Shown here: positions 1 to 62,895 of the stretch, one piece after another
Position numbering within the stretch: the stretch's first letter is position 1
Layout: each line of letters begins with the position of its first letter
Assembly: GCA_016201825.1 (NCBI GenBank)
Contig: JACQCD010000085.1
Location: forward strand, 1-62,895
Direction: 5' to 3'
Origin: Nitrospirota bacterium
GTDB taxonomy: Bacteria > Nitrospirota > Nitrospiria > 2-01-FULL-66-17
DNA: 62,895 bases
Program-made: the position numbers and the translations under genes
Notes under the pieces: model-generated
The model's input: the letters and a program-made list of their open reading frames with translations, nothing else
What the model was told of the DNA's origin: nothing
Database searches by the model: none

Positions 1-1
1 A

Positions 2-430
2 TCGAAGATCGGCAAGAAAGCGAAAGGGCTGCTGGAAGAGTTCGTCAAGAGCCGGCAGAAGATCATCGATCTCGAAGAGGCGGAAATCAAGGAGCTGGAA
101 GACAGCCTCGCCAAGCAAGAGAGCGTGCTGACCCCCGACGCTAAGAAGGCCAAGCAAGACGATCTGCAGAAGAAATTCCTCGCCTATCAAAAGAAGGCGA
201 CCGATCTGAACCGGGAGATTCAGGACAAGAAAACCGAAGTGCTCAACGAGTTTCACGGCCATCTGCAGACCGTGGTGAAACGAGTGGCCGAACGCGAGGG
301 GTACACGCTGGTGTTCGACAAGGGATCGGGAACCCCGGCCGAAGTGAGCAGTCTCTTGTATGCCAAGGAGACCTTGGACGTGACCGAGAAGGTGCTGGCC
401 GACTTGGATAAAGAAAGCAACAGCAAGTAA
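2..430 (+). CDS. skp: OmpH/Skp periplasmic chaperone, 5'-truncated by window edge
   Basis: Frame is open from base 2 (SKIGKKAKGLLEEFVKSRQKII...); coiled-coil Q/K/E-rich; C-terminal GYTLVFDK...LLYAKETLDVTEKV is typical of OmpH; lies directly before lpxD. Confidence 0.9.
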   Translation, partial: SKIGKKAKGLLEEFVKSRQKIIDLEEAEIKELEDSLAKQESVLTPDAKKAKQDDLQKKFLAYQKKATDLNREIQDKKTEVLNEFHGHLQTVVKRVAEREGYTLVFDKGSGTPAEVSSLLYAKETLDVTEKVLADLDKESNSK

Positions 431-435
431 CCGGG

Positions 436-1497
436 GTGATCGGTGTGGCTCCACGCTCCACGCGCTCCACGACCCTCTCCGCGCTAGCCGCCTACGTCGG
501 GGGCTCGCTCCGCGGCGGGGATGTGCCGATCACCGGGGTGGCCGGGATCCGCGAGGCGGAGCCGGGCCAGATCACGTTTGTGGCGAACCCGCGGTACGTG
601 CCGGACTTGGCCCGCACGCGGGCTTCGGCGGTGGTGATCGCCAAGGCGCACGCGACCTCGGCGATCGCTCGGATCGAGGTGGATGATCCCTACTACGCAT
701 TCAGCCGGATCGTCCGCTGGTTTCACGAGCGACCCTACGAGCCGGGGGGCATCAGCCCGCACGCCTCGCTCGCGCCCGATGCGGCGGTGGGGGCCGACCC
801 GACGATCGGGCCGTTCGTCAGCGTGGGATGTCGCGCGCGGCTGGGCGACCGGGTGACGCTCTTGTCGGGCGTGTCGGTTGGCGACGACGTGGCGATCGGC
901 GACGACACGGTGGTGTATCCCAACGTCACGATCCGGGAGGGCTCTGCGATCGGCCGGCGGGTGATTCTGCACAGCGGGGTGGTGATCGGGAGCGACGGGT
1001 TTGGGTTCGCCACCCGCAACGGCCGCCACGAGAAAATCCTCCAGATCGGACGGGTGGTCATCGAGGACGACGTGGAGTTGGGCGCCAACGTCTGCGTCGA
1101 TCGCGCGGCGCTGGGCGTCACGCTGATCAAGCGGGGCACCAAGGTCGACAATCTGGTTCAGATTGCCCACAATGTCGTCGTGGGGGAAGACTGTTTGATC
1201 GTGGCGCAGGCCGGCATATCGGGCAGCAGCGAACTGGGGCGCGGGGTGGTGCTCGCGGGGCAAGTCGGCGTGGTGGGGCACCTGAGGATCGGGGACGGCG
1301 CCATCGTCGGCGCGCAGTCCGGCGTGGCCTCCGACCTGGCAGGGGGGCAGGTCGTGTCGGGCAGTCCCGCGATCCCGCATCAGACGTGGCTGCGCGTGCA
1401 GGCCACGATCCCGACGTTGCCTGAAATGCGGCGAGCGCTCAAACGCCTCGAAGCGCGCGTGGCAGAATTAGAACAACATTCAAGTGGTTCGAGTTGA
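436..1497 (+). CDS. lpxD: UDP-3-O-(3-hydroxyacyl)glucosamine N-acyltransferase
   Basis: EAEPGQITFVANPRY N-terminal motif, hexapeptide repeats, GSDGFGFA, KVDNLVQIAHNV. Confidence 0.97.
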   Translation: MIGVAPRSTRSTTLSALAAYVGGSLRGGDVPITGVAGIREAEPGQITFVANPRYVPDLARTRASAVVIAKAHATSAIARIEVDDPYYAFSRIVRWFHERPYEPGGISPHASLAPDAAVGADPTIGPFVSVGCRARLGDRVTLLSGVSVGDDVAIGDDTVVYPNVTIREGSAIGRRVILHSGVVIGSDGFGFATRNGRHEKILQIGRVVIEDDVELGANVCVDRAALGVTLIKRGTKVDNLVQIAHNVVVGEDCLIVAQAGISGSSELGRGVVLAGQVGVVGHLRIGDGAIVGAQSGVASDLAGGQVVSGSPAIPHQTWLRVQATIPTLPEMRRALKRLEARVAELEQHSSGSS

Positions 1498-1539
1498 ACC
1501 CTTTGAACGTTCGAGCTTTTGAATTTTTGAGGGAATCTC

Positions 1540-1977
1540 ATGCTTGAAGCCGACGCGATTTTGAAAATCCTCCCCCACCGCTATCCCTTTCTGCTCGTGG
1601 ATCGTGTCCTGTCGATCGAGGAAGGCCGGGCGGTCGCGATCAAAAACGTCACGATCAACGAGCCGTTCTTTCAGGGTCATTTCCCCGGCCAGCCGATCAT
1701 GCCTGGCGTGCTGGTCCTCGAAGCGCTGGCTCAGGTGGGCGGTATCTTGGCGTTTCAAACCGCGAAGGAGGCCCAGGATCACCTGGTGATCTTTGTGGGG
1801 ATCGACCGCGCCAAGTTCCGCAGGCCCGTCGTGCCGGGCGATCGCCTCCGCCTCGAAGTCTCGCTCTTGCACAAGCGCCATCCGTATTGGCGGTTGCGGG
1901 GCGAGGCCTACGTGGAGGACGCGCTGGTGTGCGAAATGGAGTTCAAGGCGATGCTCTCGCCGCGGGAGACGTCATGA
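1540..1977 (+). CDS. fabZ: 3-hydroxyacyl-ACP dehydratase
   Basis: [35 protein letters not shown]. Confidence 0.98.
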
Positions 1978-2747
1978 ATCGCCACCCGACCGCCATCATC
2001 CATCCCGGCGCCCGGCTGGCCGATGACGTCACGGTGGGGCCCTACGCGATCATCGGCGAGCACGTGCGGATCGGCGCGGGCACGACGGTCGGCGCGCACG
2101 TCGTCATCGAAGGCTGGACCGAGATCGGGGAGGCGTGCGCGTTCTCGCACTTCGTGTCCGCCGGAACGCCTCCGCAGGACCTCAAGTTCGGCGGCGAAGA
2201 GAGCCGCCTGATCATCGGCAGCCACAATATCTTTCGAGAGTTCGTGACGCTCAACCGGGGCACGCACCACGGCGGCGGGGTGACCCGCATCGGGGACCAT
2301 AATTTCTTGATGGCGTACGTCCACGTCGCCCACGACTGCCGGATCGGCGACCACGTGATCATGGCCAACGCCGCCACGCTGGCCGGCCACATCGAGATCG
2401 GCGATCACGCCGTGCTGGGGGGCTTGACCGGGGTGCATCAATTCGTACGGATCGGCGCCTACGCGATGATCGGGGGCTGTTCGGCGGTGGCCCAGGACGT
2501 GCCGCCCTTCGTGTCCGCGGTCGGGAACCGCGCCAAGCTGTACGGACTCAACCTGATCGGGTTGAAGCGCCACGGGTTCGGCGAGGAGCGGCTGGCCGCG
2601 CTCAAGCGGGCGTATCGGCTCCTGTTCCACTCCCACCTCCCTCTCAAGGAAGCCGTCAAACGGACGCGGGAAGCGCTCCCCGACCAGGCGGACGTCGAAG
2701 AGCTCATTCGATTTGTGGAAACGTCGGAGCGGGGCATCAGTCGCTAG
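1974..2747 (+). CDS. lpxA: Acyl-ACP--UDP-N-acetylglucosamine O-acyltransferase
   Basis: ATG at 1974 overlaps the fabZ stop (ATGA); [39 protein letters not shown]. Confidence 0.97.
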
Positions 2748-2775
2748 CGTTGCAGGGCTGCTGAGCGACCGGCCG

Positions 2776-3612
2776 ATGGCCATGCCAATTAGAAAACTAG
2801 GTCTCATCGCCGGCAACGGCCGGTTTCCCTTGCTCTTCGCGGACGCCGCAAAACAAGCGGGGTTCACCGTGACGGCGGTGGCCCATCGGGGCGAGACGCC
2901 GGAGGAACTCGAGAAGCGGGTGGATGAGCTGCACTGGATCAAGGTGGGACAACTGGGGCACCTCATCGAGCATTTCAAGGCGGCGGGCGTGGACACGGTG
3001 GTGATGGCGGGGGGGATCACCAAGGCGCGGATGTTCACGGACTATCGCCCCGACCTGCGCGCCCTTAAGGTGCTGGCGCGGGTCCGCCACCTCAAGGACG
3101 ACGTGCTGCTCCGCGCGATCGCGGAGGAATTGGAATCCGAAGGCATCACCGTGGGCGACGCCGCGCACTACCTCCCCGGACTCATCGCGGAAGCCGGGGT
3201 CTTGACCACGCGTCCGTCGAGCGATCAGTGGGAGGACATTCGCTTCGGGGTGACGACGGTGAAAGCGATCGGACGACTGGAGATCGGCCAGTGCGTGGTC
3301 ATCAAGAAGCGGACGGTGCTCGCGGTCGAAGCGATCGAGGGCACCGATGAGACGATCCGCCGCGGCGGGCGGCTCGCGCGGGGCGGGGCGGTCGTCGTGA
3401 AGATGGCCAAGCCCCAGCAAGATCTGCGGTTTGACATCCCCGCGGTGGGTCCCGCCACGATCGAGTCGATGCGGGAGGTGGGGGCGTCGGTGCTGGCCGT
3501 CGAGGCCGGCAAGACCCTGTTGTTGGACCGGGTGGAGCTCTTGGACGCGGCGCGCCGGGCGCGGATCGCGGTGGTGGGGATCACCGAGGAAGCGGAGGCG
3601 AAGGATGGGTAG
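2776..3612 (+). CDS. lpxI: UDP-2,3-diacylglucosamine pyrophosphatase LpxI (DUF1009)
   Basis: LGLIAGNGRFP, IGQCVV, AVEAIEGTDETIRR, KPQQDLRFDIPAVG; start 2776 or 2782. Confidence 0.93.
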   Translation: MAMPIRKLGLIAGNGRFPLLFADAAKQAGFTVTAVAHRGETPEELEKRVDELHWIKVGQLGHLIEHFKAAGVDTVVMAGGITKARMFTDYRPDLRALKVLARVRHLKDDVLLRAIAEELESEGITVGDAAHYLPGLIAEAGVLTTRPSSDQWEDIRFGVTTVKAIGRLEIGQCVVIKKRTVLAVEAIEGTDETIRRGGRLARGGAVVVKMAKPQQDLRFDIPAVGPATIESMREVGASVLAVEAGKTLLLDRVELLDAARRARIAVVGITEEAEAKDG

Positions 3613-4579
3613 CGCGATCAAGGTGGGCGTCATCGGCGTGGGGTACCTCGGACGACATCATGCGCGGCTGTACGCCGAATTGCCCGCGGCCACGTTGGTG
3701 GGCGTCGCGGACGTCGATGAAGGCCGCGCCCGGGACGTGGCGGCGTCGACCGGCGCCAGAGCCTTCACCGACTATCGCGAGCTGCTGTCCCAGGTTGACG
3801 CCGTGAGCGTGGTGGTGCCGACCAGTTTGCACCACCGCGTGGCGATGGATTGTTTGGACGCCGGGTTGGACGTGCTCTTGGAAAAACCGATGACGGTGAC
3901 GCTGGCCGAGGCCGACGAGTTGATCGCGCGCGCCGAGGCGAAGCGGCGCATCATCCAGATCGGCCACCTGGAGCGGTTCAACGGGGCCGTGCGGGCGCTG
4001 GCGCCGCGCCTGACCGCGCCGCGGTTCATCGAGTCGCACCGCCTGGGGCCCTTCGTGGGCCGCGGCACCGACGTCCACGTCATCCTCGATCTCATGATCC
4101 ACGATCTGGACATTATCTTGAGTCTCGTTCGGTCGCCGCTCACCGACATCCGGGCGGTCGGCGTGGCGGTGTTGACTCCCCATATCGACATCGCCAATAC
4201 TCGACTGGAGTTCGCCGACGGGTGCGTGGCGAACGTCACGGCGAGCCGGGTGTCCAAGGACGCGCTGCGCAAGCTGCGCATTTTCCAGCCGGACGCGTAC
4301 TTCTCGCTGGACTATCAGAAGCAAGAGGTCATCATGGCGCGACGCGTGGACGGCGCGACCGAGGCCGGCCTGCCGGCGATCGACATCCAGACGCTCCCGA
4401 TCGAGAAGGAAGAGCCCCTCAAGGCCCAGCTCTCGGCGTTTTTGGATTCCGTGGCGACCCGGCGGGCGCCGTTGGTGTCGGGGCGTGAAGGTCGCAGCGC
4501 CTTGCGGGTGGCGCTGGATGTGCTCACGTGCATCGAGGGCGGTGGTCCCGTCAGAAGAAGCCCGAGCGGTGAAACCTGA
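3605..4579 (+). CDS. Gfo/Idh/MocA NAD-dependent oxidoreductase, GnnA-like (UDP-GlcNAc 3-dehydrogenase candidate)
   Basis: GVIGVGYLG, LLEKP, QIGHLERFN, DLMIHDLD; lies between lpxI and lpxB. Confidence 0.88.
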   Translation: MGSAIKVGVIGVGYLGRHHARLYAELPAATLVGVADVDEGRARDVAASTGARAFTDYRELLSQVDAVSVVVPTSLHHRVAMDCLDAGLDVLLEKPMTVTLAEADELIARAEAKRRIIQIGHLERFNGAVRALAPRLTAPRFIESHRLGPFVGRGTDVHVILDLMIHDLDIILSLVRSPLTDIRAVGVAVLTPHIDIANTRLEFADGCVANVTASRVSKDALRKLRIFQPDAYFSLDYQKQEVIMARRVDGATEAGLPAIDIQTLPIEKEEPLKAQLSAFLDSVATRRAPLVSGREGRSALRVALDVLTCIEGGGPVRRSPSGET

Positions 4580-5808
4580 TGAGCGATGACCGGGCCAACG
4601 TCCTGGCGCCGCCCAGCCCTGAAACGCAGGGCTTGCGCGGCGCCGCGCTGGCGAAGCGGCTCTTTCTCATCGCGGGCGAAGCCTCGGGCGACGCCCACGG
4701 GGGCAAGCTCGCGTCGGCGCTGCTCGCGCGGAACCCCGCACTGAGCCTGGAAGGCGTGGGGGGCGCCGCGATGGAGAAGGCCGGCGTCCGCCTCCGGCAC
4801 GACATCCGTCATCTCGGGGTGGTCGGCCTCGTCGAGGTGCTCTCGCAATGGCGGTCGATCTGGCGGACCTATCGAGACGTGCGGGCGCGGCTGCGCGAGG
4901 CGCCGCCCGACGCGCTGGTGCTGATCGACTATCCCGAATTCAACTTGCGGATTGCGCGCCTGGCGAAGGCGCTCGGCATCCCGGTCATCTATTACGTGAG
5001 TCCCCAGATCTGGGCCTGGCGCCCCGGCCGGATCGCGGCGATCAAGTCCGTCGTCGATCTGATGCTGGTGCTTTTCGAGTTCGAAGCCGAAGTCTACCGC
5101 ACGGCCGGCGTGCCGTGCCGGTTGGTCGGCCATCCCCTGCTCGACGACGCGGCGCCCGATGCCGATCAGGAGACGTTTGCGCGGCGGTATCGCCTGGCGA
5201 CGGGGGAGCGCGCGTTGGGTCTGTTGCCGGGGAGCCGCGCGCTCGAAGTCTCGCGCCTCCTGCCCGCGATGCTGGACGCGGCGGAGCGCCTCCACGCCGC
5301 GGGGACGATCGATCGGGTCCTGGTTGCCGTGGCGCCGTCGATCGACGCCGGCCTGGTCCAATCGTTGGTCGATCGTACCGGGGCGTTTCGCGCCCGCGTG
5401 ACGGTCGCGATCGGCGAGGCGGCCGCCGTCCTCCGCGCCTCGCGCGCGGCGGTGGTCGCGTCGGGCACGGCCACGTTGCAGGCCGCGGTGATCGGCACGC
5501 CCCTGGTGATGGTGTACCGGGTGGCGCCGCTCACCGCGTGGATCGCGCGGCTTCTGATCACGATCCCCCACGTCGCGCTGGTCAACGTCGTGGCGGGGCG
5601 GCGCGTGGTGCCCGAATTGGTCCAGGAGCAGATGACCGCGGAGCGGATCGCGGCCGAGGTCGGTCGCATCTTGACCGACGAGCGTACCGCGTCGGCGATG
5701 CGGGCGGACCTTGCCCGGGTGCGGTCCGCGCTGGGCGAACCGGGGGCCTCGGCCCGCGCGGCGGAGGCCACGCTGGAGTGGCTGGCGCAGGGAGCGCGTC
5801 ATGGTTAG
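4579..5808 (+). CDS. lpxB: Lipid A disaccharide synthase
   Basis: IAGEASGD, IDYPEFN, YYVSPQIWAWRPGR, LLPGSR, SGTATL. Confidence 0.97.
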   Translation: MSDDRANVLAPPSPETQGLRGAALAKRLFLIAGEASGDAHGGKLASALLARNPALSLEGVGGAAMEKAGVRLRHDIRHLGVVGLVEVLSQWRSIWRTYRDVRARLREAPPDALVLIDYPEFNLRIARLAKALGIPVIYYVSPQIWAWRPGRIAAIKSVVDLMLVLFEFEAEVYRTAGVPCRLVGHPLLDDAAPDADQETFARRYRLATGERALGLLPGSRALEVSRLLPAMLDAAERLHAAGTIDRVLVAVAPSIDAGLVQSLVDRTGAFRARVTVAIGEAAAVLRASRAAVVASGTATLQAAVIGTPLVMVYRVAPLTAWIARLLITIPHVALVNVVAGRRVVPELVQEQMTAERIAAEVGRILTDERTASAMRADLARVRSALGEPGASARAAEATLEWLAQGARHG

Positions 5809-7570
5809 CGGCGGGACCTCCCGGGCATCGGTGGTGCGACGGCTTTTGCGCTACGTCAAGCCGTACTGGGGACGCTTTATTCTCGCGTCGGTCTGCGCGG
5901 GAGGCGTGTCCCTGTTGACCGCGGCGAACGCGTGGCTGGTCAAACCGGTGTTGGACGAGATTTTCGTCCAACGCAACACCGCGATGCTCGCCATCCTCCC
6001 GTTCGCCATCGTCGCGGTGGCCGTCGCCAAGCGCGCGTTTCAGTTCGCGCACGTGTACCTGATGGGGTATACCGGCAATCGGATCATCACCGACATTCGG
6101 GACGCGCTGTACCATCACATCCTGAAACTCTCGCTGACCTTCCACGCCACGCACTCCACCGGGGCGTTGATGTCGAACGTGACGAGCGATGTCGCGTTGA
6201 TGCAGCGGGCGGTGTCCGGGGTGATCAAGGATCTCATCCAGCAGCCGCTGACCTTGCTGGCGCTGATGGGGGTGACCATCTATCAGAACTGGCGGATGGC
6301 GTTCATCGCGATCGCGGTCTTGCCGTTCGGGTATTATCCCATGATCCGATTGGGGCGGCGGCTCAAGCGCCTTGCCCACGCCGGCCAGGAGCGAGTGTCG
6401 GAGCTTTCATCCATCCTGCAGGAGACGTTTTCCGGAATCCGGGTGGTCAAGGCGTTCGGCACGGAGGCCTTCGAGGCCGAGCGCCTGCGCGACACGAACC
6501 TTCGCTATTTCCGCAATACGATGAAGGTGACCACGGTCTCCGAGCTGGCGCCGGCGGTGATGGAGGTGCTCGGCGCGATCGGGGGCGCCGCGGTCATCGC
6601 CTACGGCGGCTACGCCGTCGTGTCGGGGCAGATGACAACCGGGGCGTTCTTCTCGTTCCTCACCGCGTCGTTTCTGATGTACGCCCCGATCCGCATCTTG
6701 TCGGCGGCCAACACCGCGATCCTGTCGGCGTCGGCCGCCGCCGAACGGGTCTTCGCCATCCTCGACGTCGAGACCGAAGAAGGAAGGGATCGGGGCCGCC
6801 GCGAGCTGACGGGGGTTCGCGAGGGCATCGAGTTCCGCGACGTGGGGTTTACCTACGACGGCGCCGAGCGAGTCACGCTGGCGGGCATCACCCTGCGGGT
6901 GCGCGCGGGCGAGGTCGTCGCGGTGGTGGGGACCAGCGGAAGCGGGAAGACGACGCTCGTCAATCTCTTGCCGCGCTTCATCGAGCCCACGCGCGGCGCG
7001 ATCTTCATCGACGGAGTGGACGTGCGCGAATTGCGCCTCGCGTCGCTGCGTCGCCACATCGGCGTGGTGAGCCAGGAGGTCGTCTTGTTCGACGACTCGG
7101 TCCGCAACAACATTGCCTATGGGATGACAGACATCGTGCAGGCCGACGTCGTCCGGGCGGCCGAAGCGGCCTACGCCCATCCCTTCATCCTCCAATTGCC
7201 GGCGGGATATGACACCGTGATCGGCGAGCGCGGGGCGACGCTCTCGGGAGGCGAGCGTCAACGGTTGGCCATCGCGCGGGCGCTGCTCAAGGATCCCCCC
7301 ATTCTGATTTTGGACGAGGCGACCTCGGCGCTGGACGCGGAATCCGAGGCGATCGTCCAACGGGCGCTGGCGAACCTGATCGCCCATCGGACCACGTTCG
7401 TGATCGCCCATCGTCTTTCGACGGTCCAACGGGCCAGCCGGATCGTAGTGTTGGACCGAGGGACGATCGTCGAGGAGGGGACCCACGCGAGCCTGCTCGC
7501 CAGGCAGGGCATTTACGCCAACCTGTATCGTATCCAGTTCGAACCCGAGGCGCGCTATGCCGGGTCGTGA
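5801..7570 (+). CDS. msbA: Lipid A export ABC transporter (TMD+NBD)
   Basis: Six-TM domain, Walker A GTSGSGKTT, LSGGERQRLAIARA, DEATSALD; ATG 5801 overlaps the lpxB end. Confidence 0.93.
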   Translation: MVSGGTSRASVVRRLLRYVKPYWGRFILASVCAGGVSLLTAANAWLVKPVLDEIFVQRNTAMLAILPFAIVAVAVAKRAFQFAHVYLMGYTGNRIITDIRDALYHHILKLSLTFHATHSTGALMSNVTSDVALMQRAVSGVIKDLIQQPLTLLALMGVTIYQNWRMAFIAIAVLPFGYYPMIRLGRRLKRLAHAGQERVSELSSILQETFSGIRVVKAFGTEAFEAERLRDTNLRYFRNTMKVTTVSELAPAVMEVLGAIGGAAVIAYGGYAVVSGQMTTGAFFSFLTASFLMYAPIRILSAANTAILSASAAAERVFAILDVETEEGRDRGRRELTGVREGIEFRDVGFTYDGAERVTLAGITLRVRAGEVVAVVGTSGSGKTTLVNLLPRFIEPTRGAIFIDGVDVRELRLASLRRHIGVVSQEVVLFDDSVRNNIAYGMTDIVQADVVRAAEAAYAHPFILQLPAGYDTVIGERGATLSGGERQRLAIARALLKDPPILILDEATSALDAESEAIVQRALANLIAHRTTFVIAHRLSTVQRASRIVVLDRGTIVEEGTHASLLARQGIYANLYRIQFEPEARYAGS

Positions 7571-8227
7571 GGCGGCCTGGCGCCGGTGGGTGCCCTCCGT
7601 GATCGCCGCGCTGATCCGGGGCGTGGGCCGGACGATGCGTCTCGAGACCGTCAACGCCGAGGCAATCATGGCGCGCTGGCGGCGGGGCGAGGCGAGCATC
7701 ATCGCCTTTTGGCACGGCCGCCAACTCATGCTGCCGCTGGCGTATCACGGGTCGGGGCTCACGATTCTGATCAGCCGACATCGCGACGGCGAACTGATCA
7801 GCCGAGCCATGGTGGCGTTTGGGTTCTCCGCCGCGCGCGGGTCGACGACGCGCGGCGGTGCGGTCGGGCTGCGCGCCCTGGTCGACGCGGGTCGGAAGGG
7901 GCGCGATGTGGCCGTCACGCCGGACGGTCCGCGAGGACCTCGCGAGGTCGTGCAGCCGGGCGTGATCCAACTGGCGCGGCTGACCGGTCTCCCGATCGTT
8001 CCGCTGGCGTTCGGGGCCTCAAAAAAAAAATCCTTCGCACCTGGGACGGGTTTCTCATCCCGGTCCCGTTCGCGCGCGGCGTGTTCGTGTGGGGGGACCC
8101 GCTCTGGGTTCCACGCGACCTGGGAGCGGACGGGTTTGAGGAGCGCCGCCGCGCGCTGGAGCAGGCGTTGATCGACGTGACGGGCCGAGCCGATCGACGA
8201 TGGGAGAAGGCGCCGGACCGCGCGTGA
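7557..8227 (+). CDS. DUF374/LpxJ-family lipid A secondary acyltransferase, split by a -1 frameshift at the A10 tract (8021-8030)
   Basis: Frame 0 gives FWHGR, ISRHRDGE, RGSTTRGG, TPDGPRGP up to ...FGASKKK. The -1 frame continues ILRTWDGFLIPVPFARGVFVWGDP...TGA 8227, which overlaps the waaA GTG. Joined product about 223 aa. Confidence 0.85.
8021..8030 (+). repeat. A10 homopolymer at the frameshift site
   Basis: GCCTC-AAAAAAAAAA-TCC in an otherwise very GC-rich gene. Confidence 0.95.
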
Positions 8228-9528
8228 TTCGGCGTCTCTATACGGCGGCCCTTGCCGTCGGTCTGGTCGTGACCGCCCCGAGCTATCTCGCCAAAGCGAT
8301 ACGACGCGGGACGGGCCTGGCCCTGCGCGAGCGGCTGGGACGCCTCCCCGACCATGTCGTCGCGGCGGTGCGCGACCGGCGTGCGGTCTGGGTGCACGCC
8401 GTGTCGGTGGGCGAGGTGACCGCGGCGGTGCCGCTGCTCCGCGAGATCAAAATTCGGTATCCCACGGTGTGTCTGTTCGTTACCACGGTGACCGCGACCG
8501 GGCGCCAGACGGTGATCGAGCGCGTGCCCCAGGCCGACGCCGTCGCCTACTTCCCGCTCGATTTCCCCCGCGTGGTGGATCGACTGTTGGACACGATCAA
8601 CCCGCGCCTGTTTCTCTGCGTGGAAACCGAGCTCTGGCCGAACTTCCTCTCCGCGCTGGCGCGGCGGGGCATCCCGGCCTTTCTGGTAAACGGACGGTTG
8701 AACGCCCGATCGGCGCGACGGTACCGTTGGGCGCGCCGGCTCTTCCAGCCGGTGTTAGCGGGCTTCTATGGGTTTGCCGTCCAGACCACCGCGGATGCCC
8801 AGCGGCTGGCCGGGATCGGCGCGGACCCCGGTCGGATCGTCATCACCGGTAATTTGAAATTCGACCAACCGGCGGATGATGCCGAGACGGGAGATCCAGC
8901 TCGGCGGGTCGGTTTGGGGTTGGCCGCCGACGAACTCCTCTGGGTCGCGGGAAGCACGCGTCAAGGGGAAGAGGAGCCGCTCCTCGAGGCGTACCGTCGG
9001 CTCAGGGGCCGAGGGGTCCGAGTCGTGCTGCTCATCGCTCCCCGGCACCTTGACCGTCTCGACAAGATCGAGGCGATGGTGCGGGCGCGTGGGTTCGACC
9101 CGGTGCGCCGATCGGCGTGTCCGGCGGGGCAGCCGAGTCCCCGCGGGGAGGGCGGCCCCGCCCGGGTCATCGTCCTCGACACGATCGGTGAGTTGGCCGC
9201 GCTCTACGGCGAGGCGGCGCTCGCGTTCGTCGGGGGGACGCTCGTGCCGGTGGGCGGGCACAATCTTCTCGAACCGGCGGCGCGCGGCAAGGCCGTGGTG
9301 TTCGGGCCCCACACGTACAAGTGCGAGGAAATTGCCGCGGCAGTGCTTGAATCGGGCGCCGGTGTGCGGGTCGATTCGGTCGATGCGCTGGAAGAGCAGG
9401 TGGGGCGGTTGTTGGCGGATCCGGTGCTGCGCGAGCGGATGGGCCGCCGCGGGCGTGAGATGGTGGCGAGAAATCAGGGCGCGGTGGAGCGGACGTTGGC
9501 GTTGCTCCATCCGTGGTTGGTGGAATGA
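8224..9528 (+). CDS. waaA: Kdo transferase
   Basis: WVHAVSVGE, ETELWPN, TGNLKFD, GSTR, GGHNLLEPA; GTG 8224. Confidence 0.96.
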   Translation: MIRRLYTAALAVGLVVTAPSYLAKAIRRGTGLALRERLGRLPDHVVAAVRDRRAVWVHAVSVGEVTAAVPLLREIKIRYPTVCLFVTTVTATGRQTVIERVPQADAVAYFPLDFPRVVDRLLDTINPRLFLCVETELWPNFLSALARRGIPAFLVNGRLNARSARRYRWARRLFQPVLAGFYGFAVQTTADAQRLAGIGADPGRIVITGNLKFDQPADDAETGDPARRVGLGLAADELLWVAGSTRQGEEEPLLEAYRRLRGRGVRVVLLIAPRHLDRLDKIEAMVRARGFDPVRRSACPAGQPSPRGEGGPARVIVLDTIGELAALYGEAALAFVGGTLVPVGGHNLLEPAARGKAVVFGPHTYKCEEIAAAVLESGAGVRVDSVDALEEQVGRLLADPVLRERMGRRGREMVARNQGAVERTLALLHPWLVE

Positions 9529-9531
9529 TCG

Positions 9532-9664
9532 GTAGGGGCGAGGCGGTGCCTCGCCCTGATCCGTCGGTCCATCAAGAGAGGGCGACCCACCGGAACCTGT
9601 GCCGTGCCGAAGGCACGGAATGCCAAATGGGCCTTCCTCACAGGTGGCGAAGCAACGCCCCTAC
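9532..9664. repeat. Inverted pair of GTAG-type REP palindromes (REPIN/BIME-like)
   Basis: GTAG-GGGCGAGGC-GGT-GCCTCGCCC at 9532-9556; opposite-strand GTAGGGGCG-TTGCTT-CGCC ending at 9664; internal hairpin CCGTGCC-GAA-GGCACGG at 9602-9618. Confidence 0.7.
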
Positions 9665-9676
9665 GCGGGTTGAAAC

Positions 9677-10741
9677 GTGATGTCGCTGCTCGTTCAGATT
9701 CCATTGATGATGGCCTCCGGTCTTTACGGCGCCGGGGTCGGAGTCCGTGCGTGGTGGTATCGGCGCGCCGGAGGACGTGTCCACACGCTGGGCCGGCCGG
9801 TGGTGTCGGTGGGCAATCTGACCGTGGGCGGGACCGGCAAGACCCCGCTGGTCATCGCGATCGGAGACGCGCTGCTGGCGCGCGGGGTCGACGTGACGGT
9901 CTTGAGCCGAGGGTATGGGGGAGCGCTGGAACGAGTCGGTGGGCTGGTCTCCGACGGCTCCGGCCGGCGCCCGCTCGACTGGACCGACGCCGGGGATGAG
10001 CCCGCGCTGATCGCTCGGCGGCTCCCACGGGCCGCCGTGATTGTGGGCCGCGATCGCGCGTCCGCGTGGTCGCGGTTCGGGCGCGCCCGCCCGCCGGGCG
10101 TGTGCCTGTTGGACGACGGGTTTCAACACCTGGCGATCGCCCGCGACGAGGATCTCCTCGTGTTGGATGCCACCGAGTCGTACGCGGACGCGGCGCTCTT
10201 GCCGCGCGGTCGGCTGCGCGAGCCGCTGGGCGCGCTGGCGCGCGCGTCTGCGGTCGTCGTCACGCGCGTGGACCAGGCGGCGCCGGGCGCGGTGGAGGCG
10301 ATCGACGCGCTGGTCCGGCGCGTCCGCTCCGACGTCCCGATGTTTTACGCCCGGTTTGCGCTCTCCAGTCTGGCCGCGGTCGGCGCAGGGGGCACGGCCC
10401 CGTTAGACCGCCTGGCGGGCGCCCGCGTCGTGGCGGTCGCCGGTATCGGCCGCTTCAAATCGTTTGTTTCGCTCTTGGAGCGCGCCGGGGCGAAGGTGGT
10501 CGCGACCCTGCGCTTTCGCGACCACTACCCCTACCGGCGCGCCGACGTCGACGCCGTGCGGGCGCGCTGCCGCTCGGTCGGCGCCGATTTTGCGGTGACG
10601 ACGGAGAAAGACGCCGTCAAACTGGAAGCGTTGGTCGCGTCCGGTGAGGCCCTGTGGGCGGTGAGGATGGACGTGCAGGTGGAGGACGCCTTGGCGTGGA
10701 GCGCGTGGCTCGATCGGGTGGCGCGGCTGGTGGCGGCGTGA
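9677..10741 (+). CDS. lpxK: Tetraacyldisaccharide 4'-kinase
   Basis: VVSVGNLTVGGTGKTP, LSRGYG, GDEP, LLDDGFQH, LLPRGRLREP, FRDHY, TTEKDAVK. Confidence 0.96.
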   Translation: MMSLLVQIPLMMASGLYGAGVGVRAWWYRRAGGRVHTLGRPVVSVGNLTVGGTGKTPLVIAIGDALLARGVDVTVLSRGYGGALERVGGLVSDGSGRRPLDWTDAGDEPALIARRLPRAAVIVGRDRASAWSRFGRARPPGVCLLDDGFQHLAIARDEDLLVLDATESYADAALLPRGRLREPLGALARASAVVVTRVDQAAPGAVEAIDALVRRVRSDVPMFYARFALSSLAAVGAGGTAPLDRLAGARVVAVAGIGRFKSFVSLLERAGAKVVATLRFRDHYPYRRADVDAVRARCRSVGADFAVTTEKDAVKLEALVASGEALWAVRMDVQVEDALAWSAWLDRVARLVAA

Positions 10742-11799
10742 AGGCCGATCGGGCGTGGCGCGCGGTTCGCGAGGCGAAGGCGATCGTGGTGCGCGCGCCG
10801 AACTGGATCGGAGACGCCGTCATGGCGACGCCCGCCCTGTCGGCGCTGCGCGCGGGGTGTCCCGATGTTCCGATCACGGTCTTGGCCAAACCGCTGATCG
10901 CGGAAGTCCTGACCCATCACCCCGCGGTCGACGAGATCCTGGTCGACGAAATCCCGGGTCGGCACGCCGGTCCCTCCGGGCGGCTTCGGCTGGCGGCCGA
11001 GATTCGCGCGCGGCGGTTCGACGCCGCATTGCTGCTGACCAATTCATTCGGCTCCGCGCTCGTCATGGCCCTGGCGCGCGTCCCGTGCCGGATCGGCTAC
11101 CGCACCGATGGCCGCTCGATGTGGCTGACCGTGCCGGTCCCCAAACCTTCGCGGGCCCGAGCGCAGCATCTGACCGCGTATTACCTCGAGCTGCTGGCGC
11201 CGTGGAGCCTCGGCGGCTCTCCGACGGACGTTCGGTTATGCGTGACCGAGGACGAGCGGGCCCAGGCCGGGCGGCGGTTGGCGGAGTGGGGGATCGCCCG
11301 TGATGAACCGGTCGTGGGCCTCAACCCCGGCGCGGCGTACGGTCCGGCCAAGCGCTGGCCCGCCCAGCGGTACGCCGAGGTCGCGCGCCGCCTGGTGGTC
11401 GACGGCGCGCGGGTGGTGCTGTTCGGCGACGCGTCCGAACGCTCGCTGGGCGATGCGATCGCCGCGGGCCTCGACCCCGCTCCCGTGAACGCGATGGGGC
11501 GCACCACCCTGCGGGAATCGATGGCCTTGATGACGTGGTGTCGCCACCTCGTGACCAACGACTCCGGCCCGATGCACCTGGCCGCGGCGCTCGGCGTGCC
11601 CGTCACGGCGATCTTCGGTCCGACCGATCCGCGCGCGACCGGTCCGGTCGGCGAGCACGCCACGGTGATCCGGCATCCGGTCGACTGTGCCCCCTGTCGG
11701 TATCGCGAGTGCCCCATCGACCACCGGTGCATGACCGCCGTGTCGGCGGCGGAGGTGTACGCAACCGTGGCTCCCCGACTGGAGGGACTCCGCCGATGA
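10738..11799 (+). CDS. waaF: LPS heptosyltransferase II (GT9)
   Basis: RAPNWIGDAVMA, NPGAAYGPAKRWP, TNDSGPMHLAAA; GTG overlaps the lpxK stop. Confidence 0.92.
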   Translation: MKADRAWRAVREAKAIVVRAPNWIGDAVMATPALSALRAGCPDVPITVLAKPLIAEVLTHHPAVDEILVDEIPGRHAGPSGRLRLAAEIRARRFDAALLLTNSFGSALVMALARVPCRIGYRTDGRSMWLTVPVPKPSRARAQHLTAYYLELLAPWSLGGSPTDVRLCVTEDERAQAGRRLAEWGIARDEPVVGLNPGAAYGPAKRWPAQRYAEVARRLVVDGARVVLFGDASERSLGDAIAAGLDPAPVNAMGRTTLRESMALMTWCRHLVTNDSGPMHLAAALGVPVTAIFGPTDPRATGPVGEHATVIRHPVDCAPCRYRECPIDHRCMTAVSAAEVYATVAPRLEGLRR

Positions 11800-12383
11800 C
11801 ACCGGGGGATGCGGAGCCCCGGATGCGAGGTGCTCGTCTTGAGGTGGTGTTCCTCGACCGGGACGGAACGCTCAACCGAGACGACGAAGGATATCTCGCC
11901 GACCCCGACCGAGTCGTGCTCCTCCCGGGCGCGGTGGAGGCGGTGAGGTCGCTGAACGCGGCGGGGATCAAAGCGGTGGTCGTGACCAATCAATCCGGGA
12001 TTGGTCGCGGGTTGATCACGGAGGAGGCCCTGAGCCGCATTCATGAGCGGTTGATCGCGTTGCTCGCGGCCGGCGGCGCGATGCTCGACGGGATCTTTGT
12101 GTGTCCCCATCGGCCCGAACACGGATGCCCCTGCCGGAAGCCGGGCACCGAGCTGGCCCTCCAGGCGGCCCGTCACTTGGGGGTGGATCCCTCGCGCTCC
12201 GCGATGATCGGCGACCTACCGGCGGACGTGGCGCTGGCGCATCGACTCGGCGGCCGGGCGGTGCTGGTCCTCACCGGACATGGGAGGCGAACCGACGTGG
12301 AGTGGGCGGATGAACCGCGGCCGCATTATATTGCGAACGACGTCTACGACGGAGTACAATGGCTCATTTTGAGCCAGGACTGA
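11796..12383 (+). CDS. gmhB: D,D-heptose 1,7-bisphosphate phosphatase
   Basis: FLDRDGTL, TNQSGIGRG, CPHRPEHGCPCRKP, MIGD. Confidence 0.93.
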   Translation: MTPGDAEPRMRGARLEVVFLDRDGTLNRDDEGYLADPDRVVLLPGAVEAVRSLNAAGIKAVVVTNQSGIGRGLITEEALSRIHERLIALLAAGGAMLDGIFVCPHRPEHGCPCRKPGTELALQAARHLGVDPSRSAMIGDLPADVALAHRLGGRAVLVLTGHGRRTDVEWADEPRPHYIANDVYDGVQWLILSQD

Positions 12384-13489
12384 TGCCGACGTCTTCTGCG
12401 AACGCCCGGCCCGTGGTAGGATCCGCCCCTCGGATTGCGGTGGTGAAGTTGGGCGCGCTGGGGGACGGCTTGTACACGTTTCCGGTCGTGTCCGCTCTCA
12501 AGGCGTTTCGACCGCGGGCCACGATTACCTGGGTGGTTGAAGAACGCCTGCGCGATCTGCCGCGCCTGCATCCCGCGGTGGACGAGATCGTGACGATCGA
12601 TACGCGGGGGTGGCGCCTCGCGGCTCGGCGCGGGCGGTGGGCGACCGCGTGGCGGGGGATCGCCGGCTACTACCGGAGCGTGGCGGGTCGCTTCGACGTG
12701 GTCCTCGACGTCCAGGGGCTGCTCAAGAGCGGCGTCGCGGCATGGCTGACGGGGGCTCCGGTGCGCATCGGGTTTGCGCCGGAGGACTGCCGGGAACCGC
12801 TGAGCGCGCGCCTCATGACGCACCACGCCGCGCCCGCGGGACGAGTCCACGCCCTGACGAGGAACCTCGGTCTGCTGGGCGCGTTGGGCGCGCCGATCGG
12901 GCCGCCCCGGGTTGATGTGGTTCCGGCGCCGGCGGACGAGACCTGGGCGGCGGAGCGTCTGGCGGCGCACGGGATCGAGCGGGACGATCAACTCGCGGCG
13001 ATCCATCCCGGAGCGGGACACCCGGCGAAGCGATGGGCGTTCGGCCGCTTTCTTTCGCTCGCGGAGCGGCTGGGACGGGTCCCAGGGGTTCGCGCGGTGC
13101 TCGTGGCGGGGCCGGAGGACCGCGCGGCGGTCGAGGAGGCCGCAACGCGGATGGCATCGCCCCCGGCGGTCATCGCGCCGCCGAGCCTCGGGAACCTGGC
13201 GGCGCTGCTGCGGCGGTGCCGGGTGGTGATCGCGGGCGACACGGGCCCCTTGCATCTGGCGGCCGCGCTCGGCGTGAGGACGGTGGCGCTGTATGGGCCG
13301 TCCGATCCCGTTCTGGCCGCCCCCGTTGGGACCGGTCACCGGGTCATCAAGTACCCGTGCGCGTGCGGCTGGACGCCGGGCCCGTTTTTCAACCGCCGGT
13401 GCGTCGACCCGCCGTGCATGGCCGCGATCGGGATCGACGAGGTGTGTGACGTCACCGAGCAGGCGCTGGCGGCCGCGGCGGTCGCGTGA
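12383..13489 (+). CDS. GT9 heptosyltransferase (WaaC-like)
   Basis: VKLGALGD, DVQGLLKSG, HPGAGHPAKRW, GDTGPLHLAAA. Confidence 0.85.
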   Translation: MPTSSANARPVVGSAPRIAVVKLGALGDGLYTFPVVSALKAFRPRATITWVVEERLRDLPRLHPAVDEIVTIDTRGWRLAARRGRWATAWRGIAGYYRSVAGRFDVVLDVQGLLKSGVAAWLTGAPVRIGFAPEDCREPLSARLMTHHAAPAGRVHALTRNLGLLGALGAPIGPPRVDVVPAPADETWAAERLAAHGIERDDQLAAIHPGAGHPAKRWAFGRFLSLAERLGRVPGVRAVLVAGPEDRAAVEEAATRMASPPAVIAPPSLGNLAALLRRCRVVIAGDTGPLHLAAALGVRTVALYGPSDPVLAAPVGTGHRVIKYPCACGWTPGPFFNRRCVDPPCMAAIGIDEVCDVTEQALAAAAVA

Positions 13490-13522
13490 CCGCCGCCGGC
13501 TCACGCTGGGGAAGGAGCAATG

Positions 13523-13690
13523 ATGGCAATCGATCGAGCGTTGCTGGACATTCTGGTGTGTCCCAAGTGCAAGGGGGACCTTCGGCTGACCGACCAGGGG
13601 GACGGTCTGGTCTGTGCGGCGTGCCGGTTGAGGTACCCCATCAAGGACGACATCCCGGTGATGTTGATCGACGAGGCGGTGCGTCTCTGA
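13523..13690 (+). CDS. Trm112/YcaR-family small protein (55 aa; missed by the ORF track)
   Basis: [20 protein letters not shown]...[24 protein letters not shown]; RBS AAGGAG at 13512-13517. Confidence 0.9.
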
Positions 13691-13701
13691 CACGACCGAC
13701 G

Positions 13702-14250
13702 ATGTGGCCGCGCATCCGACACTACCTGGGCTATCACCGCGTCCCGATTAGTTTCGGCTTGGGCCTGCTCTTCTGGATGTTGGCGTCCCCGACGTGGCGT
13801 TCGATCGCGCTCGGCCTGCCGATCGTGGCGGCGGGCGAGGGGCTGCGGATTTGGTCGTCGGGCACGCTGGAGAAGAACGTCGCCATCGCCAGCGCCGGGC
13901 CATACGCCTACACGAGGAACCCCCTGTACCTGGGCAACTTTTTCATCGGATTGGGATTCGTGCTGATGGGCGGCAACCCGTGGTTGATCGGCCTGTATCT
14001 GGTCGTGTTCCCGATGGTGTACGTCCCCACGGTGCTCGAAGAAGAGCGCTTCCTTCGCGGGAAGTTCGGTGCACCCTACGAGGCCTACCTCCGGCGGGTG
14101 CCGAGATTCTTTCCGACCCGGTCGGTGACGCCGCAGCGCACCGGCCAGTTTCGGTGGGGGTTGGTCAAGGATCACCGCGAGTACCGGACCTGGTATGGCT
14201 TGGGTGCCGGCCTCGCGGCCGTGCTCCTCCGAGCGATCCTGGTCGCGTAG
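13702..14250 (+). CDS. Isoprenylcysteine carboxyl methyltransferase (Ste14/ICMT)-family membrane methyltransferase
   Basis: GEGLRIWS, GPYAYTRNPLYLG, EERFLRGKFG, YEAYLRRVPRFFP. Confidence 0.88.
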   Translation: MWPRIRHYLGYHRVPISFGLGLLFWMLASPTWRSIALGLPIVAAGEGLRIWSSGTLEKNVAIASAGPYAYTRNPLYLGNFFIGLGFVLMGGNPWLIGLYLVVFPMVYVPTVLEEERFLRGKFGAPYEAYLRRVPRFFPTRSVTPQRTGQFRWGLVKDHREYRTWYGLGAGLAAVLLRAILVA

Positions 14251-14257
14251 GGGCGGT

Positions 14258-15037
14258 GTGAGCCGAATCTCGGTCACTATCATCACACTCAACGAAGCCG
14301 CGAACATTCGCGAGTGCCTTGAGAGCGTGCGGTGGGCGGATGAAATCGTCGTGGTCGATTCCGAGAGCCGCGACGACACGGTGAAAATCAGTCGCGAGTT
14401 CACGGACCGCGTGTTCGTCAATCCGTGGCCGGGCCACCAAGAGCAGAAGAACGTGGCGGTGGACAAGGCGACGGGGCCGTGGATTTTCAGCTTGGATGCG
14501 GATGAGCGAGTAACGCCGGCCCTCGCCGAAGAAATTCGGCGGATGGTGGCGGAGCCGGGCGCGCTCGAGGCGTACGACATGCCCCGGAAAAACTATTTTC
14601 TCGGCCGATGGATGCGGCACGGCGGCTGGTGGCCCGATCGGGTCATCCGGCTCTTCCAAAAGGAGCGGGGCCGATTCGGGGGCATCAACCCCCACGACCG
14701 GGTGATCGTCGACGGCCGGCTGGGAAGGCTGGAGCATCCCCTCATCCATCATACGTATCGAAGCTTCGCGCAGTATATCGACAAGCAACACAGCTATGCG
14801 GTGATCGGAGCCCGCGAACTCCTGAAGCGCCGAGGAGGACGGCGGCGGACGGCGGCGGCGATGATCGCCAAGGGCATGACGAAGTTCGCCGAGGTGTACC
14901 TGCTGAAACGGGGCGCCTTGGACGGGATGCACGGCCTGATCGCGGCGATGGGCGCGTCGTATTTCGCCTTTTTGCGACAGGCCTTGGTGTGGGAGCTTCA
15001 GGCTCGCGACCGCGCCCGAACGCCCGGAGGGTCGTGA
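14258..15037 (+). CDS. GT2 glycosyltransferase (KdtX/WaaE beta-1,4-glucosyltransferase-like)
   Basis: ISVTIITLNE, VVDSESRDDT, LDADERVT, GGWWPD. Confidence 0.88.
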   Translation: MSRISVTIITLNEAANIRECLESVRWADEIVVVDSESRDDTVKISREFTDRVFVNPWPGHQEQKNVAVDKATGPWIFSLDADERVTPALAEEIRRMVAEPGALEAYDMPRKNYFLGRWMRHGGWWPDRVIRLFQKERGRFGGINPHDRVIVDGRLGRLEHPLIHHTYRSFAQYIDKQHSYAVIGARELLKRRGGRRRTAAAMIAKGMTKFAEVYLLKRGALDGMHGLIAAMGASYFAFLRQALVWELQARDRARTPGGS

Positions 15038-16395
15038 GCGCGAGATCGGCCTCCGTGGCGGCGGCGGTCCTGGTCGGTCTGATCGCGGGCTGCGCGGGGG
15101 AGCGGGATGCGGCGAGGCCGGCCGGGATGGACGGTCTCTCGGAGCCGGTCGAGGCGGAGCGATTGTGGGAGAAGGCGGTGTGGCACGAGCGCACCATCGG
15201 GATTCGCCACCTGACGGCGGAAGGGTTGTTGGCGTATCAGGCCGATGCCACCCGGTCGGCGGACGACGGCGTCCGGCCCACGGCCTACTCCGACATGGCG
15301 ATTTGGAGCGGGCTCTACCTGGCCGCCGAGGCGCTGCGCGCGGCGGTCACGGCCGATCCCGAGGCGCGGCATCGCGTCGAGCGGCTGGTGGCCGGCCTGT
15401 CGCTCCTGCAAGACATTACCCGAACCCCTGGCTTGCTTGCCCGGGCGGTCCAGCCCCTCGTGGATCCTCCTGACCCCCTCCCGGATTGGCGAGCGGGGGA
15501 GGGTGACTACCGGGGATATCGCTGGTTGGGGAACGTGAGCGTCGATCAGGTGCTCGGCGTGGTCTACGGCTACGGCCTGGCGTTCGATCTCGATGAGGAT
15601 CCGGTCCGGCGGCGCGCAATCGCCCGGCGCGTGACCGACATCGCCGACCACCTCGCGGCGCACGGCATGACGATCGTGGATACCACGGGCAAGCGGGTCA
15701 AACACGGCGACTTGAGCCCGGGGTGGACCTCGGAGAATCTCAACGCGCTGATTGCGCTGGCCCTCTTCAAGACGGCGGTTCACGTGTCGCCCGAGGGGCC
15801 GTACCAACGGATCTACCGTGATCTTATCGACCGCCACGGCTACGCTCGGCGGGCCCGGGCGGCGCGCGACCGATGGTGGGAGCACCTGACGGGGGTGAAT
15901 CATTCGGATAATAATCTGGCCATGCTCGCCTACGACGTGTTGCTCCGCTACGAAGACGATGCGAATCTTCGTGAACAATACCGAGCAGGGCTTGAGCGCA
16001 CGTGGCGGGTGGTGCGGTCCGAACGGAACGCGTTGTTCACCTACATCGCGAGATCCGGCGGCGTGGCCGTCGGCGGCGACGCGTTGGCGAGCGCCCAACG
16101 GACGTTGCTCGAGTTTCCGCTCGATCAGCGCGATGAGCCGGTGGTCAACAGCACGCGCGAGGACGTCTGTCTTTCGCCTCGCCGCGACCGCTCGGGCGAC
16201 CTGCAAGCCTGCGCGCCGCTTCCGGTCTCCGAGCGACCGCGCGGGCCGTTCGAGTGGAACGAGAATCCCTACCGGCTGGACCGGCTCGGTGCCGGGAGCC
16301 AAGCGTACAGCGGGCTCGGCTACGTGCTGGCCTATTGGATGGGACGGCAGCGGGGGCTGATCCCGGCGCCCGCCGAGCCACGGGAGCCGGGATGA
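15034..16395 (+). CDS. Uncharacterised lipoprotein (453 aa)
   Basis: Signal peptide with lipobox LIAG-C; helical, aromatic-rich body; overlaps both neighbours (GTGA/ATGA). Confidence 0.75.
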   Translation: MSARSASVAAAVLVGLIAGCAGERDAARPAGMDGLSEPVEAERLWEKAVWHERTIGIRHLTAEGLLAYQADATRSADDGVRPTAYSDMAIWSGLYLAAEALRAAVTADPEARHRVERLVAGLSLLQDITRTPGLLARAVQPLVDPPDPLPDWRAGEGDYRGYRWLGNVSVDQVLGVVYGYGLAFDLDEDPVRRRAIARRVTDIADHLAAHGMTIVDTTGKRVKHGDLSPGWTSENLNALIALALFKTAVHVSPEGPYQRIYRDLIDRHGYARRARAARDRWWEHLTGVNHSDNNLAMLAYDVLLRYEDDANLREQYRAGLERTWRVVRSERNALFTYIARSGGVAVGGDALASAQRTLLEFPLDQRDEPVVNSTREDVCLSPRRDRSGDLQACAPLPVSERPRGPFEWNENPYRLDRLGAGSQAYSGLGYVLAYWMGRQRGLIPAPAEPREPG

Positions 16396-17240
16396 AGGTC
16401 AGCGGCTTTACCTTTTGTCGCGACGCGGTGCGGTTCGATTATCCCCTCGTGGAGTCGATCCGGTCGATCCTGCCGATCGTGGACGAGTACGTCGTGAACG
16501 TCGGGAAGTCTGACGACGCCACGCTGGAGCTCGTGCGGTCGATCGGCGATCCCAAGATCCGTATCATCGAATCGATCTGGGACGAGTCGCTGCGAAAGGA
16601 CGGTCTCATCTTCTCGCAACAAACCAATCTCGCGCTGGCCCAGTGCGTCGGGGATTGGGCGTTTTATCTTCAGGCGGATGAAGTCGTCCACGAGGAGGAT
16701 CTGCCTCGGATTCTGGCGGCCATGCAACAGCATCTCGCCGATCAGCGGGTCCTGGGGTTGCTCTTCCGGTATCTCCACTTTAAGGGCGATTATCAGTCGA
16801 TTGATCCGTGGATGTACCGTCGCGAAATTCGCGTGATTCGGAACAATGGAGCCGTCCGTTCCTGGGGCGATGCGACGGGGTTTGCCTGTTCGGGCCCGAG
16901 CGGCGAGCAGGGCCTGAAGCCGCAGACAGCCACGTGGCGCCAGACCGGGGCGAGGATCTTCCACTATGGTTGGGTGAAGGATCCCAGGACCCTCGTCCAA
17001 AAGAAACGGACGCAGATCACCTACCACCACGACGCGGCGATTCCCGCCCACGATCGGGTGTTTTTCGACTGCGACGAGTACGGCTTTGATCAGTACGCCA
17101 TTCTGAAGGAATATCGGGGCAGCCATCCCGCGGTGATGGCCGCCCGGGTCGCGGGGCTGCCCCGCTTGGCTCGGCGAAGAAACCGGTGGCTGAGTTCCCG
17201 TTTTTATCGCGAGGTGCTCCGGCATGGTTTTAAGGGCTAA
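16392..17240 (+). CDS. GT2 glycosyltransferase
   Basis: MKVSGFTF, VVNVGKSDD, YLQADEVVHE, FHYGWV. Confidence 0.85.
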   Translation: MKVSGFTFCRDAVRFDYPLVESIRSILPIVDEYVVNVGKSDDATLELVRSIGDPKIRIIESIWDESLRKDGLIFSQQTNLALAQCVGDWAFYLQADEVVHEEDLPRILAAMQQHLADQRVLGLLFRYLHFKGDYQSIDPWMYRREIRVIRNNGAVRSWGDATGFACSGPSGEQGLKPQTATWRQTGARIFHYGWVKDPRTLVQKKRTQITYHHDAAIPAHDRVFFDCDEYGFDQYAILKEYRGSHPAVMAARVAGLPRLARRRNRWLSSRFYREVLRHGFKG

Positions 17241-17988
17241 GCCGACGGTCTCGGCGGTCGTCATCACCTTCAACGAGGAACAGAACGTTGGCGGTTGCCT
17301 CGAGAGCCTTCGTTGGGTTGACGACCTTGTGGTGGTCGACTCCGAGAGCCGGGACGGGACCGTGGCGGTTGCCAGGAAGTTCACTGACAAAGTCTTTGTC
17401 CGACCGTGGCCGGGGTTTGCCGCCCAGCGGAATTTCGGTATGGCTCAGACGACCGGGGACTGGATCGTGATCCTCGACGCCGACGAGCGTGTGACGCGAG
17501 AAGCCGAGCGTGAGATCACGCGGTGGCTCGCAACGCCTGAAGCGGAGCGGGTCAATGCGGCCCAGGTTCCAAGACGGAATTACTTTTTCGGGAGATGGCT
17601 GCGGTTCGGTGGCGCGTACCCCGATCTGCAGTGGAGGCTGTTCCGGAACGGCAAGATCCGCTACGACGAGCACACCTTGGATACCCCGATCATCGACGGT
17701 CCCGCCACGGTTCTCACCCAACCGTTTGACCATTTCACGGGCCAGACCTTGGCCGATCGCATCCGGAAGATCCAGCGCGAAACCGACTACAAGGCAAGGG
17801 AGCGACTGACCGATAAGCGGACGGTGTTCTGGTCCGATCTTCTGTTTCGGCCCCTCGCGACGTTTTTGAAAGTCTATGTGGTCAAACAAGGGTTCCGCGA
17901 CGGGATCGAGGGATTGCTGTACAGCGCCCTGGCCGGATTCTACACCTACGTCCGCTACGTGAAGCTCTGGGAGTTGGTTCGTGGGTGA
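17224..17988 (+). CDS. GT2 glycosyltransferase (KdtX-like)
   Basis: SAVVITFNEE, VVDSES, LDADERVT. Confidence 0.87.
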   Translation: MVLRAKPTVSAVVITFNEEQNVGGCLESLRWVDDLVVVDSESRDGTVAVARKFTDKVFVRPWPGFAAQRNFGMAQTTGDWIVILDADERVTREAEREITRWLATPEAERVNAAQVPRRNYFFGRWLRFGGAYPDLQWRLFRNGKIRYDEHTLDTPIIDGPATVLTQPFDHFTGQTLADRIRKIQRETDYKARERLTDKRTVFWSDLLFRPLATFLKVYVVKQGFRDGIEGLLYSALAGFYTYVRYVKLWELVRG

Positions 17989-19108
17989 TCCCCTCAAGAT
18001 CCTCTACATCCACCGGTCCACCGGAGCGACCTACGGCGGGGCGTTGGTGGACCTGGTGCGGGTGTTGGAGCGACTCGACCGGACCGCGTTCGAGCCGATG
18101 GTGCTCCTCTCGCTGGGGGATGTGCACGCGGAGCGATTTCGGAAGATCGGGCTGTGTCCGATCCACGTTCCCCTTCCCGCCTTTCGCAAGGCGAAATCGC
18201 TTCTTTGGTTGCCGTTCGCGGTGTCTCGCCTTGCGAAGGTGCTGGTTCGCGAGCGGGTCGATCTGGTTCACGTCAACGATGCGGATGACGCGGGGATTGC
18301 GACCTGGGCGTGCCGGCGGACCGGAATTCCTTGCGTGGTCCACGTTCGGAGCGAGATGGAGCCCGAGAAATTTGCAAAGCTCCGCGTGCACCGAGCGGAT
18401 GGCGTGCTGGCGGTCTCCGAGGCGGTGCGGAGCGCGGCGATTGCGGGCGGGGTGGAGGAAGACCGAATGAGGATTTCCTCCAGTGGGTGTGACGTGCCGG
18501 CCATCGAGCGCGCGTCGACGGCGTTTTCCGCCAGAGCCCGACTGGGCATTCCGCCGGATGCCCTGGTCATCGGGAGCGTGGCCAACATCGCGCCCACCAA
18601 GGGCTATCGCGACTTCATCGAGGCCTTCTGCCAAGTCGCCCGCCAGATGTCGGTGTACGGGATCATCGTGGGGGCGGATGATCACGGCATGCGGAAAGAC
18701 CTGATCGCCCAGGCGGCTCAGGCAGGATATGAGGACCGGCTGCGGTTCGTCGGATTTCAGGAGAATGTCTTTCCATTTATCGCGGCGATGGATCTGTTCG
18801 TCCTGGCGTCTCTGCACGAGGGGTTCGGGATCGTGCTGCTTGAAGCGATGGCGCTGGAGCGGTCCGTGATCGCCACCGACGTGCAGGGGCCGCGCGAGAT
18901 CATCCTTCCGGGCGAGACGGGAGTGCTCGTGCCCCCGGCGGCCGCCGAGACGTTGGGGAAAGCCATCCTCTCGTTGCTGGGAAACGGCCCGCTCCGGAAG
19001 GCCATGGGCCAGGCGGGAAGGCGCCGCGTCGTGGAGCGGTTTTCCTTAGACGCGCAAGTCCGGGAATGGGAGTCGACGTATCGGTTCCTGGTGAACGGGG
19101 TCCGATGA
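17981..19108 (+). CDS. GT4 glycosyltransferase
   Basis: DLFVLASLHEGFGIVLLEAMA. Confidence 0.9.
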   Translation: MGDPLKILYIHRSTGATYGGALVDLVRVLERLDRTAFEPMVLLSLGDVHAERFRKIGLCPIHVPLPAFRKAKSLLWLPFAVSRLAKVLVRERVDLVHVNDADDAGIATWACRRTGIPCVVHVRSEMEPEKFAKLRVHRADGVLAVSEAVRSAAIAGGVEEDRMRISSSGCDVPAIERASTAFSARARLGIPPDALVIGSVANIAPTKGYRDFIEAFCQVARQMSVYGIIVGADDHGMRKDLIAQAAQAGYEDRLRFVGFQENVFPFIAAMDLFVLASLHEGFGIVLLEAMALERSVIATDVQGPREIILPGETGVLVPPAAAETLGKAILSLLGNGPLRKAMGQAGRRRVVERFSLDAQVREWESTYRFLVNGVR

Positions 19109-19172
19109 CCGCCCTCCTTCTAAGGGCGTCCACCGCGGATCGACTCCGGGTTGGAGGGTAAGGGCGCACGCG

Positions 19173-20102
19173 ATGCCGAAAGTGAGTGTCGTGATTCCGT
19201 CATATAACCACGCGGCGTATCTGTCGCAGACGGTGCAGAGCGTGTTTGCCCAGTCGTTCAAGGATTATGAAGTGGTGGTGATTGACGACGGGTCCAGCGA
19301 TCGTTCGATGGAGCTTCTGCTGTCCTATCAAGACCGTCTCACGGTGCTCTCCAAGGAAAACGGCGGCCCGGCGAGTGCGAAAAACATGGGATTGCGGAGC
19401 GCGGTTGGGGAGTACATCGCGTTCCTCGATTCCGATGATCTCTGGACTCCCGACAAACTCGGTCTCCAGGTGCGATATTTGGACGACCATCGAGAGGTGG
19501 GCCTGGTCTTCGGAGATGCCGTCGCCTTTTCTGAAAATGAATGCGGCGAACACGTCGAAACGGGCCGCTTGACGGGGGCTGGGCATCGGTTGTCGTTTGG
19601 CGGGCTCTTCAACGTCAATTTCATCCCGAGCTGCACCGTCATGGTCCGGAGAGCTTGCCTCGACTCGGTGGGTGTATTTGAGGAGTCACGCGACCTCCTG
19701 GGCGGGGATGATTATGAGCTGTGGCTGCGGATCGCGCGACGGTACCGGCTGGGGTACATTCCGCAGATCCTCGCGAAGTACCGGCTCCACGGCCGAAATT
19801 TCTTGGGCGGAAACGTGGAGAAAGGCTGCGCGAGTCACCTGGCGGTCATTCGCAAGATCTTGAGCCGATACCCTGAGCTTCCGGACGAGGAGCGGATCGA
19901 CCTGGACGCGTATATGAGGCGGTTTTACGCCAATGCCGGGCGGCAGTTGCAGAAACACGGTCGGTATGACGCGGCACGGCGCTATTTCTATCAGGGCCTG
20001 TCTCTACGCCCGGTGTCGCCGAAGCTCTGGGTCTGGTATGCCTGGTGTGTGGTCAAGGCTCGGTATGGCGCGGCCCGCCGAGAAGCGGTCGACGTGGGAT
20101 GA
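19173..20102 (+). CDS. GT2 glycosyltransferase
   Basis: VSVVIPSYN, DDGSSD, AFLDSDD, DYELWLRI. Confidence 0.92.
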   Translation: MPKVSVVIPSYNHAAYLSQTVQSVFAQSFKDYEVVVIDDGSSDRSMELLLSYQDRLTVLSKENGGPASAKNMGLRSAVGEYIAFLDSDDLWTPDKLGLQVRYLDDHREVGLVFGDAVAFSENECGEHVETGRLTGAGHRLSFGGLFNVNFIPSCTVMVRRACLDSVGVFEESRDLLGGDDYELWLRIARRYRLGYIPQILAKYRLHGRNFLGGNVEKGCASHLAVIRKILSRYPELPDEERIDLDAYMRRFYANAGRQLQKHGRYDAARRYFYQGLSLRPVSPKLWVWYAWCVVKARYGAARREAVDVG

Positions 20103-20118
20103 AGGGAGTCGGGATCGG

Positions 20119-21312
20119 ATGAGGAGGATCCTGTTTACGGTCCATGAGCTGGGGACCAAGGCATTCGGGGGAGCCACCCTGGACTTGGTGTCCGTCCTGA
20201 AGGGCCTCGACCGGACGCGGTTCCGCCCATCCGTCCTCCTGACCGGCGATACCTCGTTTACGCGACTCCTCGCCAGCGAGGGCCTTGATGATGTGGAGAT
20301 GCACCACCTCGCACTTCCGCCGTGGCGAAAACTCAAGCACTGGCCTCGGATTCCTTTTGCGATGCGCAACCTGGAACGGCTCATTCGAGTCGGACGGTTC
20401 GACATCGTGCACACGAACGGCGGATACCATGATGTGCCATACGTGGGGGTGGCCGCCCGTCGCGCAGGGGTCCCCTCGCTCGTGACGATCCGGTGCTTTC
20501 AAGAGCTGTGCGAGAAGTTCTTGTTGTATCGCTTCCCGCGCGTGGATCGCTACATCCTCGTGGCGCGGGCGATGGAGGAACTGCTGTCTCGCTACGGCAT
20601 TGCTCCGCATCGGTATCGAGTGATCTATTGCGGGGTCAATCCGCCGCGCCGCGCGTCTCCCGAGGCGGGACAGGAGATCCGGCGCCGGCATGACATTCCT
20701 GCGGGGAGTTTCGTGGTCGGAACGGTGGCCAATCTCGCTCCGATCAAGGGGATCGAAACGCTCATCCAGGCCGCCGGCCTTTTCAATCAGAGCGCGCCTG
20801 ACGTGGTCTATTTGTTGGTCGGAGGGTGTGACTCCCCGTATCGAGAGCGCCTGAACGCGCGTATCGCGGACCATGGGTTGCAGCAGAAGATCGTCTTCGC
20901 CGGCTATCAGAGCGATGTGGCCCCGTATGTGTCGGCCATGGATGCGTTCGTCCTGCCCTCCCTCTCGGAAGGGGTTCCGCTCTCGATTTTGGAAGCGATG
21001 TGGCTGGAATGTCCGGTCATTGCGACCTCGGTGGGAGGTGTCCCCGAAGCCCTGCAGGAAGGTGAATCCGGGTTGCTGGTGCCCAAAGAAAATCCGCAAG
21101 CCCTCGCCCACGCGATGGGGCGGCTGTTTTCGGACCGGGAGCTGGGACGAAAACTGGCGCAGAGGGGTCGACGATGCGTCGAGGAGCGATTTTCGGTGGC
21201 TCAGCAACTCGATGCGCTCTCGGCCTATTACGAAGAGATCTGCGGACCGTGGGGAGCTGAGGCGGTCGGACTGCACCCGGCCGCGATGACCGACGGGGTC
21301 TCCGTCCCATGA
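20119..21312 (+). CDS. GT4 glycosyltransferase
   Basis: DAFVLPSLSEGVPLSILEAM; start ATG 20119 (MRRILF). Confidence 0.88.
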   Translation: MRRILFTVHELGTKAFGGATLDLVSVLKGLDRTRFRPSVLLTGDTSFTRLLASEGLDDVEMHHLALPPWRKLKHWPRIPFAMRNLERLIRVGRFDIVHTNGGYHDVPYVGVAARRAGVPSLVTIRCFQELCEKFLLYRFPRVDRYILVARAMEELLSRYGIAPHRYRVIYCGVNPPRRASPEAGQEIRRRHDIPAGSFVVGTVANLAPIKGIETLIQAAGLFNQSAPDVVYLLVGGCDSPYRERLNARIADHGLQQKIVFAGYQSDVAPYVSAMDAFVLPSLSEGVPLSILEAMWLECPVIATSVGGVPEALQEGESGLLVPKENPQALAHAMGRLFSDRELGRKLAQRGRRCVEERFSVAQQLDALSAYYEEICGPWGAEAVGLHPAAMTDGVSVP

Positions 21313-22379
21313 CGCACGTGCTGGTCCTGGCCTTGAGGGCGCTGGGCGACTCCGTCTTGATGACCCCCATCATTCGGCTGCTCAAACAGCGAGGAGGCGC
21401 CGGCTCGCTCACCCTCCTGGTCGATGCGCTGGGGGCGGAGGTGTTTCAGCACAATCCGTGGGTGGACCGCCTCATCGTTCTGGATCGCGCGGCGCAGCGG
21501 CGCTTGCCGTGGCATGAGCGACTGCGAGCCGACTGGACGCTGATCGGCGCGTTACGCGCGGAGCGGTTCGACACCGCCGTCGATCTGTTCTCCGGTCCGC
21601 GCAGCGCCTGGCTCGCACGCCTCTCCGGCGCGCCGCGCCGATACGGGCCGCTGGCGCGGGCGCGAGGGCGGGGATGGCTGTACACCGATCGGGTGCCGAT
21701 CCAAGAAGCGGGGCGGCACCTCGTCGAGCAGAAGCTGCAATTGATTCGGCCGCTCATCGGGGAGGAGCAGTCCGATCTCTCGCTCGAGCTCGTGTTGACG
21801 GGTGACGAGCGCGAATGGGCTGAAGGGGCGCTGCGTGAACGTGGGCACGTTGCGGGGCGGCCCCTCATTGGATTTTTCCCCGGCGCGGGGTGGGACCACA
21901 AGTGCTGGCCGGCCGAGCGGTTCGCCGAACTGGGCGACCGGCTCGGGCGCGACGCGGCCGTCGCGATCCTGGGCGGCATCCGTGATCGTGAGGCATGCCA
22001 CGCCGTCGCGACGCGGATGACCAGACGTCCCCTGATGTTTGACGAGTTAGGGTCGTTGCGACAGACGATGGCGCTCATCGCGCGAACCGATCTGTTCATC
22101 GCGAACGACACCGGTCCCATGCACGTGGCCGTGGCGCTCGGACGGCCGACCATTGCGCTCTTCGGGCCGTCCGACGTCTCCAAGTACGGCCCGTGGGGTC
22201 CCCACGCGACCGTGGTGCAGCATGTGCTGCCGTGCAATCCGTGTCCCCAGCAGGAGGACACGTGTCACCGCCACGGCCGGGCGCGCCAGGAATGCATGAC
22301 GTTGATCACCGTCGACGAGGTGGCTGCGCACGCCCAGCGCCTGCTGGCATCTCGCATCGAGGTCGGCCATGGCGGGTAA
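21309..22379 (+). CDS. GT9 heptosyltransferase-family protein
   Basis: LRALGDSVL, FPGAGWDHKCWP, ANDTGPMHVAVA. Confidence 0.88.
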   Translation: MTHVLVLALRALGDSVLMTPIIRLLKQRGGAGSLTLLVDALGAEVFQHNPWVDRLIVLDRAAQRRLPWHERLRADWTLIGALRAERFDTAVDLFSGPRSAWLARLSGAPRRYGPLARARGRGWLYTDRVPIQEAGRHLVEQKLQLIRPLIGEEQSDLSLELVLTGDEREWAEGALRERGHVAGRPLIGFFPGAGWDHKCWPAERFAELGDRLGRDAAVAILGGIRDREACHAVATRMTRRPLMFDELGSLRQTMALIARTDLFIANDTGPMHVAVALGRPTIALFGPSDVSKYGPWGPHATVVQHVLPCNPCPQQEDTCHRHGRARQECMTLITVDEVAAHAQRLLASRIEVGHGG

Positions 22380-23427
22380 CGGGGCGCCCCGACGCATTCT
22401 CATCGTCAAGCTGCGCTATCTCGGCGACGTGGTTCTCCTGTCGCCGGTTGTCCGCGCGCTTCGGGAGGCGTACCCCGCAGCCGAAATCGGCGCCCTGGTC
22501 AACGCGGGGACGGAGGCGATGCTGGACGGCAACCCGAACGTGGACCGGATCTTCATCCGCGGTCGATCGTGGCGAGGGCAGCTCCGGTTGGTCCATGATC
22601 TTCGCGCGTTTCGTCCCGACCTTGCGATTGATCTGACCGACGGGGACCGCGCGGCGCTCTTGACCCGGCTGTCCGGGGCGCCTCGTCGCCTGGGGTTCAA
22701 TGATGAGGGACGATGGCGGGGACGGCTCTACACCGAGGTCGTCCGGGCCGATTCCAAGCATCTCCACGCCATCGACTACCACCTCGCGCCGCTCGCCCAC
22801 CTTGGACTTTCCGTCGCTGCTCGCCCCCCCGAGCTGTTTCTCCGGGAGGAGGAAGATCGCGCCGCAACGGACTGGTTAGCCACGGTGGGCGTCCGGCCCG
22901 CTCGCCCGTTCGTCGTCATCCATCCGGGGGCCCGTTTCTGGTTCAAGCAGTGGCCGCTCGACCGGGTGGCCGCGCTGGCCGATCGGATCCAAGAGATCGA
23001 GGGTTATCCGGTGGTGGTCCTCGGAGGGACCAAGGAACGCCCTGACCTGGCGTCCATTCACGACGCGATGCGCACCCCCTTTCGGACAACCGAAGGGCGC
23101 GTTTCGGTCAGGATCGTCGCGGCGATCATCCGTCGCGCGCGCCTGTTCATCGGCAACGACAACGGCCCCATGCACATCGCAACGGCCGTCGGCACGCCGG
23201 TGGTCGCGCTATTCGGTTCGTCGGACCCCCGCGTGTGGGGCCCGTGGGGCGAGGGGCACCGTGTGATCTATAAGCAAGTGCCATGCAGCCCGTGCGCGCA
23301 CACCGGTTGCGATCAAGGCCCGCAAAACTGCATGCGACTGATCTCGATCGAGGAGGTCTCCGCGGTCGTGTCGGAGTCGCTGCGGCGCGCCCCCGTCCCG
23401 GGCGCGGCGACCGCGTCCCGCGCGTGA
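22369..23427 (+). CDS. GT9 heptosyltransferase III-like (RfaQ type)
   Basis: KLRYLGDVVL, DLTDGDR, HPGARFWFKQWP, GNDNGPMHIA. Confidence 0.88.
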   Translation: MAGNGAPRRILIVKLRYLGDVVLLSPVVRALREAYPAAEIGALVNAGTEAMLDGNPNVDRIFIRGRSWRGQLRLVHDLRAFRPDLAIDLTDGDRAALLTRLSGAPRRLGFNDEGRWRGRLYTEVVRADSKHLHAIDYHLAPLAHLGLSVAARPPELFLREEEDRAATDWLATVGVRPARPFVVIHPGARFWFKQWPLDRVAALADRIQEIEGYPVVVLGGTKERPDLASIHDAMRTPFRTTEGRVSVRIVAAIIRRARLFIGNDNGPMHIATAVGTPVVALFGSSDPRVWGPWGEGHRVIYKQVPCSPCAHTGCDQGPQNCMRLISIEEVSAVVSESLRRAPVPGAATASRA

Positions 23428-24776
23428 GCGTTCACCCGGATTCCGACACGGTCGCGCGGTGGCTGCCAAGGCTCGACGGGGCCTTGGAGGCGTCGGTCCT
23501 CGCCTTCTTCTTCCTCCTTCCCTTTCCCCACACCGGGGGTGCGAGAGACGCGGTGTTGGCGGCGGCGCTTGCGCTCTGGGTGATCAAGACGCGGGTGTTC
23601 GGCCAGCCGGTTCGGGGGGCCGGGCTGGGGTTCAACTGGATCATCGCGGCCTATGCCGGTTTTGTCCTGTTCGCCACGGTGATCTCGGTCGACCCCGTCA
23701 TCAGTGTCAAGGCGTTGCGCGGCGATCTGTCGAAGTTTCTCCTGGCGTACATCCTGGTGGTGGAGGCGGTGCGAACCCCCCGGCAGATTCGTCGGCTCTT
23801 TGGAACGAGTGTGTTGGCGTCAACGGTCGTGGTTGCCTTGGGCTTTGCCGGCGGATGGACGCGCGAGCAAACAGGGGGGCTGGCGATGTCGTTACCCCTC
23901 TTTCAAAATCCGAATATCATCGCGGCCTATCTCGTTTTGCCGACCATCATGCTCGTGGGCCTGATGGTCGCTGCGCGCGAGGTGCCACGGAAGCTGCTGT
24001 GGGGAGGACTGCTCGCCGCGCATGCCGCGATGCTGCTCGCCACCGGTTCACGCACGGCGGTTGCGGCGACGGTCATCGCGCTTGCGGTGTTCTCGGCGGT
24101 TCTCACCCAGCGTATGAAAGTGCTGGGTGCCGGCGTGCTGGTCCTTGTGCTGGCCGCGGGTGTGACCCATGACAGAGCCCCATCGGTTTTTGCCCGCTAC
24201 CTCAGTCTCTTTGAGTCGGCGACGTATGACCGTGGGGGATTGGACCAGACCATGGCGGTCCGATGGCGGATTTGGTCGGAGACGTTCGATCTGGCCAAGG
24301 AACACCCGTGGGCCGGCTACGGGTACGGCGGAAATCTCTTTCCCAAGGTGTTCCAGCGCAGCAATAACGGCGTGTACCAGCAGCTTGGATCACCGGTTCA
24401 CGCGCACAACGTGTGGCTGCAAGCCCTCTTTGAAACGGGGACCACCGGACTCGTTCTGTTCGCGGCCGTCTTGGGGAGCGCGATGTGGATGCTCCTTGCG
24501 GCCTTGCGTCACAACCGGGCGTGGGACGAACGCGTCGTCGCGGCGATCGCCGTCGGAGGGCTGATCGGGATCGTTGTCCATTCCATGACCGAAGGGCTCT
24601 ATGGCTCGGGCATGTTCGGCGTCCTGTTGTGGGGGCTGATCGGAGCGGCGGTCAGCGCGAGGTCGGCCCTGCAGTCGCCGCGAGAGTCGGCGACCGCGTC
24701 ATCCCTCATCGGGGTTCCAACGACGCCGTTTCCTCCTTGTCACGGAACGGAAGAATCTGATATAAGAGGCGCCTGA
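23424..24776 (+). CDS. waaL: O-antigen ligase family protein
   Basis: Multi-TM; NPN, TGSRTA, RWRIW...HPWAGYG, HAHNVWLQ...ETG; GTG 23424 overlaps the upstream stop. Confidence 0.82.
   Translation: MSVHPDSDTVARWLPRLDGALEASVLAFFFLLPFPHTGGARDAVLAAALALWVIKTRVFGQPVRGAGLGFNWIIAAYAGFVLFATVISVDPVISVKALRGDLSKFLLAYILVVEAVRTPRQIRRLFGTSVLASTVVVALGFAGGWTREQTGGLAMSLPLFQNPNIIAAYLVLPTIMLVGLMVAAREVPRKLLWGGLLAAHAAMLLATGSRTAVAATVIALAVFSAVLTQRMKVLGAGVLVLVLAAGVTHDRAPSVFARYLSLFESATYDRGGLDQTMAVRWRIWSETFDLAKEHPWAGYGYGGNLFPKVFQRSNNGVYQQLGSPVHAHNVWLQALFETGTTGLVLFAAVLGSAMWMLLAALRHNRAWDERVVAAIAVGGLIGIVVHSMTEGLYGSGMFGVLLWGLIGAAVSARSALQSPRESATASSLIGVPTTPFPPCHGTEESDIRGA
24737..24766 (+). promoter_or_regulatory. Putative sigma70 promoter for uxs-pgm
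   Basis: TTGTCA-N18-TATAAG with extended -10 TG. Confidence 0.45.
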
Positions 24777-24843
24777 CCATTGGTCGTCTCGCTCAACCTG
24801 ATGGAACCACGTGAGGACATGCCGCCGCGAAGGGTGATCAAAC

Positions 24844-25806
24844 GTGCGTGATCTGGTTGCGAAACGCGTCCTGGTGACGGGCGGCGCCGGCTTCATCGGC
24901 TCCCACCTGTGCGCTCGTTTATTAGCCGCGGGCCACGAGGTCCTCTGCGTCGATAACTTCTACACCGGCCGGCGCGCCAACGTCGCCCACCTGTTGACGA
25001 ATCCGCGGTTCGAGCTCATCCGTCACGACGTGTGTTTTCCGCTGTACGTCGAGGTGGACGAAATTTATAACCTCGCGTGCCCGGCTTCGCCCATCCACTA
25101 CCAACACGATCCGGTGCAAACGACCAAGACGTCGGTCCACGGGATGATCAACATGCTGGGCCTCGCCAAGCGGGTCAGGGCGAAGCTGGTCCAAGCCTCC
25201 ACGTCGGAAGTCTACGGCGACCCCGAGGTGCATCCCCAAACGGAAAGCTATTGGGGTCGGGTCAATCCGATCGGGCTGCGCGCGTGCTACGACGAGGGCA
25301 AACGATGCGCGGAGACGCTCTGCTTCGATTATCACCGCCAGCATCGGCTCGTCGTGAAGGTTGCTCGGATCTTTAACACGTACGGACCGCGGATGCACCC
25401 CAACGACGGGCGGGTCGTGTCGAACTTTATCATGCAGGCGCTCCAGGGACGCGAGATCACGGTCTACGGGGAGGGAAACCAGACCAGAAGTTTTTGTTAC
25501 GTCGACGACCTAGTCGAGGCCCTCATTCGGTTGATGGCCACCCCAGACGACTTCACGGGGCCGATCAACCTCGGGAACCCCCACGAGTTTACGATGCTTC
25601 AACTGGCCCGGCTGGTGATCGCCCTGACCGGGTCACCGTCCTCCATTGTTTTCCGTCCGCTGCCGAGCGACGATCCGGTGCAACGCCAGCCGGACATCAG
25701 TCTGGCTCGTCGCGTGTTGAACTGGAACCCCACGGTGGAGCTTGAAAAGGGGCTCACGGAAACGATCGGCTACTTTCGATCGCTCATCGGAACGAAGGCC
25801 GGGTGA
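24844..25806 (+). CDS. uxs: UDP-glucuronate decarboxylase (UDP-xylose synthase)
   Basis: [52 protein letters not shown]. Confidence 0.93.
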
Positions 25807-25813
25807 TTCCACG

Positions 25814-27271
25814 TTGATCGCGACGGTCCCCGACCCGATTGTGTTCGGCACGTCGGGGTGGCGCGCGGTCATCGCGGAGCAATTCACGTTCGCCCACGTC
25901 CGGCTCGTCGTGCGGGTGATCGGGGACTACCTCGCCCATCAAGGGATGCAGGGCCGTCCCGTCGTCGTGGGGTATGATACGCGGTTTCTTTCCGATCGCT
26001 TTGCGCGGGAGGCCGCTGGGGTGCTTGCGGCGCAGGGATGGGACGTCCTGATCGCGAACCGGGACGTGCCGACCCCGGTCGTCTCGCACGCGATTTTGGA
26101 CCGCCGGGCGGCGGGAGCGGTCAATATCACCGCGAGCCATAATCCCCCCGAATACAACGGCGTCAAATTCTCTCCCGCGTGGGGCGGGCCGGCGCTACCT
26201 GATACCACCCGATGGATCGAGAATCGCATCGCGGCGCGTCGTGCCGACGGAGCGGCACGCGAGAACCACACGACCGGCCGACGCGGAGCCGTCGAGCCCT
26301 TTGACCCGCGGGAGGCCTACCTGACCCATCTGCGCACCGTGATCGACAGCGCGGCCATCCGCGCCGCGAAACTCCGGGTGGCCATCGATGTCATGCACGG
26401 GACCGCGCGCGGCTATCTGGACGCCGCGTTGAGGGCCGACGGGTGCGAGGTCACGGTGCTCCACGAGCAGCTCGACCCGTTGTTCGGCGGATCAGCGCCC
26501 GATCCCTCGGAGCGGCGCCTGACTGAACTCGCCGCGCTGATGCGGGAGGGCCGCTATCACCTGGGGTTGGCGACCGACGGTGACGCCGATCGGTTCGGCG
26601 TGCTGGATGCCGACGGCACGTACATCACCGCCAACGAAGTCCTGGCCCTGGCGTTCCAGTATCTGATCGAAACCCGTGGTGCGAATACGGTTCGTGCATC
26701 GCGCAGCAAGGGTGGTGTGGCGCGTTCCGTGGCGACGAGCCACCTCGTGGACTTGGTCGCCGCGCGCTATGGTCGAGCGGTCTACGAGACCGGAGTGGGG
26801 TTTAAGTACATCGGGCGCCTGATCGCCGACGGGAAGCTGGTGGTGGGGGGCGAGGAGGCGCAGGGGCTGGCGATCGGCGGCCACGTGCCCGACAAGGACG
26901 GGATCATCGCGTGTCTCTTGCTGGCCGAAATGGTGGCGAGGACGGGCAAACCGCTGCGCAGGCAACTTGAGGAACTGACTGCGGCGGTGGGGGCTCGGCA
27001 CTATCGCCGGATCGATCACGCGCTGCCGGCGGAGCGCGTGACGGCGGTGTTGGCCCGCCTGCGTCATGTCACGAGCATCGGGGGATTTCCGATTATCCAT
27101 CAGGACGAGGTCGAGGGTATTAAAAAATGGTATTTCGACGAGTCGAGTTGGATGATCATTCGCCCGTCGGGCACGGAACCCGTCGTGCGCCTGTATGCCG
27201 AGGCGCCCACGATCGAACGAATGGAGGCGCTGATGAAAGCGGGCGTGGCACTGATTGGGGCCGACGGGTGA
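25814..27271 (+). CDS. Phosphoglucomutase/phosphomannomutase
   Basis: FGTSGWR, TASHNP, DGDADRFG, GEEAQG, RPSGTEP; start uncertain (TTG 25814). Confidence 0.92.
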   Translation: MIATVPDPIVFGTSGWRAVIAEQFTFAHVRLVVRVIGDYLAHQGMQGRPVVVGYDTRFLSDRFAREAAGVLAAQGWDVLIANRDVPTPVVSHAILDRRAAGAVNITASHNPPEYNGVKFSPAWGGPALPDTTRWIENRIAARRADGAARENHTTGRRGAVEPFDPREAYLTHLRTVIDSAAIRAAKLRVAIDVMHGTARGYLDAALRADGCEVTVLHEQLDPLFGGSAPDPSERRLTELAALMREGRYHLGLATDGDADRFGVLDADGTYITANEVLALAFQYLIETRGANTVRASRSKGGVARSVATSHLVDLVAARYGRAVYETGVGFKYIGRLIADGKLVVGGEEAQGLAIGGHVPDKDGIIACLLLAEMVARTGKPLRRQLEELTAAVGARHYRRIDHALPAERVTAVLARLRHVTSIGGFPIIHQDEVEGIKKWYFDESSWMIIRPSGTEPVVRLYAEAPTIERMEALMKAGVALIGADG

Positions 27272-27385
27272 TCGAGATCGTCCTTGTGGGTCCTGTCTTG
27301 AGCGAGGAGCTGATGGGGGTATCCGGGATCACGGTTCGGATGGGAGGATTAAAAATCTTTATTAGGGATTGTGGTCACACGTGCC

Positions 27386-27414
27386 TTGCTTCAAATAGTG
27401 GCCTTTGCTAGAAT
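27386..27414 (+). promoter_or_regulatory. Putative sigma70 promoter
   Basis: TTGCTT-N17-TAGAAT with extended -10 TG, in an AT-rich intergenic region. Confidence 0.6.
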
Positions 27415-27515
27415 CCGACACCGCGCAAGCGCCAAGAGTCGAGGGCACGTCGCTGCCGGCGCGCGGGTGACCCCGTCGGCGTTGATCGCGGCAACGGTCA
27501 GCAGGACCGTCGCGG

Positions 27516-28676
27516 ATGTTTGCCGTGTTGTCGCGCATGAGGAGGAGCGCAGTCTTGGGAACGGTGGCTGAAGAGGAGCCGCAGCTCGTTGAGGAGCGAT
27601 CGGTTGATCTGTTCGATTACCTTAACGTCGTCTGGAGATATCGGTGGATGATCAGCGGGGGGACGCTCGCGATTATGGCCATCGTGGGTGCGATTGACCT
27701 CTCCTTGCCGCGGTCGTATCAGGCTTCCCTGTTGCTCAAGGTCGGGTCGATGTTCGTTGCTGGCAAGGGAACGGGAGCGGACGCGGACGCTCTTGTCTTG
27801 ATTGAGGATCCCCAAACGATCGCTCAGGTGTTGACCAGCGATGGAATGGTGCTGAAACTCAAAGAGTCCCTCGGCTTGGATCAAACCGATGTATCCAGCC
27901 TCAAAGACGCCCTCTCGATTAAAGCGATCAAGAGCGAGAGCGATCCCGCGGGATCGACGCTGATGGAGTTACGCCTGACGCTGGATAATCCCAAACTGGT
28001 CATCGACGGATTGCATGTACTTGCAAGGCATCTCATTGAAGAACACCGGCCTCGCTATGAGGCGGGCGTTGCCTTGATCGATCGCGAATCGCAGTCGATG
28101 CGAGAGAAGATCGCGGTGAACCGATTGCGGCGCGAGAGCGCCCAACAGAAAACCGCCGAGATGGGGCGGTCCGTGAAGGTGGAGGCGCGATTTCGCGAGG
28201 AACTGGTGGCCAACATCACGAAGCTCACGGCCGAATTGGTCCAGATTCGGTCCAGCCTCGCGAAGTCGAAGTCCTCTGATGCGATCCTGTTCCGGGGGGT
28301 GCTTCAGAGTCTTGACGCGAACCTGAGTGATCTCAAGGTGGAACGAAACCGGAGCCGTCTTCGGACGCAGGAGTGGGAGGTTCAGATTCGCAATCTCGAA
28401 GACGAACAGGTCGGTCTTGACGACCAGATGGCCGACTTGCAGGGTCGAATCGCCGAGCTTGCCGCCTACAGGGTTCGATTAGGAAACACGATGATCCGAA
28501 GCGAGCCGGTGCTTCCGACGATTCCAATGGGACCGGGTGTGAAACGGGAGGTTGCCGTCGCGGGTCTCGTGGGCGGGATGGCCGTCATCGTCCTTGCATT
28601 TTTTATCGAGTATCTTCGAAACGCCCGTCGCCGCGTTCTTGACGAACGCACGCTGATGGAATTGCAGCAATCGTGA
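27516..28676 (+). CDS. Wzz/polysaccharide co-polymerase-like chain-length regulator
   Basis: VDLFDYLNVVWRYRWMI N-terminal TM, long coiled coil, P-rich motif before the C-terminal TM; true start probably GTG 27564. Confidence 0.8.
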   Translation: MFAVLSRMRRSAVLGTVAEEEPQLVEERSVDLFDYLNVVWRYRWMISGGTLAIMAIVGAIDLSLPRSYQASLLLKVGSMFVAGKGTGADADALVLIEDPQTIAQVLTSDGMVLKLKESLGLDQTDVSSLKDALSIKAIKSESDPAGSTLMELRLTLDNPKLVIDGLHVLARHLIEEHRPRYEAGVALIDRESQSMREKIAVNRLRRESAQQKTAEMGRSVKVEARFREELVANITKLTAELVQIRSSLAKSKSSDAILFRGVLQSLDANLSDLKVERNRSRLRTQEWEVQIRNLEDEQVGLDDQMADLQGRIAELAAYRVRLGNTMIRSEPVLPTIPMGPGVKREVAVAGLVGGMAVIVLAFFIEYLRNARRRVLDERTLMELQQS

Positions 28677-28691
28677 GAGGGAACGGGGTGG

Positions 28692-29990
28692 ATGCCGACA
28701 CGTGATCAGATTGCACGCAAGACCGCAAAGGTTGGTGTCATTGGCCTCGGGTACGTCGGCCTGCCCCTTGCCGTAGAGTTCGCCAAAGCGGGTTTCCACG
28801 TCGTCGGGATCGATGTCGACGACCGAAAAGTGAGCAGCCTTTCGGCTGGACGGTCGTATGTCCGAGATGTGCCCAGCCGTGAGGTGAAGGAGGTCATCGC
28901 CTCGGGCTATTTCTCGGCCACCACCGATTTTTCCGTCCTCAAACGACTGGATGCGGTCAGCATCTGCGTCCCTACCCCGCTGACCAAGACGAAGGATCCC
29001 GACATTTCGTACATCGCGGCCGCGACGGAACAGGTGGCTCGCTACCTTCCTTCAGGCCAGCTCGTGGTGCTCGAGAGCACCACCTATCCCGGCACCACGA
29101 ATGAAGTGGTGTTGCCGGAGCTCGCCAAAGGGAAAAAACGGGTCGGAAGAGATTTCTTCTTGGCGTTTTCCCCTGAGCGAACCGATCCCGGCAATCCGGT
29201 GTACGCCACACGTAACACACCGAAGATCATCGGGGGCGTGACCCCCCGCTGTACGGCGCTGGCCGTCGCGCTCTACCGCCATGCGGTCGATACCGTGATT
29301 CCCGTGGGCTCCACCCAGAGCGCCGAAATGGTCAAGCTCCTGGAGAATACGTTCCGCGCGATCAACATCGGCCTGGCCAACGAAGTCGCGCTCATGTGCC
29401 GGACGCTGGGGATCGACGTCTGGGAGGTCATCGACGCGGCGGCGACCAAGCCCTATGGATTCATGCCGTTTTATCCCGGGCCCGGACTGGGCGGTCATTG
29501 CATTCCGATCGATCCGCTGTATCTCTCGTGGAAACTCAAGACGTTTAGTTACAACGCCCGCTTCATCGAGCTGGCGAGCGAAATCAATACGAAGATGCCC
29601 GAGCACGTGGTGGAATTAGTCGGTGGCGCGCTCAATCGGGTGAAGAAGAGCGTCAATGGAACGAAGCTGCTGATTCTCGGCGTGGCCTACAAGCGGAACG
29701 TCGACGATGTGCGCGAATCGCCCGCGCTGGACATCATCCGGCTCTTGCGGGCCCAAGGCGCGCGTGTCGCGTATTCGGACCCGTTTGTTCCAACATTGGA
29801 GGTCGGGTCTGGGGAGATCCTGACCTCGACGAAGCCCGATCGGGTCGGGCGCTACGATGCCGTGATCATTGTGACCGATCATTCGGCATTCGACTACGCC
29901 GCGATCGTCAAACAGGCGAAGCTCGTCGTCGACACCCGCAACGCCACGAAGAACGTGAAACAGGGGCGAGCGAAGATCGTGAAGCTCTAG
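28692..29990 (+). CDS. UDP-GlcNAc/GalNAc 6-dehydrogenase (WbpO/WecC/TviB family)
   Basis: GLGYVGLP, ICVPTP, LESTTYPGTT, KLLENTFR, GGHCIPIDP. Confidence 0.93.
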   Translation: MPTRDQIARKTAKVGVIGLGYVGLPLAVEFAKAGFHVVGIDVDDRKVSSLSAGRSYVRDVPSREVKEVIASGYFSATTDFSVLKRLDAVSICVPTPLTKTKDPDISYIAAATEQVARYLPSGQLVVLESTTYPGTTNEVVLPELAKGKKRVGRDFFLAFSPERTDPGNPVYATRNTPKIIGGVTPRCTALAVALYRHAVDTVIPVGSTQSAEMVKLLENTFRAINIGLANEVALMCRTLGIDVWEVIDAAATKPYGFMPFYPGPGLGGHCIPIDPLYLSWKLKTFSYNARFIELASEINTKMPEHVVELVGGALNRVKKSVNGTKLLILGVAYKRNVDDVRESPALDIIRLLRAQGARVAYSDPFVPTLEVGSGEILTSTKPDRVGRYDAVIIVTDHSAFDYAAIVKQAKLVVDTRNATKNVKQGRAKIVKL

Positions 29991-30005
29991 GCATACCGCG
30001 TTCCC

Positions 30006-31040
30006 ATGATCTACCTCGTCACCGGCGGCGCCGGATTTATCGGCTCTCACCTCGTGGAAGCGCTGGTGAAGAAGGGGCAGCGGGTCCGCGTCCTGGATAA
30101 TTTTTCGACCGGGAAGCGCTCCAATCTGGATGAGGTGATGCAGCGGTGTGGGATAGGCGAGCAGGACCCGCGGCTGACCGTCATCGAAGGGGATATCCGA
30201 GATCGCGCGGTGTGCGAAGCCGCGGTCCGCGACGCGGACTACGTCTTGCACCAGGCGGCGCTGTCTTCGCCTTCCCGGTCGGTCGCCGATCCCCTGGGCA
30301 CGACGGCGGTCAATGTGACTGGGACGCTCAATCTGCTGTGGGCGGCCAAGGAGGCGAACGTGAAGCGCGTGGTCTTCGCCTCATCGTCAGCGGTGTACGG
30401 CGACACCCCGGTGCTGCCGAAAGTAGAGTCGCTCCCTCCTCATCCGCAATCTCCGTATGCGGTGAGCAAAGTGGCGGGGGAGCACTTCTGTCGCGTGTTT
30501 TACCGGAGCTACGGGCTGCCGACGGTCGCGCTGCGCTATTTCAAAGTCTACGGGCCCCGACAGGATGCCGAGTCGCAAGACGCCGCCGTCGTGCCCCGCT
30601 TTGTCTCGGCACTGAGGGCCGGCCAGCCCGTGACGATCTACGGGGACGGCAAGCAGTCGCGCGACTTCACCTTTATCGACGATTGTGTGCGGGCGAATCT
30701 GTTGGCGTGTCGGAGCCGGTACGCGGTTGGCGAGGTGATGAACGTGGCCTCCGGCGGTCGAACGACCATCAATGACCTGTACAGAGAGATCGCGCGATTG
30801 CTCCACGTGTCGGTCAAGCCCGACTATGCGGAGGCCCGCCCAGGGGATGTGAATCACTCGCTCGCCGACCTTCACCGGGCCGGGGCGCTTCTGGGGTACC
30901 GTCCGAAGGTAGATATCAAAACGGGGTTGAAGCATCTCATTGCTGCGCTACGCCCTGTCTCTGCCGTGGGGCGGCTCCAAGGCAACGTCAGGTTTGATGG
31001 CGAGTCGTCTCGATATCAGGGAGACTCGTTTAGCCCGTGA
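30006..31040 (+). CDS. NAD-dependent UDP-sugar 4-epimerase (WbpP/GalE-like)
   Basis: [34 protein letters not shown]. Confidence 0.92.
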   Translation: MIYLVTGGAGFIGSHLVEALVKKGQRVRVLDNFSTGKRSNLDEVMQRCGIGEQDPRLTVIEGDIRDRAVCEAAVRDADYVLHQAALSSPSRSVADPLGTTAVNVTGTLNLLWAAKEANVKRVVFASSSAVYGDTPVLPKVESLPPHPQSPYAVSKVAGEHFCRVFYRSYGLPTVALRYFKVYGPRQDAESQDAAVVPRFVSALRAGQPVTIYGDGKQSRDFTFIDDCVRANLLACRSRYAVGEVMNVASGGRTTINDLYREIARLLHVSVKPDYAEARPGDVNHSLADLHRAGALLGYRPKVDIKTGLKHLIAALRPVSAVGRLQGNVRFDGESSRYQGDSFSP

Positions 31041-31086
31041 GAACGCCTCGCTTCCTCGTCGTTGTGGTCGCGCAAGTCGGTGTGTC

Positions 31087-31629
31087 ATGCGCGTGACGGA
31101 AACCGCCCTCCCCGGCGTTCTCTTAATCGAACCTCAGGTTTTTCGTGATGCCCGTGGGATGTTTTGGGAAACCTATCACGCCTCACGGTACGCCGAGGCC
31201 GGCATCGCCCAGCCCTTCGTCCAGGACAATTATTCTCGATCGGCTCGTCACACGCTCCGCGGGCTCCATCACCAGCTCAGACGGCCCCAAGGGAAGTTGG
31301 TGTGGGTGATCAGGGGGGAGGTGTTTGATGTCGCCGTGGACATCCGACGCGGCTCGTCACACTTTGGCCGCTGGATCGGCTTGACGCTGTCGGAAGATCG
31401 TCCGGCCCAGGTGTATATCCCCCCCGGTTTCGCCCACGGATTCTGTGTCGTGAGCGAGACCGCAGATTTTGCCTACAAGTGCACCGACTTCTACGATCCG
31501 AGTGATGAGCGCGGCATTATCTGGAACGACCCCGATCTTGGAATCGCGTGGCCGGTTTCGTCGCCGGTTCTCTCACCCAAGGACCGGGGGTTTCGGACTC
31601 TTTCGGATTCGCTCAAGACCGGCCGCTGA
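31087..31629 (+). CDS. rmlC: dTDP-4-dehydrorhamnose 3,5-epimerase
   Basis: DARGMFWE, QDNYSRS, LRGLH, PGFAHGF. Confidence 0.95.
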   Translation: MRVTETALPGVLLIEPQVFRDARGMFWETYHASRYAEAGIAQPFVQDNYSRSARHTLRGLHHQLRRPQGKLVWVIRGEVFDVAVDIRRGSSHFGRWIGLTLSEDRPAQVYIPPGFAHGFCVVSETADFAYKCTDFYDPSDERGIIWNDPDLGIAWPVSSPVLSPKDRGFRTLSDSLKTGR

Positions 31630-31704
31630 GACGCATCGCGCGAGACTCATCGGGCCGACGCGCGATCCCTCGCGGAGGCCGACGAGGTGTGCGATGTTTT
31701 GATC

Positions 31705-31733
31705 TTGATCGAGCCGTCGAATTCGTATATAAC
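31705..31733 (+). promoter_or_regulatory. Putative sigma70 promoter of the upxY-led operon
   Basis: TTGATC-N17-TATAAC. Confidence 0.6.
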
Positions 31734-31739
31734 TGACAC

Positions 31740-32322
31740 GATTTCATCACTTCGGTGTGACGTCGCTCAGGCACTGCGCGGGCTTTCGTGATCAGGAATG
31801 ATGATGCGGGGCCTTCGGCATCGAGCCACGGAACGGAGGGTGTTGAGCGAACGGATTACGGGACCGACCGCGCCATGGAGGGGTGGTTGGCTGAGGGATC
31901 GGCGGGTGGCCAAACGGAGTTGGATGGCAGACCGGACTGAACTCCTCCTCGCTTCCTGGTGGAAGTCCTTCTCTGAGCGCGTCGAGCGGGTGCTTCCCCC
32001 TGGCGCCGCGCACCGCACCTGCGTGACGGCGGTCGTCGATCTCCCGTTTCCTCGGCTTCCATCGTGTTCACCTCGACTCGGCTCCGGCCGGACTCTCCCG
32101 TTGATCGAATCGGTGCCCCGGTCTGGCTGCGTCACCCAGGGGATACGGCGATCGGTGTTGAGCCGATCGGTTCGGTTGTCGAGGATGCCCATCGCGGCGG
32201 CCAGGGACGTTGACCGCAGTCGTCGCCCAGTGTGAATGGGGTCCGGTTCCCGGCTGATCCACGGGAACCGGGGAAGTGAGAATACCGATTTAGTCTATCT
32301 ATGTAGCTGAGAGGGCGGAGCT
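31740..32322 (+). promoter_or_regulatory. Long (~590 nt) putative 5' leader with a 10-bp perfect hairpin (32243-32271)
   Basis: No credible ORF; CCGGTTCCCG/CGGGAACCGG stem; directly precedes a NusG paralog. Confidence 0.45.
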
Positions 32323-32841
32323 ATGCCTGTACATGCCATGACTCCGATTCCCGGTCCTCGGTGGTACGCCGTGTCGACGCGTTCGCGTCATGAAAAGTCC
32401 GTGAGGGATCACCTCGCAGGCCACGGGGTCGAGCCACTACTGCCCTTGGTCCGGCGCGTGAGCCAATGGAAGGACCGGAAAAAGGAAGTCGATCTGCCCC
32501 TCTTCCCGGGGTACTGTTTTGCGCGGTTTACCTGGGACGTGAACCTCGTGGTGCTCAAGGCTCCTGGGGTGGTGCGGATCATCGGAGGCTGCGGCAAGCC
32601 CGAGCCGATCCCGGATGTCGAAATGGATGCCGTGAAGCTGCTGATGACCCACACGCTTCCCTATGAGTCGCATCCCTATCTCCAGGAAGGCACGAGGGTC
32701 CGTATCGTGCGCGGTCCACTCGAGGGCATGGAAGGTGTCCTTGCTCGGAAAGAGAATCGACACCGGGTGGTGATCGCGGTTCACCTCATTCAACAGGCCG
32801 CCGCGGTCGAGATGGATTGGGCCGATTTAGCCCCCGTGTGA
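32323..32841 (+). CDS. UpxY/RfaH-type NusG-paralog transcription antiterminator
   Basis: WYAVSTRSRHEK, PLFPGYCF (NGN domain), KOW GTRVRIVRGPLEGMEG. Confidence 0.93.
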   Translation: MPVHAMTPIPGPRWYAVSTRSRHEKSVRDHLAGHGVEPLLPLVRRVSQWKDRKKEVDLPLFPGYCFARFTWDVNLVVLKAPGVVRIIGGCGKPEPIPDVEMDAVKLLMTHTLPYESHPYLQEGTRVRIVRGPLEGMEGVLARKENRHRVVIAVHLIQQAAAVEMDWADLAPV

Positions 32842-32857
32842 GGAGAGAGGAGGCGCC

Positions 32858-33421
32858 GTGGACGATCAGCAGTGGTTGACGGAGTATTTTGATCGGTATC
32901 GCGCCTCGATTCTGGAGTCGGATGTTCGCGACCTCTTGATCGAGCTCAAGGATCTCATGAAAACGGCCCACGCGGCGGGGCGGAAAACGATCATCGCGGG
33001 GAACGGAGGCAGCGCCGGGATCGCGAGTCACTGCGCGGTCGATTTTGCAAAAAATGCCGGTGTGCGATGCCTGAATTTCAACGAGCCCGGGTTGATCACC
33101 TGCCTCGCCAATGATTATGGCTACGAGCGGTGGATTGAGAAAGCCTTGGCCCTGTATGCCGACCCCGGCGATCTGGTGATTCTCATCAGCTCGAGCGGGC
33201 GGTCGCTGAACATGATTCGAGCGGCCACTTACGCGCGCGGCCGTGAGTTAACGACCGTCACCTTTACCGGCTTTGCCACCGATAATCCCTTGCGGGTGCT
33301 CGGCCATCTGAACTTTTGGGTGGACAGCCGAGCCTATAACATCGTTGAGATGACGCACCACATTTGGCTGCTGGCGGTGTGCGATCTGATCATTGGGAGC
33401 GCGGAGTATCCTGCGTCCTAA
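32858..33421 (+). CDS. SIS-domain phosphosugar isomerase (GmhA-like)
   Basis: GNGGSAGIASH, ANDYGY, ISSSGRS, VEMTH. Confidence 0.88.
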   Translation: MDDQQWLTEYFDRYRASILESDVRDLLIELKDLMKTAHAAGRKTIIAGNGGSAGIASHCAVDFAKNAGVRCLNFNEPGLITCLANDYGYERWIEKALALYADPGDLVILISSSGRSLNMIRAATYARGRELTTVTFTGFATDNPLRVLGHLNFWVDSRAYNIVEMTHHIWLLAVCDLIIGSAEYPAS

Positions 33422-33458
33422 AAGGATCTCCTTCGCCGCGTATCGCGCGGATGGCTAG

Positions 33459-35855
<2,397 letters not shown>

Positions 35856-35859
<4 letters not shown>

Positions 35860-36722
35860 TCGATCGGGCGAGTCTTGGCGTTGGAACAGCCACCTTCCTT
35901 CCGCGCTATGGTCTGGCTGGGGAGGAGCTCAACGATTCGCCGCAGGCGGCGCTTTTCCAGTCCGCGGTGGAACAAGGTATCGTGTATATCGATACCGCCT
36001 CGGGGTATGGCGATAGCGAGTGCGTGCTTGGGGGGATGGCGGATCTGCTCACGTCACGCCGCGTGAGGCTCTGTACGAAACTCACTCCGAAGAGCGTGGC
36101 TGAGGGGCTTGGAGAGTCGCTTCGCCGGCTTCGAAGGGATCACGTCGACACGCTGCTGTTGCACAGCGCGCGAGGCGACGAGCTGACCGACCAGGCCGTC
36201 GCCGATGCGTTGGCGGCCATGAAGGACCGCCGCCACACCCAGCGAACCGGCGCCTCGACCTATGGCGCCGCCGACGCGCAACTCGCCCTGGGTCAGCCTT
36301 GGTGCGATGTGGTCCAGGTCGAGCACAGCATTCTGAACCCCTCGGTGGTCACCGTGCTCGAGCGGGCGAAGCGTTCGAACCAAGAGATTGTCGTGCGAAG
36401 CGTCTTGTGCAAGGGGCTGCTGACGGCCCGCCGCCACCGGGCGAGGCATCTGGATGCCTCCGCGAGAACGATGCTTGATCGGATCGAGAGTCGGGCGTTC
36501 GAATGGGGAATGGACCTGGAGGAGCTTGGGGTCCGCTTCGCACTGGACACGCCGGGCGTCGACGTCGTGCTGGTCGGGATCAGTCATCCCGCGGAGTTGG
36601 AGAAGGCGCTGGCCGCAGCACAGCGCCCGCCCCTCGACGCGTGGCAGATGGAGTCCCTGGAGGAGTTTGACTGCTCCATGCAGGATTGGTCCCACCCTGA
36701 ACGATGGTTGGTGCCGACGTGA
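35856..36722 (+). CDS. Aldo/keto reductase
   Basis: LGVGT...YG, IDTASGYGDSE, LLLHS, GASTY, VVRSVLCKGLL. Confidence 0.88.
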
Positions 36723-37723
36723 CTGGGGCGACTCGCGTGACGGTCATCGCGGAAGTGGCCCAGGGTTTCGAAGGGGACCCGTCCTTGGCCGTGATGTTCG
36801 TCCGGGCTGCGGCGGCCGGCGAGGCGGATCTCGTCAAGTTTCAACTGGTCTATGCCGACGAACTCGCGACGCCCGACTACCTCCATTACGAGTTGTTTCA
36901 ACGTCTCGAAATGTCGGATGCCGAATGGGAACGGGTGGCCGCCGAGGCGCGACGCGCCCACGTTGGTTTGGCGTTCGACGTGTATGGCCAGCAGTCGCTC
37001 CGCGTCGCGCTCAAGTGTGGGGCAGATGCCGTGAAGTTGCATGCGACCGACTTCTTCAACGCTCCGCTCGTTGAGGCCGTGCTCGGTCAGGCGCCGCGCG
37101 TGTTCTTGTCGGCGGGAGGCATCACGGTTGAAGAAGTGGCCGCCTTTCTCCGACCGTTGGAACCTTCAACGCTGAGCAAGCTGACCCTTCTGTATGGTTT
37201 TCAAGCCGAGCCCACCGCCGTGAGCCAAAACTACTTGGCCCGGTTGGCGACGTTGAGGATGAGATTCCCAGCTCTCCAACTCGGGTTCATGGACCATGCC
37301 GAGGGGGATTCCGACGAAGCCGGTTGGCTCGGGGTGTTGGCGCTCCCGTTCGGCGTCACGGCGATCGAAAAGCACCTTACTCTGGATCGTTCGCTCATGC
37401 TGGAAGATTATGTCTCCGCGCTGAGTCCTCGAGATTTTGCCCGATACGTGGCGCGCCTTCGCGCGGCCGGCGCCGCGCTGGGAAGCGGGGACCTCGAACT
37501 GACGCCGCCCGAATGCGTCTACCGGTCGAAAGCCCTCAAGACCGTCGTGGCGGCGCGTTCCTTGACGAGTGGGGCAACGATTCAGAGCGGGGATGTCGTC
37601 CTCCTCCGCGCGCCGCTCGCCGAGGGGCGCGAGCCTCTTCATCGGCTACCCGAGGTTGTCGACCGCCGGATCACCCGGGATGTGAATCGAGGACAGCCGG
37701 TGTATCGGGAGGATCTGGCGTGA
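36704..37723 (+). CDS. Divergent NeuB-family nonulosonate synthase with C-terminal SAF domain
   Basis: IAEVAQGFEGD, ADLVKFQ, GFMDH, IEKHLTLDRS. Confidence 0.85.
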   Translation: MVGADVTGATRVTVIAEVAQGFEGDPSLAVMFVRAAAAGEADLVKFQLVYADELATPDYLHYELFQRLEMSDAEWERVAAEARRAHVGLAFDVYGQQSLRVALKCGADAVKLHATDFFNAPLVEAVLGQAPRVFLSAGGITVEEVAAFLRPLEPSTLSKLTLLYGFQAEPTAVSQNYLARLATLRMRFPALQLGFMDHAEGDSDEAGWLGVLALPFGVTAIEKHLTLDRSLMLEDYVSALSPRDFARYVARLRAAGAALGSGDLELTPPECVYRSKALKTVVAARSLTSGATIQSGDVVLLRAPLAEGREPLHRLPEVVDRRITRDVNRGQPVYREDLA

Positions 37724-39885
37724 GAACACTGGTGGCCGCGTTGGCTTGTCGTGCGGGCGGGAGTCGGCTGTATGGGAAGCCGCTCCAGCTTCTGGACCTG
37801 ACGCGGAAGTTGAGCGTGATCGAGTACATGATCGAATCCCTCAAAACGGAGCCATCGATTGCGGAGATCGTCCTCGGCGTGTCTCAAGGCACGGAGAACG
37901 AACCGTTTCATGAGGTGGCGAGCCGCTACGGACTTCGATCCATCCGCGGCGATGAGATCGACGTGCTGGGGCGACTGATTCAGTGCGGTGAAGCGAGCGG
38001 CGCGAGCGATATCTTTCGGGTCACCACGGAGTCCCCGTTTACCTATCTGGACCCGTTGGCCGACGCGTGGCGGTTCCATCGCGACAACGGCAATGACCTG
38101 ACCGCCATCGATGGAGCGCCGGAGGGGTCGTCATTCGAAATCTACACGATGGAGGCCCTTCGCCGCTCCCACGAGCGCGGCGAGTCTCGTCACCGGTCGG
38201 AGTGCTGCAGCCTCTACGTCCGAGAACATCTTGAGGAATTCAGGATTCAGGTGCTGGAAGTGCCGTCCGAGTTGCAGCGATTGGATCTGAGGTTGACGAT
38301 CGACTACCCGGAAGACCTGGTGGTGTGCCGACGAGTGTATGCGCACCTTCGATCTCAAGCGCCGCGCATCCCGCTTGCCGGGATCGTGGAGTTTCTCGAT
38401 GCGCGTCCGGACCTCACCGCGCTGGTTGAACCCTACGTGGTTCCTCAACGGCTGTACCCCGTGACGTATCGGATGTCGCGGCCCGAACCGGTCGCAACCC
38501 GATCGATCCGAGTCTTGCGCGCGTCGGACGACTACCGAGCGCAATCGCACCGGTTCATTCCGGGGGGAGCCCATACCTACTCGAAGGGCGACGATCAGTT
38601 CCCGGCCTCGGCGCCGGCGGCCATGGCGCGAGGCCGAGGCGCACGGGTGTGGGATATCGACGGCAACGAGTACGTCGATTGCGCCATGGCGCTCGGCTCG
38701 GTGAGTTTGGGACATGCCTACGGGCCGGTCCTCGACGCGGTGAGGGAGCAGTTGAGGCTTGGCGCCAATTTCCAGCGCCCGGCCGCCATCGAACTGGAAT
38801 TCGCGCGCGAGTTCGTGTCCGCGGTGCCCGGCGCGGAACGGGTGAAGTTCGCGAAGAACGGGTCCAGCGTAACCACCGCCGCCGTCAAGTTAGCCCGTGC
38901 CTTTACGGGGCGGGAACTCGTGGCCTTTCCGGGCAACCACGCATTTTACAGCTATGACGACTGGTTCATCGGGAGCACGCTGTGCCACGCGGGGATTCCA
39001 GACGCCCACCGCGCGCTGTCGCTGACGTACGATTCGACCCGTCCCGACACGCTGGAGCGTTTGTTCCGGGATCATTCCGATCGGATCGCGTGTGTGATCA
39101 CCGAACCGGAGGAATTGATCCCGGCCTCCTCGGACGCCCTGCGCGAGGTCGCCTCGCTGGCTCGCCGATATGGCGCCGTGTTCGTTGCCGACGAGATGGT
39201 GACCGGCTACCGCGCCGGGTGGCCGGGAGCCTGCGCGGCCATGGGGATTCTTCCCGACCTCGCCACATGGGGCAAGGCGATTGGAAACGGCTTCTCCTTT
39301 TGCGCCCTGACGGGACGCGCGGACATCATGGACTTGGGCGGGATCAAACAGACGGCAGCGCCTCGCGTGTTTCTCGCCTCGACCACCCACGGCGGCGAGG
39401 CCCACGCGATCGCGGCTGCGCAGGCCGTGATGCGGACCTACCAGACCCATGACGTGCTGGGACATCATCGACGAACCGTGGCGGCGGTCGCGGCCGGCAT
39501 GCAGGCCAGCGTGGCGGCTCACGGGCTCAAGGATCTGGTGGAAGTGCATGCCGCGCCGTGGCGGGTGGTCACCGTCTGCCGCGATGCCGGCGGCCGACCT
39601 TCGTCCGGGCTGCGTACGCTCCTCCTTCAAGAGATGATCGGGCGCGGCGTGCTGTTTCAGGGCGTGTTTCTGCCCTGCTTTGCCCATACGGACGCCGACG
39701 TGGTTCGAATCACCGCGGCGTTTGAGGCGTCGTGCACGGTGTACCGCCAGGCCCTCGATCACGGGGTGGAGCGCTTCCTCATCGGGGCTCCGACCCGTCC
39801 GGTGTTTCGAAAGTACAATGGCTGCGAACAGGTCTGTCCTGCCCGGCCGTGCCCGCTGGAGGCGACGTGCCGGAAGGACGCATGA
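37720..39885 (+). CDS. Fusion of SpsF/PseF-type cytidylyltransferase and class III PLP aminotransferase (GSA-aminomutase-like)
   Basis: N-terminal ACRAGGSRLYGKP...LTIDYPED; C-terminal PGGAHTYSKGDDQ, FAKNGS, DEMVTG, TWGKAIGNG; GTG overlaps the upstream stop. Confidence 0.88.
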   Translation: MRTLVAALACRAGGSRLYGKPLQLLDLTRKLSVIEYMIESLKTEPSIAEIVLGVSQGTENEPFHEVASRYGLRSIRGDEIDVLGRLIQCGEASGASDIFRVTTESPFTYLDPLADAWRFHRDNGNDLTAIDGAPEGSSFEIYTMEALRRSHERGESRHRSECCSLYVREHLEEFRIQVLEVPSELQRLDLRLTIDYPEDLVVCRRVYAHLRSQAPRIPLAGIVEFLDARPDLTALVEPYVVPQRLYPVTYRMSRPEPVATRSIRVLRASDDYRAQSHRFIPGGAHTYSKGDDQFPASAPAAMARGRGARVWDIDGNEYVDCAMALGSVSLGHAYGPVLDAVREQLRLGANFQRPAAIELEFAREFVSAVPGAERVKFAKNGSSVTTAAVKLARAFTGRELVAFPGNHAFYSYDDWFIGSTLCHAGIPDAHRALSLTYDSTRPDTLERLFRDHSDRIACVITEPEELIPASSDALREVASLARRYGAVFVADEMVTGYRAGWPGACAAMGILPDLATWGKAIGNGFSFCALTGRADIMDLGGIKQTAAPRVFLASTTHGGEAHAIAAAQAVMRTYQTHDVLGHHRRTVAAVAAGMQASVAAHGLKDLVEVHAAPWRVVTVCRDAGGRPSSGLRTLLLQEMIGRGVLFQGVFLPCFAHTDADVVRITAAFEASCTVYRQALDHGVERFLIGAPTRPVFRKYNGCEQVCPARPCPLEATCRKDA

Positions 39886-39925
39886 GGCCGTCGCGCCGCG
39901 GCCATTCAGACGGTCGGCTTCCCAG

Positions 39926-40990
39926 GTGAATCTCCTCTTTCGGGTCGACGCCTCGGTCGAAATCGGGATGGGGCACCTCATGCGCTGTCTAGCCTTGGCC
40001 CAAGAGTGTCATCAAGCGGGCGACGATCTCCTGTTCGTCATGGCAACGCCCATGCCGACGTGTGTCGCCAGGGTTCGCTCGGAAGGGTTCCGCGTGGCGT
40101 CGATCAGCGCCCACCCCGGAAGCGACATGGACGCGAGCGAGACCGCCGCGATGGCCGATCAGATGAATAGTCCGTGGGTGGTAATCGACGGCTACCACTT
40201 TGCCGCCCGTTACCAGCAGATCATCAAGGGTGCGGGGTTTCGGCTCCTCATGGTGGATGACTGGGCGCATGCCGACTCCTATTGCGCCGACATCGTCTTG
40301 AATCAAAACATTGGCGCCGAAGAGCGGCTCTATCGATGCCGAGAACCTCACAGTGTCCTGCTGCTGGGGACTGGCTACGCCCTCTTGCGTCGGGAGTTTT
40401 TGGAGTGGCGGGGACGGCGAGATCGGGTGATCCCCAGCGTGGCCCGGAGGGTGCTGGTGACGTTTGGAGGATGCGATCCCGCCAATGCGGCGCTGACGGT
40501 CCTCCACGCCCTAGAGCGGATCCATGAGGCCGGCCAGGACCTGGATGTGGTGGTGGTCAGTGGCGGCGGCAATCCACACCACGATCGGCTCCAGTCGGCC
40601 GTCGAAACGTCTCCGTTGGCGGTGCGTCTTGTCCAGGACGCGAGGAATATGCCCGAGCTGATGGCGTGGGCGGATCTGGCTGTTTCGGGGGGGGGCAGCA
40701 CGTCATGGGAGCTCGCGTTTATGGGAGCGCCTTCCGCCTTGGTGGTCCTGGCGAAGAATCAACAGGCCGTTGTGACGGGGTTGGCTGGCGCCGGGGTCGC
40801 GGTGAACCTGGGGTGGATCAACGAGGTGTCGACCGCGCGGCTCGTAGACGTCTTAACGCGCCTGATGCGCGACCCCGCTCAGCGCCGCCTCATGTCCAAT
40901 CTGGGCCAGAAGTTGGTCGACGGGGGCGGGAGGGCGCGAGTGCGTCAAGCCCTGCACGAGCGGTTGCCGGCGAAATTGGTGGGAACGTGA
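39926..40990 (+). CDS. pseG: UDP-2,4-diacetamido-trideoxy-altrose hydrolase
   Basis: FRVDASVEIGMGHLMRCLALA, IDGYHF, LLRREF, TFGGCD, GGGSTSWEL. Confidence 0.9.
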   Translation: MNLLFRVDASVEIGMGHLMRCLALAQECHQAGDDLLFVMATPMPTCVARVRSEGFRVASISAHPGSDMDASETAAMADQMNSPWVVIDGYHFAARYQQIIKGAGFRLLMVDDWAHADSYCADIVLNQNIGAEERLYRCREPHSVLLLGTGYALLRREFLEWRGRRDRVIPSVARRVLVTFGGCDPANAALTVLHALERIHEAGQDLDVVVVSGGGNPHHDRLQSAVETSPLAVRLVQDARNMPELMAWADLAVSGGGSTSWELAFMGAPSALVVLAKNQQAVVTGLAGAGVAVNLGWINEVSTARLVDVLTRLMRDPAQRRLMSNLGQKLVDGGGRARVRQALHERLPAKLVGT

Positions 40991-41012
40991 CCAGCGAAGC
41001 GAGGAACGGTCG

Positions 41013-41201
41013 ATGAGATCGAGGGCGATCCCTGTGATCGAGATCGACGGGCGACGGGTCGGGCCCGGCCAGCCGTTTTATATGGATTTAGTTCAAGATA
41101 GAGAATGGCGAGAACAGAGAAGTCGATCTGGCCGTCTTCTGGGAAATGGACAGGGTTCAAAGCGGGTGGCGAAAGTAATGGTGAAGGCCAGCAAGATATG
41201 A
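41013..41201 (+). pseudogene. Chimeric scar: 5' stub of a NeuB/PseI gene fused to the 3' tail of a foreign pseG
   Basis: Codons 1-23 resemble the PseI N-terminus; the remainder aligns with the PseG C-terminus; abrupt GC drop at ~41082. Confidence 0.75.
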
Positions 41202-42250
41202 CCGCCAGACCAATCAAGATTGGTGACCGTTTGGTGGGAGATAGGGAACGATGTTACATTGTCGCTGAGGCGGGTAGCAATCATAATGGAAAGTTCGAAC
41301 AAGCACTACGACTTATTGACGTAGCCGTTGAGGCAGGGGCGGATGCGGTTAAATTCCAGACCTTTAAGGCTGAACGAATGTATCCCGAGACAGCGGGACA
41401 GTCTGACTATTTAAAGATCAATCGCTCAATATGTGACATTATCCGTGAGATGGAGATGCCTTCAGATTGGCTTCCTCATCTTGCCGATTATTGCCGCCAG
41501 AGTAACATCGAATTCATCTCTTCTCCATTTGACGAAAGCTCTGCAGATTTATTGGAACCTTATGTGAATGTTTTCAAAGTCGCCTCGTATGAGATGACCC
41601 ATGTCCCGTTACTGCGCCATCTTGCACGAAAGGGAAAACCTTTAATTGTCTCTACTGGGACTGCAACGCTGGAAGAGGTTAAGTCTGCTATAGAGGTAAT
41701 ACGTGCCGAAGGAAGCAATCAGGTTATTCTCCTCCAATGCACGGCCAGCTACCCGGCCCCAATAGATACAATAAATGTCCGTGCGGTTGTCACTCTTCGT
41801 GAAGCTACCGGCTTACTGACAGGGCTCTCAGATCATTCACGAGACCCCATCGTTGCCCCTATGGCTGCGGTCGCGTTAGGGGCATGTCTGATTGAAAAGC
41901 ATTTTACTTTGAGCAATCGCTTGCCGGGTCCTGATCATCAGTTTGCAATAGAGCCTAGCGAACTGGCCGAACTTGTACGCCGGGTTCGGGAAGTAGAAAA
42001 GGTGCTGGGACATGGTCGAAAGGAGACTTTTTCTGTTGAGGATGAATTACGAGCATTTGCAAGGCGTAGTATCTTTGCGACCCGTGATATCTCTGCTCGG
42101 GAAACGCTGACACCTGATAATATTGCGGTTCTACGTTGCGGAAAGTTAGGGTTTGGTCTGCCTCCAATGGAGTTTGACAAAATGTTGGGCCGAAAGGCGG
42201 TAAGACCAATTGCGAAGGAATCCCTGGTTACTTTCGACGCTGTGGAATAA
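41198..42250 (+). CDS. NeuB/PseI-family nonulosonic acid synthase (lower-GC block)
   Basis: VAEAGSNHNG, ADAVKFQT, KVASYE, GLSDHS, IEKHFT, SAF domain. Confidence 0.93.
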   Translation: MTARPIKIGDRLVGDRERCYIVAEAGSNHNGKFEQALRLIDVAVEAGADAVKFQTFKAERMYPETAGQSDYLKINRSICDIIREMEMPSDWLPHLADYCRQSNIEFISSPFDESSADLLEPYVNVFKVASYEMTHVPLLRHLARKGKPLIVSTGTATLEEVKSAIEVIRAEGSNQVILLQCTASYPAPIDTINVRAVVTLREATGLLTGLSDHSRDPIVAPMAAVALGACLIEKHFTLSNRLPGPDHQFAIEPSELAELVRRVREVEKVLGHGRKETFSVEDELRAFARRSIFATRDISARETLTPDNIAVLRCGKLGFGLPPMEFDKMLGRKAVRPIAKESLVTFDAVE

Positions 42251-42252
42251 AT

Positions 42253-42723
42253 ATGAGAATCCGCTTGGCCGATGTGGATGATATCGAACTCCTATGGCAG
42301 TGGAGAAACGATCCAGTGGTCAGACAACATTCTTTCAATTCGGATCCAATTCCCTGGGCTACTCATCAACGCTGGTGTTCCCAAAAGATGAGTTCTTCTA
42401 GTACCAAGATTTACACGCTGGAGGATAGTGGCAAACCGGTTGGACAGATTCGTTATGAACGAATGAATGATGCGACTGCCGAAATAGGTGGTATTTCGAT
42501 TGCCACAGAAGAACGGGGGAAAGGTTATGGGAAGACCATTCTTACCCAAACAATTCCTATCGTGACGGCAGATCTTAAGGTCAAGAACCTGACTGCCCTG
42601 GTAAAGGAAGAGAATATCGCTTCAGCGCGGATGTTCCTGTCATCTGGTTTTTACTTGAATGGCCAGGTTACAAAACATGGATATGTTTGTAGTCATTTTA
42701 TCGTTTCCTGTTCGGATCGTTAA
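42253..42723 (+). CDS. GNAT N-acetyltransferase (PseH-like)
   Basis: WRNDP.VR..S, H..W, GQIRY, RGKGYGK, N.AS..F. Confidence 0.85.
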   Translation: MRIRLADVDDIELLWQWRNDPVVRQHSFNSDPIPWATHQRWCSQKMSSSSTKIYTLEDSGKPVGQIRYERMNDATAEIGGISIATEERGKGYGKTILTQTIPIVTADLKVKNLTALVKEENIASARMFLSSGFYLNGQVTKHGYVCSHFIVSCSDR

Positions 42724-44658
42724 GTGCCGCAATATAACCTTGCCGCGACAAAGTCCATATTAGTACCCGAAATCCACCCGACCAATCTGTTGCTGTTCTG
42801 GATTCTTTCGTTCTTTGCGAATGTGAGGGCATACACGATTCATGAGTTCTGTGTCCGGCTTGGTTGTTCCAGGATCCAGCCCATCGATCTCGGGCAGCAT
42901 TTCTCCCCGGACGACCTCTATCTCATGAGGTCGAAGGTTGTGGACGCATGGGAACCCCTGGAAAGGCATTTCCCGGCTTCACGTTGGAGCGGCGGATACC
43001 GACGGCACGTTCTCGATTTTTCAGGGAAGGCGAAGCAAGACTTGGCCAAACGCTTTGAGATCGCGTTCTTGCTCCACCTCATTGCGGAGCGATCAAGGAC
43101 CCCAACCTATGTTGTGGAGTCGAGGCACTCGATATATCTGAGCCGTCTTGATGGGTTTCCTGCGCACCTCCGGATGCGGACCCTGAAGAGCCTGTCGTTC
43201 GCGAACACGATGTGTGACGCCGTGTATAGCCACTGTCTCAATCTGATCGGCTGGTTGAATCTAGCGGTCAATCTTCTTCGCGGTTGTATGGTACGACGAG
43301 GTATCAGTGCTGGAGGGCGAGTCGCCGTCATGTGGGACGGGGTGAACCCGAACGAGCTCGATCTGTCCAGCGATAAACGGTCTTTTACCTGGGTTGTTGA
43401 CGATGAGAAGCTTTCGAGAGCGAAGACGCTCTTTATTCTCCCACGAAAGGTCGATGCCGACTGGCAGGACAAGCTGAACCGCTTGAGAGGGGAGTGCGGG
43501 CGATCAGGGTTTCGTGCGGGAACACTCCTTGACCTGTACCGGATTGTGCCGGTCTCACTGCTACTCTTCCACTTCGCAAGATCTTTGGAATTAGTTTTAA
43601 GGTTGGGGTTCTATTCGATCGCGAAGCGAGAGGCTCTGGATCAGACGGCATATCTCATACGCATGATGGCCTATGATCCCATCGTCAACCATTTTCGTCC
43701 AACATGTTACGTGACAAGCGGGTCCGCCCTTGGGAATGAACATCCGGTGGTTGTCTATCTAAAGGCCCTCGGTGTTCGGACCGTGATTTACTGTTACGGC
43801 AGCAACGCCCATCTTTTTGCCGAGCATTCTCCGCAATGTGATTTCAGGTGGGTGGTTTTCTCGGGGATCCTTTCTGATTTTCTTCTTGTGTGGAGCAGGG
43901 CTTTTCAGGTCTTTGTTGAATCACATTCCCAGACGCAGGTAAGAGTTGAGGTCGTGGGACCGTTAATGCCAGGCGATGAGCGGGTTTGCCTGACGAATCC
44001 CGCAGTGATGAAACGGCAAGTGGGGAAGAGTCGGCAACGGGACGCGGAGGGGTTGAAATGGGTCGTTGCGTTCGATGAAGCCCCTATCCCTCAAAGTTTG
44101 CGGAGGCTTTACCCATACCAGTACACCCAGGAATACAGTCGGCTGTTTCTTCGGGATGTGGTCGCGCTAATCGATGAGTTTTCTGACATCCTGCTCCTCT
44201 ATAAGCCCCAGAGAAGCCTCTCAAGGGCCAAGTTCACGTATTCGGCGGAGTTCATAGGTTTTGTAGGGCAGTTGGTACGACACGAGCGAGCGGTGGTCTT
44301 GGACGATGATGTCAACCCATGGGTTCCGGTTGCGGTGGCTGACATGGCAATTGCGATGCCTTTTACGTCCCCGGCCATCGCATGCCTGCATTATGGTAAA
44401 CGTGCTTTGTTCCATGATCCATCTGGTATTGCTATCCACCACAGATATGAGGGAATGTCCCAGTATATTACACATGGCTATGCCGAACTTCGGAAGAAGA
44501 TCGATCATTGCCTCCATTCGGAGTATTCCACGGATAGCGATAAGCAGCGACTGTGGGGCGAGGTCGGTGATTTTATCGGTCGGGTTCCCGGAAGCAACTC
44601 GAGCGAGCCATTCCGTGACTTTCTTGTGAGCCTAGAGGCGGGGGGGACAGACCAATGA
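42724..44658 (+). CDS. Uncharacterised polysaccharide-biosynthesis protein (possible GT-B fold)
   Basis: 644-aa ORF abutting both neighbours; C-terminal YKPQR, PFTSPA..A...GK motifs like surface-carbohydrate proteins. Confidence 0.65.
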   Translation: MPQYNLAATKSILVPEIHPTNLLLFWILSFFANVRAYTIHEFCVRLGCSRIQPIDLGQHFSPDDLYLMRSKVVDAWEPLERHFPASRWSGGYRRHVLDFSGKAKQDLAKRFEIAFLLHLIAERSRTPTYVVESRHSIYLSRLDGFPAHLRMRTLKSLSFANTMCDAVYSHCLNLIGWLNLAVNLLRGCMVRRGISAGGRVAVMWDGVNPNELDLSSDKRSFTWVVDDEKLSRAKTLFILPRKVDADWQDKLNRLRGECGRSGFRAGTLLDLYRIVPVSLLLFHFARSLELVLRLGFYSIAKREALDQTAYLIRMMAYDPIVNHFRPTCYVTSGSALGNEHPVVVYLKALGVRTVIYCYGSNAHLFAEHSPQCDFRWVVFSGILSDFLLVWSRAFQVFVESHSQTQVRVEVVGPLMPGDERVCLTNPAVMKRQVGKSRQRDAEGLKWVVAFDEAPIPQSLRRLYPYQYTQEYSRLFLRDVVALIDEFSDILLLYKPQRSLSRAKFTYSAEFIGFVGQLVRHERAVVLDDDVNPWVPVAVADMAIAMPFTSPAIACLHYGKRALFHDPSGIAIHHRYEGMSQYITHGYAELRKKIDHCLHSEYSTDSDKQRLWGEVGDFIGRVPGSNSSEPFRDFLVSLEAGGTDQ

Positions 44659-45401
44659 CACAGCTCAACATCGATCAGGTGTTCGCGACGACGGCATCTC
44701 GTGCATGTGATTTCCAGTTCACAGCCGAGATTGCCAAAGTGTTCGACGATATGCTGGTGCGAAGTGTTCCTTTTTACAGCGAACAGCAATTCATGATCAA
44801 GGAGCTCGCCAAGAAATTTCATATTAAGGACACCAGAATTTACGACCTGGGTTGTTCGACCGGGACTACTTTGATCTCCTTGGCCCAGGAAATCGGCGGC
44901 GATGCAGGTGAGCTGATCGGTTACGACAATTCGTTTCCGATGATCGACAAAGCCAAGACCAACATTAATCAATGCGGATTGGACGGTCTGATCAAAATCG
45001 ACTATGCGGATCTGAACGGTGCCGTCGTGATCGAGAATGCCAGCGTGGTCACCATGTGTTGGACGCTCCAGTTCGTGAGGCCCCTTCAGCGGACTGCTTT
45101 GACCAAGCAGGTGTACAACGGGTTGGTCGAGAACGGCGTCCTGATTCTCATGGAGAAGGTCTTGACCAATAACACCGATATGAATCGGTTATTCATCGAG
45201 ACCTATTACGAGTTTAAGAAACGGAATGGCTATTCCAATGAGGAAATCGCCAAAAAGAGAGAAGCCCTGGAGAACGTGTTGGTGCCCTATCGTATTGAGG
45301 AGAACATCGAACTCTTGAAGCGAAGCGGGTTCGAGATGGTCGAGACGTTTTTCCAATGGTATAACTTTGTCGGTTTTTTGTGCGTGAAGAAGGGACGATA
45401 A
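44655..45401 (+). CDS. cmoA: Carboxy-S-adenosyl-L-methionine synthase-like (CmoA)
   Basis: VFDDMLVRSVPFY, YDLGCSTG, TLQF, EKV, KREALENVL, FQWYNF. Confidence 0.85.
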   Translation: MTQLNIDQVFATTASRACDFQFTAEIAKVFDDMLVRSVPFYSEQQFMIKELAKKFHIKDTRIYDLGCSTGTTLISLAQEIGGDAGELIGYDNSFPMIDKAKTNINQCGLDGLIKIDYADLNGAVVIENASVVTMCWTLQFVRPLQRTALTKQVYNGLVENGVLILMEKVLTNNTDMNRLFIETYYEFKKRNGYSNEEIAKKREALENVLVPYRIEENIELLKRSGFEMVETFFQWYNFVGFLCVKKGR

Positions 45402-45418
45402 GAAGAAAGGGCAGCGAG

Positions 45419-46456
45419 GTGGACGAGCAACAATTGATATCGCGGATCACGGCTGAGCTCCGAGCGTATCGAGAATTTGGCATTAACTCCCTGCAGCTCG
45501 ACCACCTGATTCCGAAGTGGAAAACGCTGACGGAGCAGGAGTCGAAGCGTTTTATCAAGGACGACGAACTGGATGTCGATGTGCTGCGTAATTTCAGGCG
45601 GTCACAGGTGTTTATCTCCGACGCTCCGAGTTGGGATCTCAATCGCGTGAGCGCCCTGAACCTTCTTCACGGCGGGCGCCGTGGCATACGGAAGATGCTG
45701 ATCGAATGCCTGGAGGTGCTGAAGAAGTGCCAGTATGACGAGCTTCTGAAAAAATATCCCTGCCATACCGCGGGCAATCCCTATGTGTTCAACTATCAAG
45801 GATACCGGTACACCCTGCGCTGGTTCAAACACATCTGTTTTTTGGGGCTCATGAACCGGGTGTTGGGGCCGAAGCTGAAAAGCGGCTTTGTCGCGCTCGA
45901 CATCGGAAGCAGTTATGGGATCTTCTCGAGCCTTGTGAAAAGAGAGTACCCGGAGTCCCACTGCGTGTTGGTGGACTTTCCCGAGCAGTTGATTTTGGCG
46001 TATTACTTTTTGGGGACGTGCTTTCCAGGTTGCCGTATCGCCGGAATCCGCGAGGTCATCGAAGCCAAAGAAGGGGTCTCTCGATCGTTTTTGGAGCAGT
46101 ATGATTTTACCCTCATCCCGTGCCAATACTATGAGCGACTTCTCGGTGGTTCGCTCGACCTGGTGACCAACTTCGCCTCCCTCGGTGAGATGAAAAGAGA
46201 ATGGTTTAACTACTATCTCAAGGCTCAGGCATTTTTGACCGCCAAGTATCTGTTTGCCGTTAACCGGGTCGAGTCCTACCCAACCTATGACACCGACTTG
46301 ACCATCCTGGATTACCCGGTCTGGGATCAGGCGAAGCGGCTCCATTTCGGAGTGTCGCCAGCGTTTTGGGGGTATAACCTCTGTTCAACGAGGAACTTGT
46401 TCTTTTACCGCACCTATCCGACTCAGCCGTACTTCGAGTACATCGGTCGAATTTAA
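45419..46456 (+). CDS. Putative sugar O-methyltransferase (class I SAM fold)
   Basis: LDIGSSYG, DFPEQLILAYYFL, NFASLGEM. Confidence 0.75.
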   Translation: MDEQQLISRITAELRAYREFGINSLQLDHLIPKWKTLTEQESKRFIKDDELDVDVLRNFRRSQVFISDAPSWDLNRVSALNLLHGGRRGIRKMLIECLEVLKKCQYDELLKKYPCHTAGNPYVFNYQGYRYTLRWFKHICFLGLMNRVLGPKLKSGFVALDIGSSYGIFSSLVKREYPESHCVLVDFPEQLILAYYFLGTCFPGCRIAGIREVIEAKEGVSRSFLEQYDFTLIPCQYYERLLGGSLDLVTNFASLGEMKREWFNYYLKAQAFLTAKYLFAVNRVESYPTYDTDLTILDYPVWDQAKRLHFGVSPAFWGYNLCSTRNLFFYRTYPTQPYFEYIGRI

Positions 46457-46470
46457 AATGACTGCGTGGT

Positions 46471-48303
46471 TTGACCCTATCGCACTGGTTGTGCCCGAGT
46501 AGGCCGGTGACAGAGTCCAAGTACACCATCATCTGGTACTTCTTGAGGGCCTATAAACCCCTTTACGGCGGGGTGCTGGTCGTCACGGTTCTTGGCGCGC
46601 TTTTGGAGAGCGTGAACCTCGCGGCGTTTTTCCCGGTGTTTCAATCGCTCCTGAATCCGTCGTCGAGCGGAGACGGTGGAAAAATCCTCGGTATTGCGAG
46701 AGGAGTTGGCCGGTTGCTGCCGTTTCAGGACCCCGTCATCGTCGCATCGATAGTATTGGTTGCCGTGATGCTCATGAAATCCGCGGTGGCTCTTCTGCGG
46801 GAAGGCTTGGTGGCGAAGGCGAGTGGACGGGTTCTCTATGACGTCAAGAACCGTCTCTTGGGAACGTATGCCGCGTCGTCCTATCAATTTTTCTTGGACA
46901 ACAAGCAGGGAGCCTTGGTCTACAATTTCATCGCTGCGCCACACAAGGTCTCCCTCCTTCTCTTGAAGGTTCCGCAATTACTGGCGGATCTGTTTAAGGT
47001 GGTTGCCATTGCTGCGGTCCTGCTCGTCGTGCTTCCGGTTGCCGCCTTGGTTCTGGCGATCGCAGCGGGGGTCTATTACTTGGGCACCCATTATGTGTCG
47101 ACACGGGTGTCGTATCACACCGGAAAGGCCAGGGCGACTGCGAGCGCGGAGCAGGCCACCATCGCCAATGAATTTCTGAATGGGATCAGGCAGATCATGG
47201 CGGTGGGGACGCGGCGATTCTGGCTCGCTCGGTTCGAGCAAGAGAACCGGACCTTTTGCCAGCTCTACGTCAAAGACCTCGTGTGGTTAGCGATGCCGAA
47301 GTACTTGATGGAGACGACGGCGGTGTTGCTCCTGCTCGGGTTGATGTTGGTCGCCAAAGGATCCGGGTCTGGCGACCTCGCTGCCCACCTGCCGGTCATG
47401 GGGGTATTCGCCATGGCGGTCTTCCAACTCTTGCCCTCGCTCACATCATTCGGTCGGCAGAGAATGGAGATGATGGGGGCGCTGGCCGATTCGGAGCGTG
47501 TCTATCTCGCGTTGACCGAAACCACGCCTCGCCCGAAGGAAGGTGTACGGGTTCTCGATACGTTTCGGAACGCCATCGTCTTCGAACATGTGTCGTTCGC
47601 CCATCAGGGAAGAGAACCGCTTTTGAAACAGGTGAACCTTCGGTTCGAAAAAGGCCAGGCGATCGCAATCTGCGGGCCATCCGGAGCGGGGAAGACGACC
47701 CTGGTCAACCTGCTCCTCGGTTTGTTTGAGCCGAGCGAAGGCCGGATCACGGTTGATGGCGTGCCCCTGGCCGACTATACGACCGAGTCATGGCTGAGTA
47801 AGATCGGACTCGTCAGTCAAGAGCCGTTCATTTTTCACTCGACGATCGCCGACAACATTCTGTTCGGACGACACGGCGACTACACGAGAGATGACTTGAT
47901 GCAGGCCGCGATGACCGCGAACGCCCACGCGTTCATCGAGGAACTTCCCGACGGCTACGACACCATCGTCGGGGAACGCGGTATGAAGTTGTCGGGAGGG
48001 CAGCAGCAGCGCATTGCCATCGCCAGAGCCTTACTCGGTCGTCCGGAGATCCTGATCTTTGACGAGGCCACGAGCTCTCTCGACACGATTTCGGAACGCC
48101 TTGTTCAGGACGCCATCGAAGCGATCTCGAAAGACCATACGACCATCGTCATCGCCCATCGGTTATCCACCATCGCCAGCGCACAGAAAATCGTCGTGCT
48201 GGAGACCGGCCGGGTGGTTGAGGAAGGTTGCCATGGCGAGTTGTTGGAGATCGGCGGACAGTACTCCCGCATGATCGCCGCCGGTCTGGGCTCGACGCAT
48301 TGA
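46471..48303 (+). CDS. MsbA/PglK/Wzk-like ABC exporter (glycan flippase candidate)
   Basis: TMD plus GPSGAGKTT, LSGGQQQRIAIARA, DEATSSLD. Confidence 0.9.
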   Translation: MTLSHWLCPSRPVTESKYTIIWYFLRAYKPLYGGVLVVTVLGALLESVNLAAFFPVFQSLLNPSSSGDGGKILGIARGVGRLLPFQDPVIVASIVLVAVMLMKSAVALLREGLVAKASGRVLYDVKNRLLGTYAASSYQFFLDNKQGALVYNFIAAPHKVSLLLLKVPQLLADLFKVVAIAAVLLVVLPVAALVLAIAAGVYYLGTHYVSTRVSYHTGKARATASAEQATIANEFLNGIRQIMAVGTRRFWLARFEQENRTFCQLYVKDLVWLAMPKYLMETTAVLLLLGLMLVAKGSGSGDLAAHLPVMGVFAMAVFQLLPSLTSFGRQRMEMMGALADSERVYLALTETTPRPKEGVRVLDTFRNAIVFEHVSFAHQGREPLLKQVNLRFEKGQAIAICGPSGAGKTTLVNLLLGLFEPSEGRITVDGVPLADYTTESWLSKIGLVSQEPFIFHSTIADNILFGRHGDYTRDDLMQAAMTANAHAFIEELPDGYDTIVGERGMKLSGGQQQRIAIARALLGRPEILIFDEATSSLDTISERLVQDAIEAISKDHTTIVIAHRLSTIASAQKIVVLETGRVVEEGCHGELLEIGGQYSRMIAAGLGSTH

Positions 48304-49997
48304 TGCCGATCGACCTGCAAGCTGGCGTGGTCGTGCCTCCAATCGGTTCCCTCCATGCATCCGGGCAGCGGCACGCCCCTGCCTCGGAGGAGTCGGTCCA
48401 TCCGTCGTTTTCCCGCCTGGCAGAGGCCCTCGGTACCGCCCGACGGCTCTCTCCCGGCCTCCCGGTCCTCGGGATACAGTGGCTCCATCTGATGCATCCC
48501 TTGCATCCCGTCCAAGAAGAGCTTCTTCGGATCGCTGACAGGACGACCAAGGATCCTGGGACACTGGCGCGAGGTGGAGGATGGTTAAAACGAATCAGCG
48601 AATTGGCAGGGTTGGTCTGGCGGCAGGGCCGCTGTGTGGCGTATGCCCTCTACTTGACGAGTGTGTTGGGCAGGCTCCGTTGGCGCATGCGCAAAGCGGT
48701 TGCACAGCTCAGGAGTCAGCACTTCGACGTGGTGGCGAAGACGTGGTGTTTCGGTGTCGTCTCGGAAGAACGGGATTTTTATTACGGGGACCTGCAGCGC
48801 CGAATGGCCGAGCGTGGTCGACGGATGCTGTTGCTCGCCGGTGACGGTGCCGGGTCCGACTGGCGCGTTTTTTCGCGCACCCATGTGTCTGTCGACGAGC
48901 CGTGCAAACTACCTGAATGGGCCCTGGTTCCGCTCACGGCGCCGCTCTGCATGGCGTTGAAGCAGCTTGCGGGATCGATCAGGCTGCGCGGCATCGGAGG
49001 CCGCTCATCGAGTGTTCTTCTTCGGCAGATTGGGGCGCGCGCGAGTCGTGACTGTCTCCTCCCGAGCACGACACGCAACGGACTCTTCTTCTGGATCGGG
49101 CAAACCGCCGTTCGGCGGTGGCGCCCGCGCGTGTTCGTCACGCTCTACGAGGGGCATGGCTGGGAAAAGTGCGCGTGGTGGGGCGCGAAATCGGCCGACC
49201 CGACGTGCGTCACGACCGGCTACCAGCACACCGTGCTCTTTCCTGAATCAAGGTCATTAACGCGGCCGGTGATCGAAGGGGCGCAACGATCGGTGCCCGA
49301 TCTGGTTTTGTCGTCGGGGACGATTCCTTCGGACATGATGCGGCCCGGGCACGCGGGACAGGGGACACGGTTCATTCGATTCGGGAGTTTCCGGCACAAG
49401 GGTTACGCGGTCGACCGCCCGAGCGACGCGGGTCTGAAGACCGTCTTGGTGACGCCCGAAGGCATCGCGTCGGAGACTAAGGCCCTGTTTGCCTTTGCGT
49501 ATCAGTGCGCCCTGAGAATTCCCGCGTACACGTTTATTCTCAGGGCTCATCCTGCGATCCCCATGACGGCGGCTCTGAAGCTATCGGCCATCGACCTCGC
49601 CGGCGCGCCGAATCTTGTGGTGTCCGAACAGGCCAGTATCGAGGACGATTTCAAGCGGTCTTCCGTCCTGATGTACCGAGGTTCCTCGTCTGTCCTTTAC
49701 GCGATTTTGAATGGTCTCTTTCCGCTCAACATCCATCTTGCCCCGCTATTCGACACGGATCCGTTGTATCAACTGGAGTGCTGGCGGAAAAGCTGTTCCA
49801 CGCCCGAAGGGTTTGCCGATGCGCTCACGCAGCACGAAACGAGGACGAGGGAAGACCTCTCGACGGAGTGGAGGGCGGCCCTGCGCTATGTGAGCGAGTA
49901 CACCGTGCCGGTCACGGTCGACGGCATCGACCAGTTCATCCGAGCGACCGGTCTCCAAGGCGCAGGGGCATCTCGATTGTCGCCGGGGGACCCATGA
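48303..49997 (+). CDS. Uncharacterised polysaccharide-biosynthesis protein (possible glycosyltransferase)
   Basis: ATG overlaps the upstream TGA; TLYEGHGWE, GYQH, LRAHP, YRGSSS motifs. Confidence 0.6.
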   Translation: MPIDLQAGVVVPPIGSLHASGQRHAPASEESVHPSFSRLAEALGTARRLSPGLPVLGIQWLHLMHPLHPVQEELLRIADRTTKDPGTLARGGGWLKRISELAGLVWRQGRCVAYALYLTSVLGRLRWRMRKAVAQLRSQHFDVVAKTWCFGVVSEERDFYYGDLQRRMAERGRRMLLLAGDGAGSDWRVFSRTHVSVDEPCKLPEWALVPLTAPLCMALKQLAGSIRLRGIGGRSSSVLLRQIGARASRDCLLPSTTRNGLFFWIGQTAVRRWRPRVFVTLYEGHGWEKCAWWGAKSADPTCVTTGYQHTVLFPESRSLTRPVIEGAQRSVPDLVLSSGTIPSDMMRPGHAGQGTRFIRFGSFRHKGYAVDRPSDAGLKTVLVTPEGIASETKALFAFAYQCALRIPAYTFILRAHPAIPMTAALKLSAIDLAGAPNLVVSEQASIEDDFKRSSVLMYRGSSSVLYAILNGLFPLNIHLAPLFDTDPLYQLECWRKSCSTPEGFADALTQHETRTREDLSTEWRAALRYVSEYTVPVTVDGIDQFIRATGLQGAGASRLSPGDP

Positions 49998-50938
49998 ACG
50001 CTAAACGTAAGGTCCTCGTTACGGGAGCCTGTGGTCTTCTTGGCTCGCACCTCATGGTGTCTCTGTCTCGGCACCACGAGGTTATCGGCGTTGATCGCCA
50101 TCCCTGGTGGGGCGATCACCCCGCCACGGTGCTCCAGGGCGATCTGGCCACGCCCGGGTTTCTGACCACCATCATGGCGACCGCTTCCCCCGACATCATC
50201 GTGCATTGCGCGGCGATGGCGAATGTCGATGCCTGTGAGCGACATCCCGAATTGGCTTACGCCTGTAACGCCACGATCACTCGCGATCTTGCGCGCGCGG
50301 CTCCGTCTCACGCGCTGATCGTCTACGTTACGACCGACGGCCTGTTCCAAGGCGATCGGTCGTTTGCGACCGAGGAACAGTTGCCCTGTCCTCGGACGGT
50401 GTACGCCCGGTCCAAGCTGCACGGGGAATGGGATGTGGCGCTGGCGACACCAAACCACCTGATCGTGAGAACCAACTTCTACGGGTGGTCATCGGGGCGC
50501 AAACAAACAGCCGCGGAATGGCTCTATCACGCACTGGACGCGGGCGAACTGGTGACGCTCTTCGATGACTTCTTCTTCACGCCCATCTATGTCGTCGATG
50601 TGGTCCAGCGGGTGGAACGCCTGATGATGGACGGTCATCGCGGCATCTTCCACGTGGTCGGAAAGGATCGGGTGTCGAAGCATCAGTTCGGGGCCATGCT
50701 GGCTGAAGCGTCCGGCCTGTCGATGAGCCATGTTGTTCGGGGCTCCATCAACGCTGCGCCGATGGCGGCTGACCGCCCGAAAGACATGTCCTTGAGCAGT
50801 GCCCGCTTCGAGGCGGCCACCGGCCTCCGTGCTCCAGAATGCATGTCCGGCCTCCAACGATTTGTCGCGGACCGCGATCGGCCTCTGAGCGCTCGATTTG
50901 ATGCGATTGGAGAGCGAGATCGGGCGGTGGTGAGCTGA
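49994..50938 (+). CDS. RmlD-like extended SDR sugar-nucleotide reductase
   Basis: TGACGLLG, HCAAMANVDACE, YARSK, LFDDFFFTP, RPKDMSL. Confidence 0.88.
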   Translation: MNAKRKVLVTGACGLLGSHLMVSLSRHHEVIGVDRHPWWGDHPATVLQGDLATPGFLTTIMATASPDIIVHCAAMANVDACERHPELAYACNATITRDLARAAPSHALIVYVTTDGLFQGDRSFATEEQLPCPRTVYARSKLHGEWDVALATPNHLIVRTNFYGWSSGRKQTAAEWLYHALDAGELVTLFDDFFFTPIYVVDVVQRVERLMMDGHRGIFHVVGKDRVSKHQFGAMLAEASGLSMSHVVRGSINAAPMAADRPKDMSLSSARFEAATGLRAPECMSGLQRFVADRDRPLSARFDAIGERDRAVVS

Positions 50939-51023
50939 TGGTTCAGCGTCGGGCCATGGCGTCGTCTGAGTGTCTACTCATCGAGTTCGGTCCTGCGGGT
51001 CGTCGTCGCGAAGAAGGCGGGTC

Positions 51024-51800
51024 ATGAGGATTGCGCTCGTCCAGATGTCCATCGAGGATGGAGACGCGCCTCGAAACCTTCGTCATGCCGAAGAACTGAC
51101 GTCCGGCGCGCCGCCGGCGGACCTGTACATGCTTCCCGAGTTGTGGACCACCGGGTATGCGCATGAGGCGTGGGATCGCGTGGCGGAAGACGAGACCCTC
51201 CGGGTATGCGCCTCTCTTCAGCAACGCAGTCGTGACCTGGGCGCGTGGATCGCTGGCAGCATGATCACGCGGACGCCTGACGGCAGCTTGGTGAACCGAC
51301 TGTGGCTGTTCGGTCCTGAGGGCTCGGAGCCGATCTCTTACGACAAGGGGCACCTCTTCGGTCCGATGGGAGAGAAGAAGTATCTGGTTCCGGGGGCACG
51401 CAGAATCAGCCGGCCGCTTGGGGAGTGGACTGCCGCCCTCAGTATCTGCTTTGATCTCCGGTTTCCAGAGATGTATCGCCGGGACGCGGTTGATGGCGCT
51501 GACCTCTTTCTCGTGGTCGCCGAGTGGCCCCATCCGCGGTGCGAGGTGCTTCAGACCTTGGTTCGAGCCCGGGCGGTTGAGAACCAAGCCTATCTTGCGC
51601 TCTGTAATCGAATCGGCTTGGCACGTGACGGGACCAGGTTTTGTGGAGGATCGGTCATCGTGGGCCCGGACGGCCGCATCGTGGTTGACGCCGGACAAGA
51701 GGAGGGAGTCTACGTCGGGGAGGTCGAGCATGCCCTCGTAACGCGGGTGCGCGCGGAGCTTCCCGTCCTCGATCAGAGAATGGCCGGGTTGGACTGGTGA
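51024..51800 (+). CDS. Nitrilase-superfamily carbon-nitrogen hydrolase (omega-amidase-like)
   Basis: Catalytic triad E (LPELW), K (YDKGHL), C (ICFDLRFPE); RAVENQ. Confidence 0.9.
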   Translation: MRIALVQMSIEDGDAPRNLRHAEELTSGAPPADLYMLPELWTTGYAHEAWDRVAEDETLRVCASLQQRSRDLGAWIAGSMITRTPDGSLVNRLWLFGPEGSEPISYDKGHLFGPMGEKKYLVPGARRISRPLGEWTAALSICFDLRFPEMYRRDAVDGADLFLVVAEWPHPRCEVLQTLVRARAVENQAYLALCNRIGLARDGTRFCGGSVIVGPDGRIVVDAGQEEGVYVGEVEHALVTRVRAELPVLDQRMAGLDW

Positions 51801-51816
51801 GAGGCGAGGCGAACGT

Positions 51817-52236
51817 ATGAACTGCGTGATCTTCGGCTACGGATACATGGGAAGGATTCGGCACCGGGTCCTGCGTGAATGCCCCGAGATTAAAGAGATC
51901 ATCATCGTGGATCCCGAAGCCGATTCGCCCAAGGCCGGTCTCGACGGGGTGTGGCTGCCGCGAGGCGCGGACGTTCCGTGGGATCGTATCGATGCGGCCT
52001 TCGTGTGCACGCTCCTGATCTTTGACCCGAACGGCCTTCACCGCGTCGATCTAAAGCCGGGGACGTTCCGGTCTCACTTGCATCTGAACATCGTCCCCGG
52101 AAACGACATCTTGAAAATTAAACCTGACGTGCAATCAGGGTTTCCTTTGTGTACAGCGGCAGGCTTGGCCACCTCGACGCCTATTCAGAAACGAAGTTTG
52201 GTGCATATACCGCCAGCTGAGGGGAGAGGCTCGTGA
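51817..52236 (+). pseudogene. Truncated Gfo/Idh/MocA oxidoreductase (65 codons) fused to an unrelated tail
   Basis: GYGYMG Rossmann start to DAAFVCT (ends 52011), then non-homologous, lower-GC sequence. Confidence 0.7.
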
Positions 52237-52696
52237 AGATTACTGATGTTGAGGTGGTGCGTGCCCCGTATCATTGGGGCTATGGAAGGCGGCAGATATC
52301 AGATAGAGTCTGACAAGTCGCCGTACCTTACTCCCATTCGGCTCCTTATCGGCACGTGGCTATGGTCTTCGATTCTCGGACATGCATAGGGCGCTTTGCA
52401 TCGAGAATAGCAGCAGTTTTCTAGCTCGCGAATACAGGCTTCAACCCAAGTTACTAGGTCCAGCGTTGCATGAGGTAGGAATAATGAATCTCAGCTCACG
52501 GGATCAACGTTTCTCTTGCTAAGTATTGTCAACGCGCAGCGGAGAGATATTGGGGGCGCAAGAGGTTAAATCGTAGCCCAAAGGGTGCCAGTGGTCCTGA
52601 TCCAAGTCGATCACTCATGGCCAAGCAGGATAGTGATCAACAGTCATCTCGTAATGGCAGTGCCCATCGTGTTCCGTATTTACAATCAAAAAATGG

Positions 52697-53587
52697 ATGT
52701 CTTTCATGGTTAAAAAGATACTTGAAGTCGGGTATGGCTCGGTCGCTAAAGTGAAAATTGGTGACCGACTTCCATTGACATTCATCGGTGGGCCCTGCGC
52801 AATCGAAAGCCGCGACCATGCCTTCAAAATGGCGGAGTTAATCGGTGAAATCTGCCGTCGTGTTGGTATCTCGTGGATTTATAAGTCTTGCTATGACAAG
52901 GATTGCCGATCCTCACCGGACAGCTTCCACGGCCTTGGGGTGGATTTCGGTTTACGCGTTCTTGCCGACATACGGGAGGAATTTGGGATTCCAGTGGTCT
53001 CAGATTTCTCTGAGCCATCCCGGGGGCCTGCGACTGGGGAAGTCTGCGATATGGTGCAGGTGCCGGCTTATCTGTGCAGGCAGACGTCCATGCTCCGAGC
53101 CGCTGCGCTGACGAATCGGCCTGTTCATCTGAAAAAAGGCCAATTTATGAGCCCTTGGAACATGAAGAACTCGGTTCGGAAAATTGAGGCAAACGGCAAT
53201 CATCAAGTTCTTTTGGCTGACCGGGGAACCTTTATGGGCTACAACATGCTGGTGAACGACATGCGATGCTTCCCCATCATGGCAGAGACGGGTTACCCCG
53301 TCTGTTTCGATGCGACGCACTCGATTCAGCTACCGACCTCCATGGGCAACATCTCGGGTGGGCAGCGAGAGTTTATTCCCCATCTGGTTCGAGCGGCTGC
53401 GGGCTGTGGCATCAACGCCCTGTTCATGGAGGTGCATGACGATCCCGATAATGCGATGTCGGATGCCAACACGGTGCTGGATATCCAGTATCTGGAAAAC
53501 ATTCTCGGCCAAGCCAAGGCCGTACACGAGATGCGCCTTGAACTGCTCGAGAAATATGGAGAAGACAATGTCCACCCAGAAAAATGA
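52697..53587 (+). CDS. kdsA: KDO8P synthase family, metal-dependent type, with variant substrate motif
   Basis: GGPCAIES, YDKDCRSS (canonical KANRS), QVPAYLCRQT, KKGQF, DATHSIQ, FMEVH, SDA. Confidence 0.88.
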   Translation: MSFMVKKILEVGYGSVAKVKIGDRLPLTFIGGPCAIESRDHAFKMAELIGEICRRVGISWIYKSCYDKDCRSSPDSFHGLGVDFGLRVLADIREEFGIPVVSDFSEPSRGPATGEVCDMVQVPAYLCRQTSMLRAAALTNRPVHLKKGQFMSPWNMKNSVRKIEANGNHQVLLADRGTFMGYNMLVNDMRCFPIMAETGYPVCFDATHSIQLPTSMGNISGGQREFIPHLVRAAAGCGINALFMEVHDDPDNAMSDANTVLDIQYLENILGQAKAVHEMRLELLEKYGEDNVHPEK

Positions 53588-53993
53588 TGCCATGCTGGTA
53601 AGCGAAGTCATGATGTCGTTAGATCGGATTCCGGTGATCGGCGAGACCGTTATTCTGAAAGAGGCCCTTGAAGAGATGGGTCGATCACGGCTAGGCATTG
53701 CCTGTATTGTGGATGTCGACACCAAGCTATTGGGCATTCTCACGGATGGTGATATACGGCGGAATTTACTCAAGGTCCAAAAACCATTCTCCGCATTTTT
53801 TGTGGACGATGCGCTCGATCATGCCATTCGATCACCTCTGACGATACAGCCGAACGACACCCTGGTGCATGCGATTGGCCTGATGGGCCAAAAACAGATC
53901 TGGGATCTGCCAGTCGTGGATGATCAGGGAACCCTGGTGGGGCTGCTGCACTTACACCCTGCGGTTCAGGCGTTACTCGGAATTCGAGAGTGA
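53568..53993 (+). CDS. CBS-pair protein (like the KdsD/KpsF C-terminal domain, no SIS)
   Basis: GILTDGDIRR, LPVVDD.G.LVGLLHLH. Confidence 0.85.
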   Translation: MSTQKNDAMLVSEVMMSLDRIPVIGETVILKEALEEMGRSRLGIACIVDVDTKLLGILTDGDIRRNLLKVQKPFSAFFVDDALDHAIRSPLTIQPNDTLVHAIGLMGQKQIWDLPVVDDQGTLVGLLHLHPAVQALLGIRE

Positions 53994-54940
53994 TGTACTC
54001 TGGACAAACAGCAATCGATTATCTTGGGACTGAAGTCAGTAAGGACGACTCGGGCGAGTCCTCTCACTGGCGCAAATATCACTCCTCGTTTCGATTTACG
54101 GGGGATGGGTTTGAAGGCTTGCAGGGCTTCGGTGTGAGTGAGAAGCCTTACCGAGGGTTGCGCTTGGGGTTGCACCGCCTGTTACAACGTAGGTTTCGCC
54201 GGATGGGAGCAGAATTTCCCCAATTCACGGCGATTGACAGGCTAGCTGATAAAATAATGTCCCGGCAGGGGCGCGCCTACGATCTGGATGTGCTTCGGCA
54301 GTCGCTCACGCTTGCCTTTTTGAGAGATCGGATTCCTTACGCTATTTCGCCTCAGGCAACGGTTTGCGTGATTGGGGATGGGTTTGCGTCGATGACCGCC
54401 CTGTTGCTCGCCAGCCGTTCGGCAGGTCTGGTTGTGCTGATCAACCTCACGAAAACCTTGCTTGTTGATCTCTGGCATCTCAAACTTTGGATGGGAGAAG
54501 AGGCCTTTGCATCCCGTGTTGATCTTGTCACGGATGAAGAGGGCCTTTCACGTGCGCTCGCGACAACGGCCGATATTGACGGGGGGGGGCGAGTGGTGGC
54601 GATCCAGGCCTCGCGTCATGAGTTGCTGAAGCGATGTCCGGTGGATCTTGTCTTGAACATCGTATCGATGCAGGAAATGGACCCCCCGGTCATTGCGGCC
54701 TATTTCGATGACATGCGCGCCATTGCATCCCAACGGCAACTGGTTTTCTATTGCTGCAATCGCGAGGAGAAGACACTGCCAGACGGCACGGTGACTTGTT
54801 TTGCAGCGTATCCCTGGCACGAAGGCGACCAGATTCTCGTGGATGAGCTTTGCTTATGGCACCAGTTCTACTATGTATTGAGGCCGTTATTTTTCAGACC
54901 CTATGACGGTCCAATTCGACATCGGCTGGTGACTCTCTAA
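53990..54940 (+). CDS. Putative sugar O-methyltransferase
   Basis: VIGDGFA, NIVSMQEM, FYCCNREEK; in-frame G9 tract at 54581-54589. Confidence 0.65.
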   Translation: MMYSGQTAIDYLGTEVSKDDSGESSHWRKYHSSFRFTGDGFEGLQGFGVSEKPYRGLRLGLHRLLQRRFRRMGAEFPQFTAIDRLADKIMSRQGRAYDLDVLRQSLTLAFLRDRIPYAISPQATVCVIGDGFASMTALLLASRSAGLVVLINLTKTLLVDLWHLKLWMGEEAFASRVDLVTDEEGLSRALATTADIDGGGRVVAIQASRHELLKRCPVDLVLNIVSMQEMDPPVIAAYFDDMRAIASQRQLVFYCCNREEKTLPDGTVTCFAAYPWHEGDQILVDELCLWHQFYYVLRPLFFRPYDGPIRHRLVTL

Positions 54941-55138
54941 TGAGGAAGAAATCTAAGTGTTTCACTAATTGACGAGCCTAGTTGCTATCAGCAGGAGATA
55001 AGTAAATGCGGGCATTGAACAACTTTTTAGCTATGAGGATTACAATCCTCATAGCGGATTGTAAGATGTACAGCAGCGCAGGGTATTGTAAGTCCATTCT
55101 ATAGCCATAACCTCTACAAATATGCGGAGTAAGTGTCG

Positions 55139-55921
55139 ATGAAGATTGTCGAACAACGAAAAGTATTGAAAGAGAAATTGCAAAGGCGCGAGCGCCTGTT
55201 CGCGGGCTGGGTGTCATACGCTCAGCCTTCAATTACCGAAACCTTCGCACGCGCAGGTTTCGATTTCATCGCGATTGATATGGAGCACTCCACTATCTCG
55301 CTGGAACAGGCGCAGCGTATTATCGCGGCAAGCCAAAGCGAGGGGGTGCCTTGCCTGCCACGCCCCGTCTCCCATTCGAACGATTGGTTCAAACCTCTGC
55401 TGGAATCGGGTGCGGATGGTCTTTTGGTACAGATGGTAAATACACCGGAAGAGATCGAAGCCATTATTGGCCACCTGAAATACCCTTCAGTCGGACGCAG
55501 AAGTTATGGCGTGAATCGCGCCCAAGCCTATGGTTTTGACTTCGATAGCTACATACAGAACTGGAACGAGACCTCGACCTTTATTATCCAGGTCGAGTCG
55601 ATTCGGGCGGTCGAGAATATTGAGAAGCTTTTAGCCTTTGATGAAGTCGATGGAGTGATGATTGGGCCCTACGACATCTCCGGGTCGCTCGGCGTACCGG
55701 GCCAGACCACACATCCTCTGGTGATTGAGGCTTCACGCAAGGTGATCGCAGCCTGCGAACGCTTCGGCAAGAGCTGCGGAACACAGGTGGCCGATGCATC
55801 TCCAGACAGTGTTCAGGCCTTGTTTGACTTGGGCCATACCTTCGCCATTTTGGGCTCCGATCTGTTTGTGCTGTGGAAGTGGGCAGAACAGATGCAGGGC
55901 TTGATCAAATCCATGCGTTAA
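55139..55921 (+). CDS. HpcH/HpaI class II aldolase
   Basis: FDFIAIDMEHS, QVESIRAVEN, MIGPYDISGSLG, LGSD. Confidence 0.92.
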   Translation: MKIVEQRKVLKEKLQRRERLFAGWVSYAQPSITETFARAGFDFIAIDMEHSTISLEQAQRIIAASQSEGVPCLPRPVSHSNDWFKPLLESGADGLLVQMVNTPEEIEAIIGHLKYPSVGRRSYGVNRAQAYGFDFDSYIQNWNETSTFIIQVESIRAVENIEKLLAFDEVDGVMIGPYDISGSLGVPGQTTHPLVIEASRKVIAACERFGKSCGTQVADASPDSVQALFDLGHTFAILGSDLFVLWKWAEQMQGLIKSMR

Positions 55922-55939
55922 TACTTTTGGGACTGGTTT

Positions 55940-56722
55940 GTGAATTCCTATCTGAATGAATTGTTCAATTTAGAAGGCAAGGTCGCCGTAGTGATTGGCG
56001 CGGGTGGTCACTTGTGCAGTGAGATGGCTCGGGGCTTCGCCCGGGCGGGCTGTGCAGTGGCTGTGCTCGACCTAAGGCTTGAAAAGGCGAAAGCCGTTGA
56101 GGATGAGTTGAGGGCCGCAGGCTTTGATCGTGTCATGTCGCTTGCCATTGATGTTGCCAAAAAACAGGAGCACCTCGATGCGCTGGCGCAGGTCCTCTCA
56201 ACCTTTGGCCAGGTCGATATTTTGGTGAATGGCGCCGGCATCAACGGCCCCACGCCTTTTCTGGAGCTGACCCTTGAGGAGTGGTACGCCATTCTTGACT
56301 CTCAGCTCACAGGCGCCTTTCTCGGCTGCCAGGTCTTTGGCGGTTACATGGTAGAGTGGGGCCGTGGGTCCATTATCAACATCTCATCGGCCTCGGCCGG
56401 CCCACCGCTTTCCAAAGCCTTCACCTACTCGGTTGCCAAGGCCGGCATCAAGAACCTGACGCAGAACCTTGGCCGTGAGTGGGGAACGAAGGGCGTTCGG
56501 GTCAATGCGTTGCGTCCCGGTTTCTTTCCAACTGAGTGGAATCGCAAGAATTTCATCACCCCCGAGCGCGAGGCCGCTATTCTTGGGCATACCCCGATGG
56601 CACGGTATGGAGAGCCAAGTGAACTGATTGGTGCCACTTTGTGGCTGGCATCCGATGCAGCCGGTTTTGTCACCGGTGCCGAGATTGCTGTTGATGGCGG
56701 ATTTTCCTGTATGACCATCTAA
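55940..56722 (+). CDS. SDR oxidoreductase (KduD/gluconate-5-dehydrogenase-like)
   Basis: VNGAGIN, YSVAK, NALRPGFF, VDGG. Confidence 0.88.
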   Translation: MNSYLNELFNLEGKVAVVIGAGGHLCSEMARGFARAGCAVAVLDLRLEKAKAVEDELRAAGFDRVMSLAIDVAKKQEHLDALAQVLSTFGQVDILVNGAGINGPTPFLELTLEEWYAILDSQLTGAFLGCQVFGGYMVEWGRGSIINISSASAGPPLSKAFTYSVAKAGIKNLTQNLGREWGTKGVRVNALRPGFFPTEWNRKNFITPEREAAILGHTPMARYGEPSELIGATLWLASDAAGFVTGAEIAVDGGFSCMTI

Positions 56723-56774
56723 GGTCTGTGAACATTTTCTGATAGGGCCTTGTCACCCATTCTGGAATAGAAAC

Positions 56775-57524
56775 ATGCAGCGAAAAACAGTAGTCATCAC
56801 GGGTGGAAACCGTGGGATCGGCCTCAGCATTACGGAAGCTTTTATCAATGCTGGCTATTTTGTGATCGTCGGTGCGCGTCATGAGATGGGGTTGAGTAGC
56901 CGGTTTGGTGATCAAGTCAGCTTTATTTCTGCGGATGTTCGAGACGAAGCAGCTCATCGCCGATTGGTGGATGTCGCAGTCAAAAAGACGGGAACCCTGA
57001 ATGTGTACATCAATAATGCAGGCTTCTCCGAATGGAGGCCGATTGAGAAGATTGATGAAAAGTTTTTTGATGATCTGATCGGAACCAATCTGAAGGGAGC
57101 TTTCTGGGGGTGTAAGGCCGCCTCAAGTGCCATGCAGGATGGGGGGTGCATCATCAATATCTCAAGCATTGCCGGCAAACGTGGGAGTGCTAACAACTCG
57201 GCGTATTGCGCGTCCAAGTTTGGGGTGAATGGGCTGACTCAGGCGCTTGCTAAAGAAGTCGGGCCTCGTGGAATTCGTGTGAATGCCCTCTGCCCGGTAT
57301 TGATTCCTACGGATGGGCTGATCGACGCATTAAAGAGTCCTTTTTCCCCGGCCAAGGGGGACCCAGAGGGATTTATCTCCAAGTTTATAGCGGACAATGC
57401 CGCACTAAAGCGGCTTCCAACCGGAGAGGAGGTGGCTGCGATGGGTCTGTTTTTGGCCTCTGAGTCAGCATCTGCGATGACCGGGCAATGCATTAATGTG
57501 GACTGCGGTGTCTTTCCTCAGTGA
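56775..57524 (+). CDS. SDR oxidoreductase
   Basis: TGGNRGIG, NNAG, YCASK. Confidence 0.9.
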   Translation: MQRKTVVITGGNRGIGLSITEAFINAGYFVIVGARHEMGLSSRFGDQVSFISADVRDEAAHRRLVDVAVKKTGTLNVYINNAGFSEWRPIEKIDEKFFDDLIGTNLKGAFWGCKAASSAMQDGGCIINISSIAGKRGSANNSAYCASKFGVNGLTQALAKEVGPRGIRVNALCPVLIPTDGLIDALKSPFSPAKGDPEGFISKFIADNAALKRLPTGEEVAAMGLFLASESASAMTGQCINVDCGVFPQ

Positions 57525-57537
57525 TGAGTTCACGCAA

Positions 57538-58302
57538 ATGAAGATCGTTGCCGTAATTCCGGCACACCTCGCGTCAGTCAGGTTTCCTCGGAAAATCCTG
57601 TTTCCCTTTCATGGGCTACCCATGATTGAGCATGTGCGTCGGCGTACGTTGCTCTCTGGTGTTGTATCAGATGTGTATGTAGCGACCTGCGATGAGGAGA
57701 TCGCCGAAGCAGTCCGCGGATTTGGTGGAAAGGTCATCATGACGGCAAATACGCACACCAATGGCACCAGCCGGGTTACTGAGGCGGTAAAGGACGTTGA
57801 CTGCACCCATGTGATGCTGCTGCAGGGCGATGAACCGCTGTTGTTGCCTCGTCACCTGGATATTTTAGTGAAAACGATTTCCTCTGAACCCGGGGGCGAC
57901 GCCTGGAATGCCACCGGACCTATCGAGAACGAGGAGGAACTGGACCGTCATTCCTTTGTGAAGTGTGCCATTTCGTCGTCTGGGCGCATTCTGTATTGTT
58001 TCCGTCGAACGCCCTGCTACAGTGCCTTCGATGTGCAGCAGTCTTTCGTGAGGAAGATCCTTGGGATCATTGTCTATCGCAAGGACTTCTTGCTGCATCT
58101 CACGGCGCTTTCTGCCTCACCGATCGAGCAGGCTGAGTTTATTGAGCAAATGCGCATCATTGATAACGGCTACAGCTTGCGCTCTATCCCCGTCAGTCCG
58201 AGCCTGCCCTCGGTAAATGAGCCTGACGAGGCAGAGATCGTGCTAGATTACATTCGACACAATGCTGAACAACGGGCGCTGCTGGAACGGATTTCGAGTT
58301 GA
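57538..58302 (+). CDS. kdsB: KdsB-family ulosonate cytidylyltransferase
   Basis: VIPAHLASVRFPRK, NGTSRV, LQGDEPL, EQMR..DNG, SVNEPDE. Confidence 0.85.
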   Translation: MKIVAVIPAHLASVRFPRKILFPFHGLPMIEHVRRRTLLSGVVSDVYVATCDEEIAEAVRGFGGKVIMTANTHTNGTSRVTEAVKDVDCTHVMLLQGDEPLLLPRHLDILVKTISSEPGGDAWNATGPIENEEELDRHSFVKCAISSSGRILYCFRRTPCYSAFDVQQSFVRKILGIIVYRKDFLLHLTALSASPIEQAEFIEQMRIIDNGYSLRSIPVSPSLPSVNEPDEAEIVLDYIRHNAEQRALLERISS

Positions 58303-58410
58303 GCAGGATTAAAAGGGTTGTTCTGGTTGTGAGGCGGGATTCGGTTTGAACGAAGAACAATATCGATCGGTCTGCGAGGCCTGCGATCGCCTGCTGCTGG
58401 CGCCGGATTC

Positions 58411-59353
58411 GATGATCGTTCACGCCGCGTGTTACACGAAGCGGGGTTTGAAGTCCGGGAACATACGTCGGGCGCGCGGCTTCGGCGCCAAGAAATGATG
58501 GCGGCGCTGCGCGAAGCGGATACCGTGCTCGCCGGAGTCAAATCGTATGACACGGAACTCCTGGCCGCGATACCGCGGCTCCGCTGTATCAGTCGCTGCG
58601 GCATCGGGAAGAATTCGATTGCCCTCTCTGCAACACAGCGGCTGGGCGTCTCGGTGCTGACCACCGTCGACGAGATCGTCGAACCCGTGGCGCAGATGAC
58701 CATCGCAATGATCCTGGCTCTTGCCCGTCATTTCCCTGAGCACGGTCGGGACTTCCAAGCCGGTGTCTGGAAGAAACACACCGGCCATCTGCTATCGGAG
58801 TGGACGGTTGGCCTCGTCGGGTTTGGGCGTATCGGCCGCATGGTGGAAGGATATCTGCGCGTCTTCGGACCGCGCGTGCTGGTCGCAGACCCCAACCTCC
58901 AGGCCGACCGCATACCCCCCGGCGTCGAACGAGTGGATCTTGCCACCCTGTTGGCCAGAGCCGATCTGGTGTCCCTGCACGCGGCTCGGCCGGCGCACGA
59001 AAGCGTGTTGCTCGGACGACGCGAGATCTCCGCGATGAAGGCAGGCAGTCGGTTGGTCAATACCGAAAGAGGATACCTGATTGATGAGTCGGGGCTCGTT
59101 GAGGCCTTGCAGTCGGGACATCTTGCCGGCGCCGCATTAGACGTCTTCGACAGACGTCTTCGACACCGAGCCGTATCGGGGGCCCCTGGCCGCGTTCCCT
59201 CAGGTCTTGTGCACGCCACATGTAGCGACGTTGACCAAGGCGTCACGGGTCGCGATGGAGCTTCGCTGTGCCTCGAACGTGGTCGAATGGTTCCAGGGGA
59301 GAAGCCGTGCATCCAATGCTGTGAGCGGAAAACGGGAGACGACGCATGCCTAG
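58411..59353 (+). pseudogene. D-2-hydroxyacid (phosphoglycerate-type) dehydrogenase, 5'-truncated and frameshifted by a 13-bp duplication
   Basis: GLVGFGRIG, VNTERG, ALDVF; removing the duplication restores DTEPYRGPL...CTPHVATLT...TAG 59353; no start codon in frame upstream. Confidence 0.85.
59139..59164 (+). repeat. 13-bp tandem duplication AGACGTCTTCGAC x2
   Basis: Direct read. Confidence 0.95.
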
Positions 59354-60455
59354 TCATCCCGTGACGGTGCTGATGCCCGTTTACAACGGTGGTGATTATC
59401 TCAGGCAGTCGATCCGAAGCGTCTTGGATCAGACGTTCGGGGATTTTGAATTACTGATCGTCAATGATTGCAGCACGGACGATTCCGTCAAGGTGATCGA
59501 ATCGTTTCACGATCCGCGCATTGTGATCCACCACAACGAGAAGAACCTGGGGCAGACGAAGTCGCTCAACGTGGGATTGAAGCGCGTGCGGAGCCCCTAC
59601 ATCGCGCGTTTGGACGCCGATGATATGGCGTGCCCGCGATGGCTTGAGACCTTATTCGGTTTCCTCCAAACCCATCCTGACTGTGTGGTGGTCGGGGCAT
59701 CGAGCATTATTATCGACGCGGGCGGAACAGGCCGACGCATTTTTCGTAAACCCACTGAACCGTCTGAGATTCTGGCGTACTTCCTCTGTGATACTCCCTT
59801 GATCCACGGGTCCGTCATGATGAGAGCGGATGCGATTGCTGAGGTGGGTGGCTATAACGAAGAATTCGTGGTCTGTCAGGATTATGAATTGTGGTCCGCT
59901 CTCATGCGGAAGAATCGAGTCATTCGCAACGTCCCGGATATTCTCGTCAAAATACGATTTTACGATGACTCGACCTGTAGTCGGCAACGGGATCGGCTCG
60001 TGTTTGAGTCGGCAACCACTTTGCACCGAAATATCGGGACGATGACAGACCTTACGATTGGGTTGGATGAGGCATCACGGCTCTTTCGCTTTCTTCTGTG
60101 TCCTGAGACGTTGAGCGAACAGGAGTTTCGATTGGCCGAAGAACTCTTCAAAGCCCAGTACCGCCATTTGAAGGCTCCCTATGAGTGCGGGGCGACGACG
60201 GTCGAAGCCCACACCAGAGCAAGGCTGGGCAGATCGTACAGCAAACGGGCGATTGCAGCCATGCAGGCTGGGAATCTTATGGAAGCTCGATCCATCGCGT
60301 CCGATTACCATCGTCGCTACGGTTTCCAGACTCAGTTATTCATGATTAACCTCCTGTCGTACCTGGCCAAAGGATGGGCGTCCCAGATTGCAACGAGATA
60401 TCGCAGTTGGCAGGAAATGATGGGCTGGGTGCCGTTGATGTTGGCGGGAAGGTAA
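59346..60455 (+). CDS. GT2 glycosyltransferase
   Basis: VTVLMPVYN, NDCSTD, ARLDADD, QDYELW. Confidence 0.92.
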   Translation: MPSHPVTVLMPVYNGGDYLRQSIRSVLDQTFGDFELLIVNDCSTDDSVKVIESFHDPRIVIHHNEKNLGQTKSLNVGLKRVRSPYIARLDADDMACPRWLETLFGFLQTHPDCVVVGASSIIIDAGGTGRRIFRKPTEPSEILAYFLCDTPLIHGSVMMRADAIAEVGGYNEEFVVCQDYELWSALMRKNRVIRNVPDILVKIRFYDDSTCSRQRDRLVFESATTLHRNIGTMTDLTIGLDEASRLFRFLLCPETLSEQEFRLAEELFKAQYRHLKAPYECGATTVEAHTRARLGRSYSKRAIAAMQAGNLMEARSIASDYHRRYGFQTQLFMINLLSYLAKGWASQIATRYRSWQEMMGWVPLMLAGR

Positions 60456-60559
60456 AGTAGCGTGTTGTGTAGCACAGTGCAACGAGGCTCAGGGGATGTT
60501 TGGTGGTAACGAGGTCCTTGGTCGCTGAACAGCAGCCGAACCGCGAAGTCAGTCGCCGA

Positions 60560-61996
60560 ATGAGCCGACCAGCGTTTCTGGTGATCACGGCTGTTATCGT
60601 CTTCTTGTATTTCGAATTGCAATGGCAACTATGGTTTGTTCGGTTACTGAACGGGTATCTAGTCAAGGTGTGGCTCCCGCCGTTCCTGTTGCTATGGGCG
60701 ATGGTGTTGCGGAAGCTGATGACGTCGAGAAGTGGTTCGAAACAGACGTTGACGACGAATCCGATCTTGACTGCTTCGCTCTGTTTGTATGCGCTGTTTG
60801 GGTTCGCGTCGATGTGTCTCAATGAGACACTGTACTTTGCGATCAAATATTATTTGATCATCGTCAACCCCGTCGTCCTATTCATGGTGATCGTCGAGCA
60901 GTTTCGAGACAACCGGGACATCGAGACGTTTCTGAAGGTGCTTTTTCTTTGTGGTCTCATCCAGGCATCCTATTCGGTCTACACGTTTGAAACATGGCTG
61001 GCTGCTGGCCAACCGCCGCGAGAGGGTGTGGTCACCAACAAGGGCAATGTGTTGGGAGGGCCTGACACGGCGGTGTTTTACAGCCCCTACCACCGCGCGA
61101 ATTTTCCCAGGTTTACGGATTTTAGTTTCGAGCAGGGGAAGTTCGCTGCCATCCTGTTTCCGTTGGTTGTGTTAGGTCTCTCCTATGGATTGGGGTCCCG
61201 TCGCCTGACGCGGTACGGTTACTGGGGGGTAAGCCTCTTTGTCGGATACCTGATCGTTGCGACGATTTCGCGGGGGGCGATTCTTGCGTCGATGCTCGGC
61301 TTAGGCGTGTTCTTCTGGTGGATGGTCAAATGTCGACTCGCGAAGTGGCGGCTCATTGCGGCGGTCGTCGCTCTAGCTGCCTTGTACACGATTTTGTCGG
61401 ATTCGACGTTCTTCTTTCGGATTCTCTCTTTACTCGCGTCGGTGCCGGGGATCTCCAGCATGCCGTTTCTCAGGGGCGTGCTCGACGCGTATCACATTCC
61501 CATCCAGATGGATCCGCATGTCCTCAGCGTGTTCACGACGCTCGAACATGTTCAACAACACCCGATTTTCGGCGTCGGGTATACGGGAATGCGCTTTGGA
61601 GAGACAATCGATACCCCAGAATTGAACCGGTATTTGGCCATCCTCGGCTCGTCCGGCTTGGCAACCGCGGTTCCATACCTCGTGTTCGTGCTCTCGCTGA
61701 TTGTCATCAGTTGGAGGACGATTGGGAAGTTATATCGTCACCACCGCCCTGGAGTGGAGTTGGGTATTGTCTTGCTGACGTGTATTTCCATGTTCGCCAT
61801 CAAGTTGAATAACGAAGGTCAGGAATCCTTGTATTATTGGGTGTTCTTCGCGCTGACAGCGGCCTGGATTCGAAACAGCCGCCGTTTCATAGAGCCCGCT
61901 CGGACAGAGAGCCGGCATGCACCGGGGGAGACGAGACCGCGCGGCTTGGCGAGGAGGACCGTCTATTATGGCGTCGTCCGTGAATTCCGCGGGTAA
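60560..61996 (+). CDS. Wzy/WaaL-family O-antigen polymerase or ligase
   Basis: About 11 TM segments; TISRGA, HPIFGVG; the last codons read into an IS end. Confidence 0.7.
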   Translation: MSRPAFLVITAVIVFLYFELQWQLWFVRLLNGYLVKVWLPPFLLLWAMVLRKLMTSRSGSKQTLTTNPILTASLCLYALFGFASMCLNETLYFAIKYYLIIVNPVVLFMVIVEQFRDNRDIETFLKVLFLCGLIQASYSVYTFETWLAAGQPPREGVVTNKGNVLGGPDTAVFYSPYHRANFPRFTDFSFEQGKFAAILFPLVVLGLSYGLGSRRLTRYGYWGVSLFVGYLIVATISRGAILASMLGLGVFFWWMVKCRLAKWRLIAAVVALAALYTILSDSTFFFRILSLLASVPGISSMPFLRGVLDAYHIPIQMDPHVLSVFTTLEHVQQHPIFGVGYTGMRFGETIDTPELNRYLAILGSSGLATAVPYLVFVLSLIVISWRTIGKLYRHHRPGVELGIVLLTCISMFAIKLNNEGQESLYYWVFFALTAAWIRNSRRFIEPARTESRHAPGETRPRGLARRTVYYGVVREFRG

Positions 61997-62149
61997 CCGG
62001 ATAGAGCTACCGGCCGCCATAGTGGAAGGAGATGGTGATTTTGAAGTGCTCTTTGTTCCGGAAGCCGTAGGCGCGTTTCTTGATCGTTTGGGTCTTGGAG
62101 TTGAGGCCTTCACTCACGCATTGGTGATCGGGTGTATGCCGGAAGAACC
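61970..62149 (-). mobile_element. 180-bp ISL3-derived miniature element (two IR-like ends plus decayed transposase 3' end)
   Basis: Minus strand encodes ITNA/SEGLNSKTQTIKKRAYGFRNKEHFKITISFHYGGR*LYP (ISL3 C-terminus); ends GGTTCTTCCGG and GGCGTCGTCCG. Confidence 0.75.
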
Positions 62150-62165
62150 CGAAAAGGAAGAATAG

Positions 62166-62801
62166 ATGTTCTCAAAAGTTCTTAGGAAGATTTCAAATGT
62201 TCTAAGGATTCCTCTTACATTTAAGAATTGGGTTCATGTTATTGGATATGCCTTATCTATCTGCTAATTCTAAACAGGGGACTGGACTGGTAATCCTTAA
62301 AGGTGGACAGAAGCTAAGGATTCGACTTAAACATCTTTATGATATAGGTTCAATAATAGAAACATACCATAGAAAAGTATACTTTCCATCTACTCTTGGA
62401 ATACCAGATAACGCAACCATTGTTGATGTTGGCGCTTCCATTGGTGATTTTAGCGTATGCTGTGCTTCTTCCTTCCATGGGGCAAAGGTCTTCAGTTATG
62501 AGCCAGACAAGGATGCTTTTGAATTGCTTAAAGAAAATATTTCCCTAAATCATCTTGAAGGCCAGATAAAACCCTATCCTTAGAAGATATATTTACGAAA
62601 AATAAAATTGGGAGATGTGACTTCCTTAAAATTGAAGGAGCAGAATATGATGTATTGCTCAAAACACCAAAAGAGATTTTAAAACGTATCAATGCAATGG
62701 CCATGGAATGCCACATCTATGACCGAGGTGAGAATTTAAATAGCCTGAGAAGCTACTTGATAGAAACAGGATTTCACTACTGTCCCAACGTTGTTGATTG
62801 A
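62166..62801 (+). pseudogene. FkbM-family methyltransferase, decayed
   Basis: VDVGASIGDFS, YEPD; frameshifts near 62236 and 62582; FLKI-EGAEY lacks the usual Dx; AT-rich. Confidence 0.8.
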
Positions 62802-62895
62802 TACGGCTCTAACCCATTGATAGTGCGTTCAGAAATGCGTTTTGTGCCTGTCACCGACTTGAACTGGTCAGAGTGGTTCTGCGACTCTGCGACGA

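Follow-up and report, generated by a model that had tools for sequence, protein, structure and literature searches.

A widespread KdsA paralog with a rewritten aldose-phosphate loop marks a candidate pathway to a non-Kdo ulosonic acid in a Nitrospirota bacterium

The synthesis of Kdo is a textbook pathway and a target for antibiotics, and its synthase is regarded as invariant in the KANRS loop. In the window studied here, i.e. the whole stretch of 62,895 nt from a Nitrospirota bacterium, a member of the KDO8P-synthase family (KdsA*) carries KDCRS for KANRS. It opens a series of seven plus-strand ORFs (52697-58302), which a sequence-only reading had listed as KdsA, CBS protein, methyltransferase, HpcH aldolase, two SDRs and KdsB, and all of which match that description (Table 1). 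What would such an enzyme condense, and what would its neighbours make of the product? The answer that we favour, and consider reasonably probable, is a two-module cassette, in which a KdsD-independent KdsA*-CBS synthase would be followed by remodelling by the aldolase and the two SDRs (the trio) and by CMP activation by KdsB*.

Table 1. Features of the cassette, with positions in the window.
Feature	Position	Strand	Evidence or remark
U265 remnant, decayed (two stops, one frameshift)	52391..52710	+	intact gene 265 aa, function not known
Acquired cassette, extent	52409..58418		70-86% DNA identity to other-phylum copies (blastn, fetched loci); 53% GC
KdsA*, metal-type KDO8P-synthase paralog, KDCRS for KANRS	52697..53587	+	PF00793, family models
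KDCRS motif, residues 68-72	52898..52912	+	L2 loop position; alignment to Aquifex 1FWN
Stand-alone CBS-pair protein, KdsD/KpsF C-terminal type	53568..53993	+	PF00571; TIGR00393 positions 157-268 only
NanM-like putative sugar O-methyltransferase	53990..54940	+	TIGR04371, no Pfam match
HpcH*, HpcH/HpaI class II pyruvate aldolase	55133..55921	+	PF03328, 101.5 bits
SDR1, NAD-type classical SDR	55940..56722	+	closest: D-mannonate and gluconate-5 oxidoreductases
SDR2, NADP-type classical SDR, likely reductase	56775..57524	+	TGGNRGIG motif, Arg35
KdsB*, divergent KdsB-family cytidylyltransferase	57538..58302	+	PF02348 (CTP_transf_3)

KdsA* (293 aa from the alternative start at 52706) scored 332.1 bits against NF003543 (cut-off 242), barely passed TIGR01362 (316.3 bits, cut-off 314) and remained below NF009109 (248.6 bits, cut-off 457). 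The L2 loop, to which arabinose-5-phosphate (A5P) binds in canonical KDO8P synthases, reads KDCRS rather than KANRS. In the alignment to 1FWN, Cys34, His208, Glu245 and Asp256 correspond to the Aquifex metal ligands C11, H185, E222 and D233, and the combination of an altered loop with intact C/H/E/D ligands, noticed in the sequence-only reading, is indeed present. The PEP-site residues (KS..DK, KKGQF and (E/D)RG motifs) are retained as well. The replacement of ERG by DRG, also singled out in that reading, is real but is not diagnostic, considering that 7% of the canonical enzymes have Asp there.

All 172 distinct members of the KdsA* clade have D-C at the A-N positions of KANRS, and one KDGRS variant was found besides. 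Among the best 150 representatives of 1.84 billion protein clusters, 92 showed A-N, one S-N and four D-C, while the motif could not be assessed in 53, many of them fragments; the four D-C sequences are all of the KdsA* clade. Because D-C is found in every one of the 172 members and the scorable representatives elsewhere keep the KANRS type, KDCRS is no chance variant. The clade is tight (70-95% identity across many phyla) and isolated, the protein-cluster representatives comprising one full-length match at 578 bits and the next at 292 bits. It differs from the canonical enzymes by invariant switches at 14 positions, which lie within or close to the aldose-phosphate loops (S43C, A47D, N48C, R56H, H83S, F103Y, L129M, A130S, D133N, V137S, S157F, G191T, G192S and N236T), with the metal ligands unchanged. 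These clade-wide switches bear out the earlier proposal of a dedicated KdsA variant with an altered aldose-phosphate site.

The genome also contains a canonical kdsB-kdsA-kdsD-kdsC set on a separate contig (C71), where the housekeeping kdsA that had been suspected elsewhere was found. KdsA* (47.7% identical to the housekeeping KdsA) is therefore not the sole kdsA but a second, dedicated paralog; KdsB* is 30% identical to its housekeeping counterpart. The same coexistence was seen in 54 of 70 carrier genomes, in which the canonical enzymes scored 364-444 bits, apart from a weaker second copy at 308, as against 319-347 bits for KdsA*.

The cassette lies within a glycan locus, adjoining LPS core genes (WaaA is at 8323-8868). 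Its GC content is 0.528 (52409-58418), lower than that of positions 1-40000 (0.651) and of the housekeeping kdsA (0.636), in keeping with the lower-GC acquired block recognized earlier, and KdsB* travels with KdsA* in this block as the cytidylyltransferase of its own that had been claimed for it. DNA similarity across phyla begins at 52409, within the remnant of U265 (57-65% identity in two frames, tblastn with L004:9211-10005 as query); U265 and U261 are found upstream of KdsA* in about 20 other loci. The cassette spreads horizontally, its hosts including Proteobacteria, Bacteroidota, Leptospira, Nitrospirota, Desulfobacterota, SAR324, SAR11, SAR116 and Prochlorococcus. A search of 72,556 plasmids, 50,697 phage records and 5,426 E. 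coli genomes gave no KdsA*-type gene, and full-text literature searches returned no account of the cassette or of any KDCRS enzyme. The cassette is widely shared and apparently undescribed.

The CBS ORF overlaps the 3' end of KdsA* by 20 nt, with GGAG ahead of its ATG. The protein scored 72 bits against TIGR00393 (cut-off 203.7) and does not have the SIS-then-CBS architecture; since the match is limited to the C-terminal positions, it is devoid of the SIS domain, as the sequence-only reading had held for the isomerase domain. A survey of KDCRS homologues and their neighbourhoods, suggested along with that reading, yielded the 172-member clade and placed a CBS gene directly after KdsA* in 79 of 79 evaluable loci, with overlapping matches in 62.

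As for the other genes, the methyltransferase, an optional insert, falls just short of TIGR04371 (42.2 bits, cut-off 44), occurs in 19 of 58 loci and is missing from the cassette copies in Methylobacter and Syntrophales. HpcH* keeps the catalytic His and Arg and the metal-binding Glu and Asp (H49, R74, E153 and D179 of YfaU) and scores far under the cut-offs of the HpaI, GarL and YfaU equivalog models. Both SDRs have the Gly-rich cofactor motif, N(N/G)AG and YxxxK. Asp44 of SDR1, at the end of beta2 as in NAD-type enzymes, is invariant in 46 of 46 homologues, and Arg35 of SDR2, the NADP-type residue at the same place, in 41 of 41; SDR1 is below the cut-off of NF006132 (245 bits, cut-off 281). 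Among the solved structures, neither HpcH* nor SDR1 has a close relative, and SDR2 has none below E = 1e-35. KdsB* remains under every NCBIfam KdsB cut-off (NF003952, 189.9/193; NF009905, 202.5/255; TIGR00466, 118.7/155.2).

The comparison of the loci revealed a modular organization. In 37 of 58 loci, the trio is found in a fixed order with CBS before it and KdsB* after it, and the identities of the genes co-vary. Cassettes devoid of the trio were seen as KdsA*-CBS-KdsB-KdsC, with near-canonical KdsB and KdsC; KdsA*-CBS is present and HpcH* absent in two complete chromosomes, and the carriers without HpcH* include G006, G007 and G011. The KdsA* pocket is identical with or without the trio, and the trio is dispensable for the synthase module.

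Some hosts have no Kdo pathway. Any kind of KdsA is missing from 37 of 41 Devosia genomes, the other four having KdsA* alone, and from seven of the eight genomes of one Prochlorococcus genus. The carriers in both groups, where the cassette is sporadic, have neither a full-length KdsD nor WaaA; a full-length KdsD is also missing from the carriers G016 and G019. A KdsC-family phosphatase, not found in the non-carriers, adjoins the cassette in the Devosia and Prochlorococcus carriers, and no isomerase is encoded in it. In Devosia, the genes form a tightly packed operon of seven overlapping genes, KdsA*-CBS-HpcH-SDR1-SDR2-KdsB*-KdsC*. U261 and U265 were considered as the missing isomerase and rejected: the cassettes of Devosia and Prochlorococcus lack them, and they are therefore no general solution. 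Their AF2 models (pLDDT about 90, all-beta, two-domain) matched no PDB fold (TM below 0.3).

Because there are carriers without KdsA, KdsD and WaaA, and because the cassette may bring a phosphatase but never an isomerase, KdsA* and CBS most likely constitute a KdsD-independent synthase module. Starting from the gene content, paralogy, clade isolation and modularity observed, we infer the substrate, the order of the steps, the product and the function of the CBS protein as follows. KdsA*, with its translationally coupled CBS partner, would be a PEP- and metal-dependent ulosonate-8-phosphate synthase using a sugar phosphate already present in the cell; the CBS pair would be a remnant of KdsD, most likely acting as the regulatory subunit for a step that has become the first committed one. 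Dephosphorylation of the product would fall to a KdsC-type phosphatase, housekeeping here and cassette-borne in Kdo-less hosts. The free acid would then undergo oxidation by SDR1, a carbon-carbon step by the aldolase and reduction by SDR2, so that the trio probably remodels the KdsA* product before CMP activation. In this genome the sugar may also be O-methylated, and KdsB* would attach CMP, yielding a sugar for the surrounding LPS or O-antigen-type glycan. The end product is very probably other than plain Kdo, and to this extent the non-Kdo ulosonic acid pathway proposed earlier is supported, while its assignment of the trio as aldose builders is not.

Some observations weigh against this two-module reading: KdsA* scores above the cut-offs of two NCBIfam equivalog models for KDO8P synthase and has all of the PEP and metal residues, and the absence of a KdsD homologue is compatible with an unrelated or promiscuous isomerase. 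It is conceivable, though unlikely, that the cassette provides an ordinary extra supply of Kdo, with KdsA* using A5P, KdsB* making CMP-Kdo for O-antigen or capsule, and the aldolase, SDRs and methyltransferase belonging to another sugar of the locus. Extra Kdo supply has a precedent in KpsF/KpsU of the E. coli group 2 capsules, and the trio-less cassettes, with their near-canonical KdsB and KdsC, suggest that KdsA* may simply make Kdo8P. Moreover, some genomes with WaaA have KdsA* as sole KdsA (three SAR116 single-cell genomes, which are incomplete, and a 5.2-Mb deltaproteobacterial MAG), reflecting either assembly gaps or a KdsA* that supplies the Kdo of LPS. However, extra Kdo supply accords poorly with the invariant replacement of the A5P-contacting Asn and its neighbours in 172 sequences while other scorable representatives retain KANRS, with the presence of the cassette in hosts without KdsD, with the fixed and co-varying trio, and with a KdsB* that falls under all KdsB cut-offs.

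The order of events in the sequence-only reading, i.e. the trio acting upstream to build an unusual aldose phosphate for KdsA*, appears quite unlikely. The altered pocket would suit an unusual aldose, and all KdsD-less carriers (four Devosia, Prochlorococcus, G016 and G019) have the trio, but this association is weak and not independent, because about 64% of all cassettes carry it. KdsA*-CBS exists with the same pocket where the trio is missing, which downstream remodelling fits better. A pyruvate aldolase, furthermore, yields a 2-keto acid and not an aldehyde; kinase and carboxylate reductase are both absent, and the conversion of such an acid into an aldose phosphate lacks plausible chemistry. 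It is very doubtful that two unrelated pathways merely travel together, the KdsA*-CBS acid being activated elsewhere and HpcH-SDR-SDR-KdsB* using pyruvate and an aldose to make a second one as its CMP derivative. Although both modules do occur apart, in some genomes 16-28 kb from each other, the aldolase module in Kdo-less Devosia is confined to KdsA* carriers, where the seven-gene operon has a single cytidylyltransferase and a single phosphatase.

In a bolder and rather improbable version of the two-module reading, KdsA* and its CBS partner would form a novel synthase that bypasses the A5P isomerase, and two possibilities may be envisaged for its substrate. KdsA* might isomerise ribulose-5-phosphate in its own site, with Cys43, Asp47 and Cys48 as acid-base residues, and yield Kdo8P; or it might use ribose-5-phosphate and give an epimeric octulosonate. 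The same version includes a separate CBS subunit and a higher or branched ulosonic acid extended by the aldolase. If this were true, the DAHP/KDO8P synthase superfamily would have, in the KdsD-derived CBS pair, its first known allosteric subunit on a separate chain, and addition of pyruvate at the carbonyl made by SDR1 in the C8 acid would give an about C11 or branched ulosonic acid; to our knowledge, none of this type has been reported in bacterial glycans.

One of the nearest known systems is the canonical CMP-Kdo pathway (KdsD, KdsA, KdsC, KdsB; paralogs KpsF/KpsU for capsules), with which the cassette shares the synthase and cytidylyltransferase families, the phosphatase family (in self-contained cassettes), the conserved PEP and metal sites and a CBS pair of KdsD/KpsF type. 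Unlike it, the cassette has no SIS isomerase domain, a stand-alone and obligatory CBS protein, an added aldolase and two SDRs, and a synthase rewritten at KANRS and 12 further positions, and is present in hosts without KdsD or WaaA. In the Kdo8N pathway of Shewanella, KdnB oxidises C8 of Kdo to the aldehyde and KdnA transaminates it, a precedent for oxidative remodelling of free Kdo ahead of CMP activation; however, it employs a metal-dependent alcohol dehydrogenase and an aminotransferase, and no aminotransferase was found in any cassette variant examined. The Kdn pathway of Bacteroides thetaiotaomicron (Kdn-9-P synthase, KdsC-family Kdn-9-P phosphatase, CMP-Kdn synthetase) similarly starts straight from a central sugar phosphate, without a dedicated isomerase, and goes on through a KdsC-family phosphatase to CMP activation, but its synthase is of the NeuB and not the KdsA family, and the aldolase/SDR trio is lacking. 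HpcH* shares the fold and four catalytic residues of the class II 2-keto-3-deoxy sugar acid aldolases YfaU, HpaI and GarL; these are catabolic, while HpcH* (about 30% identical) is fixed in a biosynthetic CMP-sugar operon.

Because the conserved KdsA* clade spans phyla, including lineages without a Kdo pathway, the cassette points to an activated acidic sugar on the surfaces of abundant environmental bacteria and of some pathogens' relatives, and to an isomerase-free synthesis of octulosonates. A sugar of this type would have a bearing on recognition by phages and grazers in the ocean, as well as on serotyping and glyco-engineering. The cultured carriers are Leptospira noguchii sv. Panama, Devosia sp. 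UYZn731, Aquirufa, Tabrizicola and Anianabacter, for which we know of no published glycan structure with a sugar of this kind; the Devosia isolates offer a cultured, Kdo-free background for identification of the product. Finally, the variant cassettes contain inserted genes for methyltransferases, PhyH-like dioxygenases and acyltransferases, which point to a polyhydroxy sugar being tailored.

The cassette is genuine and intact, one copy of a Kdo-pathway variant that is widespread and whose mechanism is in part a matter of inference. No description of it was found in the literature searched, and no characterised close relative came up among PDB sequences, plasmids, phages or E. coli genomes. 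The points brought out here are the natural experiments offered by Devosia and Prochlorococcus, the cassette-borne KdsC, a dispensable aldolase/SDR trio, and counter-evidence from SAR116.

In the window, the cassette comprises seven closely spaced genes on the + strand (52697-58302). The sequence-only reading had listed these genes, together with a KDCRS motif and conserved metal ligands, and every item proved correct on family matching and on alignment to the Aquifex aeolicus KDO8P synthase (1FWN). The KdsA paralog, here called KdsA*, scores above two NCBIfam KDO8P-synthase equivalog cut-offs (332 vs 242 bits for NF003543 and, barely, 316.3 vs 314 for TIGR01362). Its residues 68-72 read KDCRS at the expected position of KANRS, and the metal ligands C11, H185, E222 and D233 are retained. 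The CBS protein aligns with the KpsF/KdsD model only at positions 157-268, which form the CBS portion at the C-terminal end of the model.

Genes of the cassette, in order, and the WaaA gene of the same window
Feature	Position	Strand	Remarks
KdsA*	52697, start of gene run	+	296 aa; DAHP_synth_1 protein
CBS pair	ATG at 53568	+	141 aa; GGAG before ATG; 20-nt overlap with KdsA* stop
NanM-like methyltransferase	after CBS	+	42 vs cut-off of 44 bits
HpcH/HpaI aldolase (HpcH*), then two classical SDRs (SDR1, SDR2)	after methyltransferase	+	
KdsB-family cytidylyltransferase (KdsB*)	last gene, after SDRs	+	under every KdsB cut-off
WaaA	8323-8868		same window

In the source genome, a 2.8-Mb MAG that is 89% complete, contig C71 encodes a canonical KdsA that has KANRTS, scores 430 bits and shares 48% identity with KdsA*; its gene adjoins full-length kdsD, kdsC, kdsB and pyrG. 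A housekeeping kdsA, to be sought elsewhere according to the sequence-only reading, is therefore present, and KdsA* is a second paralog. That the cassette lies in an acquired, lower-GC block is likewise borne out, both by its GC content of 52.8% (the housekeeping kdsA has 63.6%, and the initial 40 kb of the window 65.1%) and by a DNA similarity of 70-86% to copies from Gammaproteobacteria, Methylobacter, Syntrophales and Thermodesulfovibrionia, which spans 52409-58418 and ends there. Because the window also encodes WaaA, a Wzy-like protein, a GT2 and an ABC exporter, the cassette is placed in an LPS or O-antigen-type locus.

Some further observations concern the surroundings of the cassette. 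A 139-aa ORF (51817-52236), Rossmann-like in its N-terminal part and unmatched by any family, ends at the GC drop; the arrival of the cassette may have truncated it. Upstream of it lies a 589-aa ORF (48228-49997), also without family match. Directly after the cassette, and outside its conserved part, a D-2-hydroxyacid dehydrogenase gene contains a tandem duplication of the 13-bp unit AGACGTCTTCGAC (59139-59164) that shifts the frame. On another contig of the source genome (G000:C97:1505-5474), a GT4 gene is followed by one for a third KdsB-like cytidylyltransferase, which shares 45% identity with KdsB*, and then by genes for a pair of B12-binding radical SAM enzymes and a GT2. Neither KdsA* nor HpcH adjoins this group, which looks like another variant ulosonic-acid module.

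KdsA* belongs to a discrete clade. More than 120 clusters (90% identity) share 84-94% identity with it, and relatives are encoded in 146 species genomes; the best 80 of these, which were the ones examined, are 70-95% identical and include Leptospira noguchii, Devosia, Aquirufa, Tabrizicola, Legionella, SAR11, SAR116, SAR324 and Prochlorococcus. Scores against the KdsA model separate two kinds of enzyme, canonical ones at 364-444 bits (with one weaker second copy at 308) and KdsA* at 319-347, and both kinds occur in 54 of the 70 carrier genomes. Among 1.84 billion 50%-identity representatives, the clade is a single full-length entry (578 bits), and the next protein scores 292 bits with 51% identity. 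In the 150 best representatives the motif is A-N in 92, S-N in one and D-C in four, all four within the KdsA* clade, the remaining 53, many of them fragments, being impossible to score. The comparison of 172 distinct KdsA* with 15 canonical enzymes revealed 14 invariant switches (S43C, A47D, N48C, R56H, H83S, F103Y, L129M, A130S, D133N, V137S, S157F, G191T, G192S and N236T, Aquifex numbering), several of which fall in the L2 loop (KANRS) and in the L7 loop (LPGG to LPTS). According to modelling of the Neisseria enzyme, the Asn and Arg of KANRS and the Asp of DxH contact the part of intermediate analogues derived from arabinose-5-phosphate (A5P), and the L7 loop is required for A5P binding (PMC6650799). 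A single departure from KDCRS was seen within the clade: a Caenispirillum bisanense MAG (L055) has KDGRS, in which Gly takes the place of the second new Cys.

Of 80 loci fetched, a CBS gene follows KdsA* in all 79 where the contig permits, and the two matches overlap in 62. The downstream layout was counted over the 58 loci in which 6 kb or more of sequence was available after KdsA*: HpcH-SDR1-SDR2-KdsB* occur in fixed order in 37, a methyltransferase lies between CBS and HpcH in 19, and KdsB* is found alone (about 60% identity) in four. Some of the remaining loci, with neither trio nor KdsB* nearby, are KdsA*-CBS-KdsB-KdsC cassettes, whose KdsB exceeds the KdsB subfamily cut-off (235-255 vs 193 bits) and, in locus L082, also TIGR00466. 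In an Acetobacteraceae MAG (L145, G097:C20:4000-12000), such a cassette is a separate second set, since it lies directly beside canonical kdsA-kdsB-kdsD, on one strand and within 7 kb. In genomes G016, G005 and G003 (a Devosia), loci that appeared to be KdsA*-CBS only have the aldolase 16-28 kb away. HpcH* was not found anywhere in two complete chromosomes (G006 and G007), nor in genome G011; together with the KdsA*-CBS-KdsB-KdsC cassettes, this indicates that the aldolase and SDRs are not needed for KdsA* function. Genes inserted in variant cassettes encode FkbM and class I methyltransferases, PhyH-like dioxygenases, a hexapeptide acyltransferase and an MBOAT protein; no aminotransferase was seen among them. 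The cassette of Leptospira noguchii sv. Panama CZ214 carries, between SDR1 and SDR2, an IS element with an rve integrase (L030:14335-15720), which cuts short a gene for a PhyH-like dioxygenase; a related cassette from the Leptospiraceae (L041) has this gene complete.

Two lineages carry KdsA* outside a Kdo pathway. No KdsA of any kind is present in 37 of 41 Devosia genomes, the other four having KdsA* only (one of them in two copies), and in the Prochlorococcus genus of genome G008 seven of eight genomes are without KdsA, while G008 has KdsA* only. WaaA is absent from all genomes tested of both lineages, and searches of the carriers for full-length KdsD/KpsF matched only the cassette CBS protein and other CBS proteins. 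Because KdsA is missing in 37 of 41 Devosia genomes, and KdsD and WaaA in all those tested, Devosia appears, on gene content, to be without a canonical Kdo-LPS inner core. G016, G008 and three of the four Devosia carriers encode a KdsC-family phosphatase (TIGR01670, over cut-off), the remaining Devosia carrier being a MAG, and among non-carriers six Devosia and four Prochlorococcus genomes have none; the phosphatase gene directly follows KdsB* in Devosia and lies two genes before KdsA* in Prochlorococcus. In Devosia sp. UYZn731, KdsA*-CBS-HpcH-SDR1-SDR2-KdsB*-KdsC* form seven tightly packed genes with unrelated genes on either side, and HpcH* in Devosia is limited to the four KdsA* carriers. 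The self-sufficient cassette thus supplies synthase, phosphatase and cytidylyltransferase, and never an isomerase; the aldose phosphate would accordingly be drawn from central metabolism or be formed within KdsA* itself. Survival of only the CBS half of KdsD would be explained if KdsA* has become the first committed step.

These results bear on what KdsA* makes. The earlier proposal that the aldolase and SDRs build an unusual aldose phosphate for it has become less likely, because the KdsA* pocket is the same with and without the trio, and a pyruvate aldolase yields a 2-keto acid, which nothing in the cassette could convert to an aldose phosphate. KdsA* might simply make Kdo8P, a reading supported by its equivalog scores, its intact PEP and metal sites and the near-canonical KdsB and KdsC partners of some cassettes. 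In addition, KdsA* is the sole KdsA of ten further carrier genomes, among which a deltaproteobacterial MAG of 5.2 Mb and three single-cell genomes of SAR116 have WaaA. This may mean that KdsA* can feed LPS. It may also reflect assembly gaps: another SAR116 genome has both enzymes, and one SAG has kdsD at a contig start. If KdsA* does feed LPS, the fact that Devosia and Prochlorococcus manage without KdsD would suggest an isomerase-free route to Kdo8P, e.g. from ribulose-5-phosphate. On a rough split, another octulosonate, e.g. from ribose-5-phosphate, is the leading though tentative candidate for the product, with Kdo8P from A5P close behind and neither reaching even odds; Kdo8P by a built-in bypass is unlikely, and another chain length is at least as improbable. 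Given the trio and the methyltransferase, the final product of the window cassette is likely to be other than Kdo.

Read most simply, the trio would remodel the dephosphorylated KdsA* acid, because genes for an oxidation, an aldolase step and a reduction sit between synthase and cytidylyltransferase. HpcH* retains the four YfaU catalytic residues (H49, R74, E153 and D179) and is therefore predicted to be a competent pyruvate aldolase. SDR1 has an NAD signature, since beta2 invariably ends in Asp (46/46). The families nearest to SDR1 are the D-mannonate and gluconate-5 oxidoreductases, whose site of action adjoins the terminal carbon of sugar acids. An NADP signature is present in SDR2 (TGGN(R/K)GIG and an invariant Arg, 41/41). 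SDR1 could thus perform an NAD-dependent oxidation of the dephosphorylated acid, HpcH* an aldolase step and SDR2 an NADPH-dependent reduction. HpcH* might add pyruvate to a carbonyl created by SDR1, so that the chain becomes longer or branched, or might epimerise C4 through retro-aldol and aldol steps. The KdsB* of trio cassettes is more distant from canonical KdsB than are most trio-less KdsBs, though not all of them (that in L027 scores 187.5 bits).

Finally, two adjacent genes of about 260 aa each, U261 and U265, lie before KdsA* or inside the cassette in 21 of the 80 loci (e.g. L004:8426-10005); in the window only a decayed U265 remnant is left (52391-52710). Neither has a Pfam or NCBIfam match, and their AF2 models (pLDDT about 90) have no fold match in the PDB. 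Both models are all-beta, and the proteins carry invariant His-rich motifs, SLEHTHPP in U261 and ERGY, YVHGN and a C-terminal FHG in U265.
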